Source: Candidatus Poribacteria bacterium (GTDB lineage Bacteria > Poribacteria > WGA-4E > GCA-2687025). Taken from it: a stretch of DNA of 64,000 nt. Position numbers and translations under genes: made by a program. Positions 1 through 64,000 of this stretch are shown piece after piece. Within the stretch, counting starts at the first letter, position 1. Each line of letters begins with the position of its first letter. The DNA lies in contig OY762492.1 of the NCBI GenBank assembly GCA_963665845.2, positions 1-64,000 of the forward strand, read 5' to 3'. The notes beneath the pieces were generated by a model, which saw only the letters and a list, made by a program, of their open reading frames with translations, did no database searches and was not told the DNA's origin.

Positions 1-1711
1 CGAAAGCTGAACGGACGGCAATCAGCCCCGGTATCGCCAGCAAAACTCCCCAGAAGCCGAACATGATGCCGCCTGTCAAAATGCACAACATGATCGCCAA
101 CGGGTCGACGTTCATCGCTCGGCTGAAGACGCGGGGAGAGATGAGCGCGTTGTCGACCGACTGAACCAGAAAGACGGCGATCGGAATGAGCGCGGCGCGT
201 ATCAGGTAACCGCGCAGCCCTTCCGATTCGATAAAGAAAAGCAGGTCGGGGCGCATCCCGGCGACCCATCCGATGGTGAGCGCGAAAAAGGCGGAAACGC
301 CAGCCAGCGTCGGACCGATATTTGGGATCACATTTAACAAGCCGCCGAGAACGCCGACCAGCAGCGCAAACGGAATGCCCGCCAGAGCGTATGCAAGCGT
401 CGACAGCGCCGCGACCGCGATGATGATCAGAAACTGGCTGCGCACAAACGCTTTCATGTTCGCATCAATCAAACGGGCAATGCGGCGGACGCGCCCGCGC
501 TCCGTTTCAGGGAACAGGTTCAACCCCGCTTTCAGATACCGTTCGTAGCCGGTGAGCAGATACGCAAGAATGATGAGCGCAAAGACGCCCATGACGAGAA
601 CGCCGACCGCGTCGGTGATGAGGCGCGTTGAAAAGCCGAGGGCGTCCGCCAGCGCCTTCGGAAACTGCTTGGTGAGCGCGGCGGTCATGTCGCGCGCCCA
701 CTGCTCGGCGCTGGCAAGTATCGGCTCCACATACTCCGGCCCGACCTCCTCGATGACCGCCGCCTGTATTCGCCGAATCCATCCGCCGTCCTCGCGCCAT
801 TTCTGCAGATAGGAGGGCGCTTTGACCCTTGCCGCCTCAATGTTGAACTTCTCCAGCTGGTTCAGATACTCGTTCGTCACGGGGGCTTCGAAGGCGTATT
901 TTTTGCCGTCCTGAAACGCGACCGCCTCGCCCAGAAGCAGAGGCGCCGATTGGATCCATTTCTGAAGGTGAACGCGCGCCTCGGATATTCGGACGCCGCC
1001 CGACTGTTCAATGTCAGAAGGAGAGCGCGTCGTTACGCGCGTTTTGCCGGACGCTTCCAGGGCGTCCAGCATCGCCGTTGTAACGGGGGAGCCTGCCGGG
1101 TATGCCGTTCCGTTTGCGTCGGCTTCTTTGGCGAGAATCGGCTGCGACTGCGACCATTCGGCGATTGCTGTCCGCGCCTCCGCCAGCGCTGTACTCTCGA
1201 CGCGGTAGTCGAACGCATGGGTGTATGCGGTCCGTATGCCGTTGACCAGCTGCGCCGTTTGACCCGCTAGGCTCGGCGCCGCCACCAAGCCCGCCAGCGC
1301 CGTTCCGCCAATCAGCATGAGCGCGATGAGCGTGTTGGCGGCGTAAGCGGGCAGGCGCAATTCGCGTCCGCCCGGCAGCCGTATCGTTTGCAACTCTTGG
1401 GACGCCATGCGGAGCAGGTAGCAGAGAACGAACGCGGTTGCGAACGGTATCCAGACGATGGAGAGCCGCCCCGCCAGCCAGACAACAATCGCCGCCATGG
1501 CGATCCAGACGCCTCGGCTGCATGCCGCGTTTTTTCGGAACGGCATTAAAAAGAAGAGCAGCCCCGCGCCCGCAAGCGGATGCGTCAGGGCGGACGGCTC
1601 AGGGCGCAGGAAGACGCGCGCCAGCCACACAAAAGCGACCAGCAGCGCCAGCAATGCAGCCGCCTCGCGTTGTATGGAAGCGCCAGGTTTTGTTTCGTCA
1701 GGTTCAGACAC
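1..1711 (-). CDS. AI-2E family transporter with large soluble insertion (3' end runs off the window)
   Basis: Not in the ORF track because it is open at the edge. Both ends translated by hand and in the same frame: GGAGAA RBS + GTG at 1711 (MSEPDETKPG...), C-terminal 'VQSVDNALISPRVFSRAMNVDPLAIMLCILTGGIMFGFWGVLLAIP', typical of AI-2E/PerM. Confidence 0.8.
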   Translation of the reverse strand, partial: MSEPDETKPGASIQREAAALLALLVAFVWLARVFLRPEPSALTHPLAGAGLLFFLMPFRKNAACSRGVWIAMAAIVVWLAGRLSIVWIPFATAFVLCYLLRMASQELQTIRLPGGRELRLPAYAANTLIALMLIGGTALAGLVAAPSLAGQTAQLVNGIRTAYTHAFDYRVESTALAEARTAIAEWSQSQPILAKEADANGTAYPAGSPVTTAMLDALEASGKTRVTTRSPSDIEQSGGVRISEARVHLQKWIQSAPLLLGEAVAFQDGKKYAFEAPVTNEYLNQLEKFNIEAARVKAPSYLQKWREDGGWIRRIQAAVIEEVGPEYVEPILASAEQWARDMTAALTKQFPKALADALGFSTRLITDAVGVLVMGVFALIILAYLLTGYERYLKAGLNLFPETERGRVRRIARLIDANMKAFVRSQFLIIIAVAALSTLAYALAGIPFALLVGVLGGLLNVIPNIGPTLAGVSAFFALTIGWVAGMRPDLLFFIESEGLRGYLIRAALIPIAVFLVQSVDNALISPRVFSRAMNVDPLAIMLCILTGGIMFGFWGVLLAIPGLIAVRSAF

Positions 1712-1837
1712 AGCTTCTCCGTTCAGCGTTGCGTATGTGATTATAACGTATGACGGAATGAATATGGTTGCAGGCGCAAGCAGTTTGGGCGATTCTTCAC
1801 AATCGCATTCATGGGGAAAGGCTCCGCCCACCAGGTC

Positions 1838-1910
1838 GTCATTCTCGCGCAAGCGGGAATCTAGAGGCGCCGCCGAAACCTTCCGTATCCGCCCGCATGC
1901 CCCAACTAAG
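1838..1910 (-). repeat. Modular palindromic intergenic repeat (GTCATTC..GGGAATC hairpin plus ~50-bp arm)
   Basis: Reverse-complement match to copies at 12081-12165, 45484-45572 and 49388-49489. Confidence 0.8.
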
Positions 1911-1918
1911 CTTTTCCG

Positions 1919-1947
1919 TTGACAGTAAAACGAAACTATGTTATGCT
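1919..1947 (+). promoter_or_regulatory. sigma70-type promoter for the 2073-5871 operon
   Basis: TTGACA-17 nt-TATGCT with TG extended -10. Confidence 0.6.
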
Positions 1948-2072
1948 AAAAATGAGGCGGGTTTGCGTGTGTCGATAGAAAACGGTTGGCGCGAAATCGA
2001 ATCCCCGCTAAAATAACGTTTGCATCGGTACTCGTTCGTTTTTCTAACGTCAACGGAAATGCGGGAGCGGCA

Positions 2073-2822
2073 ATGAGCAGTTTTTTATTTTTCAGACATC
2101 GCGATGCTGTTGGGAAAGTTAGGCGCGCTTTTTTCTGGTTCACAGCAAGAATCGCCGCTGTTCTGTTTGCGGCGGCGCTGTTTGTCATCCAGTCCAATGC
2201 CGCTGAATTGTCCATCAAGCGAGGACAGACGCTGGAAATCAGACTGCAGTTGGTCAACATCGGCGACACTCGCCTTGAGAGGGTGAGAGTCGATCTAGAT
2301 CCAGTTTCGATTGCGCGCGGCGTAAAGATGGTTTCCAGACCGAACAGCGTTGAGATTGCGGCTAAGACTGGCAGCCGTCCCCGCCCATTCGCTGAGATAC
2401 CCGTCACGCTAACGACAAATCGGTATGCGCGGTTGAATAAGCCGTTCCTTCTGCGTTTTATCGTCAGCAGTGGAACCAATCAATGGCATGTCAACACGCC
2501 GGCGGTCATTGTTCCGCGGGCGATCCCGAACGTTCCCATGCTGAGCGCGAACTATCCGAATCCTTTCAATCCGGAGACGTGGATTCCTTTTCAATTGACG
2601 GAGGGCGCCGATGCGCTTATCGACATCTACGACATGCGCGGCCGATTGGTTCGACGTCTTGATTTGGGATACCGAGAAGCGGGTTTTTACCGCACGGCCA
2701 GCGAAGCCGCGTATTGGGACGGCCTGAATGGTTTCGGCGAACCTGTCTCAAGCGGGACATATTTCTATCGCTTCAGGGCGGGAAGTTTTTCTTCGATGGG
2801 GCGCATGACAATCATCAAATGA
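2073..2822 (+). CDS. Secreted protein with C-terminal FlgD-Ig / T9SS-CTD-like domain
   Basis: GGGAG RBS + ATG 2073; hydrophobic signal ending SNA-AE; C-terminal 'NYPNPFNPETWIPFQL...IYDMRGRLVRRLDLG...WDGLNGFGEPVSSGTYFY'. Confidence 0.8.
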   Translation: MSSFLFFRHRDAVGKVRRAFFWFTARIAAVLFAAALFVIQSNAAELSIKRGQTLEIRLQLVNIGDTRLERVRVDLDPVSIARGVKMVSRPNSVEIAAKTGSRPRPFAEIPVTLTTNRYARLNKPFLLRFIVSSGTNQWHVNTPAVIVPRAIPNVPMLSANYPNPFNPETWIPFQLTEGADALIDIYDMRGRLVRRLDLGYREAGFYRTASEAAYWDGLNGFGEPVSSGTYFYRFRAGSFSSMGRMTIIK

Positions 2823-2835
2823 GAGGAGATTTCTT

Positions 2836-3795
2836 GTGAAAATCGAACATGTAAAAACGGGGATTGTGTTATCCGTTGCGGCGGTTGGCGCGGCGACTCT
2901 GATGTTTTGGGTTGTCCACAAGATTGAAGCGCAGCAGGAGCCTGTTGTCATAAAAGCGGAGATCGGGGTCCATGCAGAATCGAAGGTTTCTGCGATTTTT
3001 TCCGAGGCTCGTCAGTTGGAAACGGAAGGCCGTCAGTTGGCGGCTCTTATTGAATACCAACGAATATTGGACGAGTACCCAGGGAGCTCTCGAACAATGG
3101 AGGCGCTTTTGGCGGTTGGCGATATCGAGTTTCATCACAACGACGCGGCGGCACAGGCTTTGAAGGCTTATGAGAAGGCGCTCGCAGATCATCCGAGGAA
3201 CCCGCAGGTCGCTGCGGCGAAGCTGGGGAAAGCAAGCTGTTTGACCGATCTTCAAATGCCAGGCGCTTATGAGTTGTTCGCCGATGTGGCGGAGAATCAT
3301 GCGGGTTCGGACGCGGCGGACTGCGCATCGGTCTGGCGTACATTCATGGAGGTCGCGCAGGAAAAATATACCTATGAGGAAGCGATAAAACGTTATCGGG
3401 CCATCGCCCGCCAATCGACTTCTGAACGCGCTAAAGCGGACGCTCAATACGCCATCGTCGGTTCGTATTTCTGGATGGGCAAGAAAAAAGCGGCGATCAA
3501 AGAGATTGAGGAACTGCTGGCGAGCGGGTTGTATAAGTCGCGCCGCAGCCTAGCGATTGTCCATGATATGGCGGCGATTCTCTACAACGGGGCAGAAGAT
3601 TACGAAAACGCGGCGCGCCATGCGGACATCATTGTCCGCCGCTACCCGAAATCGCAGGCGGCTGAAAGCGCCAAAGCGATCCGATCGTACGCCCAAAAGA
3701 TGATCGCCGAGGCTGAGGATTCTAAAACTTCCCAACTGCATGACAGAAAAAAGACCGTTGAGGTCATGGATTTAGATCGGGGGGTAGATCGATGA
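2836..3795 (+). CDS. Membrane-anchored tetratricopeptide-repeat protein (BamD/CpoB-like TPRs)
   Basis: GAGGAG RBS + GTG; N-terminal TM helix; repeated 'YQRILDEYPGS', 'YEKALADHPRN', 'IIVRRYPKS' TPR turns. Confidence 0.8.
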   Translation: MKIEHVKTGIVLSVAAVGAATLMFWVVHKIEAQQEPVVIKAEIGVHAESKVSAIFSEARQLETEGRQLAALIEYQRILDEYPGSSRTMEALLAVGDIEFHHNDAAAQALKAYEKALADHPRNPQVAAAKLGKASCLTDLQMPGAYELFADVAENHAGSDAADCASVWRTFMEVAQEKYTYEEAIKRYRAIARQSTSERAKADAQYAIVGSYFWMGKKKAAIKEIEELLASGLYKSRRSLAIVHDMAAILYNGAEDYENAARHADIIVRRYPKSQAAESAKAIRSYAQKMIAEAEDSKTSQLHDRKKTVEVMDLDRGVDR

Positions 3796-4841
3796 AACGG
3801 CTTTGTTTGTTGGCGGCAGCTGCTTTGATCTTGTCTGCGGCTTTTCCGACGCAGTCGCGCGCTCAATTTCGGCTTGTGTCAAGCGTATCGATCGTGCCGA
3901 GCAGTCAGTCTCTTCCCGTTTTTCCCGGAATCAGCGCAGCAAAAGCGCCGACGACTCCGGGTACTCCAAAGAAGGATTCTTACGTCATGCTGCCATCCCT
4001 TCTTCCAAACGGCACAGGCCAGAGACAAGAAAAGTCGTTGTTTGCTTTGGTGGTAACAAACGGCTTATCCCCAAGTCAGTATCCTAATGTCTCTCTCGAC
4101 TGTGAAGCGATTGATGGTACGGGAGGACATGTGCAGGCGCATCACACCGAGCGATCGGGAGGACCAAGCATCGATCTTGACGGAGAATTGAACACGTCAG
4201 GCGGACTCATGCGGCAGAGCGAATGGCTCCACGGTATGACAGTGAGGTGGAAACTCGAATTCAAATTCACGTCGCCGGAGCCTTCAGGTACGCATAAGAT
4301 CACAGCGACTGTGAATGGTTTGACCGGTTTCGCACACATCGTTGTTGAAGTGGGAGGACTGGAACCGCTGTCAACCTCGTCATCAAACATTCACTGGGTC
4401 GGCGGAACATGGGCGCATCCTAACGGGAACTCGCATTATGGGACGCCGACTGTCAACGATGCGCTGCAGACTATCGCAAACGATTGGCAGGCATGGTTTA
4501 ACGGGAACGATGCGGATGGAAATCCCAACGCGCATCCCGACGACAAATTCAAAGGAAATGACGAGCTGTGGGTGAACGATATGAGCCTGCCCGATGGCGG
4601 GCTTTTTGACATTGACGGCGACTGGGAAAAGCCGCACTCCTCTCACAGAGAGGGCAAGGACGTCGACATTTGGACATGGAGAAACACCCATCCAGGAATT
4701 CCGTCGGGCGGAACGGCCGGATATAAAGGATCTGGAAAAGACTATCTCAACGACTTCAATAAAATCGTAAATAAGTATGGAGGTTCGGCAGAGTACCATC
4801 CGACACCTCCCCGTTCCAATCACATTCACATTGACTTCTGA
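3792..4841 (+). CDS. Secreted LAS-family zinc peptidase, MepA (M74, penicillin-insensitive murein endopeptidase)-like C-terminal domain
   Basis: Signal peptide; 'HYGTP', 'NDMSLPDGG', 'HSSHREGKDVD' (H-x6-D) and terminal 'HIH' (HxH). Confidence 0.75.
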   Translation: MKRLCLLAAAALILSAAFPTQSRAQFRLVSSVSIVPSSQSLPVFPGISAAKAPTTPGTPKKDSYVMLPSLLPNGTGQRQEKSLFALVVTNGLSPSQYPNVSLDCEAIDGTGGHVQAHHTERSGGPSIDLDGELNTSGGLMRQSEWLHGMTVRWKLEFKFTSPEPSGTHKITATVNGLTGFAHIVVEVGGLEPLSTSSSNIHWVGGTWAHPNGNSHYGTPTVNDALQTIANDWQAWFNGNDADGNPNAHPDDKFKGNDELWVNDMSLPDGGLFDIDGDWEKPHSSHREGKDVDIWTWRNTHPGIPSGGTAGYKGSGKDYLNDFNKIVNKYGGSAEYHPTPPRSNHIHIDF

Positions 4842-4869
4842 TGGCGCATTTCCAACAGAGGAGAATCGC

Positions 4870-5871
4870 ATGAAACGGCAATGGAAACGAATCGCGGCAA
4901 TCTGTTTCTGTCTTTGCTTTGCGTCGGGGGCGTTCGCAAAGCGGGTCTCGTTCAAGAGCGCGCTTGACCTCAAAAAACTGCGCGAACGCAATCTTGACGC
5001 AGAGCTGATCAAGGAAACGGGCGATCTGAAACTTTACTACCGCGATGAAAACGACCATGTGAAATTTCTGATCTACCACCCCTCCAACAAGGTGAACATC
5101 GTTGTTTCGACGACGGTTGAAAAACTGGGGGCTAACGACGCGGGAAGCGGATCGCAGACCCCGATTCAGCAGGGGTACAGGTACCAATACAAGATTGCGA
5201 ACGCCAAGACAAGCGCGCAGCCCGTGTATGGATTTACGATTGAGATGGCAATTCCAAAAACAGCGCCGGCAAATCTCAAGACGCCACTGGGGTGGTACTT
5301 TAGTCGCAGTCAGAATCCGAGAGCTTACAACTGGGTTCAATGGTGGGCAAAAATCCGCATATGGGATGAGAAGCGGAGCGATTCTCGTTTGAAAGCGACC
5401 GACATCGCTCCCGGAAAGCGTCTGGAAGGGTTCAGATTGGACGCTCCTGGACTGCCGGGCATTCTCTCTGCCTTTGCTGAAGGAACCGCCAAAACGAACT
5501 ATCTCAACGATGCGGTTGAACCGCCGCGTCATCGTGAAAATTGCGTCAAGGGGAGCGTTGTCGGTCCGGTTCCGGAGCCTGCTGTGTTTGACGCGGCGCT
5601 CTTTGCGCAGTATATCGGCGGCTTGTATGATCAGGGCGTCAAGCTGGGCTGGGTGGACGGCGACAAGAAAACCGCTCCCGTGCGCGATCGGTTCCGCAAG
5701 CGGCTGTTTTCGGCGATTGAAGCGGCGGAGAGCGGCAAAACTGCAGTCGCCAAGCGCGGCTTTCAAAATGTCTTGGCGGAGACGCAGAGTCTGGTCAAGC
5801 GGAAACTTGTCGAGCCAGAGATGGACGCGCTGCTGACGGTCAACATCGAATATCTTTTGGAGAGAATGTAG
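4870..5871 (+). CDS. Secreted hypothetical protein (beta-rich core, helical C-terminus)
   Basis: GAGGAG RBS + ATG 4870; signal peptide MKRQWKRIAAICFCLCFASGAFA; co-oriented with the peptidase gene. Confidence 0.75.
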   Translation: MKRQWKRIAAICFCLCFASGAFAKRVSFKSALDLKKLRERNLDAELIKETGDLKLYYRDENDHVKFLIYHPSNKVNIVVSTTVEKLGANDAGSGSQTPIQQGYRYQYKIANAKTSAQPVYGFTIEMAIPKTAPANLKTPLGWYFSRSQNPRAYNWVQWWAKIRIWDEKRSDSRLKATDIAPGKRLEGFRLDAPGLPGILSAFAEGTAKTNYLNDAVEPPRHRENCVKGSVVGPVPEPAVFDAALFAQYIGGLYDQGVKLGWVDGDKKTAPVRDRFRKRLFSAIEAAESGKTAVAKRGFQNVLAETQSLVKRKLVEPEMDALLTVNIEYLLERM

Positions 5872-5926
5872 CTCCGCCTCGCTCCGTATGAGCGGCAGCA
5901 GCGAATGTCCGTCCACCCGTTCAGGC

Positions 5927-6022
5927 GGCGCCGCAAAACCGTCCGTGTTCGCCCGTCGGCATGTCCCAACTTAAGACGTAAGGTCGGTCATTCCCGCCCT
6001 TGCGATAGAACGCGCGGGAATC
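5927..6022 (-). repeat. Modular palindromic repeat (arm plus long-loop ATTCCC..GGGAAT hairpin)
   Basis: ATGTCCCAACTTAAGACGTAAGGTC is the exact reverse complement of 12081-12105. Confidence 0.85.
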
Positions 6023-6030
6023 TTAGGCGT

Positions 6031-6059
6031 TTGCAAACGCCGCTCATCGAATGTATGAT
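6031..6059 (+). promoter_or_regulatory. sigma70-type promoter for the M16 pair
   Basis: TTGCAA-17 nt-TATGAT. Confidence 0.55.
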
Positions 6060-6085
6060 GCGTTCGTATAGAAATGGAGGCGTCT

Positions 6086-7615
6086 ATGAAACGCAAACGG
6101 CATGTACGCTTCGCCGCCTTGATGCTCACCGCATGCGCCGCCTTATGCTTGACCGCCTCGGCGCAGAACCTAGAGGAGCGGGTCGTCGAACACACGCTCG
6201 ACAACGGAATGAAACTGCTGTTGATGCCCCGAACGCAGTCGCCGACCGTCGCGCTGCATATCTGGGTCAAAGCAGGCTCCGTTGACGAACCGATTGACCG
6301 AACCGGCATCGCGCACATGCTTGAACATATGCTCTTTAAAGGTACCCGCCAGCTCGGCGCGCTCAACTACGACGCGGAGAAGCCGCTGCTGGACAAGCTG
6401 GACGAACTCCATGTTCAGTACGACCCGCTCAACACGGCGGACGATCTCTCCGATGAGCAGGAAGCCCAGCGCGACCGCCTCAAGGCAGAAATCGAACGGG
6501 TTCAACAGCAGGCGCGGGAGCTGGCAGTCCCAAGCCAAGTTTCCGAACTGTACGCCTACGAAGGCGCCGTCGGGCTGAACGCCGGCACCGGAACCGATTT
6601 CACCGCCTACATCGTCTCCCTTCCCGCCAACAAGATCGAGCTGTGGATGCGCATCGAAGCGGAGCGGATGCGCGACCCCGTCCTGCGCGAGTTTTACACG
6701 GAGCGGGATGTGGTCATGGAGGAGCGGAAGCAGCGGTATGGATCGGACCCGTTTGGAATGTTGAGCGACGCGCTGCTGACCGCCGCGTTCAAGGCGCACC
6801 CCTACGGAACGCCGATCATCGGCTGGGAATCGGACATTGAGCGTCTCAAACGGCCGGAGGCGGAACGTTTCTTTAAGACGTATTATGCGCCAAACAACGC
6901 CGTTGTGGCGATCGTCGGCGACATCGACGTTGAGCGGGTCGTTGAGCGGATGACGCATTATTTCGGCGGTATACCCGCCCAGGAGATACCGCCGCGCATC
7001 GGCACAAAAGAGCCGAAACAGAGCGGCGAGCGGCGCGTCTATGTGAAATTTGACGCGGAGCCGCGCCTGCAGGTTGCCTTTCATAAACCGACCGTCCCGT
7101 CCTACGACGATTTTGTGTTTAACGTCATCAACAGCCTGCTCACATCGGGGCGCACCGCGCGTCTGTATAAGGCGCTGGTTGAAGAGCGGCAGGTTGCCGC
7201 AAGCGTCCGTTCAGTGAACGGATACCCAGGCTCCCGTTTTCCGAACCTGTTCATGATCGACATCGTCCCGCGCAGCCCGCACACGCCGGAGCAGGTTGAA
7301 CAGGCTTTATACGCCGAACTGGAACGGCTTAAAAACGAGCCGGTCAGCGATCGGGAACTGCAAAAGGTGCGCAACCAGTTTCAAGCCGACTTCATCCGCG
7401 GGCTGAATTCAAACGCGGGCATGGCGAGTCAGCTGGGCTACTATGAGCTGATTGCCGGGTCATGGCGCTATACGCAGACGCTGTTAGACAAGGCGAACCG
7501 CATCAATGCGGAGGATATTCAACGGGCGGCGCGGGAGTATTTGACATGGGAAAATCGGACGGTCGCCGTTCTGGTTCGAGAGGCGCCGGCAGTACAGGAG
7601 GAGGCGGACGAATGA
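6086..7615 (+). CDS. M16B (pitrilysin/insulinase family) zinc peptidase, catalytic subunit
   Basis: Signal peptide; 'TGIAHMLEHMLFKG' HXXEH motif; 'ERDVVMEE'; GGAGG RBS. Confidence 0.92.
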   Translation: MKRKRHVRFAALMLTACAALCLTASAQNLEERVVEHTLDNGMKLLLMPRTQSPTVALHIWVKAGSVDEPIDRTGIAHMLEHMLFKGTRQLGALNYDAEKPLLDKLDELHVQYDPLNTADDLSDEQEAQRDRLKAEIERVQQQARELAVPSQVSELYAYEGAVGLNAGTGTDFTAYIVSLPANKIELWMRIEAERMRDPVLREFYTERDVVMEERKQRYGSDPFGMLSDALLTAAFKAHPYGTPIIGWESDIERLKRPEAERFFKTYYAPNNAVVAIVGDIDVERVVERMTHYFGGIPAQEIPPRIGTKEPKQSGERRVYVKFDAEPRLQVAFHKPTVPSYDDFVFNVINSLLTSGRTARLYKALVEERQVAASVRSVNGYPGSRFPNLFMIDIVPRSPHTPEQVEQALYAELERLKNEPVSDRELQKVRNQFQADFIRGLNSNAGMASQLGYYELIAGSWRYTQTLLDKANRINAEDIQRAAREYLTWENRTVAVLVREAPAVQEEADE

Positions 7616-9033
7616 AGCGGCGGCAACGGCAGACGCTGGCGGCGGCGATTCTAACGGCGGTTTTCTTGACGGCGGCGCAGGCGCAGCTGCCGATTTTGGA
7701 GGGGCTTGAGTATCCGCCGCTGAACGCCAATCCGCCGAAAGCGGAGAAGGTTGTTTTGGACAACGGAATGCGCCTCTTTCTGCTGGAAGACCATGAGCTC
7801 CCGATCTTGAACATCACCGCCTACATCAAAACGGGCGAGATATACGACCCGCCCGGTAAAACGGGACTCGCCGGCATGACCGCTGCTGTCATGCGCGATG
7901 GCGGGACAGCGTCCCGTACGCCCGACGAAATTAATGAAGCGCTGGAGTTCATCGCCGGCTCCATTGAGGTCGGCATGTCGGACGAATACGGAACGGCAAG
8001 CCTGAATGTTCTTGTCAAAGACGCGGATATGGGCGTTCAGCTGTTTGCGGACATCCTGATGAACCCCGCCTTTCAAGAGGAGAAGGCGGAGCTTCAGCGC
8101 GGACAGCTGATCGAAGCGATACGGCGGCGGAACGACAGCCCGCTCCAGACCGCGTTTCGAGAGATGCAGGTTCGCCTCTACGGCGATCATCCGTACGCGC
8201 GGTATGCGTCGATGGATTCGGCGATGGCGATTTCCCGCGAGGATATGACCGCGTTCCATCGGGACCATTTCCGCCCTGAAGGAATCTGGATGGCGGTGTC
8301 AGGCGACTTTCAAACGGACGAGATTGTTCAAAAAATCGAGAAGGCGTTTGAAGGATGGGACCCGCCGGCGGTTGAACATCCTGAAACGCCCGCCCCGCAG
8401 TTCAAACCGGGCGGCATCTACCACATCGAAAAAGAGATTGAGCAAACCTTCATCGTCTTTGGACATGCCGGCATTCAACGGACGAACCCCGATTGGCACT
8501 CGATACTTGTCATGAACGACATTCTCGGCGGTTCGGGCTTTACCTCAAGGCTGATGCGGAAGATCCGCGTGGAGCGCGGCTTGACCTACGGCGTATCGAC
8601 CAACTTTTTCCGTAAGAACCTGGACGGCTTCTTTTTCGGATATTCGAGTACGCAGCATCAAAATGCGGTGGAGCTGATTCAGCTGGCGAAGGAGACGATG
8701 GCGGAGATGCGCGCCAACCCAGTGAGCGATATGGAGCTGGCTTTGGTGAAAAATCAGAACATCAACTCGTTCGTTTTTCTGTACACATCCAGCGCGCAGA
8801 TCGCCGCGCAGAGCCTCGTCTATCAGTTTCTCGGCTATCCGGAGGGGTACCTTGAGAGCTGGACCGACAATGTCGCCGCCGTGACAAAAGAGTCGGTACT
8901 TGCCGCCGCGCAGAAGTATTTGAACCCTGACGACCTGATTATCGTCACCGTTGGGCAGCGGGAGAAGTTCGGCCGTCCGCTTGAGGAACTGGGGGAGGTG
9001 AACGAGATTCGGCTTGAATCTCCAAAGAAATAA
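7612..9033 (+). CDS. M16B peptidase, non-catalytic partner subunit
   Basis: ATGA overlap with upstream gene; no HXXEH; 'GGSGFTSRLMRKIRVERGLTY' R/Y motif. Confidence 0.9.
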   Translation: MKRRQRQTLAAAILTAVFLTAAQAQLPILEGLEYPPLNANPPKAEKVVLDNGMRLFLLEDHELPILNITAYIKTGEIYDPPGKTGLAGMTAAVMRDGGTASRTPDEINEALEFIAGSIEVGMSDEYGTASLNVLVKDADMGVQLFADILMNPAFQEEKAELQRGQLIEAIRRRNDSPLQTAFREMQVRLYGDHPYARYASMDSAMAISREDMTAFHRDHFRPEGIWMAVSGDFQTDEIVQKIEKAFEGWDPPAVEHPETPAPQFKPGGIYHIEKEIEQTFIVFGHAGIQRTNPDWHSILVMNDILGGSGFTSRLMRKIRVERGLTYGVSTNFFRKNLDGFFFGYSSTQHQNAVELIQLAKETMAEMRANPVSDMELALVKNQNINSFVFLYTSSAQIAAQSLVYQFLGYPEGYLESWTDNVAAVTKESVLAAAQKYLNPDDLIIVTVGQREKFGRPLEELGEVNEIRLESPKK

Positions 9034-9073
9034 CTTTTTTCGCTTCGTTATGCGCATTTTTCCCACTTTGCAT

Positions 9074-9102
9074 TTGACATCGTTTATGTCCGATGTTAGA
9101 AT
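9074..9102 (+). promoter_or_regulatory. sigma70-type promoter for the DUF2089 operon
   Basis: TTGACA-17 nt-TAGAAT with TG extended -10. Confidence 0.7.
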
Positions 9103-9144
9103 ATGGCATAGACAGGTTCGATCATCGAATGGATGGAGCGAATG

Positions 9145-9567
9145 ATGCGCATGAAAACACGGCCCGAAACCTCCTCATGTTTTTCCTGCAGCGGCGAGCT
9201 GATCATACGGCAATACGAATGCCCCGACTGCGGCGTCTCGATTACCGGCTCCTTTGAGCGGAACCGCTTCACGAAGCTCTCCTCGGACGCGCAAAGTTTT
9301 CTGCTGCTGTTTATCAAGAACCGCGGAAATCTGCGCGAAGTGGAGCGCGAACTGGACATCTCCTACCCGACGGTGCGGAATCGGTTGAACCGCATCATTC
9401 GGGATCTGGGGCTGGCCGTCGATCAAAAATGGTCGTCCAGCGAGATCGCGTCGGAGCGCTCCGCCATCGTGCAGGAGCTGAACGACGGAAAACTGACGCC
9501 CAGCGAAGCCGAAGAGCTTCTGAACGCGCTCAACAAGGTTGAATCTGACGAAGGAGAAGAAGCATGA
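9145..9567 (+). CDS. DUF2089 family zinc-ribbon/HTH protein with C-terminal SHOCT-like helix (start 9133-9151 uncertain)
   Basis: CFSC..CPDC zinc ribbon; 'RGNLREVERELDISYPTVRNRL' HTH. Confidence 0.88.
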   Translation: MRMKTRPETSSCFSCSGELIIRQYECPDCGVSITGSFERNRFTKLSSDAQSFLLLFIKNRGNLREVERELDISYPTVRNRLNRIIRDLGLAVDQKWSSSEIASERSAIVQELNDGKLTPSEAEELLNALNKVESDEGEEA

Positions 9568-9893
9568 CCCAAGAACGAATCCTGATCTTGAAAATGGTGA
9601 GCGAAGGCAAGCTGACCGCCGAAGAAGGCGAACGGCTCATTGCGGCGCTGGAAGGCGGCGGAGCCAACGGACAAGCCGGCGGAATCAACGCCATTCAAAA
9701 CCTGTTGAGCCAAGCGTCCAGAGACGTGCAGAAAGGTCTCAAAAAAGCGGGCGAAATCCTGCGCAACCGGCAGCGCGATCTGCGCAAGCATATCGAAAAC
9801 CTGACCCGCAAAAAAGGCGACACGGAATCGAACGTCCATCGAACCATCACCATCGAGGTGGAAGAGGAAGGGGCGGATCATGAGTCCAAATGA
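9564..9893 (+). CDS. SHOCT-like domain protein
   Basis: 'ERILILKMVSEGKLTAEEGERLIAAL'; ATGA overlap. Confidence 0.8.
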   Translation: MTQERILILKMVSEGKLTAEEGERLIAALEGGGANGQAGGINAIQNLLSQASRDVQKGLKKAGEILRNRQRDLRKHIENLTRKKGDTESNVHRTITIEVEEEGADHESK

Positions 9894-10851
9894 ACGCATT
9901 CTCGTCCTTGAGCTTCTCAAAGAAGGCAAAATATCGACCGAAGCGGCGGAACAGCTGCTTTCAGCGTTGAGCCGAGAGGATGACAAAGGGCGCGGCATGA
10001 GCCCGCGCAAACGGTTTGAAGAGGCGTTTAAACGGGTGGAACGCGAGTTTCGCGCCATCGACCTGAGCGGCGTTGAAAAGAAAATGAGCGGGTTTTTTGA
10101 AGAGATGCGCAAGCGGTTCCCCGATATGCCGGGGACGCAGAAGGACAGCGAAGCCCCTGAAGAGAGCGGCAGCGGCGGCTTTTACAAGATTTCCAAAAAC
10201 GCCTCGGTCAACATCGCGCAGAAAGGCGGCGCGATTCGTCTCGTCGGCTCCGACAGCGGCCAGCTCCGCGTCGACAGCGCCGACGCCAGCGTTGAAACCT
10301 CGCATGACGGGGCGCGCATCGAGATCGAATCGCTCGGCGGAACGCTAGAGGTCGGCGTCCCGAACGGCTTGAGGCGCGTTTATATCGACGCCTCCGGGGC
10401 GCAGATTGAAGCGGTTGACGCGGCGCCGAAGGAGTTGACCGCCCGTTCCTCCGGCAGCGGCATTCGCGTCGAGGGCGTCGGCGGCATCCTGCGGCTCAAC
10501 GTTGTCGGCGGCTCCATTCAGATCAAGCGTCCGGCGTCGGAAAACATCGACGCCGAAACGAACGGCGGCGGCATCAAGGCGCGCCTCGGCAAGCGGACGC
10601 AGGGCGTCTACAAGTTCCGATCTTCCGGCGGCAGCGTCGAAATGGAGCTGGACCCCGACTCCGACTTTGAGCTGGAGTACGACATCGCAGGCGGGTCGTT
10701 TGAATCGAACTGGGAGGCGGAAGCGGTCGGCGACAATCGGCTGCGCGTCGGACAGGGCGGCGCGGCATTGAGCGCGTCCGTTATCGGCGGCTCCGTCGCG
10801 CTGCGCCGCGCGGACGGCGCGGATCAACAGGAAGGAGAGGGCGATGCTTAA
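9880..10851 (+). CDS. SHOCT-like + DUF4097 beta-strand repeat protein (YvlB/LiaX-like)
   Basis: 'ERILVLELLKEGKISTEAAEQLL' N-terminus; repeated 'xxGGSI/V' beta-solenoid strands. Confidence 0.8.
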   Translation: MSPNERILVLELLKEGKISTEAAEQLLSALSREDDKGRGMSPRKRFEEAFKRVEREFRAIDLSGVEKKMSGFFEEMRKRFPDMPGTQKDSEAPEESGSGGFYKISKNASVNIAQKGGAIRLVGSDSGQLRVDSADASVETSHDGARIEIESLGGTLEVGVPNGLRRVYIDASGAQIEAVDAAPKELTARSSGSGIRVEGVGGILRLNVVGGSIQIKRPASENIDAETNGGGIKARLGKRTQGVYKFRSSGGSVEMELDPDSDFELEYDIAGGSFESNWEAEAVGDNRLRVGQGGAALSASVIGGSVALRRADGADQQEGEGDA

Positions 10852-11077
10852 GAAAATCAGCGGCGGCGCTCTCATTCTACTTCTGATCTTCCTTGGGCTG
10901 ATCCTGCTGGAGCAGGCGCTCCTCGCGGCGGCAGGGATGATTCAGGTCGCGCTTCCGTTTCTGCTTTACGGCGGCGCCGTTGCGGGAGCCGTCTTTGCCG
11001 GCATCCGCATTTATCAAAAAATGCTCGCGCATCCGAAAGAGCCGAAAAAATCCTTACAAGGAAAGGAAAACACATGA
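10844..11077 (+). CDS. Small two-TM membrane protein
   Basis: Overlaps neighbours in operon fashion; two hydrophobic helices. Confidence 0.65.
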   Translation: MLKKISGGALILLLIFLGLILLEQALLAAAGMIQVALPFLLYGGAVAGAVFAGIRIYQKMLAHPKEPKKSLQGKENT

Positions 11078-11268
11078 ACGGCTTGAAAAAAATACTTCTC
11101 TGGGCTGCGATCATCGTTCTGGGATGGTACGCGCTCCAGTGGGGCGCCGCTGTCATTTTTGGGACATTGTCGCTTCTCTTTCATCTGGCGATTCTGATCT
11201 TCTGGGCGGCGGTGCTTCTCGGCGCTGTCAGCCTCATCCGCGTTCTCTACCGCAAAACGCAGCGGTAG
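11074..11268 (+). CDS. Small two-TM membrane protein
   Basis: AAGGA RBS, ATGA overlap; two hydrophobic helices. Confidence 0.7.
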   Translation: MNGLKKILLWAAIIVLGWYALQWGAAVIFGTLSLLFHLAILIFWAAVLLGAVSLIRVLYRKTQR

Positions 11269-11275
11269 CGGACGC

Positions 11276-11941
11276 ATGCAGTGGGCGTTGGGCGCGGCGT
11301 TGAGCCTTGCGTTTGGGCTTGCCGCGCTCGCGCTCAAGGCGGTCGACAAACGCGGCATGGCCGCGGGCGTTGGCGTCGGAACGGCGGCGTACGCCGGCTT
11401 CGGGTTCAGCGGTTTTGCGCTATTGACGCTCTTCGTCGCGCTCGGTTCGCTGCGTTGGAAACGGGGAAAGAGGCGCGTTCGCCGTTCCGCGCGCCACGCC
11501 CTGGCGAACGGAGCCGTCGGCGCGTTGTTAGGCTTGACGGCTGCCGCGCTGCCGGCTCCTCCGCCGTCGGCGCTGGCGGCCGCTTTTGCGGGTTCGCTTG
11601 CCGCCGCGGCCGCCGACACCGTCTCCGGCGAGGTTGGGCAGGCTTGGGGCGGTCAACCCGTTCTGATTACGACATTCCGACCCGTCGAGAAGGGAGAAAA
11701 CGGCGGGGTTACATGGATCGGTTTTACGGCGGGCGGCGCCGCCGCGGGCGTCATGGCGCTGGCGGCGCTGGCGCTGGGTATGGAGGTTTCGTTTAGGGCG
11801 GTCTTGGCGGGCGGCGTCGCCGGCAACGCCGCGGACAGCCTCCTCGGCGCGGCGCTTGAACGGCGGGGGCTTATCGGCAACAGCGGCGTGAACTTCGCAT
11901 GCGCGGGCGTCGGCGCCGCCGTCTCCGCATGCCTAAAGTAA
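11276..11941 (+). CDS. DUF92 (TMEM19-like) membrane protein
   Basis: 'ALANG', 'AADTVSGEVG', 'PVLITTFRPVEKGENGGVT', 'DSLLGA' motifs. Confidence 0.85.
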   Translation: MQWALGAALSLAFGLAALALKAVDKRGMAAGVGVGTAAYAGFGFSGFALLTLFVALGSLRWKRGKRRVRRSARHALANGAVGALLGLTAAALPAPPPSALAAAFAGSLAAAAADTVSGEVGQAWGGQPVLITTFRPVEKGENGGVTWIGFTAGGAAAGVMALAALALGMEVSFRAVLAGGVAGNAADSLLGAALERRGLIGNSGVNFACAGVGAAVSACLK

Positions 11942-12026
11942 AGACCGTTGTCGTCTGAACTAAGATTGCATGATTGAAAAGATTGCCAGGACAATCGCCG
12001 AAAACCGACATGCCGCATCCTCCGCT

Positions 12027-12200
12027 GTCATTCCATGCGCGGCTAAAACCCCCTCATCCCCCCTTTTCAAGGGGGAGTCTGACCTTACGTCTTAAGTTGG
12101 GACATATCGGTATGCAACGCGGACGTCTTCTGCGGCGCCTCTAGATTCCCGCTTACGCGGGAATGCATGCCCTCGCGGAAGCGGGGGACGGTTTGGTTGG
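12027..12200 (+). repeat. Composite repeat: CCCCTTTTCAAGGGGG hairpin + arm + GATTCCC..GGGAATG hairpin
   Basis: Modules shared with eight other intergenic loci in the window. Confidence 0.85.
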
Positions 12201-12248
12201 CGAAGCCTTTTTCCCGTGAAAACGGATGTCATTCCGATGCGTTTTTAC

Positions 12249-12277
12249 TTGCCTTCCAATAAATCGCGGGGTATGAT
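12249..12277 (+). promoter_or_regulatory. sigma70 promoter for tRNA-Thr/secE operon
   Basis: TTGCCT-17 nt-TATGAT, 19 nt upstream of the tRNA. Confidence 0.65.
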
Positions 12278-12296
12278 CTATACAGCCGTTAGATGC

Positions 12297-12369
12297 GCCG
12301 ACGTAGCTCAGGCGGCAGAGCGCGTCCTTGGTAAGGACGAGGTCGCCGGTTCAAACCCGGCCGTCGGCC
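12297..12369 (+). tRNA. tRNA-Thr(GGT), CCA not encoded
   Basis: Acceptor GCCGACG/CGTCGGC; anticodon arm CGTCC-TTGGTAA-GGACG; T-loop GGTTCAAACC. Confidence 0.95.
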
Positions 12370-12397
12370 TATTCACGATAAACGAAGCGGGGCGAGC

Positions 12398-12691
12398 GTG
12401 TTTGAGAATTTCTTTGATTGGGCGTTTGCGAACATCTCCTGGCTCATCGCCGGCATTTTTACGCTGATCGGATTGATTGCGGCGCTGGTGTCGCGCGAGA
12501 AGCTTGCCAAATATGTGCGGGACGCCCGTCAAGAGTGGACGCGCGTCACCGTCCCAAAACGGGATGAGGTGACGGCGCATACCTGGGTCGTTCTCGTCGG
12601 CGTCGGGCTGACGGCGCTTTACCTGTTTGCCGCCGATCTTGCGCTGCGATACATCTCTAACATTCTTTACAGCTTTACGCTGCCGTTCTAA
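12398..12691 (+). CDS. secE: Preprotein translocase subunit SecE
   Basis: 'YVRDARQEWTRVTVPKRDE' motif followed by TM helix; directly upstream of nusG. Confidence 0.88.
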   Translation: MFENFFDWAFANISWLIAGIFTLIGLIAALVSREKLAKYVRDARQEWTRVTVPKRDEVTAHTWVVLVGVGLTALYLFAADLALRYISNILYSFTLPF

Positions 12692-12705
12692 ACCGCGGAA
12701 ATCCC

Positions 12706-13284
12706 ATGCCTTGGTATATCATCCAAACCTATTCAGGACACGAAAAAAAGGTGCGGCTTCACCTTGAAGAGATCATGCGCTCCGAAGGGCTTCAAGAACG
12801 TCTCAAAGAGGTGCGCATACCGACGCAGAAAGTGACCGAGGTGCGGGACGGAAAGCGGCGCACCACGGAACGCACCGTCTATCCAGGCTACCTGTTTCTG
12901 CATGTGGACGAAGAGGCGAATATCGCCGAAGACCCTGAAAATCCGAGCGCGCGCTGGCTGCTTCCGTATCTAAAACAGACGCCGGGGGTGATGGGCTTTC
13001 TTCCGAACCGCAGCGATCCGACCCCGCTGCTGGAGCATGAGATACCGGGCTTATACGAATCGGAAGAATCGGTTGAACAGGAGCCGATTGCGCATATTGA
13101 GTACGGCGTCGGCGATATGGTGCGCGTCATCGACGGCCCCTTCTCCGGCTTCATCGGAAAAGTGACCGACGTCGACATGGCAAAGCAAAAATTGAAACTG
13201 ACCATCTCCATCTTTGGGCGCGAAACGCCCGTTGAGCTGGATTTCCTGCAGGTGGAGCGGAACCTAGGAGAACGCGATGGCTAA
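12706..13284 (+). CDS. nusG: Transcription termination/antitermination factor NusG
   Basis: 'WYIIQTYSGHEKKV', 'YPGYLF', KOW 'VIDGPFSGF', 'IFGRETPVELDF'. Confidence 0.97.
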   Translation: MPWYIIQTYSGHEKKVRLHLEEIMRSEGLQERLKEVRIPTQKVTEVRDGKRRTTERTVYPGYLFLHVDEEANIAEDPENPSARWLLPYLKQTPGVMGFLPNRSDPTPLLEHEIPGLYESEESVEQEPIAHIEYGVGDMVRVIDGPFSGFIGKVTDVDMAKQKLKLTISIFGRETPVELDFLQVERNLGERDG

Positions 13285-13702
13285 AAAGATTCTTACGACG
13301 GTGAACCTTCAGCTGCCGTGCGGCGCGGCGACTCCCGCCCCGCCTGTCGGACCGAGCCTGGCGCCGACCGGCATCAACACGGGCGAATTCATCAAAAACT
13401 TCAATTCGCAGACGGCGTCCCAGGCGGGAACCATTGTCAGCGCGGTCGTCACCGTTTACGCCGACCGCTCCTTTGATATGCATATCAAAACGCCGCTGGC
13501 GACCGGTTTATTGAAAAAAGCGGCGCAGATCGAATCGGCGGCGGCGGAACCCGGCAGGGAATCGGTCGGCTCCGTAACGCGGCAGCAGATACTGGAAATC
13601 GCGCAGATAAAGCTGCCCGACTTAAACACAAACGACATCGAAGCGGCGGCGCGCATCATCGAAGGCACGGCGCGCAGCATGGGCATCAACATAGACGGAT
13701 AA
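13277..13702 (+). CDS. rplK: 50S ribosomal protein L11
   Basis: '[11 protein letters not shown]', 'KLPDLN', 'GTARSMGI'. Confidence 0.97.
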
Positions 13703-13705
13703 CAG

Positions 13706-14395
13706 ATGAGCAAACGGTATCGCAACGAACGCGCTAAAATCGACCGAACGAAACTGTACAACCTGACCGAAGCGATTGAGACCGTCAAAAGCTGCGCCTC
13801 GGCGTCGTTTGACGAAACGGTCGACATCGCCGTCCGGCTCGGCGTTGACCCGCGCCAAGCCGACCAGCTCCCGCGCGGAACGGTTGACCTGCCCCATGGC
13901 ACCGGCAGCGTCACGCGCGTCATCGCCTTCGCCGAGGGCGGTCAAGCGCAGGAGGCGCTGGACGCCGGCGCCGTCAAAGCGGGGGCGGACGATCTGATTG
14001 AGGAGATCAACGGCGGCTGGCTTGAGTTTGACGCCGCGGTCGCCGCGCCGAGCCTGATGCGCCAGATCGCGCGTCTAGGGCGCATACTCGGTCCGCGGGG
14101 TCTCATGCCGAACCCGAAGTCCGGGACGGTCGGCGAGAACATCGCCGAGATGGTCAGCGCTTTTCAGGGGGGGCGCATCAGTTTTCGCGCCTATAAAGAG
14201 GGCGTCGTTCACGCGCCGGTCGGGAAAGCGTCGTTTGAGCAGGACAAGCTGGAAGAGAATGTGCTTAGCTTTGTGAACGCGCTGACGCGGGCGCGTCCCG
14301 CCGCCGCAAAGGGCAGGTTTATTCAGGCGGTCTCCGTCTCTTCCACGATGGGGCCGGGCGTCAAGGTGGACGCCTCGGCGTTTGCCGCAGTTTAA
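13706..14395 (+). CDS. rplA: 50S ribosomal protein L1
   Basis: 'FDETVD', 'LPHGTG', '[14 protein letters not shown]', 'SSTMGPG'. Confidence 0.98.
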
Positions 14396-14440
14396 GGAGA
14401 ATCGACTGACGGAACCATACATTTAAAGAACGTTATCTCT

Positions 14441-14530
14441 GGTCGAAGACAGCAGGGGCGCGCGGCGCTTAATGATCCCTGCCGAGACGGAGCGGTGGAA
14501 TCGCCCTCTATTCGACTGGAGGGCTTTTTT
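14441..14530 (+). promoter_or_regulatory. L10 leader (rplJ autoregulatory RNA) with attenuator-like terminator
   Basis: 'CGAAGACAGCAGG...TTAA...CCTGCCGAG' core, then hairpin GCCCTCTA-TTCGAC-TGGAGGGC + T6 at 14503-14530. Confidence 0.8.
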
Positions 14531-14553
14531 ATTGGAAAAAGAAAGGAGCGCGT

Positions 14554-15129
14554 ATGGCAAGGACGCAGGGAGAGCCGAGACCTGAAAAGGCGGCAAAGGT
14601 TCAAGAGATTGAAGAAACCTTGAAAGAAGCCGCATCAACGCTGCTGGTTGAAATGAACGGCATGACCGTCGCGGAGGCGGTGGAGCTGCGCAATCAGTTT
14701 CGGGAGCGGGAAGTCCGTTTTAAGGTGTATAAGAACACGTTTATTCGGATCGCCGCGTCCAATCTCGGCATTGAGGGCATAGAGGAGTATCTTAAAGGAC
14801 CCACCGCGCTGGCGACCGCCGCCGATCCGTCTGCGGCGATGAAAACGCTGCGCGAGTATCTCAAAACGAACGAGAAGGTGCGCGTCAAGGCGGGCCTTCT
14901 GGGGCTTGAAACACTCAACGAAGCGGACGCCGCGGCGCTGGCGGATCTGCCGACGCGCGAGGAATCGATTGCGCAGCTGGCGGGCTTGCTTCAGTCGCCG
15001 ACGCGCGGGCTGGCGGTCGCGCTGAATCAGCTGCCGAGCGGCTTGGCGGTCGCATTAAATCAGATCATCGGCGGGCTTTCGATTGCGCTGCGTCAAGTAG
15101 CGGAGCAATCAGGTCAACCTGCCGAATAA
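14554..15129 (+). CDS. rplJ: 50S ribosomal protein L10
   Basis: 'GMTVAEAVELR', 'KVYKNT', 'LKGPTA', 'LADLPTREE'; between rplA and rplL. Confidence 0.96.
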   Translation: MARTQGEPRPEKAAKVQEIEETLKEAASTLLVEMNGMTVAEAVELRNQFREREVRFKVYKNTFIRIAASNLGIEGIEEYLKGPTALATAADPSAAMKTLREYLKTNEKVRVKAGLLGLETLNEADAAALADLPTREESIAQLAGLLQSPTRGLAVALNQLPSGLAVALNQIIGGLSIALRQVAEQSGQPAE

Positions 15130-15159
15130 ATCCAACCGCAAACAGAAAGGATACGAAAC

Positions 15160-15546
15160 ATGTCGGTTGAAGAAATTCTCGGAGCGATCAAAGAACTGTC
15201 CGTGATGGACTTGTCGAAACTTGTCAAGATGATTGAAGATGAATTCGGGGTGAGCGCCGCGGCGCCGGTCGCCGTGGCGGGGGCTGTTGCGGCGGCTCCG
15301 GGCGGCGGCGAAGAAGCCGCGCCCGCCGAAGAAAAGACCGAGTTTGACGTCCATCTGACCGAAATCGGCGATCAGAAGATCAAGGTCATCAAGGAGGTGC
15401 GCGCCTTTACAGGTCTCGGCTTGCGCGAGGCGAAAGAGGCGGTCGAGGCGGCGCCGAATGTGATCAAGGAAGCCGTTTCTCAAGAGGAAGCGGACAAGAT
15501 CAAAGAGGCGCTGGAAGCGGTCGGCGCGGGCGTCGATATTAAATAG
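15160..15546 (+). CDS. rplL: 50S ribosomal protein L7/L12
   Basis: 'EEKTEFDV', 'KIKVIKEVR', 'GLGLREAK'. Confidence 0.98.
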
Positions 15547-15607
15547 GCGTTCAAGATTTCCGCTTCGGCGGTTCGACTTGACGATCCGCGATTCGATTCC
15601 ATACCAT

Positions 15608-15644
15608 ATGCGTTAGCGCTCTACCCGTTCGAGCGCTAACGCAT
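15608..15644. promoter_or_regulatory. CIRCE-like operator (HrcA site), variant
   Basis: TTAGCGCTC-N9-GAGCGCTAA (15613-15639) vs consensus TTAGCACTC-N9-GAGTGCTAA; immediately upstream of groES. Confidence 0.85.
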
Positions 15645-15677
15645 CTTGACGACGCATTTTGCTTTGGAGGAGCAAGG

Positions 15678-15965
15678 ATGAAATTAGAACCTCTTTCGGA
15701 CCATGTAGTGGTGAAGCCGGCCGAGGAAGAAGAAACAAAGATCGGCTCCATCATCGTGCCTGACACGGCTAAAGAGCAGCCGCAGATCGGGTCGGTGATT
15801 GCGGTCGGCCCTGGACGCCGAAACGAGGAGGGCGTTCGGACTCCGCTTTCGGTTAAAGCGGGCGACACGGTGATCTTCTCAAAATTCGGCGGAACCGAAT
15901 TCGACATGGACGGCGACGAGTATAAGGTGATGCGCGAGTCGGACATACTCGCTGTCATTGAGTAA
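15678..15965 (+). CDS. groES: Co-chaperonin GroES
   Basis: '[10 protein letters not shown]', '[11 protein letters not shown]', 'AVGPG', 'RESDILA'. Confidence 0.97.
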
Positions 15966-15991
15966 GCCGCTTTCAAACGAAGGAGCGAACA

Positions 15992-17590
15992 ATGCCAGCC
16001 AAACGGATCGCCTTCGACGCCGAAGCGCGCGCCGGCCTCCAAGAAGGCGCGGCCATGCTGTCTAAAGCGGTCAAAACCACCCTCGGCCCGAGGGGCCGAA
16101 ATGTGATACTGAGCAAGTCTTGGGGCGCGCCCTCCGTGACGAAAGACGGCGTCTCGGTCGCCAAAGAGATTGAGCTGCCCGACCATTACCAGAACATGGG
16201 CGCGCAGCTGCTGAAAGCGGCCGCCTCCAAAACGAACGACGACGCCGGCGACGGCACCACCACCGCCGTCACCCTCGCCCATAAAATGCTGGAAGAGGGT
16301 ATGAAATCGGTCGCGGCAGGATCCGATCCGATGTCGCTCAAGCGCGGCATTGACCAAGCATGCGCCGCCGCCGTCAACGATCTCGCCCAGCGCAGCCGCC
16401 CTGTTGAAGGCAGGAACGAATATGAGATGGTCGCGCTGGTCTCTTCGAACCATGACGCCGAAACTGCCCAAAAGATCGCCGACGCGCTGGACATGGTCGG
16501 ACATGAGGGGGTCGTCACCATCGACGAAGGCAAGTCGGCGGAAATCGTCTCGAATGTGGTGGAAGGGATGCAGTTTGACCGCGGCTTTTTGTCGGCGCGG
16601 TTTGCCAATTCTGAAGACGGCAACGAGTGCGTCCTGGAGAACCCGTATATTCTGCTGCATCAGTCGAAGTTGAGCTCGGCGCAGGACCTGCTGCCGCTGC
16701 TTCAAAACACGGCGAAGGTCGGACGCCCGCTGCTCATCATCGCGGAAGATGTGGAGGGGGAGGCGCTGTCGACGCTGGTGGTGAATCAGCTGCGGGGCGT
16801 CGTCTCCGTCTGCGCGGTGAAAGCGCCCGCGTTCGGCGACCGGCGCAAAGCGATCCTCGGCGACATCGCCGTCATGACGCGCGGACAGGTGATCGCCGAA
16901 GAGCTCGGCATACGGCTGGAGCGCGTAGTGCTGGGCATGCTGGGCGAAGCGGAAAGCGTCCGCATCGACAAGGACAACACGACCATCGTGCGCGGAAAAG
17001 GGAGCGCGGAGAAGATCGACGAGCGGAAGCGGCAGATACGGCTTGAGATCGAAAACAGTACCTCGGAATACGACCGCGAGAAGCTGCAGGAGCGGCTGGC
17101 GAAGCTGTCGGGCGGCATCACCGTCATTGAGGTCGGGGCGCCGACCGAGGTGGAGATGAAGGAGCGGAAGCAGCGGGTGGAGGACGCCCTGAGCGCGACG
17201 CGCGCCGCCATTGAAGAGGGAATCGTCCCCGGCGGCGGAGTGGCGCTGCTGCGCGCGCAGACGGCGGTGAACGCGCTCATCGATAGCGGCGCCGGCGACA
17301 ACGACGACGAACGAATCGGAATGGCGATTTTGCGCAAATCGCTTTCGGCGCCGTTGATCCAGCTCGCGTCCAACGCCGGCGTGGAGGCGTCTGTCGTCGC
17401 GGCGAATATCCTTAGCAGCGACAACCCGAACGACGGGTACGATGTGGCGGCGCTTCAGTATGTGGATATGATTGAGGCGGGCATCATCGATCCGACGAAG
17501 GTGGCGCGTACAGCGCTTCAAAACGCGGCGAGCGTCGCCGGAACCGTTTTGACGACCGAAGCCGCCATCGCCGACGCGCCCGAAGAATAA
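15992..17590 (+). CDS. groEL: Chaperonin GroEL (no GGM tail)
   Basis: 'TLGPRGRNV', 'AGDGTTTA', 'EGMQFDRG', 'KAPAFGDRRK', 'GIIDPTKV'. Confidence 0.98.
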   Translation: MPAKRIAFDAEARAGLQEGAAMLSKAVKTTLGPRGRNVILSKSWGAPSVTKDGVSVAKEIELPDHYQNMGAQLLKAAASKTNDDAGDGTTTAVTLAHKMLEEGMKSVAAGSDPMSLKRGIDQACAAAVNDLAQRSRPVEGRNEYEMVALVSSNHDAETAQKIADALDMVGHEGVVTIDEGKSAEIVSNVVEGMQFDRGFLSARFANSEDGNECVLENPYILLHQSKLSSAQDLLPLLQNTAKVGRPLLIIAEDVEGEALSTLVVNQLRGVVSVCAVKAPAFGDRRKAILGDIAVMTRGQVIAEELGIRLERVVLGMLGEAESVRIDKDNTTIVRGKGSAEKIDERKRQIRLEIENSTSEYDREKLQERLAKLSGGITVIEVGAPTEVEMKERKQRVEDALSATRAAIEEGIVPGGGVALLRAQTAVNALIDSGAGDNDDERIGMAILRKSLSAPLIQLASNAGVEASVVAANILSSDNPNDGYDVAALQYVDMIEAGIIDPTKVARTALQNAASVAGTVLTTEAAIADAPEE

Positions 17591-17605
17591 ACAAGTCCCG
17601 CGCCC

Positions 17606-17686
17606 GGACTCCCCCTTGAAAAGGGGGCAGGGGGATTTCCAAGGAGCGCGGACTCCCCCTTGAAAAGGGGGGCAGGGGGGGTTTTC
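17606..17686 (+). repeat. Two tandem REP-like units GGACTCCCCCTTGAAAAGGGGG..., just after groEL
   Basis: Units at 17606-17639 and 17650-17686; same unit at 46550. Confidence 0.85.
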
Positions 17687-17763
17687 TGAGGCGCGCGGTA
17701 AGGGCAGATCATAGGAAATGCGGCGGCTTTGAGCCATGCGCCAGAGCCGCCGCGCCACTTTCT

Positions 17764-17885
17764 GTCATTCCCCCTCTCCTCGTCCCCCGATTCCCGTTTT
17801 CACGAGGACATGCCCGCGAGGGCATGCATTCCCGCCGCTGCGGTAAAACGCGCGGGAATCCAGAGGAGCCGCCGCCAACATCCGC
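17764..17885 (-). repeat. Cluster of ATTCCC..GGGAAT palindromes including the long-loop variant
   Basis: CATTCCCGCCGCTGCGGTAAAACGCGCGGGAATC matches 49454-49487 (reverse complement) and 5989-6022. Confidence 0.75.
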
Positions 17886-18008
17886 TCTCCAATACAGCGG
17901 CATTCTCCCTCAAGGAGTAAGGCGCTACCATCTACTGCATGGACTTGATAACAAATAGAATGAGCGTCATCCGCAAACGCCGTTTCTCTACCCGCGCTGT
18001 CTTTCAAA

Positions 18009-19286
18009 ATGCGCCGTCTTCCCATCGGGCGTAAAAGCGCCGGCGCGCTCGCCCTGCGCGTCATGAGCCTCGCCTCCTTTTACGCGATGCACATACTCAT
18101 CGCGCAAAAAATAGGCAGGGATGAGTACGGCATCTTCGCCGCCGCCTTTGCCGCCGCCGGCCTCATCGCCGCGGTCGGCTCCTTGGGTTTGCCGGCGGCG
18201 GCGGAGCGGTTCACCGCGCAGTATGTTGAGCAGAAAAAACCGAGCCTGCTGATTGGACTCGTTGCCCGTTCACAGCTGTTGACGTTCTTATTGTCCCTCG
18301 CCGCCGGCGTCTTGACCTTCGCCGCGGCATCGCTTCCTTTTTTAGAAACGCGCCCCGCTCTGCGCATCAGCCTCCAGATGTCCGCCTTCATCGCTCCCGC
18401 CGCCGCGCTTTTGCGGCTGCAGCGGCGCGCCTATGTCGGCTTAGAGCGGGTCAAAACCAGCTTTGTCGGCGAAACGATCGCCTGGCCCGCGCTGACAGCG
18501 GGCGCCGTTTTCGCGGCGCCGCTCGCGTTCAAAGCGGTTCACACAACCCCATGGATCTGCGGCGCAGGCGTTCTCATCGTCCTCTTTCAATGGAAAAACC
18601 TGCGCTCCTTGACCCGCCGACTCATCGGAAACGCGCGCCCTGAATATGAGACGCGGACATGGGTGCGCGTCGCGGCGCCCTCCGCTCTCGGCGCGGCGAG
18701 CCAGATCGTGATGCAGCGCGCCGGCCTCTTCGCCGCGATCTATCTGCTAGGCGAAGGCGACGCCGGCGTCTACGGCGCCGCCCAGCGCATCGCAAGCCTC
18801 ATCGCGCTCATGCTGTACGCTGTCCGTTCGGTTGCCGCGCCGATGTTCGCCTCCTCGTTTCACGGGGGCAAGATTGACCAGTTTCGCCATGCGGCGCTTC
18901 GGTCGATGGCATGGTCGTTTGCGGGGGCGGTTCCGTTTGCGGCGGCGGGTCTGCTTTTTCCGGAGTTTTTAATGGGCATGTTCGGCGGCGACTTCCGCGG
19001 CGGCGCCGTCATCGTCCGCATTCTCGTCCTTGGACAGCTGGTCAACGCGGCGACCGGACCCGTCGGAACGGCGCTTCAGATGACAGGGCATGAGCGTACC
19101 TACGCCGCCGCTCAAACCGTCTTCGCCGTTTTGAATCTGGGCGCATGCGCCGCCGCCGCTGTCCATTTCGACCTGATCGGAATCGCCGTTGCCGCTTCAT
19201 GCGGACGAGCGGCGCTGAACGCATGGCTTTTTTTAAAAATGCGCCTAATATGGACTACGCCGCCGGCGGATCGCCTAGACGATTGA
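18009..19286 (+). CDS. Wzx-like oligosaccharide flippase (MOP superfamily)
   Basis: About 12 TM helices; 'IGRDEYGIF', 'AGVYGAAQRIA', 'GPVGTALQMTGHER'. Confidence 0.85.
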   Translation: MRRLPIGRKSAGALALRVMSLASFYAMHILIAQKIGRDEYGIFAAAFAAAGLIAAVGSLGLPAAAERFTAQYVEQKKPSLLIGLVARSQLLTFLLSLAAGVLTFAAASLPFLETRPALRISLQMSAFIAPAAALLRLQRRAYVGLERVKTSFVGETIAWPALTAGAVFAAPLAFKAVHTTPWICGAGVLIVLFQWKNLRSLTRRLIGNARPEYETRTWVRVAAPSALGAASQIVMQRAGLFAAIYLLGEGDAGVYGAAQRIASLIALMLYAVRSVAAPMFASSFHGGKIDQFRHAALRSMAWSFAGAVPFAAAGLLFPEFLMGMFGGDFRGGAVIVRILVLGQLVNAATGPVGTALQMTGHERTYAAAQTVFAVLNLGACAAAAVHFDLIGIAVAASCGRAALNAWLFLKMRLIWTTPPADRLDD

Positions 19287-20004
19287 CGCCCGCCCGATCC
19301 TCTCCGCTGACCAGTATGTTGTAATGGTCGGGAAAAAGGCGGCGGCTTTCCACCCGCACAAACGGAACTGTCACCCGAACCGCGAGACCGAGCCGCCGCT
19401 GCTCCGACCGGTTCGGCTCCGATTGATGAAGCGTCCGCTCCGTAAACAGAAAAAACTGCCCAGGGCGCAGCTCCATCGGCTCCGCCCGCTCCGCCTCCAC
19501 ATAGGCGGGGTCCGCCATTTCCCCAAACGCCATCTCCTTCCCCGCCCTCACATGCGGAACCGGCGCCATGTGCGACCCAGGTATGAGACGAACGCATGAG
19601 GTTTCCAGCGTCGCCTCGTCAATGGCGATCCAGGCGCTGATGTTGACAGGCGGCTCAATCGGCCAGTAGTTCATGTCCTGATGCCATGGGATTTCCTTCG
19701 CCCCAGGCTCTTTTTGAAAAAAGTTGGAACGCCACAGCAGCAGATCCGGTCCGTAAACGCCCGCCATGCGCCGAATCACCGCTGGATGCGCGCACAGATC
19801 GTACACAATGCGCTTGTCTAAATGGCGCGACTGATGAACATTGTTCGGCAGATGCGGCGAACCTTTTGACAGAACATCCGCCTCCATCTCGCGCCGTATG
19901 TCCGCCATCTCCGCGGCGGAGCAAAGATCAAACGGGCCGAGGAACCCGTCCCGCCGAAACTGCTCCGCCTGCTCTGCCGTCAGCGCATGGTTCTCAACCG
20001 CCAT
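19255..20004 (-). CDS. Phytanoyl-CoA dioxygenase (PhyH) family protein
   Basis: 'FRRDGF', 'PWHQD' HxD, 'WIAID', 'IPGSH', 'LHQSEPN..RR'. Confidence 0.92.
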   Translation of the reverse strand: MAVENHALTAEQAEQFRRDGFLGPFDLCSAAEMADIRREMEADVLSKGSPHLPNNVHQSRHLDKRIVYDLCAHPAVIRRMAGVYGPDLLLWRSNFFQKEPGAKEIPWHQDMNYWPIEPPVNISAWIAIDEATLETSCVRLIPGSHMAPVPHVRAGKEMAFGEMADPAYVEAERAEPMELRPGQFFLFTERTLHQSEPNRSEQRRLGLAVRVTVPFVRVESRRLFPDHYNILVSGEDRAGVNRLGDPPAA

Positions 20005-20027
20005 CTTCGCCTCCGTCCGTTGTTCCG

Positions 20028-20828
20028 TCAGTTATCGAAGTGGGGCGAGAGCGCGTCGTAAGTGCGCTGCGCGATATCGTCCACCTGCTCCAGGCTCATC
20101 TCGCGCATCCCGACGATCTCGACGGCAACATGCTCCAGATCGGTCGTGTTCATCTCTTTGGCGATGGCTGCCAAGGGAAGGGCGCCGCCGCCCGGAACCT
20201 GCGTATCAACCGACCCGATTCCGCGCTCGCGGCTCAAGGTGTCTCGGATGCGCAGCGTGGCGATGTGCGGTTTCAGCTGACGCAGCGATTCGACAGGGTC
20301 CTCTTCCTCCGGCGTCCGCCAGATATGGCTCGCGTCCCAGTTGAGTCCGACCGCGTCGCTCTGTATCTCTTTCATGAAGCGGAGAGCCGTCTTCGTGTTG
20401 TAGACGCTTCCGCCGACATGCGGTTTGACGCTGATTTTGACGCCTGCCGCTTCGGCGTATTCGCCGAGGGCGCCGATGCCGTCAACCGCGGCTTTGAAGT
20501 CGTCCTCGTTGTCGGATCGGCCGGTCGGGCCGGAGGCGATGGCGGGGGCGCGCAGCGCGGCGGCAATGTCGATGAGCCGCTTGCACCTGTCTGGGTTGCC
20601 GAGGCTCCCGCTGGCGCCGATCGACTCTATCGCCAGCCCGTTCTGGTCTAACATGGCGCGGATAGCGACGATCTCGGCGTTCAGCACATCCGTTTCAAGA
20701 TGAGGAGCCATTCCTCCAAGCGCGCACAACTCCACCGACTTGTAGCCGATCTTTGAAATCCGCTGCAGCGCCGTGTTGAGCGACTGCCCGCCGTAAAGAA
20801 TTGTGCTGCATCCAAGTTTGAGCGCCAT
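20028..20828 (-). CDS. Sugar phosphate isomerase/epimerase (AP endonuclease 2 TIM barrel)
   Basis: 'GYKSVEL', 'KPH', 'GLNWDASH', 'VPGGGALP', 'AVE'. Confidence 0.85.
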   Translation of the reverse strand: MALKLGCSTILYGGQSLNTALQRISKIGYKSVELCALGGMAPHLETDVLNAEIVAIRAMLDQNGLAIESIGASGSLGNPDRCKRLIDIAAALRAPAIASGPTGRSDNEDDFKAAVDGIGALGEYAEAAGVKISVKPHVGGSVYNTKTALRFMKEIQSDAVGLNWDASHIWRTPEEEDPVESLRQLKPHIATLRIRDTLSRERGIGSVDTQVPGGGALPLAAIAKEMNTTDLEHVAVEIVGMREMSLEQVDDIAQRTYDALSPHFDN

Positions 20829-20863
20829 CAAATACATCCTTTCATCAGTGAGTAAGCCCGCAA

Positions 20864-20892
20864 AGTTTAAACCGCCTCCGCCGCCGTGTCAA
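20864..20892 (-). promoter_or_regulatory. sigma70 promoter for isomerase-PhyH pair
   Basis: TTGACA-17 nt-TAAACT on the minus strand. Confidence 0.6.
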
Positions 20893-20917
20893 CTATCCTC
20901 AATTCAATCGGGCAAGG

Positions 20918-23143
20918 TCAGCGGCGTTTCAGATGTCGGTCGAACCACTCAAAGACGCGCCGCCAGTAGTCGGCGAGCATTTCGTTAGACCAGTTGCCTG
21001 GGGCGTGGTCGCCTCCCTTGTATTTCAACAGCGCGACCTCTTTTCCAAGATAGGAAAGCCCCTCATACATCTCCCTCGCGCGCTCAAAAGGAACATGATC
21101 CTCTTCTCCATGGATCAGAAGCAGCGGCGTCTCCACCTTGTCTAGATGAAAAACGGGCGACCCGTCCAGATACCGCTGCGGATACTCCCATAAAGAGCCG
21201 CCCATTCCCCCGTCGCCCGCCTCAATATAGCCGCTGCTGCCGGTTAAGAATTCGGTGACGAGGTTGCCGAAAGAGGCGACCGCAACCGCCGCCTTGAACC
21301 GCCGCGTCTGCGTGAGAAGAACATTCACCGCGTAGCCGCCAAAACTCGCGCCGACGACCCCAACCCGTTCAGAATCCACCCTAGGCGATGCCGCAGCCGC
21401 TTCCACCGCCGGAAGAACGGCGCTCGAAAACCCTTTATACGGCTCCTCCTCCTCTACAGGAAAATCGGGCAGCAGGACCGCATATCCGCCCGACAGAAAC
21501 ATGCTCGGATGCTCTCCCGATATGTCCCATCCCCACGCAAACTCATCGATATAATGCGAAGGCATGTCGTCTGGATAGACGACAGCGACCAGCGGCGCGG
21601 GGTTTTTCTCGGAGGCGTCAGGCGGAAGCGCGAGGATTCCCCTATACCGCTGTCCGTTCTCCAGCGTCCATTCAACCAGCTCGGTTTCGCCGAAAGCGTC
21701 CGCCTGCAGACGCGGGTTGATGTCTGTAATGCGCCTCGGCGATTCAAGACCGGCGCCGGCGATCCATACATTCGGCGGCTCTTGCGCGCTCGCGGCGACG
21801 TAGATAAAACGCCCCGCCTTCTCCGCCGCGTCTTGACAAAACCTGCCTGCATGAAACTCGCGCCGCTCGTCCTTGTACAGAAGCTCTGAAGCGCCGTTCG
21901 TCAGATCGATCCAGTAAAAACTGCTGCCGGATCGTACCGCAACCCGCTGCCCGACAATCCAAGGCGCGTACCCTTCGCTTGGATAAAGAACATCATGAAT
22001 GTCATGCTCAAACGCTTCCGTCAAATTCTGAATGCCGCTGCCGTTCAAGGGGACTTTCCACAGCTGCCTTTTCTTTATACAGAGAAGCGCCTCGCCGCCT
22101 AACCACAGCGGCGGCTGATAATGCCTGCCGAGATCCAGCTCCGTATTTTCAGTGAGAAAGCGCATCTCTCCCGTTTCAATATCAACGACGCGCGCATTCC
22201 CCGCCGCCAATTTTCCGCCTTCGCCTCCTGTTGTCCAGGCGACGTATCGAGAGTTCGGCGACCAGCTGATCGTGATCCCGTATGCGAGCCGTATTCGACG
22301 CGCCAGAGGCTTAACGGCCGCCGCGCCGTTCTCTGCCAGCTTCTTCGGAAGAGAAACGGCGTACAGGTCGAAGATCTGCTGCTGCGCCGCGGGCGTTTCA
22401 GAGCCTAAGGCGACCGTAACAGCGGCGTATTTTCCGTTCGGGGCAATATCGAAGCTTCGAACGTTGTATCCCTCCATCAACGGAAACGCGGCGCCTGTTT
22501 CGGCGTTTGCGATCGCCAGCTCTATGTTTGCCCGTCCCTGTTTCTCCGCTTTAGGCTCTTCAGACGGCCTGTTTTGTGGAGCTGGCTCGCTGTCCGCTTC
22601 TGTCAAAGTCCAGCCCCGCATTTCCACAAAGGAGCTTTCATGCGAGTCGGCAGGAGATTCAGCTTCCGATTGGACGGGCGGGAGTTCTTCAGACGACAAG
22701 GTTTTGAAAAGAATGTATCGCCCGTCGGGCGTCCATTTGGGAACCTCAAACCCGAAGAGCGTCCGAACAGGTTTGGAGTCGACAGCGCGCATTTCGTCCG
22801 ATTCGCGCTCCCAGATATAGAGCAGCGGAAAGCCTGCCTTATCCGAGAAGAAGGCGAGCCGCTTCCCGTCAGGAGACCATCTCGGCGCCCAGCTGGAACC
22901 CCATCCAGGCGTGAGGCAGCGGCTTTCGCCTGTTTGCGCGTTTGCGATCCAGACCGTTCCGCGCTCCATCTCATACATGACGCCTGTTTCAGAATAGAGC
23001 GAGAAGCCGGCGCTGCCGCCTTGTTCGCGATTCTGCGTCGTTGTGTTGTAAGCAATCCAGTTTCCGTCGGGCGTTAGATGTATCGGAACGCGCGTCGCAA
23101 AGCTGCTGAATTGAAGCAGACTTTCAAAGTGAGAAGACGGCAT
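20918..23143 (-). CDS. S9 (prolyl oligopeptidase/acylaminoacyl peptidase) family serine peptidase
   Basis: TolB-like 'PRWSPDGKRLAF' propeller; 'GASFGG' nucleophile, 'HGEED', 'GGDH'. Confidence 0.92.
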   Translation of the reverse strand: MPSSHFESLLQFSSFATRVPIHLTPDGNWIAYNTTTQNREQGGSAGFSLYSETGVMYEMERGTVWIANAQTGESRCLTPGWGSSWAPRWSPDGKRLAFFSDKAGFPLLYIWERESDEMRAVDSKPVRTLFGFEVPKWTPDGRYILFKTLSSEELPPVQSEAESPADSHESSFVEMRGWTLTEADSEPAPQNRPSEEPKAEKQGRANIELAIANAETGAAFPLMEGYNVRSFDIAPNGKYAAVTVALGSETPAAQQQIFDLYAVSLPKKLAENGAAAVKPLARRIRLAYGITISWSPNSRYVAWTTGGEGGKLAAGNARVVDIETGEMRFLTENTELDLGRHYQPPLWLGGEALLCIKKRQLWKVPLNGSGIQNLTEAFEHDIHDVLYPSEGYAPWIVGQRVAVRSGSSFYWIDLTNGASELLYKDERREFHAGRFCQDAAEKAGRFIYVAASAQEPPNVWIAGAGLESPRRITDINPRLQADAFGETELVEWTLENGQRYRGILALPPDASEKNPAPLVAVVYPDDMPSHYIDEFAWGWDISGEHPSMFLSGGYAVLLPDFPVEEEEPYKGFSSAVLPAVEAAAASPRVDSERVGVVGASFGGYAVNVLLTQTRRFKAAVAVASFGNLVTEFLTGSSGYIEAGDGGMGGSLWEYPQRYLDGSPVFHLDKVETPLLLIHGEEDHVPFERAREMYEGLSYLGKEVALLKYKGGDHAPGNWSNEMLADYWRRVFEWFDRHLKRR

Positions 23144-23220
23144 CTTTTCTCTCAAAGTTGAAATGCGTTGAGTCGGGCAATACATCATAACGCGCGCATC
23201 CCTTTGCCGTCCACTTTTAG

Positions 23221-23370
23221 TAGTACGCTCATACGGGGATATTCGAGGCGCGGCGTCCGATTCCCCCCTTGAAAAGGGGGGCTAGGAGGGTTTAAAGGAC
23301 GGGCGCGACGGCTGCGATGCCTTAAGATTCCCGCTTACGCGGGAATGACGACCCGGTTGGCGACGCCTTT
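23221..23370 (+). repeat. Composite repeat (~130-150 bp): TAGTACGC..ATACGGGGATATT + C/G hairpin + GATTCCC..GGGAATGAC
   Basis: Colinear with the reverse complement of 37933-38087. Confidence 0.88.
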
Positions 23371-23374
23371 CCGC

Positions 23375-25180
23375 TCAAGAAGCCTCTATATCCAAAACCG
23401 CCTCTCGAAACGCGCCTAAATCGCGCCCTCTATGGACAATATGAAACGGTATCGGCGTTCGTTTGGCGTCCGCGTTGGGCGGTATCGGCAAACGAAACGC
23501 CGCCGCCCCAACCGACTTCGACGGCGTACGGATCTCCGCCTCATCTTGAACATGCCAACCGGGCGGCAGCAGAGGGCGTATCTGCGTCGTGGACGCGTCG
23601 GCGGAATGGTTTGTGATTTCCACCCGTATCGTTGCCGTCCCGCCCGCTTGAACCGTCTGCGCATACGGATCGCAGCGCGCCCAGTGCGGATCCAACCCGT
23701 AATTCGCATGGTCCCAAGGGACAAGCTCGCCGAACAGCGTCTCCCGCTCGCGCAGAATGGCGCGCATCGCCTGAAGCTGTCCGTCCGTAAACCGAAACGG
23801 CTGCTCAACATGGCAATTAAAGAGATGCGTCGGCTTGAGCCGTTCGATGAGCCTCAAGCACCGATCGTATCCGACCCCCTCTCCCAGCAGGTTCCGGTTG
23901 GCGGCGCAGTAGTCGTCCATCCCTGACGGCGTGAACGAGTCGCCCGCAAACAGCAGGCGCATCCCGCGCCCCTCCACCAGCAGCCCGCCATGGTAGTAGG
24001 TCTGCCCAGGGAAGAAGAACGATGTCATCCAAAACTCGTTCCAGCGCCAAGACTCCCCGTCCGCCGGCTCATGGTCAATGCGCGCCTCCGCCTCCGACAA
24101 ACACGGAATGCGCCAATCCCGCGGACGCTTCACAACATCCGCGACAACGGGCGAAGCCCATGTCGGAACGTCAAACTGCCGCTGAAACTCCGGGACGGCG
24201 TCCACATGATCGTCATGGTAATGGGTGATCCAGAAGCCGGTTATTTTGGAAATATCCCCCGCCTCAATCCATTTTTCAAATGTGTCAACGACGCGCGGCG
24301 TTCCGCAGTCCATGACAAACGCCTCCCCGCTCTCCGACAGGACTGCCCATGTCGTGCCGATCTTCCTCAAAAACGGCGGCGTCTCCAGCGTCTCGCCGAA
24401 CGGCATATGCCCCTCCGCGCCGTCAAACTCGCCAAACACTTCAGGGAAATAATGCCGAACCGCCGACGCGGCGACATACCGATCATAACACCGCTCAAGC
24501 CGCTCTGCCAGCAGTTCAACCGCCGCGGACGGATTCTCTATCGGCGCGCCGTGCGACGGAACAATCAGATCAGGCTTCCATTCAAGAATGCGCCGCAAAC
24601 TTCCGATCAGCTCATCGCGCGTTCCTAAAAATCCGTGGTAGTCGGTGAAGAAGGCGAACCGCTTTTGCATGCTATGGACATCCCACACCTGCCCCGGTCC
24701 GTAGATCAGATCGCCGGTGAACGCCGCCCGAACGCCGTCCGCCTCGATCAGATAGCTCATTCCGCCGTCCGTGTGTCCGGGAGTCGCAACCGCCCAAACG
24801 CGCGCGCCGCCCCATTCAACGCAGTCGCTATCCTCCAAGAAGCCGTCCACATGCATCGATTCGGTCAAAAGCGGCGGCGTCGGGCGGTCGTTGTAAAGAT
24901 GGTACTGCGCTTCGGGTCCTGTCCATCGCTCCGTTGCGTTTTCAAACATTTCGCGCTCGGCGGCGGGGGCGTACACTTTTGGACGGACGACAAACTCCTC
25001 CAGCCCCGCCGTCTGATCCCGATGCCCATGCGTGAACAGAACGCGCGCCGCAGGTCCAACCGCCTTCGCGATTCCCGACGCGCAATCGATGAGCAGCGTT
25101 TCGCCGTTTTCTTTTTTGTTAAGGACGCCGACATGGACGGCGCCTTCATAGATCGACAAGCTTTTGCTGATGTTCCGCAT
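23375..25180 (-). CDS. Tandem two-domain MBL-fold metallo-hydrolase with C-terminal Ig-like domain
   Basis: 'THGHRDQ..TPGHT..FTGD' and 'THYHDDH..PGQT..FAGD'. Confidence 0.85.
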   Translation of the reverse strand: MRNISKSLSIYEGAVHVGVLNKKENGETLLIDCASGIAKAVGPAARVLFTHGHRDQTAGLEEFVVRPKVYAPAAEREMFENATERWTGPEAQYHLYNDRPTPPLLTESMHVDGFLEDSDCVEWGGARVWAVATPGHTDGGMSYLIEADGVRAAFTGDLIYGPGQVWDVHSMQKRFAFFTDYHGFLGTRDELIGSLRRILEWKPDLIVPSHGAPIENPSAAVELLAERLERCYDRYVAASAVRHYFPEVFGEFDGAEGHMPFGETLETPPFLRKIGTTWAVLSESGEAFVMDCGTPRVVDTFEKWIEAGDISKITGFWITHYHDDHVDAVPEFQRQFDVPTWASPVVADVVKRPRDWRIPCLSEAEARIDHEPADGESWRWNEFWMTSFFFPGQTYYHGGLLVEGRGMRLLFAGDSFTPSGMDDYCAANRNLLGEGVGYDRCLRLIERLKPTHLFNCHVEQPFRFTDGQLQAMRAILRERETLFGELVPWDHANYGLDPHWARCDPYAQTVQAGGTATIRVEITNHSADASTTQIRPLLPPGWHVQDEAEIRTPSKSVGAAAFRLPIPPNADAKRTPIPFHIVHRGRDLGAFREAVLDIEAS

Positions 25181-25194
25181 GGATGCCCTCTTCG

Positions 25195-26028
25195 TCAACT
25201 GTTTTCGCCGCGGTCCAATTGCGCCCATTCCGCTTTCGGGCGTCCGCCGCTTGAGTCCCACATCCATCGATCCGTGTACGGTTCCCGCGCTTCGATGCCG
25301 AAGATGACGCGCCCTTCAGGTCCGGCGCGCTCCAAAACCTCCGGCTTCACGATGCGCCCCAGGTCCGCCTCTCCCCGAAGCCACCGCCGGCGCCATGGAG
25401 TCATGACAGCGTATCTCGTCGCCGACCCGCGATGCGCAGAGGCGCCATGCCACGCGCAGATGTTGAAGATGAGAACCGATCCGCGCGGCGCCTCAATGAC
25501 GCGCGCCAGCCGCGTGTCGCGTATCGGCTCGCGCATCGGGTAAAGATGGCTGCCGGGGACAACGCGCGTCGCGCCGTTCTCTTTCGTGTAGTCGCTGACG
25601 CAGAAGACCACATTGAACCCCAGCACATGGCTTGTGATGCGCCTGCCGCCGTCCGCCTCCGCAAGCGGTCTGTTTGGACCCGTGATGGAGCCGTCCGCAT
25701 GAAGCCCCTGCTCGCCCGCCCCTGGAAAGACGATATGCGCCTGAACGGAACTCAACACCGCGTCGTCGCCCAGAAAATGCCGTATCACCCGCAGAAGCGG
25801 CGGCAGCTGATACACCCGTTCAAAGACGCGCGCCTTGTTGAACAGGTTATACACCTGCGTTCCATGGGCGCCGTAGGGCGACCCCGGCAGATCCGCCTCC
25901 TCCTTCATCAACCTCTCCAGCTGACGCTCCGCCTCAACGCACTCCTCCGCGGTCAACATGTTCGGCAAAACGGAATACCCATGCAGCTGAACCCGCTGGA
26001 TATGTTCCGAGATTTCCTGTTCAGTCAT
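25195..26028 (-). CDS. Phytanoyl-CoA dioxygenase (PhyH) family protein
   Basis: 'LHAD' HxD, 'NGATRVVPGSH', 'WHGAS'. Confidence 0.9.
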   Translation of the reverse strand: MTEQEISEHIQRVQLHGYSVLPNMLTAEECVEAERQLERLMKEEADLPGSPYGAHGTQVYNLFNKARVFERVYQLPPLLRVIRHFLGDDAVLSSVQAHIVFPGAGEQGLHADGSITGPNRPLAEADGGRRITSHVLGFNVVFCVSDYTKENGATRVVPGSHLYPMREPIRDTRLARVIEAPRGSVLIFNICAWHGASAHRGSATRYAVMTPWRRRWLRGEADLGRIVKPEVLERAGPEGRVIFGIEAREPYTDRWMWDSSGGRPKAEWAQLDRGENS

Positions 26029-26786
26029 TGTTCGCCTTTCAACGCATGCGCATACAGCGCCTCATAATACGGTCGGCATTCCTCAAGCAAGGGGCTTAGC
26101 TCGTCGGGAAACGGCTCTGTTTTTGGGCGGTAGGGCTGAAATCCGCTCGACTTATGCGTGTTCGCATACCAGTGGGAAGCCCAGACGCCGTCTTCAGGGC
26201 GACCGCCCGTCTCCCATGAGAGCATGTCCTCGCTGAACTCCAGCTCAAGACGCCCGCACAGCTGCGCCAACACGCCCCGCGGGTTCAACAGCAGCTCGCG
26301 CGAGTCGATCACGGGCGGCGACTGCCCTAGTTTTTGAAGCTGCTCAAACAGCTCATGCTGCGCGCGGTAGCCCGTGTCGTTCTGCGCGATCTCGCCCAGC
26401 GCCTTTTGAAGCGACGGCAGCATGTCGACAGGGTCGCGCGTCAACAGAACGTTCGTCACCTCCTCTAAAAAACCGCGCCCCATCTGTATCAGGTGATGCG
26501 TCATCATCTTCATGAACAGAACGGGGCGGTCGCACGGTCCGAGGATGAGATCGCGCGCCACTTTTTCTCCGTCGCATTCCATCGACTCCATCGCCTCTTT
26601 TTTTAAAGGATGATCGGCGCCGGACGCGCGCAGATAATGCCCGTAAAGCGGCTCGTCCACAACGCGCGTGTCAGGGCGCTGCGCGAAGGCGTACATGATC
26701 GCCGTCGATACGTTCCGCGGGCTTGACCAGAGGCAGATGCGCTTTACCCCCGACGGCGCAGGCGCCTCTTGCGGTAAAATGTCCAA
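26025..26786 (-). CDS. Sulfotransferase-like protein (P-loop, Sulfotransfer_5 type)
   Basis: 'WSSPRNVSTAIMYAF', 'DEPLY', 'LTRDP', 'DGVWASHWY'. Confidence 0.8.
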   Translation of the reverse strand: MDILPQEAPAPSGVKRICLWSSPRNVSTAIMYAFAQRPDTRVVDEPLYGHYLRASGADHPLKKEAMESMECDGEKVARDLILGPCDRPVLFMKMMTHHLIQMGRGFLEEVTNVLLTRDPVDMLPSLQKALGEIAQNDTGYRAQHELFEQLQKLGQSPPVIDSRELLLNPRGVLAQLCGRLELEFSEDMLSWETGGRPEDGVWASHWYANTHKSSGFQPYRPKTEPFPDELSPLLEECRPYYEALYAHALKGEQ

Positions 26787-26789
26787 CGT

Positions 26790-27788
26790 TCAGCTCCTCG
26801 GCAAAGGCAGATTAACGCGCGCGTTGCCGCGCCGCTGCGATTCTAAAAAGCCGCAGAAGATCTCGACGACCGCCGCGCCGTCCTCGCCGGTGGAGGCGGG
26901 CGCGCCGCCGTTTTCAACAACCCGAATCAGCTCTTGAACGCCGCCTTGAATGCCGGTCGCGCCATCGACCGCGGGCGGCTCTATGAAGGTCAACTCCCCG
27001 CTCTTAACCATCTCCCCCCGCCTGTCGTTCAAGAGCAGGTACCCGCCGCTCCCAACAACCTCAATCCGAAACTTTGGATCGGACCCGCGCTTCGTTCCGC
27101 CGGCGTAGTAGCCGCGAACGCCGTTCTCAAAATGGATGTAGCCGCTGGCGGACGGCTCCGTCTTCGGGTCATGTCCGCCGTCGCCGGCGTATTCTGTGTA
27201 GTTCTCATACCCATCCTCAAGGTGCGCGAAGACCCAGTCAGGCTTGGAACCGGCGAACCAGCAGACCGCGTCAATGAGATGCGTTCCGTTGCGGAACAGC
27301 ATGGCGCGGGCGCCGTTCAGCGTTCCGATCACGTACTGGACGGCGCCGATTTCGCCGCGTTCCCAGACTCGCTCATACGCGGCGCGCCAGAGCGGCTGCC
27401 ATCGGCGCGTGTGGTCGACCGCCAAGACGGTTCCGTTGGCGCGGCATGCCTCTAACATGCGGTCGGCGTCTTGAACGCTTGTCGCAAGCGGTTTTTCGCA
27501 AAATATGCCCCGCGCGCCCGCGTTCGCCGCGTCCACGACAATATCGGCATGCCGATGGTCCGATGTCGCCACCGTGACAACATCCAGTTTCGCTTCCGCC
27601 AGCATTTTCCGATGGTCGCTGTACATCTGAAGACGCGGAAAACGGTCTTTCCAATGGGCATGAAACGCGGCGCGCGCGCCTTCAACCAAATCGCAACCCG
27701 CCGCCACCTCCGCCGACTCAAGCCCCGCCGCTCCTGTAGCATGTTGAATCCCGATGCCTTTGCATCCGACAACGCCTACGCGAATCAT
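26790..27788 (-). CDS. Gfo/Idh/MocA family oxidoreductase
   Basis: 'VGVVGCKGIG', 'CEKPLA', 'GTHLID'. Confidence 0.92.
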   Translation of the reverse strand: MIRVGVVGCKGIGIQHATGAAGLESAEVAAGCDLVEGARAAFHAHWKDRFPRLQMYSDHRKMLAEAKLDVVTVATSDHRHADIVVDAANAGARGIFCEKPLATSVQDADRMLEACRANGTVLAVDHTRRWQPLWRAAYERVWERGEIGAVQYVIGTLNGARAMLFRNGTHLIDAVCWFAGSKPDWVFAHLEDGYENYTEYAGDGGHDPKTEPSASGYIHFENGVRGYYAGGTKRGSDPKFRIEVVGSGGYLLLNDRRGEMVKSGELTFIEPPAVDGATGIQGGVQELIRVVENGGAPASTGEDGAAVVEIFCGFLESQRRGNARVNLPLPRS

Positions 27789-28138
27789 CGTTTCTCTCCC
27801 GTCATGCGCCGATATGATCTGTCGGCTCTATTTTACACGTTCCCGCCGCTCTGCGCAGTGTGTCAATTTAAGCGCGCGACGTCCAATTTCGGCACACTCC
27901 TTCTGACCGCCCTACGTTTTGGTACGCATGCGTTTTCTGATTCGGTTGAGCCTTCCGCCTTGTTTCGTTTAAGGGATGAGCGCCGCTGGACGATTTTTAA
28001 AAAACGGGAAGAATCTAGCGTTCATGCGCCTTTCAACGCATTCTGCGCCTCATCATCCGCATGCGTCCATCTGGGAAAACGGCGCCAAGAATCCTCTTTC
28101 AGCGTCATCGAAACTCGCCGCTGCAGCGTTTATTGTAA

Positions 28139-28155
28139 CTGGCACGCTAATTGCT
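28139..28155 (+). promoter_or_regulatory. sigma54 (-24/-12) promoter
   Basis: CTGGCAC-GCTAA-TTGCT matches TGGCAC-N5-TTGC[A/T]; 45 nt upstream of an RBS-bearing ORF. Confidence 0.75.
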
Positions 28156-28200
28156 AGCGTTACAGGTGTAAGCATCGAGAGCAATGAAGGAGGGCGTAAA

Positions 28201-28446
28201 ATGAAGCGAACGCGCCGCGAAGAAAGAAACCGACTTGACCTGTTCGACGCCGCCCTGCTGCTGGCGGAAGGGCAAGCCCGCGCCGACAGCCCGCATGGAC
28301 AGGACAGCCCAAACTGGGCGGACTTTATCGAAAACCTGTCGCGCATTTCAAACGATTTCGCGCAGGCGAGAGCCGACAAGACGGACATCGTCCCGCTTGA
28401 AATCGCCGCGCAGCGCTCCGCCCGAATGGAAATGAGCGCCGACTAA
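28201..28446 (+). CDS. Small hypothetical protein (81 aa)
   Basis: AAGGAGG RBS + ATG at 28201; follows the sigma54 site; stops 3 nt from the recG stop. Confidence 0.6.
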   Translation: MKRTRREERNRLDLFDAALLLAEGQARADSPHGQDSPNWADFIENLSRISNDFAQARADKTDIVPLEIAAQRSARMEMSAD

Positions 28447-28449
28447 GAA

Positions 28450-30678
28450 TCAGCCGACCGAGGCCAAACGCAGCCGACCGCCCCATTTGCGCTTCAGCCA
28501 AGCGCGAACGGCATCGCAGCTCGGATCCATCAGATCTGGGCAACTTTCAAGAAAGGCGGCGGCTGCGCCGCGCGCGGCTTTCAACGCCTCGCTGTCGCGC
28601 GTCAAATGCGCCATCGTCAAATCAGGCAAGCCCGACTGCCTCGTGCCTAACACCTCGCCCGGTCCGCGGATTTCCAGATCCCTCTCCGCAATCTCAAACC
28701 CGTCTGTCGTTTCAACCATCGCCTCCAAACGCGCCTGCGACTCGTCCGTCTTTCCCCAGCCGACCAGCGCGCAATACGATTGATGTTCCCCCCGCCCAAC
28801 GCGCCCGCGCAACTGATGCAGCTGCGACAAGCCGAACCGATCCGCATGGATGACGATCATGAGCGAAGCGTTCGGGACATCGATGCCGACCTCGATCACC
28901 GTCGTTGAAACGAGAACATGCGTCTCGCCTGATTTAAACTTCTCCATCGCTTCCAGCTTTTCCGCGCCGCTCATGCGCCCATGCAGCAGCCCGACGTTCC
29001 ACTCCGGCAGCCGATTCGACAAGCGGCGATGCCCTTCCACCGCGTCGCGTATATCCTCCATTGCTTCGGAGCTTTCCACAAGCGGATAGACCACATACGC
29101 CTGCCGCCCCTTGCGCAGCTCATTCTCCAGAAAGCCAAGCAGCCGCTCTAGGTCAACCCTTGTTTCGTTAAATCGCTTCGTCTCAACCTCCAGCCGACCC
29201 GCCGGCAATTCATCAATCACGCTTTGGGACAGATCGCCGTAGGCGGTCAAGGCGAGCGTGCGCGGAATGGGGGTCGCCGTCATCACAAGAATATCCGGCG
29301 ATTTCCCTTTATCCGCCAGCCGCTTCCGCTGAAGGACGCCGAACCGGTGCTGCTCATCCACCACCGCAAGCCCAAGGCGGGCGAACTTCACATCCGGCTC
29401 AATGAGCGCATGCGTCCCGACAGCGACGTTGGCGTAGCCGGTCTCCAGCGCCGCCAGCGCCGTCCGCCGCTCTCCCGCCGGCATACCTCCTTTTAGCAAG
29501 ACCGTCTGAATGCCGATCGGCGACAGGAACTCCCGCATCGTTTCGTAATGCTGATGCGCCAGCGCCTCCGTCGGCGCCATCAAAACGCCTTGATAATCGT
29601 TGTCGACCGCATGCGCCATCGCCATCGCCGAAACGACCGTTTTGCCGGAGCCGACATCCCCCTGGAGCAGACGGTTCATTGGGCTTGGCGAATGCATGTC
29701 GTCTTCAATTTCGTTCAGGGCGTCCCGCTGCGCCTTCGTTAGCTGAAACGGCAGGCGTTTCAAAAGCGCCTTTGCCTTCTTCCCGTCTGTTCTAAACGCG
29801 ATGCCGCTGCGCAGCGTCTCGTTCCGCCGGCGCATCAACAGCAACCCCAGCTGAAGCAGATAAAACTCCTCAAAAATGATGCGCCGCCGCGCTTGGCGCA
29901 GCTCTTCAGGCGAATCGGGCAGATGAATCTGAAGCGCCGCGCGGGCGCGCCCGATGAGAGAATGCCGCCGGCGTATTTCCAGCGGAATCGTCTCCGGCAT
30001 GGCGCCCGCATATTCCCGCGCCATGTCCGCCATCAAACTGCGCATGGAACGCTGCTGCAAGCCGGCGGTCAACTGGTACACGGGAACGATCCGCCCCGTA
30101 TGAATCAAATCCGCCTCTTCGTCTGTCAACTTTTCATACTCGAACTGCGATGTTTCAATTCCCCAGTCTGAACGCTTGAACTTCCCGCTGACGACGACCG
30201 CGTCGCCCAGTTTCAGCCCTTTTTTCAAATAGCGGGCGCGCTCTCGAAAAGCGACCAGCGCGGCGCCGTCCGTCCCGTCGTAGATAAAAATCTTTGTGAA
30301 CGATTGACCAGACCGCGTCGGGATGTCCTTCTTGTCGGCAACTTTGCCATGGATCGTCTCAACCCGGTTGGAGCGCCCCGCGTCGCAGATGGGCATCAGT
30401 TCGCCCCTGTCGAAATAAGAGCGCGGATAATTGTCGAGGCAGTCGCCGATGGTCTTTATGCCCAGCTTCTCAAGCTGCTTGAGACGCGAGGCGCTCATGC
30501 GCCTGAACGCCGTAATCGGTTTGTCTATAACCTCAAACTCTGAAGCGGAATGGTCGACGGGCCCGTGCGGCCCGCCGTCGTTCGGCGGGTTTAAAAACTC
30601 AAACGGGTTTTCCAGCGATTCCTCTTCGCCGTTCTTTTTTCGCTTGTTTCTTGGGTTATCGAACAGAGACTGTTTCAT
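28450..30678 (-). CDS. recG: ATP-dependent DNA helicase RecG
   Basis: 'RLLQGDVGSGKT', 'DEQHRFG', 'MTATPIPRTL', 'QLRGRVGRG', 'RGPGE'. Confidence 0.97.
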   Translation of the reverse strand: MKQSLFDNPRNKRKKNGEEESLENPFEFLNPPNDGGPHGPVDHSASEFEVIDKPITAFRRMSASRLKQLEKLGIKTIGDCLDNYPRSYFDRGELMPICDAGRSNRVETIHGKVADKKDIPTRSGQSFTKIFIYDGTDGAALVAFRERARYLKKGLKLGDAVVVSGKFKRSDWGIETSQFEYEKLTDEEADLIHTGRIVPVYQLTAGLQQRSMRSLMADMAREYAGAMPETIPLEIRRRHSLIGRARAALQIHLPDSPEELRQARRRIIFEEFYLLQLGLLLMRRRNETLRSGIAFRTDGKKAKALLKRLPFQLTKAQRDALNEIEDDMHSPSPMNRLLQGDVGSGKTVVSAMAMAHAVDNDYQGVLMAPTEALAHQHYETMREFLSPIGIQTVLLKGGMPAGERRTALAALETGYANVAVGTHALIEPDVKFARLGLAVVDEQHRFGVLQRKRLADKGKSPDILVMTATPIPRTLALTAYGDLSQSVIDELPAGRLEVETKRFNETRVDLERLLGFLENELRKGRQAYVVYPLVESSEAMEDIRDAVEGHRRLSNRLPEWNVGLLHGRMSGAEKLEAMEKFKSGETHVLVSTTVIEVGIDVPNASLMIVIHADRFGLSQLHQLRGRVGRGEHQSYCALVGWGKTDESQARLEAMVETTDGFEIAERDLEIRGPGEVLGTRQSGLPDLTMAHLTRDSEALKAARGAAAAFLESCPDLMDPSCDAVRAWLKRKWGGRLRLASVG

Positions 30679-32807
30679 CCTTTTTGACGGACGCGCGCCG
30701 CCCGCCGCACCCCCTTAACCCGCATGATCGCGTCCAAAGCCGCGCGTAGATGCTGCGCGTCGTTCACCTGTATGCGCCAGTAATGCATCGCGGTGAAAGC
30801 GTCCGGCGTTTTCACATGTCCCTCATGGATATTGACGCCCATGGCGGCGATCGCCTCAGCGACATCGCGCACCAGCCCCTTCCGGTCGTCGCTCTCAACA
30901 ATAATATCGGTCGGATACGATTCATTGCCGGAGGCGCTCCACTGTATCGGGCGCACCCGTTCAAACTCGCTTGAGATGCGCGGGCAATTGCGCAGATGCA
31001 CCGTCACGCCGCGCCCCCGCGTAACATACCCGACCACATCGTCTCCAGGCACAGGGGCGCAGCACTTCGCAATGCGCGTCTCCGTGTGGGCGATGCCGTC
31101 CAGACGCGCGTCAATCATCTGCGGCAGGGTCGGCTTGCTCGGCGGCGGAAGCTCGCCCGGCGGCGCCAGCATATGGTAGATGCGCTGGGCGGAGATTTGA
31201 CGAGAACCGACATCCGCCAGCAGCGCCTCCGGCGACGACGCGCCCAGCTCCTCCGCCAGGCGATTCAACGATTCAGGCGTCAAGAGGCCCGCCGCCGTTA
31301 GCTTGTGTTCACGCAGCTCCGTTTCGATCAGCTGGCGCCCGATGGCGACATTGCGCTCAAACTCTTGCTCTCTCCACCAGCGCTTGATCTTGTTGCGCGC
31401 TCTGCCTGTTTTCACAAAGCGAAGCCAGTCGCGCGAGGGGCGGGCGCCTGTGTCCGTTAAAATCTCCACCACATCGCCGCTGCGCAGCTCGGAACGCAGC
31501 GGAACAATGCGCCCGTTCACCTTGGCGCCCGCCGCTGTCAAGCCGACCTCCGTATGAACCGAGAACGCAAAGTCGATCGGCGTAACGCCGGACGGAAAGC
31601 TCTTTAAGTCGCCGTTCGGCGTGAAGACAAAGATCTCGTCGTCGAACAGCCCCTCGCCGATTGTCTGAATAAACTCGTTCGGGTTGCGGACGTCGCGTAT
31701 CTGCTCAAGCAGCTGGCGGAACCAAGCGAACTGGTCGATGGAGCCGTTCAACGCGCCGCCTGTCGGACCCGATTCTTTATAGAGCCAGTGAGAGGCGATG
31801 CCGAACTCGCAGACGCGATGCATCTCATAGGTGCGTATCTGCGCCTCAACCGAACGGGCGCGGTCCATGATCGTCGTATGGAGCGAGCGGTACATGTTCG
31901 ATTTCGGCGTTGCGATGTAGTCTTTGAACCGCCCATGTTTCGGCGGCCATTTGGAATGCAGCAGCCCAAGCGCCAGATAACAGTCGCTTTTCTCCTTGAC
32001 CAGCGCGCGAAATGCGATCAGGTCGTGGATCTCTTCAAACGGAATGCCCCGCACCGTGATTTTTTGATGGATGCTGTAAAAATGCTTGGGGCGCCCAAAC
32101 ACCTGGCTTCCCTCAATGCCGCCCTCTTCAAGCGTCTCCTGAATCTTCTCCGCCATTTCAACAGCGTACGATTCGCGTTCATCCCGCCTTTCCGCCACCT
32201 TTGCGGCGATCTCGCTGTATTTTTCAGGCTCCAGCGTCTTGAACGACAGGTCTTCCAGCTGGGTGCGAATGCGGTGGATGCCGAGCCGCGCCGCCAAAGG
32301 CGCATAAATGTCCAGCGTCTCTTTGGCGATCCGCCGCCGCTTCATCGCCTCCAAAAACTGTATCGTCTGCATGTTATGGAGCCTGTCCGCCAGTTTCACG
32401 ATGACGACGCGCACATCGCGCGCCATCGCCAGCACCATCTTGCGGTAGTTTTCAACCTGCCGCTCCTCGAAGACCTGAAACGGCAGCGCGCCCAGCTTGG
32501 TGACCCCCTCCACCAAAGAGGCGATCTCCGACCCGAAATACCCGGTCAAATGCTCCACATGCACATTTGTGTCTTCTAAAACGTCATGGAGCAGCCCGGC
32601 GCAGACGGTCGGCAGGTCCATACGCATTTCGATCAGTATCTTTGCCGCTTCATACGGATGCTCAAAATAGGGGCGGTTGGAACGGCGCAGCTGTCCGCGG
32701 TGCTTCTCTTCGGCGTACTCGTACGAAAGGCGCAGGAGCGCGGCGTCATCCTCCTCAAGATCCGGTTGATATTCCCGCATCAGCGTCAACAGCTCTTCAG
32801 CGCTCAT
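30675..32807 (-). CDS. relA: Bifunctional (p)ppGpp synthetase/hydrolase Rel (RelA/SpoT)
   Basis: Intact HD 'LLHDVLED', 'RFKDY', 'YRSLHT', TGS, ZFD 'AKCCAPVPGD', ACT. Confidence 0.96.
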   Translation of the reverse strand: MSAEELLTLMREYQPDLEEDDAALLRLSYEYAEEKHRGQLRRSNRPYFEHPYEAAKILIEMRMDLPTVCAGLLHDVLEDTNVHVEHLTGYFGSEIASLVEGVTKLGALPFQVFEERQVENYRKMVLAMARDVRVVIVKLADRLHNMQTIQFLEAMKRRRIAKETLDIYAPLAARLGIHRIRTQLEDLSFKTLEPEKYSEIAAKVAERRDERESYAVEMAEKIQETLEEGGIEGSQVFGRPKHFYSIHQKITVRGIPFEEIHDLIAFRALVKEKSDCYLALGLLHSKWPPKHGRFKDYIATPKSNMYRSLHTTIMDRARSVEAQIRTYEMHRVCEFGIASHWLYKESGPTGGALNGSIDQFAWFRQLLEQIRDVRNPNEFIQTIGEGLFDDEIFVFTPNGDLKSFPSGVTPIDFAFSVHTEVGLTAAGAKVNGRIVPLRSELRSGDVVEILTDTGARPSRDWLRFVKTGRARNKIKRWWREQEFERNVAIGRQLIETELREHKLTAAGLLTPESLNRLAEELGASSPEALLADVGSRQISAQRIYHMLAPPGELPPPSKPTLPQMIDARLDGIAHTETRIAKCCAPVPGDDVVGYVTRGRGVTVHLRNCPRISSEFERVRPIQWSASGNESYPTDIIVESDDRKGLVRDVAEAIAAMGVNIHEGHVKTPDAFTAMHYWRIQVNDAQHLRAALDAIMRVKGVRRAARVRQKG

Positions 32808-35488
32808 GGCGCGCTCCCTTCTCGACGATAAGTCCGCAGCGCCTCATACACATCCTGCGCGGTCGCCTTTGCCCAAAAACGGGACTGTATTTCAAACGCG
32901 AGCCGATCAACGCGGCCGCGCCGATAGGTCGGCGACGCCTCAATCTCTTTTCGCCCAACATCTTTCGCTCTGTAACTTCCGCCGTTCGACGCGCCGATTC
33001 GTTCGTAAAGGTCCATCTCCTCAAAGACGCTTTTTGCATGGGAGAATCCAGCCTGCAGCGGTTCTGACAGCGCTTCCATCCAGTCCGTTTCCAGCATCGG
33101 CGCTTTTTGAGACGCCAGCGGTCTGTAGATTTCCCGCAGCGCGTTCTTGTCAGGCCGGGCTAAAGCGTACAGCCGCCGCGCGTGTTCAATATCGTTCTCG
33201 TTAAACAGCAGAACCGCTCTGCGCGTCTCCGACCCGCTCGGCTCTCCTTTTCCCCAACCGACAAACAACGGAGATGTCTGTATAAAGAATGTCTCGATGT
33301 CGTCCGGCGGATGACAGAACAGTACCGCCCGCGCCGCTTCCCATTTCAACTCCCCCGACTCCCCCGACTCTCCCGCCTCCGCCGCGTCGGTCAACGAAAC
33401 GGACGAGATGACCGCGTCCAGCTCTCCGTTCAAAAGGCGGCCGACCGCTTCCTGCCGTTCCTCCATGCGCGTACTCCGCGAACAGAACGCGGCGGTCTCA
33501 TGCTCCTTTAAAATGCCCTGCGCCTGCTCCAAAGCCGCGTCGTCCCGCACATAAACCAGCGCGGCGCCTTCTCGGTTTGTCAGCCAGCGCTGAAGATACT
33601 CTGCCTTGTTGACGCCCCGCGCATCCTCCACCCGCAGCCAGACCGCGCGCGGCGACGGCGGATAGGTTTTTAGATTCATACCCGGCAGCGGCGGGCGTAT
33701 CTTCCAGTCCTCCGCGGTCAGTTGAACGCTCTTTCGCCCTTTATACTCGTTGATTTCAACCCGCCCCGCGACATTCACCTCCGCTTTCGGCGTCCGCAGC
33801 GGCGTGGCATATTCAGCGCCCCGCCAACTGACAACCCGAATGGTTCGAGTTCCGTCGGTCAGCGCCGCCGCAAGATGCGCCTTGTCCTTGCCCATCAGAA
33901 GCGGCGTCCCGCCTGCCCGCAGACCGCGTACGCCGACAACGACGGCTGGATTGCCTTCGCCAAACGGCTCCAGCAAGTTCAGCTCCTCCACTTCTCGAAC
34001 GTTCAGCGCGTCCAACGGAAGTACCGCCTCCACGTCCAACTTCGGCTGCAGATCCTTCTCGGAAAGCCTCGCGCGCGCGATTCTTAAAAACGCTTCGCGC
34101 AGGTCTTTCACCTTCTCCCGTTTCACCGTCATGCCCGCCGCCGCCGCATGTCCGCCGAAGGTTTCCATATGCTCGCGGCACTCCATGAGCGCTTTTTGGA
34201 TATGGAATTCTGGTATGCTGCGCGCCGATCCGCGCCCGATCTCTCCGTCAAGCGCAATCAGCGTTGTCGGGCGCCAGTACCGCTCCGCCAAGCGCGCCGC
34301 CGCGATCCCGACGACGCCTGAATTCCAGCCGTCCCTTGCGACAAGAATCGCGGCGTCCCGTTTCAGATCGGCGTTTTTGCGCAGATACGCTTCGGCATCC
34401 TTGACGACCGCGTCCTGAATCTCGCGCCGCCGCTGGTTTTTTTCGTTTAAATCGTCCGCAATCTCCTTCGCCCGCTCTTCCGACTCGGCGCGGAGCAGCT
34501 CCACCGCCTGCTGCGCCGTCTCCAAACGCCCCGCCGCGTTCAAGCGCGGACCGAGGCGAAAACCGACATCCCCGCTCCGAATCGGCGCGTTGGAAGCGAT
34601 CCCGCTCACGCCGCACAAGGCGCGTATCCCAGGGCGCCGCCGCTCCGACATGACCTCCAAGCCGATCTTAGCAAGAACGCGGTTTTCGCCCGTCAATTCC
34701 GCCACATCCGCGATGGTGCCAAGCGCCGTCAAGTCCAGCAGGCTGCGCAAAACGTCGGAGCTTTCCACATCCCCCCCGATGAGCGCATGCGCCAGTTTGA
34801 ACGCCAGCCCGACGCCCGCCAGATGCTCATACGGATAATCATGACCCTGCAGTTTTGGATTCACCCGCGCCGCCGTATTCAACGGAAGGCGCAGATCGTC
34901 CACCGCGTGATGATCGATGACGATCACATCCATGCCCGGCGCGTCCAGCCCCATAGAGTCGTCGCCGAGCGTGTCGAGACCGAGCGTGTCATGGACGGCG
35001 CGCTTCGTCCCAAGCCGCTCCGCCTCTTCGATGCGGTCGCGCGCGGTGATGCCGCAGTCGACCGTGATGAGCAGGTCTCCGCCGCCCGCTTGGATCTTGT
35101 CCACCGCTTCGGCGTTCATGCCGTAGCCTTCGCGGAATCGGTTTGGGATATAAAATTCGGGTTCGGCGCCGAGATGCGTCAGCGCGTCCATCAACAGGGC
35201 GACGGAGGTGGCGCCGTCCACATCGTAATCGCCATACACAACAATTTTTTCGTTCTTGTTGAGGGCGCGCTGAATCCGATCCACCGCCGCCCCCATGCCC
35301 GGCAAACGCATCGGATCATGCAGATGCGAGAGGGAAGGCTCCAGAAACGCGCGCGCCGCGGACTCGGTATCAATGCCGCGGTTTAGAAGCGCCTGCGCCG
35401 TCAGGGGAGAGACGCCGGCGTCCACGCTCAACTGCGCAGCCGCTTTCGCTTGAAACGGTTTCGTCTGCCATACTCGCTGTTGACGCAT
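32804..35488 (-). CDS. recJ: Single-stranded-DNA exonuclease RecJ with long C-terminal extension
   Basis: 'YGDYDVDG', 'TVDCG', 'IDHH', 'PRLNAAGR', 'GGHAAAAG', 'LEPFGEGNP'. Confidence 0.95.
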   Translation of the reverse strand: MRQQRVWQTKPFQAKAAAQLSVDAGVSPLTAQALLNRGIDTESAARAFLEPSLSHLHDPMRLPGMGAAVDRIQRALNKNEKIVVYGDYDVDGATSVALLMDALTHLGAEPEFYIPNRFREGYGMNAEAVDKIQAGGGDLLITVDCGITARDRIEEAERLGTKRAVHDTLGLDTLGDDSMGLDAPGMDVIVIDHHAVDDLRLPLNTAARVNPKLQGHDYPYEHLAGVGLAFKLAHALIGGDVESSDVLRSLLDLTALGTIADVAELTGENRVLAKIGLEVMSERRRPGIRALCGVSGIASNAPIRSGDVGFRLGPRLNAAGRLETAQQAVELLRAESEERAKEIADDLNEKNQRRREIQDAVVKDAEAYLRKNADLKRDAAILVARDGWNSGVVGIAAARLAERYWRPTTLIALDGEIGRGSARSIPEFHIQKALMECREHMETFGGHAAAAGMTVKREKVKDLREAFLRIARARLSEKDLQPKLDVEAVLPLDALNVREVEELNLLEPFGEGNPAVVVGVRGLRAGGTPLLMGKDKAHLAAALTDGTRTIRVVSWRGAEYATPLRTPKAEVNVAGRVEINEYKGRKSVQLTAEDWKIRPPLPGMNLKTYPPSPRAVWLRVEDARGVNKAEYLQRWLTNREGAALVYVRDDAALEQAQGILKEHETAAFCSRSTRMEERQEAVGRLLNGELDAVISSVSLTDAAEAGESGESGELKWEAARAVLFCHPPDDIETFFIQTSPLFVGWGKGEPSGSETRRAVLLFNENDIEHARRLYALARPDKNALREIYRPLASQKAPMLETDWMEALSEPLQAGFSHAKSVFEEMDLYERIGASNGGSYRAKDVGRKEIEASPTYRRGRVDRLAFEIQSRFWAKATAQDVYEALRTYRREGSAP

Positions 35489-35552
35489 GTCGCTGCCCCA
35501 TCCCAGCGGCGAAGACGGAACGAGCATTCCCGCGCAGGCGTCCGATCAAACG

Positions 35553-36590
35553 CTATACGCCCAACGGAATCGCGACGCCGTACTCCGCCGATGTCATCGC
35601 CGCGTCGTACACTTTCATTAAACGAACCATCTGCTCCGCCGTCACGATTAAATCCGCCTCGCCGCGCAGCGCCTCCGCCACATTTCGGTAGTAACCCCGC
35701 CAGTTGCCGCGCGCGGTGTCCATGATGAACTCTTTTCGATCCCCGTCTCGGTTTGACCAGACGAGAGCGCGGTCTTTCGGGTCCTCTTCCGCCTCGTCGA
35801 TTCGACCCTCTTTCATGTACGGCTCCTGCGGATCAATTCCCGTTTTGACAAGCGCGCCCGCGTCCCCAAACACCGCAAAGCGCGGACGGGCGTACATCGA
35901 CAGGTTGCCGACTTCGACGCGGAAGATGGCGCCGCCTTCAAAGTTCAGGTTGACGCGCACATAGCTGCCGATGTCCACATCCCATTTTCGGCTCTGTATC
36001 TGGCAATAGACGCTCTCCACCTTGCCGGGAACCAGCAGCAGCGCTTGATCCATCAGATGCGCGCCCCAGTCGAACAGAATGCCGCCGCTCTCGCTTTTGA
36101 CGCTGCGCCAGCCGCCGGGTTTTCCGTAACGCATGATCGCCGATTCGTAAAGATAAGGCTCGCCCAGCCAGCCGTCCTGTATCGCCTTCTGAACCGTCAA
36201 AAAATCCCAGTCCCATCGGCGGTTGTGAAAAACGGAGAAGAGAACGCCGTTGCGCTCCGCCGCGTCAGACAGATCGATCGTCTCCGCCGCGTTCATGGCG
36301 ACAATCTTATCGGTCACCAGATGCTTGCCCGCGTCCATCGCCGCGACGCCCAGGTCGCGGTGCGTGTCATGCGGCGTCGCCAAGACAACCAGATCAATAT
36401 CGCTGTCGTTCAGTACCTCGTCCATGCTGCCGACCACGTTCACATCGGGATGCTCTTGGCGCGCTCTGGCTTGCCGCTCCTCGTTGCGCGTTGAAATCGT
36501 ATGCAGCCGTATTCCCTCCTCAAGCCCAATCAGGTAGGAGTGGAAGGACCGCCCCGCAAATCCGTAACCGATCACCGCCGCGTTGATCAT
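35553..36590 (-). CDS. Gfo/Idh/MocA oxidoreductase (YdgJ/IolW-like)
   Basis: 'VIGYGFAGRSFH', 'FHNRRWD', 'GGILFDWGAHLMDQ'. Confidence 0.9.
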   Translation of the reverse strand: MINAAVIGYGFAGRSFHSYLIGLEEGIRLHTISTRNEERQARARQEHPDVNVVGSMDEVLNDSDIDLVVLATPHDTHRDLGVAAMDAGKHLVTDKIVAMNAAETIDLSDAAERNGVLFSVFHNRRWDWDFLTVQKAIQDGWLGEPYLYESAIMRYGKPGGWRSVKSESGGILFDWGAHLMDQALLLVPGKVESVYCQIQSRKWDVDIGSYVRVNLNFEGGAIFRVEVGNLSMYARPRFAVFGDAGALVKTGIDPQEPYMKEGRIDEAEEDPKDRALVWSNRDGDRKEFIMDTARGNWRGYYRNVAEALRGEADLIVTAEQMVRLMKVYDAAMTSAEYGVAIPLGV

Positions 36591-37051
36591 GTGCCGCTTC
36601 CTGTTTCTGTTCCGTCTGTGTCGCCGTCCGTTTCATCCGCGCCGCCGGCTTCGTAATCGTCTAACCGTTCGCCTCGGCGGTGCGCCTCAATCTGTTTTTC
36701 AAGGTATTCGCCCTCGTGCCGATCGTATTCGGTCACATAGCGCGCTTGCTCCATCGCCTCGTCGTAGCGCTGGAATTCCATGTATATTTTTGCTAAGTAT
36801 TCATGCATCTCTCGGAAGAGTCCGTCCCAGTTCTTCTCGCCTTTCATCGCCAGAAGACGCTCGGCGTCCTCCATCGCTTCAGCGGCAAGTTCATTCATGG
36901 CGGGCGGGTCGCCCCGTCCGTTTTCAGCGTTTTCGGCATTCTGCTCGCTTTCGCGGCGCAGCTGCGCCAAGGCGGCGTCCATCGTTTTATAGACGCGCTC
37001 GATATTCAAATCTGTCCAGCGACGGTACGCCGCCAAAAGACGCTGTATCAT
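36587..37051 (-). CDS. Hypothetical helical (TPR-like) protein
   Basis: In-operon 4-nt overlap; 'HEYLAKIYMEFQRYDEA' TPR-like helix. Confidence 0.7.
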   Translation of the reverse strand: MIQRLLAAYRRWTDLNIERVYKTMDAALAQLRRESEQNAENAENGRGDPPAMNELAAEAMEDAERLLAMKGEKNWDGLFREMHEYLAKIYMEFQRYDEAMEQARYVTEYDRHEGEYLEKQIEAHRRGERLDDYEAGGADETDGDTDGTETGSGT

Positions 37052-37060
37052 TGCTGCCGC

Positions 37061-37552
37061 TTACGAGCTGAGCGTCACCTGAATCACATTGCCCGACAGT
37101 TCCGCCGGGTACTGGTTGAGCGGTCCTGAATTGACCGCCGGACCGCGCAGCGCCTTGCCGTTCAGGTCGAACCCTGACGAGTGGCAGGGGCATCTGAACT
37201 CGGCATCGTCGGCGCTGTATTTTGTCTTGCATTTTTTGTGCGAGCAGACGTTTTCCAGCGCGATCACTTCGGTTTGCGATTTCCGCACCACGAAGAAATC
37301 TTTGCCGCGGTATTTGACATGCTTGACCCCGCCCACTTTCTGCAGTTCGGGCGCGTCTGCCAAGGGCTGCCGGTAGCGCGGAGCCGCCGCGTCCGCGGTT
37401 TGAGATGAGCTGGACGCCCCAGGCGGCGTTCCGACAACGGAAGCGCATCCCGCGGCGGCCGACGCCGCCAAAGCTCCGCCCGCCGCCGCGGCGCGCGTCA
37501 AGAATTCGCGCCGTTTCAGGTCGCCGTCGTTCGCGCGTTTTTGATCAGACAT
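37061..37552 (-). CDS. Tat-exported Rieske (2Fe-2S) protein, probable lipoprotein
   Basis: 'KRREFL' twin-arginine, 'AAGC' lipobox, 'CSHKKC' and 'CPCHSS' Rieske boxes; GGAG RBS. Confidence 0.9.
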   Translation of the reverse strand: MSDQKRANDGDLKRREFLTRAAAAGGALAASAAAGCASVVGTPPGASSSSQTADAAAPRYRQPLADAPELQKVGGVKHVKYRGKDFFVVRKSQTEVIALENVCSHKKCKTKYSADDAEFRCPCHSSGFDLNGKALRGPAVNSGPLNQYPAELSGNVIQVTLSS

Positions 37553-37566
37553 TCTGTTCTCCATTT

Positions 37567-37785
37567 CTATCGTATCGTGAACGGAAGCAGCGCCAGATGG
37601 CGCGCCCGTTTGATCGCCAGTTGCAATTTGCGCTGACCCTTCGATGTGAGATAGGTCGTGCGCCGAGGACGAATTTTCCCCGTCTCCGTAATATAAAAGC
37701 GAATCGCCAGCAGATTCTTGTAATCCAGCTGCGATTCCAGCTCCTCCACCTGCTCTTTTGTCAAGCGCCGATTGCGCCGAACCAT
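37567..37785 (-). CDS. rpsR: 30S ribosomal protein S18 (Cys-free form)
   Basis: 'DYKN', '[12 protein letters not shown]', '[19 protein letters not shown]'. Confidence 0.93.
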
Positions 37786-37830
37786 CTGCAAAATCTAATC
37801 CTCTCAAAAAACGCCGCTATTTTCAACTTT

Positions 37831-37859
37831 ATCATACCCCGATCCGCCCTGCCTGTCAA
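37831..37859 (-). promoter_or_regulatory. sigma70 promoter upstream of rpsR
   Basis: TTGACA-17 nt-TATGAT on the minus strand. Confidence 0.75.
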
Positions 37860-37932
37860 CAAGAATATTCTGACCGAGGGTATGCCCATGCGGGGATATT
37901 TATTTTACCTTAAAGCGTCCACGCCGCGGGTA

Positions 37933-38087
37933 GTCATTCCCGCGCAAGCGGAATCTTAAGGCATAGCAGTCGCCGCGCCCGCCCAGAAACCCCCCTAGCC
38001 CCCCTTTTCAAGGGGGGAATCGGACGCGCGCCCTTTTCAAGGGGGAATCGGACGCGGCGCCGCGAATATCCCCGTATGGGCGTACTA
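37933..38087 (-). repeat. Composite repeat with internally duplicated hairpin
   Basis: Reverse-complement copy of 23221-23349; CCCTTTTCAAGGGGG..AATCGGACGCG present twice. Confidence 0.88.
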
Positions 38088-38104
38088 GCGCGCCGTTTCG
38101 TCTC

Positions 38105-39043
38105 TTATTCGCTGTCGTCAATCAGAAGCCGCCCGCGCAGATCGTCCACGCAAGAGAGCCGCTCCTCCTTGAAATACCGCTCCATCTCGTCCACAATCTC
38201 AATCGAAGCGCGCGGATTCGTAAAATTGGCGGTACCGACCGCCACCGCCGACGCCCCCGCCAAGATAAACTCCAGCGCATCCTCCGCGTTCATAATGCCG
38301 CCCATCCCGATAATCGGCAGATCAACCGCCTGCGACGCTTCCCACACCATGCGCAGCGCGATCGGCTTCACCGCCGGACCCGACAAGCCCCCGACGATGC
38401 GCGACAGGTTCGGCCGCCGAGTCTTGACGTCTATGGACATGCCCAGCAGCGTGTTGATGAGCGAGAGGCCGTCCGCGCCGCCCTGTTCACACGCCTGCGC
38501 CATCGCCGCGATGTCGCTCACGTTCGGCGTCAGCTTCACAATCAAAGGCAGGTTGGTTGCCTTCTTGCATTTTTCAACAAGATCTCGCAGCGTTTTAGCA
38601 TGCACTCCAAACGCCATCCCGCCCTTGTCGATGTTGGGGCATGACACATTCAGCTCAATGCCGTGGACGCCGTCCGCCTTGTCGATGAGGCGGCACATCT
38701 GGACATATTCGCTCACCGTATTGCCGGAAAGGTTGACGAGAACGGCGGCATCGAAACTGCGCAGATAGGGCAGCTTTTCTCTAATAAACGCATCAATGCC
38801 GACATTCTGCAAGCCGATCGTGTTGAGCATGCCGCTGGGCGTTTCGTAGATGCGAGGCGGGGCGTTGCCTTTGCGCGACTGGAGCGTTATGCATTTGACG
38901 CCGACGCCGCCCAGCAGGTCCAGATTCACAAAGTCGGCGTATTCAGGGCCGTAGCCGAATGTCCCTGACGCAGTCATGACGGGATTTTTCATTCGAAACC
39001 CGCCGATATTGACGTTCATGTTCGGTTGAAAGCCGCTCGCCAT
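38105..39043 (-). CDS. pyrD: Dihydroorotate dehydrogenase B, catalytic subunit
   Basis: 'NPVMTASGTFG', 'ELNVSCPN', 'VKLTPNV', 'GGLSGPAVKP'. Confidence 0.96.
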   Translation of the reverse strand: MASGFQPNMNVNIGGFRMKNPVMTASGTFGYGPEYADFVNLDLLGGVGVKCITLQSRKGNAPPRIYETPSGMLNTIGLQNVGIDAFIREKLPYLRSFDAAVLVNLSGNTVSEYVQMCRLIDKADGVHGIELNVSCPNIDKGGMAFGVHAKTLRDLVEKCKKATNLPLIVKLTPNVSDIAAMAQACEQGGADGLSLINTLLGMSIDVKTRRPNLSRIVGGLSGPAVKPIALRMVWEASQAVDLPIIGMGGIMNAEDALEFILAGASAVAVGTANFTNPRASIEIVDEMERYFKEERLSCVDDLRGRLLIDDSE

Positions 39044-39083
39044 GACATCGCCCGTTTAGTTTAAGAAATCAATGAACGCCCGA

Positions 39084-39890
39084 TCATAGGCGGTAGCGGC
39101 TCCATAGAACGCGGCTGGAGTCAAACACAGGACCTTCGATGCAGACCCGATCATACTCCATTTCGCCGCCTTTCTGTATAGGGACGACGCAGCCGAGGCA
39201 GACGCCCATCGCGCATCCCATGCGGTTTTCCAGCGCCGACTGCGCCGGGAGCTGTCGTTCCGTTGTGAAAGACGACAACGCTTCCATCATCGCCTTCGGG
39301 CCGCAAGTGTAAACGACCGGATTGGACAGCTCAACGCTCTCTTTTTTAAACGTCTTAATAAACAGATCCGTTACGAAACCATGGTAACCGTCGCTGCCGT
39401 CGTCCGTAGCGGTATGGATGTCCAGCCCGAACGGCTCAAGGTCGTCTAGGCAGAGGAGATACTCGCGGCTGCGGGCGCCGATAAAGACGCGAGCCGCGCC
39501 GCCGCTCTGCGCGAGCCTCTCCGCCAAGAGAAACAGCGACGCCATGCCGACTCCGCCGCCCACGATATAGGCGGTCTCTCCTTTTTTTGGGAGGCTGAAG
39601 CCGTTTCCCAGCGGTCCGATCATCTGAACCGCCGCGCCGATGGGAAGCTCCGCAAGCGCGCCGCTTCCGGCGCCGACAATCTGAAACAGTATTTCCAGCT
39701 CTCCCTGCCGCCGTCTGTAAATCGTGTAAGGGCGGCGCAGGAGCAGCCCCGTCTGGTCGGGCAGGAGAAGGTGAAGAAACTGACCTGGCTCCGCTGTCGG
39801 CTCCGTCCAGCCGCATTCGATGCGCATCCAGACATGGTTCGGCGCCGGGCGTTTTTTTTCTAGGATGGTTCCGACCGCGTCCGATTTCAT
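39084..39890 (-). CDS. pyrK: Dihydroorotate dehydrogenase electron-transfer subunit
   Basis: 'LRRPYT', 'GPLGNGF', 'CGPKAM', 'MGCAMGVCLGC..VCIEGPVF'. Confidence 0.94.
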   Translation of the reverse strand: MKSDAVGTILEKKRPAPNHVWMRIECGWTEPTAEPGQFLHLLLPDQTGLLLRRPYTIYRRRQGELEILFQIVGAGSGALAELPIGAAVQMIGPLGNGFSLPKKGETAYIVGGGVGMASLFLLAERLAQSGGAARVFIGARSREYLLCLDDLEPFGLDIHTATDDGSDGYHGFVTDLFIKTFKKESVELSNPVVYTCGPKAMMEALSSFTTERQLPAQSALENRMGCAMGVCLGCVVPIQKGGEMEYDRVCIEGPVFDSSRVLWSRYRL

Positions 39891-39893
39891 CGC

Positions 39894-40832
39894 TTACGCT
39901 GAAAGCCTTTCAAGATGGCGGACGATGGAATCGCCAAGCCCTTTTAAATTATAGCCGCCTTCCAGCAACGAGACGAGCCGACCGCCGCAATGCTCCTCGG
40001 CGATGGCGCGGACGATGTCGGTCAGCCGTCCGAAGCCGTCTGTTGTGATGTTGATGTTTCCGAGAGGATCCAGCTCATGGGCGTCAAAGCCCGCGGAGAT
40101 CAGAATGAGATTCGGTTTGAACTCCTCGGCGGCAGGGATCAGCCGTTCTTCAAAGGCGCGGATGTAGTCGCTGTCCCCGCTGCCTGGGGGGACGGGAATG
40201 TTGAGCGTTGCGCCGTCTCCTTCGCCTTCGCCCCGCTCGTCCGCCATGCCGGTTCCAGGATAAAGCGGGCTTTGATGAATGGAGAAAAAGAAAACGGACG
40301 GGTCCTCATAAAAAATATCCTGCGTCCCGTTGCCATGGTGGACATCCCAGTCGACAATGAGAATGCGCTCAAATCCGCAATTGATCTGCGCATGCTTTGC
40401 GGCGGCGGCAATCGAGTTGAAGATGCAGAACCCCATGCTTCGGGTCGGCGTCGCGTGATGCCCCGGCGGACGGACGCAGGCGAAAGCGTTCTCCGCCGCG
40501 CCTTCGGCGACCGCCTCCACGGCGCGCATCGCCGCCCCGACTGCTAAAAGCGCCGTCGCATAGGTTCCTTCGGACGCAACCGTGTCCATGTCTAAATGTC
40601 CGCCGCCCGCTTCAGAAACGGCTTTGGCAAGCTCAACCATCTCTTTGGAATGAACGCGCCGCACATCCGACTTTTGCGCAGGCGCCGGTTCTATCGGAAT
40701 CAGCCGCTGAAGAAGGTCGGCGCCGGCGAGGGCGCGCTCCGCCGCGTCCATACGCTGCCGCCGTTCGGGGTGCGCGTTTCCGGTGTCATGGTTCTTGAAT
40801 TCGGGGCTGTACAAGAAGCCTGTTCGCGTCAT
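39894..40832 (-). CDS. Histone deacetylase family protein
   Basis: 'HPER', 'RPPGHHA', 'DWDVHHGNGTQ', 'SAGFDAH', 'LEGGY'. Confidence 0.95.
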   Translation of the reverse strand: MTRTGFLYSPEFKNHDTGNAHPERRQRMDAAERALAGADLLQRLIPIEPAPAQKSDVRRVHSKEMVELAKAVSEAGGGHLDMDTVASEGTYATALLAVGAAMRAVEAVAEGAAENAFACVRPPGHHATPTRSMGFCIFNSIAAAAKHAQINCGFERILIVDWDVHHGNGTQDIFYEDPSVFFFSIHQSPLYPGTGMADERGEGEGDGATLNIPVPPGSGDSDYIRAFEERLIPAAEEFKPNLILISAGFDAHELDPLGNINITTDGFGRLTDIVRAIAEEHCGGRLVSLLEGGYNLKGLGDSIVRHLERLSA

Positions 40833-41788
40833 AGGTCGATCTCGTCCGCTTCTTCTTCCATTTCTACCGCTGTCCGCTCTGGGCTGATTCCTTCATTCCG
40901 CAAACGAAACTGATAATAAAGCAGACACTGCGCCCACCAACGCATAGGCTCAAGAAGCGCCGCCGCCGCCGTCGGAAGCCCCGCCCATAACAGCGCGGTC
41001 GCCGGCGCCGTCGGTTCAGGCGCCGGGAGACGAATCGCGTTCATATCGGGGTCGTACTCCGTCTCGCTTGGATACGCGGTCTGCTCCTCGCCTCGAATCA
41101 GGTAGTTCGCCTTCGGGTCGTACCGTTCCCCTTCTTGCAGCTGATATATATAGTAGCCGCTCTCCAGTTCGTTGAAGCCATGCGGAAACGGGGCGGGGCG
41201 CATTGCGTGAATCATCATGAGCGCGACCAACGCGGCGGAGAGCGAGATCGCCCCTGGCAGCGCCGCCGAGTTGAATTCGCCTTGCGTCAGCATACGGCTT
41301 CGTCGAAGGGCGGCGCGCCCGCCGTCCCCCTCAATGAGCGCGGCATGGGGGGAAAACATCCACCAAAAAGAGAACACCAAGGCGAGCGCGCCGTAGGGGA
41401 AGGCGTAGACCAGAATCATCGACGGGAACGCCAAGAAAGCCGCCGCCCCCGTCAAGCGAAGACGCCGTATGCCGACCGGCGGGCGCGTTTGCGTCCATGC
41501 GCATGCGGCGATGCGCGCCGTCATTGCCGATCCGAACGGGCTAAGGCAAAGAACGCATGTCAACGTCATCGCGGAGCCTACGGCGGCATGTTCGGCGCCG
41601 AGCGGCGGAGCCAAGACCCAGAGCGCGTAGGCGGTCAATCCTCCGAAGACGGTTCCGATGAAGAAAAAAAGAAGCGCGGCGGGCGCCGTCTGCCGAAACG
41701 TCGCGCCGTAAAGGCGGAAGGCGTCTATGAACAGCTCGCGCAGACCGCGCCTGCGCCATGGGTCGCCGAAAATCTCGCTCGGATCCAA
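40829..41788 (-). CDS. Hypothetical multi-TM membrane protein
   Basis: Several TM helices; 'ALRRSRMLTQG' motif; in-operon overlap. Confidence 0.7.
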   Translation of the reverse strand: MDPSEIFGDPWRRRGLRELFIDAFRLYGATFRQTAPAALLFFFIGTVFGGLTAYALWVLAPPLGAEHAAVGSAMTLTCVLCLSPFGSAMTARIAACAWTQTRPPVGIRRLRLTGAAAFLAFPSMILVYAFPYGALALVFSFWWMFSPHAALIEGDGGRAALRRSRMLTQGEFNSAALPGAISLSAALVALMMIHAMRPAPFPHGFNELESGYYIYQLQEGERYDPKANYLIRGEEQTAYPSETEYDPDMNAIRLPAPEPTAPATALLWAGLPTAAAALLEPMRWWAQCLLYYQFRLRNEGISPERTAVEMEEEADEIDL

Positions 41789-41792
41789 CGCG

Positions 41793-42599
41793 CTAGAACC
41801 TGTTGAGATAGTTCTGCACCTCTCGATCTTTCGGATTGAGGCGCAAAGCTTGACGCAGCGCTAATTTCGAGTCGGCAGGGCGCTGCAGCAGCATGAAGAC
41901 CGCCCCTAGATTGCGGTATGCGAGCGCGTATTCCGGCGTCAGCTCAATCGCGCGGCGGAAACGTCTCTCCGCCGAGGTGACGTAACTCGCGGCTTTTCCG
42001 TAAATCAGAAAAACGGAGTAGATCGTCGCGCCGTCGTTATCTGTGCGGAGCGGATGGCTCGACATGATCGCCCGAATGCTGTCTTTGTTCCAAATCTCCA
42101 TCTGGTCATGGACCAAGTCGCGGACATTTTTATACACTTCGAATCGGAACATGCCCGATTTTTCGCTCGGTACCGCCCGCAGAGTCGTTTTGATATGGTC
42201 AAGCGCGGGGATCGGGTAGTCGACGAATTCCGTCAGATCGTACGCCTGTATCCGCTCCTGCTTTTTTCCATCCACCACAGGCGGCTCCACCTGCGCTTCC
42301 GCCGCGTTCATCAAGACGCCGCCGAAATCGTTGTGCGCTCTGGAGTTCTTGGGGCGAATCTGAATCGCTTCCCTGTAGAGACGGAACGCCAGCTCATAGT
42401 CTCCGTCCACTTCTGCCTGGACAGCGGCTTGGCTCGCCTCTTTCATCTTCATGTTGAACTGCTGCGCCGCATGGGAAATATGCGTCGGGTCGTCTTTCCA
42501 AAGCTCGGGTCCGACCATGACCATATAAATCGCTGTGATGACGAGGCAGACAGGGACCAAGACGTAGCTGATGGAGAAGCGTCGTTTTCGGGGCTGCAT
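41793..42599 (-). CDS. Membrane-anchored TPR protein
   Basis: N-terminal TM; 'AIQIRPKNSRAHNDFG', 'AIELTPEYALAYRNLG', 'ALRLNP'; GGAGG RBS. Confidence 0.85.
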   Translation of the reverse strand: MQPRKRRFSISYVLVPVCLVITAIYMVMVGPELWKDDPTHISHAAQQFNMKMKEASQAAVQAEVDGDYELAFRLYREAIQIRPKNSRAHNDFGGVLMNAAEAQVEPPVVDGKKQERIQAYDLTEFVDYPIPALDHIKTTLRAVPSEKSGMFRFEVYKNVRDLVHDQMEIWNKDSIRAIMSSHPLRTDNDGATIYSVFLIYGKAASYVTSAERRFRRAIELTPEYALAYRNLGAVFMLLQRPADSKLALRQALRLNPKDREVQNYLNRF

Positions 42600-42626
42600 G
42601 CGTTTATCCTCCTTTGCGCGGACATT

Positions 42627-44054
42627 CTAAATGCGTACGTCGTATGTTTCAATCTCGTTGCCGCGGATCACCCGCACGCGCATCTGTTCGCCGTAGGAGA
42701 TCTGATACTCTAAGCCGCGCAGGTCCTCCACCGAGTCCAGATCAAAGCGTTTGGCGACGATTCTTCCGTACTGATCCCGTTCCAAAAGCGCCGCCTGCGT
42801 CAGAATATCCCCCTCTTTCAACACATCCTGAAATGCGCTGCCTTTCTCCACCTTCTCCACAACCACGCCTCGAACGGTTCGATTGACGCGGTCGGAAGAT
42901 GCGGCGTCTTGAACCGACGCGCCAAAAAACACATAGCCGGAGGGAGGCGCCTCTGGAATCAACCGCGCCTCGCGCATTTGTCCGCCGCGTTCGTAAGCGA
43001 TCCGCGTCGATTCATACGGCTCAATGAGGCGCAGAATGACATAGGCGTCCGTCTTAGAATACACCTTTTGCCCGTTGATCTCAACAATCAGGTCGCCTCT
43101 TTGGAGTCCCGCTTTTTCAGCCGGTCCCTCTTTTTGCGCATACAGGAGAACGGCGCCTTCGCTGGATGACGCCTCCAGCTCTTCAGCGGCGGCGGGCGTC
43201 ATGCTGGCGTACGCCGCGCCGATCCACGGCGCCGCCACTTTCCCCCGTTCTATGAGCGATCGGATGACCCGTTTGGCGGTGTTGATGGAGATGGCGAAGT
43301 TGACGCCGAGCGAACCGCTGCTCCCGGAGGTGAATATAAACGTGTTGATCCCGATCGCTTCGCCCGCCGCGTTCACAAGCGGGCCGCCGCTGTTGCCGGG
43401 GTTGACCGACGCGTCCGTTTGAATCAGGTTGTAGTAGGATCTGCCGCCGATGCCGACGACGCGGTTCGACGCGCTGACGACGCCGACTGTCACGGTCGGC
43501 TTCAGGTCGCGCACCTGTCTGCCGAACGGGTTGCCGATGGCGATCGCCCATTCGCCGATCTTGAGCGCGTCCGAATCGCCCAGTATCGCTTCAGGCATGT
43601 CGCGCGCGTCAATCTTGAGAACGGCAAGGTCGCTCACCGCGTCCGCGCCGACCAGACGCGCCTCGCTGAAAACGCGCCCGTCTTGAAGCGTCACCTCTAT
43701 ATCGACGGCTTCCGAAACGACATGCTCATTCGTGAGAATGTAACCTTCGCGCCCGTTGATGATAAAGCCCGAACCGTAAACCGATCTGTAGTTGCGTTCA
43801 AGTCTGCGCGGCGAACGGCTATGCGGACCGAACATGTCAAAAAACATGTAGAACACGGGATCGACCGTCGTTTCGATGCGGACAGCGCGGATGCTGACAA
43901 CGGTCGGTCCCGCCCGTTCGATGGCGTTGACGATGGCGTTGCTGCGCGTCGCGGCGATGTCTTCGGCGGGACCGGCAAACGCCGATCCGCCCATCCACAT
44001 AAAACAGGCAAGAAGACAAACCGCAAGAGCTGTCCAATTCCTGGCGCGGTTCAT
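42627..44054 (-). CDS. HtrA/DegP-family serine protease with PDZ domain(s)
   Basis: 'GSGFII', 'TNEHV', 'DLAVLK', 'QTDASVNPGNSGGPL'. Confidence 0.95.
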   Translation of the reverse strand: MNRARNWTALAVCLLACFMWMGGSAFAGPAEDIAATRSNAIVNAIERAGPTVVSIRAVRIETTVDPVFYMFFDMFGPHSRSPRRLERNYRSVYGSGFIINGREGYILTNEHVVSEAVDIEVTLQDGRVFSEARLVGADAVSDLAVLKIDARDMPEAILGDSDALKIGEWAIAIGNPFGRQVRDLKPTVTVGVVSASNRVVGIGGRSYYNLIQTDASVNPGNSGGPLVNAAGEAIGINTFIFTSGSSGSLGVNFAISINTAKRVIRSLIERGKVAAPWIGAAYASMTPAAAEELEASSSEGAVLLYAQKEGPAEKAGLQRGDLIVEINGQKVYSKTDAYVILRLIEPYESTRIAYERGGQMREARLIPEAPPSGYVFFGASVQDAASSDRVNRTVRGVVVEKVEKGSAFQDVLKEGDILTQAALLERDQYGRIVAKRFDLDSVEDLRGLEYQISYGEQMRVRVIRGNEIETYDVRI

Positions 44055-45256
44055 TTTAAAAGGCTCCGAAGCGACTGTTCAACGATCTCTGCCGCCTCCT
44101 CCACATGCGTTTTCTCGATGTTGAGCGGCGGCAGAAAGCGCAGGATATGGTTGTTTGTGCAGATGCTGATGAGTCCGTTTTGAATGCATTCGGCGGCAAG
44201 CGCGTTTCCGTCGATGGAGACCTCCAGCCCGCGCAGCAAACCCCGCCCGCGCATCCCTTTGACGCACTCGAACGAGTCCTGAAGCGCCAGCATGCGCTCC
44301 TCTAGATAACCGCCCATTTCAGCGGCGTTGGCGGCAAGGTTCTCATCCAGAACCGTTTTGAGCGCGGCGTCCGCGGCGGCAGCGCAGAGCGGATTTCCGC
44401 CAAAGGTGGAAGCGTGCGTCCCCGGACTAAAGCTTTCGGCGATCTTGTCAGTGGTGAGTATGGCTCCAATCGGCGCGCCCCCGCCCAGCGCCTTCGCCAT
44501 CGAGACGATGTCGGGCTGAACGCCGTACGTTTCATAACCCCAGAGCGTTCCGAGGCGGCCCATCGCAGTTTGGACCTCGTCCAGAATCAGCAGCGCGCCT
44601 TGATCGCCGCATATCTCGCGCAAACCGGCGAGATACCCATGCGCAGGCTCGTTCACGCCGCCTTCCGATTGGATCGGCTCCACCAGAACGGCGCAGACCG
44701 TTTCGTCAATGGCGTCCCGCGCCGCGTCCAGATCGTCGAACGGAATGATGGTGAAACCTGGCGCAAGCGGCTCAAAACCGACATGGTATTTCGGCTGCCC
44801 AGTCGCCGTCACGGTGGCGATGGTGCGCCCGTGGAACGACTGCTTCATCGTGATGACGGTCGTCTTGTCGGGATTGCCTTGATCTTTGGCGTATTTTCGG
44901 GCGAGTTTGATGGCCGCTTCGTTCGCTTCGGCGCCGCTGTTGCAGAAGAAGGTTTTGTCGGCAAACGAGTTTTCAACAAGGCGCTGCGCCAAACGCGCCT
45001 GCGGCTCAATGTAGTACAGGTTGGAGCAGTGAATCAGCTGGGCGGCTTGCTTTTGAAGCGCGTTCACGACGTTCGGGTGGCAATGTCCGAGCGCGTTGAC
45101 CGCAAGCCCGCCGAGAAAATCCAGATAGCGCCGGCCGTCGGCGTCCCAAACATACGGCCCCTCCCCCCGAACAAGAGCGAGAGTACGCGCTGTGCCGTAG
45201 GTGTTGATGATATACTGCGATGCCTGCGCTTTAACAGATGCGTTCGTATGAGTCAT
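44051..45256 (-). CDS. argD: Acetylornithine aminotransferase
   Basis: 'NSGAEANEAA', 'SFHGRT', 'DEVQT', 'AKALGGG', 'HASTFGGNP'. Confidence 0.92.
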   Translation of the reverse strand: MTHTNASVKAQASQYIINTYGTARTLALVRGEGPYVWDADGRRYLDFLGGLAVNALGHCHPNVVNALQKQAAQLIHCSNLYYIEPQARLAQRLVENSFADKTFFCNSGAEANEAAIKLARKYAKDQGNPDKTTVITMKQSFHGRTIATVTATGQPKYHVGFEPLAPGFTIIPFDDLDAARDAIDETVCAVLVEPIQSEGGVNEPAHGYLAGLREICGDQGALLILDEVQTAMGRLGTLWGYETYGVQPDIVSMAKALGGGAPIGAILTTDKIAESFSPGTHASTFGGNPLCAAAADAALKTVLDENLAANAAEMGGYLEERMLALQDSFECVKGMRGRGLLRGLEVSIDGNALAAECIQNGLISICTNNHILRFLPPLNIEKTHVEEAAEIVEQSLRSLLK

Positions 45257-45314
45257 CGGGCGGTTCCGTGTCCTTGATCAGCATGTCCATGCCGGCTTGG
45301 GCGGCATGGAAAAT

Positions 45315-45392
45315 TGGGGCGAACGAGGGGACTCGAACCCCCGACCTCCTGATCCACAGTCAGGAGCTCTAACCAGCTGAGCTACGTCCGCC
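45315..45392 (-). tRNA. tRNA-His(GTG) with encoded G-1 and CCA
   Basis: Anticodon arm CCTGA-CTGTGGA-TCAGG; T-loop GGTTCGAGTCC; G(-1):C73; ends CCA. Confidence 0.96.
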
Positions 45393-45483
45393 GCGCCTTG
45401 CGCTATAGTATGCGCCGCCGTTTTCAAAAAGGCAAGCAAACCGGCGATATTTCCGGTATCATACCATAAACAAGCGCAGGGAC

Positions 45484-45581
45484 TGACCTTACGTCTATAG
45501 TTGGGACATGTCGGCGGGTGGACGCGGACGGTTTCTGTGACGCCTCTGGATTCCCGCTTACGCGGGAATGACGGTTTGGTT
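45484..45581 (+). repeat. Modular palindromic repeat (arm + GATTCCCGCTTACGCGGGAATGAC)
   Basis: Colinear with 12080-12165. Confidence 0.85.
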
Positions 45582-45591
45582 CAGGGAGTCT

Positions 45592-46503
45592 ATGAACGAT
45601 AACGATCATCCTAAAGAATACCGCGCCGGCTATGTCTCCATCATCGGCAGGCCGAATGTCGGCAAGTCAACGCTTTTAAATGCGCTCGTGGACCAGAAGC
45701 TGGCGGCTGTGACCGACAAGCCGCAAACGACGCGCCACCGCATCTCCGCCATTCAGACAACCGAAACGGCGCAGATGATCTATCTAGACACCCCCGGCAT
45801 TTTTCCCCCGCGCTACAGGCTGCAGGAGCAGATGGTGAAGGCGGCTTACGACGCGGCGAAGGGCGCGGACGCCGCCGTTTATGCGATGGACGCCTCGGCG
45901 AAGCGGCTTGAGCCGGACTGGGAAATTCTAGACCGTCTGCGCAGCCTGAAGGCGCCGATGGTCTTAGCGCTCAACAAGGTTGACCGCGTCTATAAACCGC
46001 TGCTGCTGCCGATTTTGGAGATGTGCGCGGCGCGGGAGCAGTTTGTGGAGATGACGCCGATCTCGGCGCTGCGGCGGGACGGGCTGGACAGGTTGATAAA
46101 CGCGGTTGTCCCGCTGCTGCCGCTGAGTCCGCCGCTCTTTCCGCTTGACCAGTTGAGCGACCTGCCCGAACGTTTTTTCATCGCGGAGACGGTGCGGGAG
46201 AAGGTGTTTTTGAAGACGCGGCAGGAGGCTCCTTACGCCTCCTCGGTCGTTGTTGAAGAGTGGGATCAGGAGACGGGCGCGAGCCGCGCGTATATCCGCG
46301 TTGCGATTTATGTTGAGCGCCCGACGCAGAAGCGCATCATGATCGGAAAAGGCGGCTCCATGTTAAAGGAGATCGGGACCGCCGCCCGAAAAGATATTGA
46401 GGCGTTTCTAGGCGGTCCTGTTTTTCTAGAGCTGTATGTCGGCGTCCGCCGCCGCTGGCGCGACAATGAACAATCGCTCCGCGAATTCGGCTATCGAGAA
46501 TAA
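45592..46503 (+). CDS. era: GTPase Era
   Basis: 'GRPNVGKSTL', 'KPQTTR', 'DTPG', 'NKVD', KH 'MIGKGG'. Confidence 0.97.
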   Translation: MNDNDHPKEYRAGYVSIIGRPNVGKSTLLNALVDQKLAAVTDKPQTTRHRISAIQTTETAQMIYLDTPGIFPPRYRLQEQMVKAAYDAAKGADAAVYAMDASAKRLEPDWEILDRLRSLKAPMVLALNKVDRVYKPLLLPILEMCAAREQFVEMTPISALRRDGLDRLINAVVPLLPLSPPLFPLDQLSDLPERFFIAETVREKVFLKTRQEAPYASSVVVEEWDQETGASRAYIRVAIYVERPTQKRIMIGKGGSMLKEIGTAARKDIEAFLGGPVFLELYVGVRRRWRDNEQSLREFGYRE

Positions 46504-46549
46504 ACCCCGAAACAGCCCGCCCGATGACAGTGTAGGGCGCTGGATTTCT

Positions 46550-46650
46550 GGACTCCCCCCTTGAAAAGGGGGGCTGGGGGGGTTTTCGCCGCGCGCGGAA
46601 CGCGGAGGTTGTCTGGGAAAACTCTGGATTCCCGCTTGCGCGGGAATGAC
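46550..46650 (+). repeat. Composite repeat (C/G hairpin + GATTCCC..GGGAATGAC)
   Basis: Same modules as 17606, 23261 and 45549. Confidence 0.85.
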
Positions 46651-46778
46651 AAGCAGTCCAACTCAATCAGGATTTTCGTACATCATCGCTTATAGAAACG
46701 GCTTGCTTGCGCCGAGCGGTCGATTCTGTTACCATGCGTCCGTTGAATAAACGCCAATTAATTTAGAGGAGAATTAGA

Positions 46779-47576
46779 ATGCGATACCGATTAACGATCT
46801 GCGCCGCGGCAGTTTTGGCGGTTTTCATGGCTTCCGCGTCATCGGCGCTTGACTCTGAAGGTCTCATCGCCGGCTACCCGATGAACGAAGGGGACGGCGA
46901 CGCGGTCAAAGACATTTCAGGCAACGAATACCACGGAACGCTGAACGGCGCCGACTGGCATAAAAGCGCGGACGCCCCCACCGGCGGCATGGCGGTTGAA
47001 TTCACAGGCGGGCAGTCCCACATGGCGGCGGACAATGTGTTCTCGTCCCTGCCGAACAACGCCGTCAGCATGGGCGCATGGTTCTACCTGACGAACCACA
47101 CCACCTACGAAGGCATCTTGAGCGGAAGCGAAGGCGGCAAAGGCAACCCGCCCGGCGCATGCTGCCAGTACCGCATCATGGTGGACCCAAGCTCCCGGCC
47201 GTTTTTTGACGCTGGGACGCATGCGGATGTCGCCGTCGGAGGTTTCACCGTCGAAGAGGAGCGCTGGTACCATTATGTGATGACGATCGGCGACGGCAAG
47301 GTCTTCATCTACATGGACGGCGACGACATCCATGACGATGTCCCGAAGAGCGACCCGCTCCCCGAACTGGCGACGCCGCTGCTGGTCGGAACCGGCGAAA
47401 ACCCCGGCACATGGCCGATGACAGGCTATGTGGACGACGTTTTTGTGTTCGACCGCGTCCTCTCGCAAGAGGAGGTGGTAGAGATCATGAACGAGGGCTT
47501 AGAGGGCGCATTGAGCGTCAGCCCAAAAGGGAAACTGGCGTCCCGCTGGGCGGCATTAAAACTGCAGGCGCGCTGA
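46779..47576 (+). CDS. Secreted LamG-like jelly-roll domain protein
   Basis: Signal peptide; 'NEGDGDAVKDISGN', 'WYHYV', 'GYVDDVFVFDRVLS'; tail 'VSPKGKLASRWAALK'. Confidence 0.9.
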   Translation: MRYRLTICAAAVLAVFMASASSALDSEGLIAGYPMNEGDGDAVKDISGNEYHGTLNGADWHKSADAPTGGMAVEFTGGQSHMAADNVFSSLPNNAVSMGAWFYLTNHTTYEGILSGSEGGKGNPPGACCQYRIMVDPSSRPFFDAGTHADVAVGGFTVEEERWYHYVMTIGDGKVFIYMDGDDIHDDVPKSDPLPELATPLLVGTGENPGTWPMTGYVDDVFVFDRVLSQEEVVEIMNEGLEGALSVSPKGKLASRWAALKLQAR

Positions 47577-47582
47577 GGAACT

Positions 47583-47939
47583 TTACTCCTCTTCGCCGCT
47601 TTCCTGCGTCAAATAGACGCGCTCAACGACTCGCCCGCGGTTGTAAACGACACGCACTTCGGGCGTTCCGTCTCGGCGGTACTGCGTCCACGCGCCTTCT
47701 TTGCGCCCGTCGCGCGAGTTGCCCTGTATCTCGGCGTAATGCCCTTCGCGGAACTTTTGCCCGTTGTCATGGTATGCGCAGTAGTAGCCCGCGTATTTGC
47801 CTTCGTGGAAGGTTGCCTCGCTTTTGAGCGCGCCGTTTCGGTGATAGATTTTCCAGACGCCGTGTTTCTTGCCGTTTTTGTATTCGCCTTCGCGCATGCG
47901 TCTCCCTGCCGCTGTTTTTCTGTACGGTTGAATCGTCAT
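47583..47939 (-). CDS. MORN-variant repeat protein (YwqK-like)
   Basis: 'EGEYKNGKKHGVWKIYHRNG', 'YHDNGQKFREGHY', 'KEGAWTQY'. Confidence 0.8.
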   Translation of the reverse strand: MTIQPYRKTAAGRRMREGEYKNGKKHGVWKIYHRNGALKSEATFHEGKYAGYYCAYHDNGQKFREGHYAEIQGNSRDGRKEGAWTQYRRDGTPEVRVVYNRGRVVERVYLTQESGEEE

Positions 47940-48003
47940 GATGCATACACGCCGGCGGACGCCCGCGTTACATATTCCTCGGCGCCGACCTGTCCATCAG
48001 GTT

Positions 48004-49323
48004 TTACCGCGGGGGAGGCGCGGCAGGCGGTCCGTCAGAACGCTTGCGAAGACGGCGGCGCTCCGCCTCCGCCTCCGACTGGTAAAGATCATACAACTCC
48101 TTCAGTTGCAAAATGGAACGTTCCTCATCCGTTAAACCTTCGCCGGTCTGTTCCCGCTTGATCAAATCCAATAGGACTTGCAATTCGGGAGCGGAGATAC
48201 GCGGATTGGTTGACGGCCGCTTCGTCGCAGGCGCTTCAAAGTCTGGCGGAGGCGGAAGGGCGAGAGGGGATGGCTCCTTCGGTCCCGTTTCCGTTGGCGT
48301 TGGATCTGGACTTTGTTTATGTCCGACAGGATCTGGCGAACGCCCTGGCGGAGGCGCAACCGTCTTTGAAGGCGACGGCGCAGAATTCCAAGCCGACGGA
48401 CGCTCCAACCAAGCGGCCATTAATCCGTAGAGCGCGTCCTCAAATTGCATCCGCCCGTTAGGCGTTTGCATAACTTCATCTAAAATCGTTTGTTGAGCGG
48501 AGGTCGGGTTCGTCAAAAGCCCGTACATTCCTTCAACTAGGGGCTGCAATTCCTCATCGCTAAGATGCTTGAACGACTCTGCTGGATCCAGCGCCGCAGG
48601 CGCCTCCCCATGAGGAAGCTCTTGGCCGTCTTCTCCGATATAGACCACCTTGACGCCGGGAGGAGCCATGCCGCGGTGAATAACGTTGTGGTAGTCTTCG
48701 TCGGATAAAAGCTCTGCGTCTGCCCCGTCCTTGTAGCGGAACGCGTCCTGATTATAGGCAACGCCTCCCCCTTCAAAGATCGTCATTTGGGACATATCCA
48801 CATAGATAGTCGGGTCTCGAGGGCGTGAATCGCCCAGAGTTTCGTCCCATACATATTCTATGTACATGGGAGTGCCGAGAGGAGGGTGAAGGGTTTTCGG
48901 CAACGGCGCGTCGGCAAGCGCGACGCCTTGCCTCCAAAGCTCCTTGTATTCTTTCATAAGATAATCGGTCGTAATCTCTTCAATGTCGCTCGTATGCGGC
49001 CAGCCATCCTGCTTGCGTTCCACAAAAAAGTCGGCAAGATTTTCCTTGATCTGTTTTTCCCAAACGCTCCATTTTTCGTAATGGAACTTGAAGCCGTACT
49101 TTTCGCCGGCTTTGTCGAGAAGGTCGGCGTACGGCATCTCTTTGTTTTCTTTGGAGGAGGAGACGGCCGCCGTCTGCGCATTTTTGATTTTGACAGGGGG
49201 CGTTTGAAGAGCCTCCGTCTCTGGAGCAGGCGCGCTTTCTGAACTCGTCCACCGGCCGACCAGATAAGCTGCAACCGCCAGCAATACGATTCCGACAGCG
49301 ACAAGGGGTTTATTTTTCAGCAT
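48004..49323 (-). CDS. Hypothetical membrane-anchored protein with Pro-rich region
   Basis: 439-aa ORF; N-terminal TM; Pro-rich linker; no recognised domain. Confidence 0.75.
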   Translation of the reverse strand: MLKNKPLVAVGIVLLAVAAYLVGRWTSSESAPAPETEALQTPPVKIKNAQTAAVSSSKENKEMPYADLLDKAGEKYGFKFHYEKWSVWEKQIKENLADFFVERKQDGWPHTSDIEEITTDYLMKEYKELWRQGVALADAPLPKTLHPPLGTPMYIEYVWDETLGDSRPRDPTIYVDMSQMTIFEGGGVAYNQDAFRYKDGADAELLSDEDYHNVIHRGMAPPGVKVVYIGEDGQELPHGEAPAALDPAESFKHLSDEELQPLVEGMYGLLTNPTSAQQTILDEVMQTPNGRMQFEDALYGLMAAWLERPSAWNSAPSPSKTVAPPPGRSPDPVGHKQSPDPTPTETGPKEPSPLALPPPPDFEAPATKRPSTNPRISAPELQVLLDLIKREQTGEGLTDEERSILQLKELYDLYQSEAEAERRRLRKRSDGPPAAPPPR

Positions 49324-49387
49324 CGCTCGGTTTCCTAGATCAACTGGACCGTACCGAAGAATACCGCAGCTTTTTCAATCGCGCAAC

Positions 49388-49514
49388 CTGACCTCATGTC
49401 TAAAGTCGGGACATTTCGCCTGGCGAACGCGGACGTCTTCTGCGGCGCCTCTAGATTCCCGCGCGTTTTACCGCGGGGGCGGGAATGACGGCGAGTGGGA
49501 CGCGTCATTCCCGC
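49388..49514 (+). repeat. Modular palindromic repeat, long-loop variant plus extra inverted half-site
   Basis: AACGCGGACGTCTTCTGCGGCGCCTCTAGATTCCCGC identical to 12116-12152. Confidence 0.85.
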
Positions 49515-49530
49515 TGGTTGCCGCGGTTCG

Positions 49531-50283
49531 TCACGACGCCCCAACTTTAGGGGCGGTGTCGGCGATTTCGCTGCTCACATCGATCTCGTCCAGACCAAAG
49601 AGGGACGACTCCTCCTTTGCGGCGATCCGCCCGTTTTCTAGGTAGAGCGTCTCGTCGCAGGCGTCCGCCAGCTCCAGGTCATGCGTCGCCGTGAGAACGG
49701 CGATGCCGTCCTGCGCAAGCTCCTTGAAGAGGCCGCTGACGGCGCCGCGCATGGAGGTCTCTAAGCTGCCGGTTGGTTCGTCCGCGATGAGTATCTTGGG
49801 CGCGTTGACGACCGCTCTTGCGATGGCGACGCGCTGCCGGTCGCCGCTGTTCAGCTGCGACGCCGGCAGATTCCGTTTCCCGCTCAGCCCGACCCGTTCG
49901 AGCGTCTCGTCAACGCGCTTTCGGTCGAGCTTTTGACGCGAAAACAGGGTCGGGAGAAGCGCGTTTTCTTCAGCCGTCAGCGTCGGTATGAGATGAAAAC
50001 GCTGAAAGATGAAGCCGATCGTGTTGCGCCGAATCGCCGTCAGCTCCCGTTCGGAAGCGTTGGCGACATTCCGCCCGTTGATCCAAAGCTCTCCCTCCGA
50101 CGGCGAGTCGAGGCATGCAATCAGGTTCAGGAGCGTCGATTTGCCGGACCCTGACGGACCCGCCAGCGCCGTGACAGTACCTTCCTGCAGCTGAACATCG
50201 ACCCCGTCCAGAGCGCGCACGGTTTCGGACCCGCGCTCATACCGTTTTTTCAGTTGGATTCCTTCGGCGGCAAATTTGCTCAT
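49531..50283 (-). CDS. ABC ATPase (LolD/MacB-type) with degenerate signature
   Basis: 'GPSGSGKS', signature 'LNSGD', 'ADEPTGSL', 'ATHD'. Confidence 0.93.
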   Translation of the reverse strand: MSKFAAEGIQLKKRYERGSETVRALDGVDVQLQEGTVTALAGPSGSGKSTLLNLIACLDSPSEGELWINGRNVANASERELTAIRRNTIGFIFQRFHLIPTLTAEENALLPTLFSRQKLDRKRVDETLERVGLSGKRNLPASQLNSGDRQRVAIARAVVNAPKILIADEPTGSLETSMRGAVSGLFKELAQDGIAVLTATHDLELADACDETLYLENGRIAAKEESSLFGLDEIDVSSEIADTAPKVGAS

Positions 50284-50948
50284 GCTGTCCTCCTTTCCTC
50301 ACTGATGACGCCGTCCCGCAGATGCGCAACGCGGTCGGCGAGCGCGGCGAGCTTCGCGTTGTGCGTCGCGGCGACGACCGCAAGCCCCTGCGAATCCGCC
50401 AACTTGCGGAACAGCTGAAAGACCGCCAGCGAGTTCAGCACATCCAGATTCCCGGTCGGCTCGTCCGCAAGCAGAACCTTGGGGCGGTTCACCAACGCGC
50501 GCGCAATCGCCGTACGCTGCATTTCCCCGCCGCTCATTTCAGGCGGGCGGTGATCTTTTCGATGCTCAAGCCCGACCGCTTCCAGCAGCTCATGCGCGAT
50601 CCGCCCATTCTTTTTTCGGCTAAAGAACAGCGGCATTTCCACATTTTCCAGCGCGGTCAGATTCGGCAGCAGGTGGAACTCCTGAAAGACGAACCCGACC
50701 GTCTCTTGGCGCATCTTCGCGCGCTCTTTTTCGCTTTCGCTCCATGTTTGCCCGTTCACTTCGGCGGAGCCTTCCGTCGGCGCGTCCAGCCCGCCCAGCA
50801 GGTTGAGCAGCGTCGTTTTGCCGGCGCCGGAAGGTCCCATCACGACCACAAACTCGCCCGCCGACGCCTCAAAGTCCGCCTTTTTAAGGGCGTGTATCGA
50901 CTCGTTCGGCAGACGGTACGTTTTGCTGAGCTGCGCCGCTTTCACCAT
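50280..50948 (-). CDS. ABC ATPase (LolD/MacB-type)
   Basis: 'GPSGAGKT', 'MSGGE', 'ADEPTGNLD', 'ATHN'. Confidence 0.94.
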   Translation of the reverse strand: MVKAAQLSKTYRLPNESIHALKKADFEASAGEFVVVMGPSGAGKTTLLNLLGGLDAPTEGSAEVNGQTWSESEKERAKMRQETVGFVFQEFHLLPNLTALENVEMPLFFSRKKNGRIAHELLEAVGLEHRKDHRPPEMSGGEMQRTAIARALVNRPKVLLADEPTGNLDVLNSLAVFQLFRKLADSQGLAVVAATHNAKLAALADRVAHLRDGVISEERRTA

Positions 50949-50949
50949 C

Positions 50950-52125
50950 TCATGTCCCTTTCCGAATCGCTTCAATCGGGCGCATGGAGGCGGCGCGCGC
51001 CGCAGGATAAAGCCCCGCCGCCATGCCCAGCAATACCGCCCCGCCGGCGCATGCGGCCATCAAGCCGACCGTGATCGACATGATCGGACCGTTCGGCGCG
51101 TAGGTGAGCGCGTTGCGCACAAGCGACTCCACAATTTGCGCCGCCGCCAGCGCCAGGACGCATCCGATAAAACCGCCCGCGGCGCAGATCAGCGTCGTTT
51201 CGGACCAGATCAACCTGAAGATGTCCGCCTTGGAGGCGCCCATCGCTTTCATGATTCCGATCTCCTGCGTCCGCTCAAAAACCGACATGAGAATCGTGTT
51301 GATGACGCCGACCGCGGCGACGATGAGCGCAATCGCGGCGACCGACATGACCAGTATGCGCGCGCTTGACACAAGACCCATGATCGTCTGTTTCACCCGC
51401 GCCATCGTGACCACCTGTATGTCGGGTATTTCGTACATGTCCGCTTCAAACGCGCTTGTCGCGTTCAGTTCTTTCAGCTTGACGCCGACGCCGGTCAGCT
51501 TGTTTTCAAGATGCGGAAAAATGCTCTGCAGCGTTTCCATACGGACAAAAGCCATCGCGTCGTCCTGCGATCCGCTTCGTTCAAAGACGCCGACAACTTT
51601 GAGCGTCTCTTCTGTGCCGTGAACGAGTATGAAATCGCCTGGGCTCCGCTGGTCAAGTTCGGCGGCTTCATACCCAAGAACGACCTCGCCGGCCGCGCCG
51701 GGCGTGAGCCATTCTCCCTCTTTGAATTGCATCCACGGCTTCAACTGCCGATAGGCGTCCGTCACCCCCATGTAGATGCCGGTCGCTTCGCGGTCAGGGT
51801 CGTATGAAGCATGGAGCAGCTGCGGCATAAACTTGTCGACGCGCGGATCGCTCATGATGACCTGCGCCGTCTCTTCGCTGATGTAGGTCGGGTCGACGCC
51901 GCCGGCAAGCATCATCGTCGCGGCTTCGTAGGGGCAGCCCTTCGCCGTGACGAGCATCTGGTAGCCGAGCCTGTCGACATCGTCTTCGAGCGCGTTCTGG
52001 TAGCCGTTGTTGAACCCAAGCAGGCTCACCAGAACCGCCGCGGAGGCCGCGACGCCCGCGAGCGTCAAGGCGGTGCGCGTCTTTCGGCGGAACAGGTTTT
52101 TCCAGCTCAGTTTGAAAAAGCGCAT
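50950..52125 (-). CDS. ABC permease, MacB/FtsX family
   Basis: 'WKNLFRRKTRTALT', periplasmic domain with 'KGCPYEA', 'SVFERTQEIGIMKAMGA', 'YPAARAA'. Confidence 0.93.
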   Translation of the reverse strand: MRFFKLSWKNLFRRKTRTALTLAGVAASAAVLVSLLGFNNGYQNALEDDVDRLGYQMLVTAKGCPYEAATMMLAGGVDPTYISEETAQVIMSDPRVDKFMPQLLHASYDPDREATGIYMGVTDAYRQLKPWMQFKEGEWLTPGAAGEVVLGYEAAELDQRSPGDFILVHGTEETLKVVGVFERSGSQDDAMAFVRMETLQSIFPHLENKLTGVGVKLKELNATSAFEADMYEIPDIQVVTMARVKQTIMGLVSSARILVMSVAAIALIVAAVGVINTILMSVFERTQEIGIMKAMGASKADIFRLIWSETTLICAAGGFIGCVLALAAAQIVESLVRNALTYAPNGPIMSITVGLMAACAGGAVLLGMAAGLYPAARAASMRPIEAIRKGT

Positions 52126-52143
52126 GTCGTCTCTCCTTTCGCT

Positions 52144-52545
52144 TTATTCGATCGTGTTGCCGAGGCCGAGGATATAAACGGGGGCGTCTTCGGTGAATCG
52201 AACGCGCCCCTGAACGACCGATCTCTTCCCCGCCGAATTTTTGGGGATGGCGTAGGAATCTGACCGCATTTCAAGGTCCACCTTGATCTGCTGCGTCTCG
52301 TCGGCGATGTTGAACCAGCAGCCATGCTCTGGACACACCTTCGCGATCTTGCCTTCGACGCGGACGATTTTGTCATGGTACTCTTCAGGGTTGTTGAGAA
52401 TGTCGGCGATGGCCGTGGTTTCCGTTAAGTCGACCGCTTTCCCGTAGGACTTCTCGCCGGACTTTCCGCAGCCAATCAGAAGCGCGGCGGAGGCGAGAGC
52501 GATGACGAAGAAGCTGTTGCGGAGCGTTGCGGGGCGAATGTTCAT
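52144..52545 (-). CDS. DUF4920-like OB-fold lipoprotein
   Basis: Lipobox 'LIGC'; 'VRVEGKIAKVCPEHGCWF'. Confidence 0.75.
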   Translation of the reverse strand: MNIRPATLRNSFFVIALASAALLIGCGKSGEKSYGKAVDLTETTAIADILNNPEEYHDKIVRVEGKIAKVCPEHGCWFNIADETQQIKVDLEMRSDSYAIPKNSAGKRSVVQGRVRFTEDAPVYILGLGNTIE

Positions 52546-52630
52546 TTTGAGTTTCCCTTTCTTGCTTTCAAGGAACTGTTACCGCGCTTTCGTTCAGGTT
52601 GAAAAGTCGGTTTTCAAAGCGTCCATGGTT

Positions 52631-52720
52631 TCAGTTCCTGGCAGGCGTCAAGGCGGCGCGCGTCTTTCGGCGAAGCAGGTTTTTCCAGCTCAATTTGAAA
52701 ACGCGCGCGCCTTGCTCCTT
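52631..52720 (-). pseudogene. Relic copy of the 5' end of the ABC permease gene
   Basis: Reads ARVFKLSWKNLLRRKTRAALTPARN*, vs permease MRFFKLSWKNLFRRKTRTALT; AAAGGAG RBS retained, ATG replaced by GCG. Confidence 0.8.
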
Positions 52721-52725
52721 TCTGG

Positions 52726-53172
52726 TCACCGGATCGTGTTGCCCATGCCGATGAGTTGTATGGCTCCGTTGGACACGCGAACGCTGGCTTGAACCGACGC
52801 TTCTTTCCCCTTGGAACCCTTCGGAATCACGTACGGGTCGCTGCCCGCATCCAAGACCACCTTGATGCGCTCGGTGCCGTCGGCGATATAGAACCAGCAT
52901 CCCGACATCTGGCACACCTGGCCAATCTCGCCTTCTACGCGGACCGTCTTGCCGTCGTACGCTTCCGCGTTCTTTTTAATGTCGGCAATCGTTGATGTTT
53001 CGGTGACGGTGATCTCCTTGCCGTAAAGAACCCCGTCAGCAGCTTTCTCTTTAGAAGTGGACGTTTCGGGCGCGTCAGCGCCGTTCGTTTCCTTGTCTTT
53101 GGATTTTCCGCAGCCGGCAATCAGCGCAACGGAAATGACGAAAGCGGCGGCGAGAAAAAGGTTGCGTCGCAT
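52726..53172 (-). CDS. DUF4920-like OB-fold lipoprotein (paralog)
   Basis: Lipobox 'IAGC'; 'VRVEGEIGQVCQMSGCWF'; clearly similar to 52144-52545. Confidence 0.75.
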   Translation of the reverse strand: MRRNLFLAAAFVISVALIAGCGKSKDKETNGADAPETSTSKEKAADGVLYGKEITVTETSTIADIKKNAEAYDGKTVRVEGEIGQVCQMSGCWFYIADGTERIKVVLDAGSDPYVIPKGSKGKEASVQASVRVSNGAIQLIGMGNTIR

Positions 53173-53249
53173 GTTTCGGTTCCCTTTCTTTTGAAGGAAT
53201 GGTCGCTCGTTCTTTGGTTTCTGGTTGAAAGAGTTTGGAGCCGCTCCTT

Positions 53250-53882
53250 TCATTTCTCTTTCTTGATTTCATGGAATTGCTTGTCGTATTTGCGGTCCAG
53301 GTTGAAAAAGTCGGCGTAGATCAGGTTTTTGCGAACCGCGCGAACGGTCGCTTTGAAGTCGACAGCGCTTTTTTCGTTCGGCGAACGCAGAGCCGCCGCC
53401 TTTTTGGCGTTCAGGTAGAAGTCGCCGAGCGTCAGGTCTTTGAACTGAAGCAGCGTCTCTTCCGTCTTCAACGCTTTCGCGTGCGGCGACACGACCCGCT
53501 GGTACGACACCTTCAGGATCTTCCCCTCCAGATCCAGCGCTGTGAACACCTGCATCGCGCCGAATTGCCCTTTCTGGTTCACCCCAGAGACATAGCCGAT
53601 CGGCTTTTCCCCTTTGAGAACCACATAGGTGGTGTGTTCCAGGTCTGCAGGCTCATATTTTTTGTCCAGTTTGTCGCCGAGACGCGCCTCAAATTCTTTG
53701 ATCAGCGTCTCTCCGCCCGCCTCTTTGAGCGAGCTGACGACCGTTTTGTAACCGGTCGATTCAGGAAAAAACTTGCGGATGTCCCTGTCCGGCTTTTGAA
53801 GTTTGCATGCCGTGATCGCGTCGGCGCCGTTCGGCAGCGCGGCGGCGATCATGAAGGCGGCAAACAGAGCGATTCGTTTCAT
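53250..53882 (-). CDS. Secreted protein with FMN_bind (RnfG/NosR-like) fold resemblance
   Basis: Signal peptide; 'IGYVSGVNQKGQFGAMQVFTALDLEGKILKV'; no canonical [S/T]GAT flavinylation motif. Confidence 0.6.
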   Translation of the reverse strand: MKRIALFAAFMIAAALPNGADAITACKLQKPDRDIRKFFPESTGYKTVVSSLKEAGGETLIKEFEARLGDKLDKKYEPADLEHTTYVVLKGEKPIGYVSGVNQKGQFGAMQVFTALDLEGKILKVSYQRVVSPHAKALKTEETLLQFKDLTLGDFYLNAKKAAALRSPNEKSAVDFKATVRAVRKNLIYADFFNLDRKYDKQFHEIKKEK

Positions 53883-53894
53883 GGGGCATTCCTT

Positions 53895-54860
53895 TCAAAA
53901 TGCAGTGTGAAGAAGCATGAGAAGAGCGGGGCGGCGCAGGTCCGTCAACTCTTGGGTGAACGCCGCCTCCCACGCAAACGAGAGCGGACCGCCGCTGAAT
54001 TCTCGGCGCAGCGAGGCGATTGCCCACGCCGCGTCCTGATGAGCGCGCGCGCTGACGGTCAACCGCCACGGGTCCATCGGACGAACGGCGGTCGCTTCGC
54101 CCGCATAAAGCCGCTTGCCGTTTCTCTGCCCGACCGACAGCTCCAAGCGCGGTTCAATCGTTCCGTTGAAGGCGAAGAGGACGGTTTGCAGGTCGAACGC
54201 GGCGCGCTGCTCCCCGTCTTGAATCGACGCGCCGTTCTGATGTTTCCACAGCGCCGAGACGCCGTATTGCATGACGCCGTCCGAATAAGGCTGAACGCGC
54301 GCGGACGCCGTCCATTCGCCTGCTTTCTTGTCGAACGGGTTGCGTTGGTTTCCTCCAAGAACAGCCGCTTCGTAGTCGAAGCTGTCCAGCTGCCCGTTCA
54401 GCGAGGCTCCCCATCGGCGCGCCGGTATTCCGTTCGACATGGACAAGCTGGGTATCAGCTCTCGGTGAAAATCGATAACGGGGTTCAGTCCGAACGGCGT
54501 TTTGAACCGTCCGAGGCGCAGGTTGGCGCGCCCGTTCAGCCCTCTTAAGTTGATGTAGGCGTCATGGATTTCGGCGCCCCAGTCGCCGCTTCTCTGCATG
54601 AAGCGGTTGTCCATGGCGAGGTTTTGCGTATGCGCATACCGCAGCTGCAGGGCGGCGGTCGCCCAGTCGCCGCTCTCGGTCGCCAGTATCTGTACGACTT
54701 CGATGCCGGCGGCGGCGCGGAGGGAGCTGACCAGCTCGTTGTCGGCGCGCGCGCCGCCGGCAGCGAGATAAAGCTCGCCGCTTGCCGTTCCCTCGGCATG
54801 AGCGAACGCGGCGGCCGCCATGCAGGCGGCGTATGTGAGTGTCCAAAGCGGTTTCCGCAT
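53895..54860 (-). CDS. Putative outer-membrane beta-barrel/porin
   Basis: Signal peptide; 'IHDAYINL..NLRLGRFKTPFG' porin-like motif; alternating strands; C-terminal Phe. Confidence 0.7.
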   Translation of the reverse strand: MRKPLWTLTYAACMAAAAFAHAEGTASGELYLAAGGARADNELVSSLRAAAGIEVVQILATESGDWATAALQLRYAHTQNLAMDNRFMQRSGDWGAEIHDAYINLRGLNGRANLRLGRFKTPFGLNPVIDFHRELIPSLSMSNGIPARRWGASLNGQLDSFDYEAAVLGGNQRNPFDKKAGEWTASARVQPYSDGVMQYGVSALWKHQNGASIQDGEQRAAFDLQTVLFAFNGTIEPRLELSVGQRNGKRLYAGEATAVRPMDPWRLTVSARAHQDAAWAIASLRREFSGGPLSFAWEAAFTQELTDLRRPALLMLLHTAF

Positions 54861-54926
54861 GATAGGAAACGCCTTCTGTTGCGCAATGAAAGATGAAGGT
54901 TGTTGAAGCGCGCCGGTCTTGTTGAA

Positions 54927-55337
54927 TTAGACGGGGGGCGCTCTAGAGGGGTGGGCGGCGCGTCGAGGCGGAGGAGGAGGAAGCGCGCGGGATTCAAGAC
55001 AGGAGGAAGAGGCAGAAACGGGCGCGTTCAAGGCGGCGGCGCATTCGGTCATGCCAAGATCGAAGGAAGCGCCTATGTTCACCGTTTGCGCGGGGACAAC
55101 AGGCGCATGCTCGGCGCTCTCTTCAACGGAGCAATCGCTAGAGCAGAGCGGCTCTGCCGTCCCGCAACAGCAGGCGGCGGACCCCGTCGGCGAAACGTCG
55201 GCATAGGACGCCAGAAGGACCGCCGTCGGGAGAGTCGCCATCGCCGCTAAAATCAGAAAAATAGCGGCGGCATGTTGAACGCGCTGATGGTTCTTTGTGC
55301 GCATCGTTCCGCTCATGTGTATCGTCATGCCGTTCAC
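54927..55337 (-). CDS. Cys-rich leader protein ending in RAPP (DUF2946/CruR-like); start uncertain (55337-55304)
   Basis: Hydrophobic N-terminal helix, 'ACCCG..LCSSDC', Pro-rich tail 'PPPPPRRAAHPSRAPPV*'; stop 66 nt before the porin ATG. Confidence 0.65.
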   Translation of the reverse strand: MNGMTIHMSGTMRTKNHQRVQHAAAIFLILAAMATLPTAVLLASYADVSPTGSAACCCGTAEPLCSSDCSVEESAEHAPVVPAQTVNIGASFDLGMTECAAALNAPVSASSSCLESRALPPPPPRRAAHPSRAPPV

Positions 55338-55478
55338 TTTATTTATAACATGCGACGGGCGGGCGAGTCAAGCGTTTCACGATTTTTATGCTCGCCGCTC
55401 CCCTCATGCGCTTCGTCATGCCGTTCACTTTATTTATAACATGCGGCGGGCGGGCGAGTCAAGCGTTTCACGATTTTT
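55322..55478. repeat. 66-bp direct repeat x2 (55322-55387, 55413-55478), each carrying a minus-strand promoter
   Basis: One mismatch between copies; each has TTGACT-18 nt-TATAAA with TG extended -10. Confidence 0.9.
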
Positions 55479-55480
55479 GA

Positions 55481-56770
55481 CTAATTTAGACTAGAAAATG
55501 GATTGAATAAACGGACGCAAGACAACTGCCACCGCTTCGCCTCCTCTGCAAACTGGCTGATGTCCATAAAGCGGGCGGGGCGGTCCGAAAGCGTTTCTTC
55601 GTTGCGCACATTCTGCCGCATCCGCGCGATATACTGCGGATGAAGCTCGGTCATGAAGAAATAACGCCCCAGCAGCAGAGCCGCCTTGCCGAGCGTTCCG
55701 CTTCCGCCGAACGGATCAAACACCAGATCGCCCCGAAACGAGTACAGCTTCACCGCCTGCATACACAGCTTCAACGGAAACACGGCGCTATGGACGCGGT
55801 CGGACGCCGGCGCAATCTCCCACACGTTCGAACGTTCAAAATCGTCGTCCACCTTGCTGCGCTGCGCGGCGTCTTCAGAATACTGCCGCAGGTTCCAGTC
55901 GATCAGCCTGCGCGACTTTTTCCGATACACCATCACATATTCGGTTCGCGCGTTCGCTTTGTAGGTCAACGGCGTTCGATTCGTCTCAAAACCCGCGACC
56001 CGATTTTTGACGCTTTTGTCCGGCTTCGCCCAGACGATGTCGTCAATAAACTCCCAGCCCATCGGCGTCAACCGCGCATGCAGGTCGAACGGAACCGCAT
56101 ACCGCCGGCTAGAATACTTGCGCCCCGCCCGCGGAACGATCACCGGCGATGTGTTTAAAACAAAAAACCGCCCCTCCTTCGTCACGCGGTGGACTGCCCG
56201 AAACGCTTCCTCTAAAAAGTCGAGATATTCGCCGTAGCTGCCGTAGATCGCATAGTCGCGCGCGTTGTAGTACGGCGGCGATGTGAAGGTCAGGTGAACG
56301 GACGCCGAAGGGACATGCCCCAGCGTCTGCAGCGCGTCCCCTTGAATCGCCGCGTTTTTCATGAAGTCGGGAGACGCCGCATGCGGCTCCTCCTCAACCG
56401 GCGCATTCCCCTCCAGCTCCTGCGCCACGATGTCCTGAATCATATCGTTCGGATGATTCCGCAGCCCGTTCAAAAACTGAACGACGGACGGATCCGACCG
56501 AAACACAAGCAGCCCGCGAATCGCCTGAAGCGCGATCTCCGGGTTCGGATGCTCCGCGTATTGCGTCAAGATCGGCTTGAGAGACGGATCGCGCTTTCTG
56601 CCGATAGAGGCGGCCGCCTCCCGCTTCTCGGCGGTGGACGCCTCGCTTTCAAGGACGGCGAGGCAATCCTCCAGCGGCATCTCCGCGGATCCCAAGAGGC
56701 GCCGCGTTTCCGTCGGCGCCTCCTCGCTCTCAAAGAGCGGGTTGTCGTAACGCTCTTCCTGGTTGGGCAT
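55481..56770 (-). CDS. N4-C/N6-A DNA methyltransferase (beta class) with N-terminal HEAT-like repeats
   Basis: 'TSPPY' (motif IV) precedes 'DPFGGSGT' (motif I); N-terminal 'KREAAASIG..HPNPEIALQAIRGL'. Confidence 0.9.
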   Translation of the reverse strand: MPNQEERYDNPLFESEEAPTETRRLLGSAEMPLEDCLAVLESEASTAEKREAAASIGRKRDPSLKPILTQYAEHPNPEIALQAIRGLLVFRSDPSVVQFLNGLRNHPNDMIQDIVAQELEGNAPVEEEPHAASPDFMKNAAIQGDALQTLGHVPSASVHLTFTSPPYYNARDYAIYGSYGEYLDFLEEAFRAVHRVTKEGRFFVLNTSPVIVPRAGRKYSSRRYAVPFDLHARLTPMGWEFIDDIVWAKPDKSVKNRVAGFETNRTPLTYKANARTEYVMVYRKKSRRLIDWNLRQYSEDAAQRSKVDDDFERSNVWEIAPASDRVHSAVFPLKLCMQAVKLYSFRGDLVFDPFGGSGTLGKAALLLGRYFFMTELHPQYIARMRQNVRNEETLSDRPARFMDISQFAEEAKRWQLSCVRLFNPFSSLN

Positions 56771-56774
56771 GGTT

Positions 56775-57626
56775 TCAGTCCAGCCCCGCTTGATCCCACA
56801 CCTCTTTGAGCGCGTTTCCGACAACGCGCGCCGCTTCGTCCTTGTCTTCGATGCTGTTCAGCTTTTTGCTGAACGGCTCTGGGGTGACGGGACCGTCAAA
56901 ACCGATCTCGTTCAGCGCCTGCAGAAAGCCGACCAGATCGATGACGCCTGTTTCGCCCGGCAGGCAGCGGACGCTGTCGATCTGCTCTAAGACATCCACG
57001 CCCGCCGGCGCGTCGTTCACATGGACATAGACCACCTCCTCCGCGACCAGCTGGCGCAGGTCGGTGAGGGTGCTTTGGCAGGTGTACCAGTGCCAGCAGT
57101 CAAGCAGCAGCCCGACATTGCCTGTGCCGATGGCGCATCCGATCGCGAGCATCGCGTCCATCGTATAGACGCAGCCGTATCGGGCGCCGCGGCGCGAGGT
57201 GTGCGGACCGATGAACTCAAGACCGAGAACGCACCCGTAGTCGAGCAGAACCTTCGCCGTCAGGCCGAATCGGCGGACGAAGAAGTCGAACTGCTCCTGC
57301 CGCGTTTTGTCGTTTGACCATCCCGCGACCCATGTCATCGTGCGGTATGATCCGAGCTCCGCCGCCAGCTGCGCGTGTTCCGGCAGCTTGGACAGGCTTT
57401 CGTAAAATTGCGCGTCGGTTCCGTTCCAGTGAACGGGCAGCGGCCATGCGCCGATGCGGATTCCCGCCTCGTCATACATCTCCTTGACCGCCGACGCCCC
57501 CAGTTGATGCGCTTGACCCAGATTCAGGTCAAGCCCCTGAAAACCGCCGATCTTTGCGTAATGCAGCCCCTTTTCAATCGTGTCGGCATGAATGCCGACG
57601 GCGCCGGGCGATAAGTTTCGGTACAT
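56775..57626 (-). CDS. Sugar phosphate isomerase/epimerase (TIM barrel)
   Basis: 'GLEFIG', 'GLLLDCWH', 'VHVND', 'LPGETG', 'TPEPF'. Confidence 0.88.
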   Translation of the reverse strand: MYRNLSPGAVGIHADTIEKGLHYAKIGGFQGLDLNLGQAHQLGASAVKEMYDEAGIRIGAWPLPVHWNGTDAQFYESLSKLPEHAQLAAELGSYRTMTWVAGWSNDKTRQEQFDFFVRRFGLTAKVLLDYGCVLGLEFIGPHTSRRGARYGCVYTMDAMLAIGCAIGTGNVGLLLDCWHWYTCQSTLTDLRQLVAEEVVYVHVNDAPAGVDVLEQIDSVRCLPGETGVIDLVGFLQALNEIGFDGPVTPEPFSKKLNSIEDKDEAARVVGNALKEVWDQAGLD

Positions 57627-57628
57627 TT

Positions 57629-58408
57629 TTACCCCACTTCCTGTCCGTCCAGTCTCCCCACATCAAGATTCGCTTCCTCGCGCGTCTCGATTTTAGAAAC
57701 GCGCCCGTCCTGAATATGAATGATGCGGTCGGACACATCCAGCATTTTCAAGTCATGCGTCGCCGTGATGATCGTCGTGTTCTTCTCCGCGTTCAGCTCT
57801 CTCAACAGGTTGATGATCTCGATTCCTGTCTTTGTGTCCAGGTTGCCGGTCGGCTCGTCCGCCAAGATGATGGACGGATCGTTTGCAAAAGCGCGCGCGA
57901 TGGCGACGCGCTGCTGCTGACCGCCCGACAGCTCCACCGGCTTATGCCGAAGCCGGTCGCCCAGCCCCACCATGCCCAATATCTGCGCCCCTTTCTCAAT
58001 GGAATCGTCCCCCGTGCCGCCTGCGAAGATCATTGGCAGCGTCACATTTTCCAGCGCCGTCATGACCGGTATCAGGTTGAAGGTTTGAAAAATATACCCG
58101 ATCTTGCGGCAGCGCAGCCATGCCAGCTCATAGGCGTCCAGCTGCGCGATGTCCACCTCGTCAATGTAGACGCGCCCCTCCGTCGGCTTGTCGAGTCCGC
58201 CGACCATGTTGAAGAGCGTCGACTTGCCCGAACCGGACGGACCGACGATGGAGATATACTCGCCGCGCCGTATCTCTAAGTTCACCCCGCGCAGCGCCTC
58301 TACGACCACATCGCCCATCTCGTATTTCTTGACAACGTTGCGAACGCGCACCGCGTTCTCGACAATCTGTGACGGCGCCGCCGCGGCGGCCGCTTGCTCT
58401 GGAATCAT
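57629..58408 (-). CDS. ABC ATPase (LolD/MacB-type)
   Basis: 'GPSGSGKS', 'LSGGQQQRV', 'ADEPTGNLD', 'ATHD'. Confidence 0.95.
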   Translation of the reverse strand: MIPEQAAAAAAPSQIVENAVRVRNVVKKYEMGDVVVEALRGVNLEIRRGEYISIVGPSGSGKSTLFNMVGGLDKPTEGRVYIDEVDIAQLDAYELAWLRCRKIGYIFQTFNLIPVMTALENVTLPMIFAGGTGDDSIEKGAQILGMVGLGDRLRHKPVELSGGQQQRVAIARAFANDPSIILADEPTGNLDTKTGIEIINLLRELNAEKNTTIITATHDLKMLDVSDRIIHIQDGRVSKIETREEANLDVGRLDGQEVG

Positions 58409-58866
58409 CGTCTTTTGCCCGCCTTTCCTCGTTTTGCTTGTTGGATAGCTTCTTTAGCCGCTTCTGGCGCGGCAAATGCCAGTATACCGCGTTTTCCAAG
58501 ATTGCGGAAGAACGCCGCCAGCGACGTCTCCGACTCCCGGCGCGTCATTCGAAAACGTTCCGATAAACGGCGCGCAATCTGCTCAAAGGTCTGCTCCCCG
58601 TCGCACTCCCGCCACACAAACGAACCGACCTTGTCCAGCGCCACAACGCGCGTTTTCGGCAGATCCATCACCCGAATCAAAATGCGGAAAAGACGCTTCT
58701 GATCCGCCGGTATGATGAGCGACACCTCGCCGCGTTCGTCCGTTTCCCACTTCACCTTCGGGTTGCGGAACGGCACCGATTTGAGCACATCCGCGCGGTT
58801 GCGCTGAACCGGCGGACGCTTTTTCAAGCGGAGGGCGGTCAGCGCGCGGTTCAACGCCTGCCCCAT
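58405..58866 (-). CDS. PqqD-family (RiPP recognition element-like) protein
   Basis: 'LDKVGSFVWRECDGEQTFEQIARRLSERF..SLAAFFRNLGKRGIL'; TGATG coupling with the upstream gene at 58866. Confidence 0.85.
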   Translation of the reverse strand: MGQALNRALTALRLKKRPPVQRNRADVLKSVPFRNPKVKWETDERGEVSLIIPADQKRLFRILIRVMDLPKTRVVALDKVGSFVWRECDGEQTFEQIARRLSERFRMTRRESETSLAAFFRNLGKRGILAFAAPEAAKEAIQQAKRGKAGKRR

Positions 58867-59783
58867 CAGCCGCGCATGCTCTCTGCGATGGGGCGTATCC
58901 ACCGCTCAAGCGGCCCCTTGCCGGTCGCGCGGGCGACATAAATGCGGTTCGTTGTTTCATCGTTCCAGAAGTAGCCGCGCGTCGTCGGACGGCGGTAGCT
59001 CCGTTCCCACGGCTTCGGGAATCGCACATCCCATAGCCGATAGACGCCGCCCATCTCCTCAACAGGATCGGCAGCCAGGACGGAGCCTTTGATCTCTTTT
59101 CGATAGGCGCCGCGGAACCAGTCGTCTAGGCTCGCGTTCTCAAGCAGCGCGTCCGCCAGCCCGTAGCGTTCAACAGCGATGCGCCGCGACCCGTCCGTGA
59201 ACGACATTAGAATATACCCGTTCATGAACTGCGTTTTTTCAAGGCGGAACCGCCTCGGCGTTTCGACCTCAAATCCGTATGCTGTCCATAGGTTGAGTCC
59301 ATTTTCGGGATGGTCTCGAAACGAGCTGAAGATGCGCGACGCGGTTTGACGCAGATTTTCGCCGCTGGGCGGTCCGATCGCCTGTATCATGACCGCGCGG
59401 CAGCAATGTTCGCAGCGCATGACAGCGCCGAACGCCCTGTATCCGCCTTTCCATGAGAAAAAAAGCGCTTCTTTGTTTTCATAAAACGCGGCGTATTTGC
59501 CCGATTTGGGGATCAAGCGGCGGTCGCGCCGTATTTCAATGTTTCCGATCTGTTTTCGGTAGGTTTTTTGAACGCCCTTCAGATACTGGTTTGCCGTTTT
59601 ATCTAGGTTGAATTTGCGCTGCGCTTTGCTCCATTTCAGCTCAAGGCGGGGCTGATTGGCGTCGTCTAGGCGGAGATAGCCTTCCCATGGATCATGCGTC
59701 TTTGGGGCGCCCGCCAGCTCCCAGTCCGCCGGCATCTCCGCCGACATCCCTTGCCATCCAAATCGTACCCAGCCGTCCAACAT
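58866..59783 (-). CDS. Hypothetical protein, two similar halves
   Basis: 305-aa ORF within the operon; 'FGWQGMSAEMPADWEL' and 'WTAYGFEVETPRRFRL' look like a repeated unit. Confidence 0.8.
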   Translation of the reverse strand: MLDGWVRFGWQGMSAEMPADWELAGAPKTHDPWEGYLRLDDANQPRLELKWSKAQRKFNLDKTANQYLKGVQKTYRKQIGNIEIRRDRRLIPKSGKYAAFYENKEALFFSWKGGYRAFGAVMRCEHCCRAVMIQAIGPPSGENLRQTASRIFSSFRDHPENGLNLWTAYGFEVETPRRFRLEKTQFMNGYILMSFTDGSRRIAVERYGLADALLENASLDDWFRGAYRKEIKGSVLAADPVEEMGGVYRLWDVRFPKPWERSYRRPTTRGYFWNDETTNRIYVARATGKGPLERWIRPIAESMRG

Positions 59784-59821
59784 GGCGGCTTTTCTCCCAT
59801 TTCATGCGTTCATGCGCGGCG

Positions 59822-61882
59822 TCAAAACGGCTTCACAATGACCGATTTTTGGATCAGGTCTAAGGCGACGCCCGCCATCCCGACTAGAGCCAGTCCACAC
59901 CAGAAGCCTGCCAGCAGAACAGGGTTGTACCGAGACCAGCGGTTCCGCCCAAACCGCTTGATCATCGCATACCGCCCGACAAGCGCGCCGACAAACTGCA
60001 ATAAAAACTGCCCAGGGTCGGCGCCGAGACCGCCGATGAACCCGTACCCCGCGATATGTTTATACGGCAGGCGCGCCGCGACGCTCAACCCGTACACCCC
60101 CAGCGACGCGACCATGCCGACCATCACAAAGGCGGGGCGTATCGCCTGCAGCTGTTCGCTGTGTCCGTCGCGCAGGGCGGTGATCCAGAGCGCGCGCTGC
60201 GTCGCAAAGATGGGCCACATCATCTGCGAAAACTGGTACTGCGCGGACGGAATCGGCGCCAGCTTCCAGATGAAATGCCACGCCGCAATGCCCGCAATGA
60301 GCAGCACGGGCCAGGCGATGAAATCCGCCAAAACGCGGCTTGTAAAGGTGGTGCCGGTCAGCTCCAGAACGCGCCACCGCTCCGTCTCCGTTCCGTAGTC
60401 TTCGTTCGGGAAGGGGGCGAACCAGATGTCGATCTCGTCGTATTTGCTGAGAATAAAGGTTGCCTCGCGGATATACGGTATATCGAACAGGTCGCGGCTC
60501 ATGATGCCGAATGTCCGCGCGCTGATATACGAGTTGAGCGGCGTGTATAAGAAACCGAAGCCGAGCAGAAACGCGAGCGGGAAATTCGGGATGAGGCGGT
60601 GAACCACATACACATAGCCCGCCATGCCCAACGCCCAGATGAGCAGCGTCGCCCAGAGCGGGAAGTCGCCCCGCCCCGCCGGGACTTTCCATGTGCCGCC
60701 TTCTCCGACTCCCGGCGCCTGCGCGTTCGCCTGCCTTCTCCGACGCGCCCATAGCATGGACGCGATGGTGCCTAAACCTAAAATCGCAAAGGCGAAGCTG
60801 CGCCCGTACCCAAAACTCATCCAAAAATCGAGGCTGTTGCGCAGCATCGTCACCCGGACATCCATGCCTGGTTCCCAGGTGTTCAGTATATCTTGGCGGT
60901 ACAGAAACGGGTTTAGGATAAACTGCGAAAAACATGCCGCCACAAATTGCGCCACCACAACAGGAATCGGCATGACGAACCCATGCAAGATCTGGCTCGC
61001 GTCCGTATGGATGGCGAAGACGCCTGTCGGGGCGAAGCTCTCGACGCTCTGCGTGAAATCGATAAACGGAATGGGGATGATGCGCAGCGGCTCCGACATG
61101 CCCAGCGCGCCGCTCACCTGCGGTATGCCGACATACACCGCGCCCCATGCCATGCCGATGATGGAGCCGATGCTGAAAACCCGCCAGCGCCATGTCTCCG
61201 TCTTCGTCGTGCTTTCGGCTAAAGCGGTCGCGCCCTGGGCGTGTACGGGCGCCATCGGGTACGGCAGTTTCTCAAAGTCGGCGGTGAGCCTGTATAAGAA
61301 GTAGCTGCCGGAGAGATGGCGCATCCTCCCTAACAGCTGCAAGATGAGCATGAGCGTGATGGGACCGACGGCGATGCCGAACACGGTTCGTTTGTCGCGG
61401 GCGGCGATCCACCAGTCCTTATGCAGCAGCGACCGCTCCGCATGCGCCTCCGAGTCTTTGGGCGGTATTGACCAGTCCGGCACCTTGTCCGAGACCTCAA
61501 ACGATTCCGCCTGCTGCGAGTTGATGAAGTAGGAGTCGAAGATGTAGTGGCTGTACTGTCCCCCCGCGCCGACGGCGGCGCCTGTCAACGCGAGCAGGAT
61601 ATACAGCTCCTGGCGGCGCGCTGTTTGAAAGGATCGGCGGGCGATCTCCGTAAACAGAATCACCGCGACCCACGGCGCCGCGGCCCCGCCCGCGCCTTGA
61701 CCCGTCTGTATCGACAGGTACAACGCGCCGGGCATCATCAGAAAGCCGACGAAAAAGGCGCCGAGCAGCACCTTCAGCGTCAAGCCCGATTCAAAACGGC
61801 GATGCCCCTCGTCCGTCTCATAACGTTTTGCCCATGACTGCATCTCCTCAGCCAAGGACTCCGATCTGCGTTGTCTTGCCAC
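59822..61882 (-). CDS. OPT/YSL-like multi-TM transporter
   Basis: 686 aa, many TM helices; 'GLTLKVLLGA' start and 'EKLPYPMA' resemble OPT-family motifs. Confidence 0.7.
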   Translation of the reverse strand: MARQRRSESLAEEMQSWAKRYETDEGHRRFESGLTLKVLLGAFFVGFLMMPGALYLSIQTGQGAGGAAAPWVAVILFTEIARRSFQTARRQELYILLALTGAAVGAGGQYSHYIFDSYFINSQQAESFEVSDKVPDWSIPPKDSEAHAERSLLHKDWWIAARDKRTVFGIAVGPITLMLILQLLGRMRHLSGSYFLYRLTADFEKLPYPMAPVHAQGATALAESTTKTETWRWRVFSIGSIIGMAWGAVYVGIPQVSGALGMSEPLRIIPIPFIDFTQSVESFAPTGVFAIHTDASQILHGFVMPIPVVVAQFVAACFSQFILNPFLYRQDILNTWEPGMDVRVTMLRNSLDFWMSFGYGRSFAFAILGLGTIASMLWARRRRQANAQAPGVGEGGTWKVPAGRGDFPLWATLLIWALGMAGYVYVVHRLIPNFPLAFLLGFGFLYTPLNSYISARTFGIMSRDLFDIPYIREATFILSKYDEIDIWFAPFPNEDYGTETERWRVLELTGTTFTSRVLADFIAWPVLLIAGIAAWHFIWKLAPIPSAQYQFSQMMWPIFATQRALWITALRDGHSEQLQAIRPAFVMVGMVASLGVYGLSVAARLPYKHIAGYGFIGGLGADPGQFLLQFVGALVGRYAMIKRFGRNRWSRYNPVLLAGFWCGLALVGMAGVALDLIQKSVIVKPF

Positions 61883-61906
61883 TCGACTCCCTCTAAGGCG
61901 CCATGT

Positions 61907-64000
61907 TTAGTCGGAAGCGAACGCGGGCTGGCTTTCCTCGCGTCCGCGCGCGTGAAACTCGCCCCGCAGCTCCACATTGAAGGTGCGCCATATCAACAAT
62001 TGCTTGCGTATCAAATTGAGAAAGCGCCGGTTGACCCGCTTCCACGACGCGATCTCCCCGCTCTCGCGGTAGATCGTCAGGTGAATGCGGCACAGGTCTT
62101 CCTCCTCGCCCCCGACGGGCGACGTCTGCAAACTGATCCGCTGGCTCACTCCAAGATCGTACGGCGCAAGCCAGATCATCATCTCAATTGCAAACTGCTC
62201 CTTAGACTCTCCCTCTGGACGTTCACGTTTAAACGTTACATTGTCGGCGTAAAAGTCGCTTGCCGATTCATCCGCATGCGCCTCAAAATAGTCGCGCATG
62301 AAGATGTTCAGTCCAAGCGCCTCTTCGCCCAAAACCGTAAACGGCAGATCAAAATTCCACTCGTCGCCGTCCGGGTCGGGCAGCCTCCATTTGCGTTCAA
62401 TGTCCGGCACCGCCATGCGCCCCGCTTTAATCGCCGGGTAGAGCGTTGACGCCAAAACAACAAACATAACGATCATCGTTGCATAGACCGTCGAACGCGC
62501 CGAATAGTTGAGCGTCAAACCGGCGAGCCATCCTGTCTGCACAAGGGTCCATGCGGTCGCCTGACCAATCAAATATCCGACCACCGCTCCCAAAACCGCA
62601 TAGACGCACGCCTCCGCCATGAACAAAAACGCGATATGGACGGGCGCCAAACCGACCGCGCTGTAGATGCCGATCTCGCGGACGCGCTCATAGACGGCGC
62701 CCAGCATCGTGTTCAACACAATCAGCGCGGCAATCAAAATCGGAATGAACAGGTTGCTCATCTGCTCCGTCGATGAGCCGCCAATGGAGCTGTAAAGATA
62801 GACGTTGCGCCCCTTGCCGACAAAAAAGTCCAAGCCCGACCGCTTCATGATCGGCGCCATGACCGCGTCAATCTTCTGCTCTACCGAGACGCCTTCGGGA
62901 AGCTCCTTGTTCAGATCCTGCATGTTGACCGCAACCGACTTCACATTGCCGCCTGAATCGAGCGCCAGCTGATAAGGTATGACCGCAATCTGATCAGGCG
63001 GAAGGTGCTGATATTTCTGCAGCTCGCCCTCCAGCGTCTCATCGGTCGATTGCCGCTGTTGCTGCTGCTGGAGGAGCGTGTAGTCGACAGGCGTCAGCTC
63101 TTCGCCGTCCAGATCGCGCAGCTCCTTGAAGTCGATGCCGAGAACGCCTACGACGGTGAAATCGGCGCCGAGAAGTCGAACCTGCGCCGTCTCATTCACA
63201 ACCGCTTCTTCCGTGATTCCAAGCGAGTCCGCCATTCCCTTCGGCAGAACGCACACGTAGGCGTCCCGCTCGTTCTCCTCAAACCAGCGTCCGTACGCCA
63301 GCTTCGAATCGATGCGCGTTACCCGCTTTTCTTCGGGCGCCATGCCGACCAGCATAGCGGCGTTGTACGCCCTGTCAGGCTCCATGAGGCTTTCGATGCG
63401 GATGGAGGACTGGTTTCCGACGCTTGCCGACTCATACCATGCCCGCGGGGCGACGACGTTGGTCGCTTCTATCTGGTACGTCTCGCCGTCCGCGCGCGCT
63501 TCGATGGTCGATTTAGAAAAGTTTGTCTTGGCGCCTTCGACGACCGGCTCCTCCAGCGGGCGCCAGTACTGATCGCGTATCAGCGCGCCTTGATAGCTCG
63601 GCGTCACGCCCGGTATGCGCGTTGAGTGCGCCCGTATCTCCGTCCGAACCGAGGTGAAGGAGATGACCGTAAAGGTGAGGGCGATGAGCGTCGCGCAGGT
63701 CAACAGGGTGCGCCCGCGCCGCTTGCGCATGTTGGAGATGCCGAGAGAGAACGCCGCCGCGCTCGCCGACAGGCGCCCGACATCCGCCTTGTAGATGCGC
63801 GACTTCTCCCGCCGCATCTGCTCCAGCTGCTCGTTGAACTTGCGCAAAATGATCGAGATAACAACGATGGTGAGCGCGAGAATGATGAACGCGATCAGGA
63901 TGATGAACGCTGTCTCGGCGATCTCAAACGCCGGATGGACGCGGCTTAAAAAGAAAAAGACGGCTAAGAAGATGCCGAAGGTGTAAAGGATGCGCTTGTT
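61907..64000 (-). CDS. Large FtsX/MacB-like ABC permease (5' end beyond the window)
   Basis: Frame stays open to 64000 (NKRILYTFGIF...); 'SNMRKRRGRTLLT', 'AVYERVREIGIYSAVG', 'YPAIKA'; extra C-terminal soluble domain. Confidence 0.88.
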   Translation of the reverse strand, partial: NKRILYTFGIFLAVFFFLSRVHPAFEIAETAFIILIAFIILALTIVVISIILRKFNEQLEQMRREKSRIYKADVGRLSASAAAFSLGISNMRKRRGRTLLTCATLIALTFTVISFTSVRTEIRAHSTRIPGVTPSYQGALIRDQYWRPLEEPVVEGAKTNFSKSTIEARADGETYQIEATNVVAPRAWYESASVGNQSSIRIESLMEPDRAYNAAMLVGMAPEEKRVTRIDSKLAYGRWFEENERDAYVCVLPKGMADSLGITEEAVVNETAQVRLLGADFTVVGVLGIDFKELRDLDGEELTPVDYTLLQQQQQRQSTDETLEGELQKYQHLPPDQIAVIPYQLALDSGGNVKSVAVNMQDLNKELPEGVSVEQKIDAVMAPIMKRSGLDFFVGKGRNVYLYSSIGGSSTEQMSNLFIPILIAALIVLNTMLGAVYERVREIGIYSAVGLAPVHIAFLFMAEACVYAVLGAVVGYLIGQATAWTLVQTGWLAGLTLNYSARSTVYATMIVMFVVLASTLYPAIKAGRMAVPDIERKWRLPDPDGDEWNFDLPFTVLGEEALGLNIFMRDYFEAHADESASDFYADNVTFKRERPEGESKEQFAIEMMIWLAPYDLGVSQRISLQTSPVGGEEEDLCRIHLTIYRESGEIASWKRVNRRFLNLIRKQLLIWRTFNVELRGEFHARGREESQPAFASD

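What the first reader, a model, noticed from the sequence alone, without database searches (positions are those of the whole stretch)
49531..55478. RAPP-ended Cys-rich leader ORF heading a porin / CxxxGCW lipoprotein / MacB-ABC operon: candidate ribosome-stalling metal-responsive system
Seen: a short exported-looking ORF with CCC and CxxxC and a Pro-rich tail ending HPSRAPPV*, 66 nt before a co-oriented run of porin, FMN_bind-like protein, two lipoproteins (CPEHGCW, CQMSGCW), a permease (periplasmic GCPYE) and two ATPases. Known: C-terminal RAPP/RAGP motifs arrest ribosomes (ApdA, ApdP, ApcA), and the DUF2946 leader CruR (CxxC + RAPP) controls a downstream TonB-dependent transporter in response to copper in Bordetella. 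Inference: the same logic is wired here to a different cargo, a TonB-independent porin plus type VII ABC module with several Cys-bearing periplasmic proteins. I know no description of this combination; the metal and direction of transport are unknown.
Basis: partly seen in the sequence, partly recalled or inferred. Interest (0 to 1): 0.85.

Follow-up and report, generated by a model that had tools for sequence, protein, structure and literature searches.

The report
Stalling leader on copper-linked envelope transporter
A short cysteine-rich gene ending in a known ribosome-stalling motif sits in front of a widespread but unstudied porin and ABC-transporter operon that many other bacteria place behind a likely copper-sensing repressor, so it likely acts as a copper switch for a predicted copper-handling system of the cell envelope.

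Summary
The leader is a real gene. RAPP and a five-Cys cluster are invariant in 6 of 6 full-length close relatives while the spacer drifts, and its 3' end avoids G like a Rho site. It is not DUF2946 by HMM or spacing; it is CutF/CruR-like.

The cargo (porin, non-flavinylated RnfG-like protein, DUF4920 lipoprotein or YtkA, GCPYE MacB-type permease, ATPase) is a conserved operon in many phyla. Most copies lack a leader. Of 104 assessable loci, 27 start with a Cu(I)-type CsoR repressor, 38 with YtkA and 5 with an unrelated Cys-rich RAPP/RSPP/SPP leader. Two more leaders turned up in Nitrospinota, and one plasmid copy uses ArsR/SmtB. Leader and CsoR never head the same copy, and this genome lacks CsoR.

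Best reading: copper likely prolongs the stall, blocks Rho and switches on a predicted periplasmic Cu(I)-handling type VII ABC system. The CruR-like uptake direction remains a live rival. Leader-before-porin is already in published tables; the cargo operon and the swap of regulators were not found in print. No stalling, metal or transport was shown.

The parts
55294..55475 (-). 91-nt tandem duplication that doubles the promoter; single in G001
55433..55462 (-). upstream copy of a predicted sigma70-type promoter (TTGACT-18 nt-TGnTATAAA)
   Evidence: consensus match only (missed by the stricter scan)
55342..55371 (-). proximal predicted promoter; homology with G001 begins just upstream of it
54927..55337 (-). 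leader ORF; likely start ATG 55304 (125 aa); predicted Sec signal or membrane anchor, five conserved Cys, variable spacer, RAPP
   Evidence: no Pfam/NCBIfam family
55131..55172 (-). CCC-x6-CxxxC cluster, 63-76 residues before the Arg of RAPP
   Evidence: invariant in 7 of 7 aligned leaders; offsets
54933..54944 (-). RAPP arrest motif, one residue before the stop
   Evidence: 6 of 6 full-length homologs
54930..55037 (-). C-rich, G-poor, weakly structured stretch; predicted Rho loading (rut) site
   Evidence: C-G excess above the genome's 99.9th percentile; G at synonymous third positions 4 of 30 against 14.2 expected, P 1e-4; G001 5 of 28, P 1e-3
54861..54926 (-). 66-nt intergenic region with a block conserved in G001 that is predicted to pair with the RAPP codons
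54851..54870 (-). core of a predicted hairpin enclosing the porin start codon, kept in G001, not unusually strong
   Evidence: 155 of 500 genes are as hard or harder to open
53895..54860 (-). porin, predicted general-porin-like barrel, C-terminal Phe
53250..53882 (-). exported RnfG/NqrC-fold protein without flavinylation motif; invariant Cys near the mature N-terminus
52726..53172 (-). extra DUF4920 OB-fold lipoprotein (duplicate copy)
52645..52706 (-). remnant of the permease 5' end (92% identical to 52062-52123), scar of the duplication
52144..52545 (-). DUF4920 OB-fold lipoprotein, ortholog of the single copy in G001
50950..52125 (-). MacB-family (type VII ABC) permease with invariant periplasmic GCPYE
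50280..50948 (-). LolD/MacB-type ATPase 1 (signature MSGG)
49531..50283 (-). LolD/MacB-type ATPase 2 (altered signature LNSG)

Best explanation
This is a Cys-rich, RAPP-ended leader gene in front of a conserved porin / RnfG-like protein / lipoprotein / MacB-type ABC operon; the leader likely stalls ribosomes, likely senses periplasmic copper, and would switch the operon on when copper is high, standing in for the CsoR repressor that heads the same operon in other phyla.

Steps. (1, inferred) The nascent leader is exported by Sec. With the ribosome at RAPP, the Cys cluster 63-76 residues back would be clear of tunnel and membrane, in the periplasm. (2, inferred from CutF) Without copper the Cys residues oxidise and fold, export pulls the chain off the stall, the ribosome leaves, and Rho loads on the C-rich 3' end of the leader and ends transcription before the porin. 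(3, inferred) Cu(I) on the Cys cluster prevents that pull, the ribosome stays over the Rho site and the operon is read through. (4, inferred) The cargo is a type VII ABC machine that works in the periplasm without MacA or TolC. Cu(I) would be collected by the lipoprotein (YtkA in the other clade), passed between the single invariant Cys of the RnfG-like protein and of the permease, and cleared through the porin or handed on.

Shown: the anatomy, the conservation, the G-avoidance and the swap of regulators. Not shown: stalling, metal binding, direction, transport.
For: Leader: RAPP in 6 of 6 full-length homologs and five Cys in 7 of 7. Between G000 and G001 the Cys segment has pN 0.10 and the spacer pN 0.41. 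Only Cys-rich ORF of this build in the genome. Meets the CutF-like rules of PMC9973294 except the untested signal-peptide prediction. RAPP arrest is robust and EF-P resistant (PMC12992588).

Rho route: C>G bubble and G3 avoidance in both genomes although the stretch has diverged. Rho is present. CruR works this way.

Copper and direction: the operon is conserved in about 100 porin-bearing loci. 27 of 104 assessable loci start with CsoR. 30 of 30 CsoRs have Tyr-Cys..His..Cys, reported to predict Cu(I) selectivity (PMC4235346). 21 of 28 have a TACCCC-N3-GGGGTA-type operator against 27 of 2720 background windows, matching the published CsoR site. 27 of 33 further Cloacimonadota loci are CsoR-headed, none leader-headed. 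A plasmid copy in Massilia putida is headed by ArsR/SmtB, also a metal-released type (recalled). Neighbours are YtkA, YHS, NosL, cupredoxin, HMBD.

Swap: leaders in 5 of 39 loci not headed by CsoR or YtkA, in 0 of 65 that are (Fisher p 0.006, loci not independent). Two more in Nitrospinota. Three mutually unalignable leader sets at three places on the permease tree, at least two forced. No CsoR found in G000, G001 or G062 and no operator upstream of the leader. YtkA and the lipoprotein exclude each other: 44, 40 and 3 with neither, of 87.
Against: 99 of 104 assessable homologous operons have no leader. The window's own leader family is confined to close kin: 5 proteins, 2 representatives, 2 of 176 phylum genomes. 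[quoted passage not shown] The only tested RAPP metal leader, CruR, is switched off by copper, and a Rho site fits that direction equally well. The host has a heme-copper oxidase and CopA, so uptake is plausible. The window's copies have lost family-conserved His residues: porin His in 96 of 100 is Arg here, RnfG-like His in 118 of 122 is Ser here, so the substrate may have shifted. G-avoidance is not significant in three of the other leaders tested (L073 P 0.06, L096 P 0.08, L059 P 0.42; L100 P 0.004). The 38 YtkA-headed copies mostly lack a CsoR operator (3 of 38), and some follow a Fur-family gene. The fingerprint Cys/His pattern alone does not predict the metal. Type VII ABC transporters are not known to move ions across the inner membrane (recalled), so step 4 has no direct precedent.
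Confidence: 0.42

Rival explanations
1. CruR logic: the ribosome stalls by default, the operon is on when copper is scarce, and copper relieves the stall so that Rho terminates. The cargo in this host would be a copper uptake or delivery system for respiratory cuproenzymes.
For: Same RAPP motif and C>G bubble as CruR. RAPP gives strong default arrest. Host has a heme-copper oxidase. YtkA domains serve CuA assembly in B. subtilis (PMC13344008). RAPP leaders are most often upstream of uptake genes. Lost His residues suggest repurposing.
Against: The same cargo is placed behind CsoR in 27 of 104 and 27 of 33 loci and behind ArsR/SmtB once; these repressors let go when metal is high. CxxxC plus extra Cys and the long spacing resemble CutF more than CruR. 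No heme-copper oxidase was found in G062 (88% complete), which has a leader-headed copy.
Confidence: 0.25
2. The leader stalls, but the signal is another soft metal (Ag, Hg, Cd, Zn) or the periplasmic thiol-redox or secretion state, and the cargo is a thiol-relay machine rather than a copper system.
For: Each cargo protein has a single invariant Cys. The Massilia copy has a DsbD N-terminal domain and an ArsR/SmtB regulator. Several copies lie beside cysteine synthase and Rrf2 genes. Thioredoxin and DsbA genes are known cargo of RAPP leaders.
Against: 30 of 30 neighbouring repressors have the Tyr-Cys-His-Cys signature rather than the His-less persulfide type (CstR pattern recalled). Neighbours are mostly Cu-binding families.
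Confidence: 0.2
3. The leader is simply a small periplasmic metal-binding protein of the operon and RAPP does not regulate anything.
For: Many RAPP proteins do not stall. No switchable structure links the stall site to the porin start: opening cost 13.9 against 12.9 kcal/mol. Most copies of the operon manage without it.
Against: RAPP is invariant at the very end of a fast-drifting tail. Unrelated leaders on the same operon converge on RSPP or SPP/TPP tails. Synonymous G-avoidance points to an RNA-level role. Always first in the operon.
Confidence: 0.1

Closest known systems
CutF of Rhodobacter capsulatus and the CutF-like proteins (PMC9973294; bioRxiv 10.1101/2025.02.05.636593)
   Same: Small first gene with a predicted signal peptide, CxxxC plus further Cys, PP within the last 15 residues, co-oriented neighbour under 100 nt away; copper-induced stalling turns on a detoxifying gene.
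   Different: CutF stalls on a PPP motif that EF-P relieves and opens a stem-loop over the cutO ribosome site; spacing 45 aa. Here RAPP, spacing 63-76 aa, a Rho-like signature, no reachable stem-loop, no DUF2946 hit, and a porin/ABC cargo.
CruR (Bp2923, DUF2946) of Bordetella pertussis (PMC9426467; arrest shown in PMC12992588)
   Same: C-terminal RAPP, Cys motif, C>G bubble in the 3' part of the leader, first gene before an outer-membrane protein.
   Different: CxxC at 45 aa, signal peptide dispensable, 162-nt intergenic region, TonB-dependent cargo, repressed by copper. The window's leader has no DUF2946 match and its cargo is elsewhere under metal-released repressors.
RAPP/RGPP small-ORF catalogue (PMC12992588, Fig. 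4 source data)
   Same: Lists RAPP leaders before carbohydrate porins (54 against 5 AAPP) and OprO/OprP porins, TolC, RND, CopC and others.
   Different: No DUF4920, FtsX, MacB, FMN-binding or Poribacteria entry in the part held (file cut; file 10 not searched); only the first downstream gene is listed.
CsoR regulons (PMC3902906, PMC4235346)
   Same: Homologous operons have the repressor signature and the operator.
   Different: The CsoR targets named in the passages read are CopZ/CopA-type efflux genes; a porin plus type VII ABC target was not found in print.
Type VII ABC systems (MacAB-TolC, LolCDE, FtsEX, YbbAP-TesA) and P19/Ftr1 iron clusters
   Same: MacB_PCD+FtsX permease with LolD-like ATPase and a periplasmic partner; P19 clusters also pair metal handling with an FMN-binding or thioredoxin-like protein (PMC8238504, passage).
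   Different: No MacA, TolC, Ftr1 or P19 here; a general porin, a non-flavinylated RnfG-like protein and an invariant GCPYE instead.

Membership tests
DUF2946 / CruR | Pfam PF11162 match | tested here: not met
   no hit at E<=1 for the leader, its homologs or the genome
DUF2946 / CruR | CxxC motif | tested here: not met
   conserved motif is CCC-x6-CxxxC
DUF2946 / CruR | 45 +/- 2 residues between Cys motif and RAPP | tested here: not met
   63-76 residues (rule)
DUF2946 / CruR | C-terminal RAPP | tested here: met
DUF2946 / CruR | C>G bubble (rut) in the 3' part of the leader; Rho in the host | tested here: met
   (sequence signature only)
DUF2946 / CruR | copper-triggered Rho termination | not testable with these tools
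   needs reporter and bicyclomycin tests
CutF-like proteins (rules of PMC9973294) | under 150 aa, PP in last 15 residues, same-strand neighbour within 1000 nt, CxxxC | tested here: met
CutF-like proteins (rules of PMC9973294) | Sec signal peptide by SignalP | tested here: inconclusive
   basic N-region and hydrophobic stretch seen; no signal-peptide predictor available
CutF-like proteins (rules of PMC9973294) | sequence link to one of the 29 CutF-like clusters | tested here: inconclusive
   profile searches found close kin only; Atlas look-alikes are unnamed small proteins at 0.95 and DUF6769 at 0.94; the paper's list was not visible
CutF-like proteins (rules of PMC9973294) | stem-loop over the downstream ribosome site that the stalled ribosome opens | tested here: not met
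   hairpin present but about 50 nt past the stop and unchanged by the modelled footprint
RAPP arrest peptides (ApdA/ApdP/RQH) | RAPP near the C-terminus of a small exported protein | tested here: met
RAPP arrest peptides (ApdA/ApdP/RQH) | ribosome arrest in vitro or in vivo | not testable with these tools
   toeprinting needed
RAPP arrest peptides (ApdA/ApdP/RQH) | upstream of sec or yidC genes | tested here: not met
   downstream gene is a porin
Type VII (MacB-family) ABC transporter | MacB_PCD and FtsX domains with a LolD/MacB-type ATPase | tested here: met
MacAB-TolC tripartite pump | adjacent MacA adaptor and TolC | tested here: not met
   none in the window operon or among the recurrent neighbour clusters
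Flavinylated FMN_bind proteins (RnfG/NqrC/NosR) | fold | tested here: met
   AlphaFold pLDDT 96.8; RnfG TM 0.58, E 1e-4
Flavinylated FMN_bind proteins (RnfG/NqrC/NosR) | [ST]GA[ST] flavinylation motif | tested here: not met
   2 of 133 homologs, not the window's (motif)
Cu(I)-sensing CsoR (heads of homologous operons) | Tyr(A)-Cys-His-Cys signature and TAC-X9-GTA operator | tested here: met
   30 of 30; 21 of 28 and 26 of 27

The most novel reading that the evidence does not exclude
An undescribed copper system, widespread in anaerobic and candidate phyla, clears periplasmic Cu(I) with a type VII ABC motor, a Cys relay and a plain porin, without TolC, MacA or a multicopper oxidase. It has been wired repeatedly to three unrelated sensors: CsoR, ArsR/SmtB and independently recruited ribosome-arrest leaders. 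The leader here is a hybrid switch, with CutF's copper-on direction, CruR's RAPP motif and Rho output.
Probability: 0.25. Interest if true: 0.82.

Novelty: new variant of a known kind. Interest (0 to 1): 0.62.

Why it matters
Only two metal-sensing arrest leaders have been tested, and they act in opposite directions, so the direction of the thousands of predicted ones cannot be read from sequence. Here the same cargo is controlled elsewhere by a repressor of known logic, which gives a prediction (copper on) that one reporter experiment can test. The cargo itself is a family of more than 2,500 proteins with no paper found, and would be a type VII ABC transporter working on a metal without TolC. 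A cultured host carries a copy on a plasmid (Massilia putida 6NM-7), so it can be studied.

Tried and rejected
DUF2946 membership: no hit.

Wider leader family: profile searches gave close kin only. The 15 weak matches in 14 other genomes at E 0.007-0.09 look like noise; 6 of them were read and none was a leader.

A strict scan for RAPP-like motifs within 1500 nt upstream of the porin found one convincing case in 101 loci. It missed the RSPP/SPP leaders because of gene order and motif, and was replaced by the rule-based scan.

CutF-type stem-loop switch: a hairpin over the porin start is kept in two genomes but is ordinary in strength (155 and 75 of 500 genes as strong or stronger) and out of reach of the stalled ribosome. 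No intrinsic terminator lies between leader and porin on the coding strand.

Flavin electron transfer: motif absent. Solved relatives of the RnfG-like protein by sequence: none.

G004's upstream region: the contig is cut inside the porin. Its DUF2946 leader heads a different operon.

RNA: one metatranscriptome run of a related strain has a contig over the leader and none over porin to lipoprotein. These are contigs only, at low share, and are no evidence of level or termination.

The complex prediction of permease with the RnfG-like protein was not available, so binding is untested. Whether the two duplications stand in other samples of the same organism is open. The careful permease tree did not finish; the quick tree was used and has no reliable root.

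Literature searches for the cargo found nothing relevant (DUF4920 in 0 papers). Scan notes by place and by cargo words were empty.
Full report
1. The observation. The minus-strand run 49531-55337 is as described. The leader ends HPSRAPPV, 66 nt before the porin. Pfam gives Porin_O_P, DUF4920 twice, MacB_PCD+FtsX and two ABC ATPases, and nothing for the leader or the 210-aa exported protein (NCBIfam). AlphaFold with Foldseek makes the latter an RnfG/NqrC fold (pLDDT 96.8; TM 0.58) and the porin a general-porin-like barrel. A sigma70-like promoter conserved in G001 ends at 55342, so the start is likely ATG 55304, as in database gene calls. A 91-nt tandem duplication gives the window two promoter copies. 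One lipoprotein is an extra copy with a scar of the permease start; G001 has one, and a contig of run X7 skips the same 710 nt. The host belongs to Candidatus Poribacteria, judged from its same-family relative. The operon was found in 4 of 176 genomes of the phylum.

2. The leader is a real, selected gene. Seven homologs align: five Cys are invariant in 7 of 7 and SRAPP in 6 of 6 full-length ones, the seventh being truncated. All are close kin (62-66% identity in the alignment), so they are not independent. Between G000 and G001 the Cys segment has pN 0.10, the spacer pN 0.41 and pS 0.77. It is the only Cys-rich, hydrophobic, RAPP-ended ORF in the genome. It is not DUF2946 by HMM, motif or spacing (63-76 aa against 45), but it meets the sequence rules for CutF-like proteins. 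No distant homolog was found; Atlas look-alikes are unnamed small proteins.

3. How a stall could reach the operon. The last third of the leader is C-rich and G-poor in both genomes: C minus G of 27 and 28 per 78 nt against a genome 99.9th percentile of 23. This exceeds what the Pro-rich protein needs. G at fourfold third positions is 4 of 30 (14.2 expected, P 1e-4) and 5 of 28 (12.9 expected, P 1e-3), while the first two thirds are normal. Rho is present. This is the CruR arrangement. The alternative, a CutF-type stem-loop, is weak: a hairpin encloses the porin start in both genomes, but 155 and 75 of 500 control genes are as hard to open, and a modelled stalled ribosome does not change it. 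In the other leaders the signature is mixed (L100 P 0.004; L073 0.06; L096 0.08; L059 0.42).

4. The cargo is an old, widespread operon. The permease has 3,335 relatives at E<=1e-60 and the RnfG-like protein 2,599 at E<=1e-20, both among capped candidate sets. In 160 fetched loci porin, RnfG-like protein, permease and ATPase keep their order across Planctomycetota, Omnitrophota, Elusimicrobiota, Thermodesulfobacteriota, Cloacimonadota and others. The permease keeps GCPYE in 80 of 80 aligned sequences (the scan patterns included this motif, so this count is partly built in). The RnfG-like protein keeps one Cys in 111 of 111 and lacks the flavinylation motif. The lipoprotein keeps its first Cys in 71 of 75 and its second in 57 of 75. 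YtkA and the lipoprotein exclude each other (44, 40, 3 neither, of 87) and mark the two main clades. No MacA or TolC is among the recurrent neighbours; YHS, NosL, cupredoxin, HMBD and ArsP-type permeases are.

5. Who heads the operon. Of 159 permease loci, 55 had under 650 nt upstream and were set aside. Of the other 104, 27 start with CsoR, 38 with YtkA, 5 with a Cys-rich leader and 34 with none of these. All 30 CsoRs have Tyr-Cys..His..Cys and an acidic residue in the last helix. PMC4235346 reports that this Tyr appears to predict Cu(I) selectivity, while warning that the Cys/His pattern alone does not. A CsoR operator matching the published consensus lies upstream in 21 of 28, against 3 of 38 YtkA-headed loci and 27 of 2720 random windows; none lies before the leader. 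Targeted follow-up: of 33 Cloacimonadota loci 27 are CsoR-headed (26 with an operator match) and none has a leader; of 4 further Nitrospinota loci two are leader-headed, one is truncated and one is a lone distant homolog (some may repeat earlier loci). The leaders form three sets with no significant similarity between sets: RAPP (window, G001), RSPP (L073, L096, L100) and SPP/TPP with a longer tail (L059, L202, L203). In all, the Cys cluster lies 55-96 residues before the motif. They sit at three places on a quick permease tree, at least two forced; gains and losses cannot be ordered without a root. No CsoR was found in G000 (90% complete), G001 or G062. The one plasmid copy among 72,556 records, in Massilia putida 6NM-7 from mine tailings, is headed by ArsR/SmtB and ends with a DsbD N-terminal domain.

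6. Mechanism. In both tested systems a stall means 'on'; copper shortens it in CruR and prolongs it in CutF. I commit to copper-on (0.42 for the whole chain). The cargo is elsewhere behind repressors that let go when metal is high. The CxxxC with extra Cys fits CutF's disulfide model. The spacing would put the Cys in the periplasm, given about 30 residues in the tunnel and 17 across the membrane. Output would be Rho read-through. G000 has CopA and a heme-copper oxidase, but no multicopper oxidase and no CusA-type pump over the cut-off, which leaves room for a periplasmic Cu(I) system but also for uptake (rival, 0.25). The loss of two family-conserved His in this genus and the DsbD and cysteine-synthase neighbours keep another metal or thiol state open (0.2). 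A non-regulatory RAPP is least likely (0.1), though most RAPP proteins tested did not stall.

7. Novelty. RAPP leaders on metal operons are a known class, and leader-before-porin is in the source data of PMC12992588. Not found in print (open-access library only): the cargo operon, its CsoR control and the exchange of CsoR, ArsR and leaders. Verdict: new variant of a known kind, interest 0.62.

8. What was read. PMC9426467: abstract, sections 7, 9, 10, 11. PMC9973294: abstract, sections 10-12, 13 (part 1 of 2), 25; its supplements gave only 8 kB of text, so the neighbour table (File S1) was not seen and could list this cargo. bioRxiv 2025.02.05.636593: passages. PMC12992588: abstract, section 13, passages, part 133 and search rows of supplementary file 8 (cut; file 10 not searched). 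PMC10987492, PMC4235346, PMC3902906, PMC13344008, PMC8238504: passages. Other papers: search listings only. Recalled, from no call: metal-released behaviour of ArsR/SmtB, the CstR pattern, that type VII ABC transporters act in the periplasm, and the anaerobic habit of most host phyla.

Noticed in passing
window 55294-55475: A 91-nt tandem duplication doubles the predicted promoter in this genome only; it could raise or retune leader transcription.
   Followed up: partly
window 52547-53258: About 710 nt extra: a second lipoprotein flanked by remnants of the RnfG-like 3' end and the permease 5' end. The extra copy is more diverged from G001's gene (dS 1.0) than the resident one (0.45), suggesting capture from another strain.
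   Followed up: partly
window 49531-50283: The second ATPase has an altered ABC signature (LNSG), also in L011, L031 and L101, while single-ATPase operons keep LSGG: possibly a heterodimer with one weak site.
   Followed up: partly
L200:165-2694 (G004:C177): A DUF2946-matching RAPP leader heads a His-rich porin-like gene and a ZnuA-like binding protein with permease: a second leader-plus-porin operon in the same family.
   Followed up: no
L065:11901-12386 and L072:4309-4800: A very Cys-rich exported ORF ending in a Pro-rich tail lies just after the ATPase and heads a further operon in Geobacter-like genomes; likely another arrest leader, no Pfam hit.
   Followed up: no
L199:10636-15236 (NZ_CP019036.1): The whole cargo operon with ArsR/SmtB and a DsbD N-terminal domain sits between a transposase and a recombinase on a Massilia putida plasmid.
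   Followed up: partly
L039, L046, L060, L077, L078: Records titled as Bacillota carry the porin-containing operon and group with diderm phyla on the tree; mis-binning or transfer.
   Followed up: no
L053, L055, L066, L076, L087, L091: In Elusimicrobiota a Cys-rich Fur-family gene precedes the operon, with a divergent exported heavy-metal-binding-domain protein: possibly a fourth regulator.
   Followed up: no
L108, L110, L113, L037, L048, L107: Rrf2 and/or cysteine synthase genes adjoin the operon in several lineages.
   Followed up: no
window 55481-56824: A DNA methyltransferase (N6_N4_Mtase) fused to HEAT repeats lies upstream; in G001 a further gene separates it from the leader.
   Followed up: no
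window 49400-49500: A short repeated element after the operon draws very deep read cover from many loci; probably a dispersed repeat.
   Followed up: no
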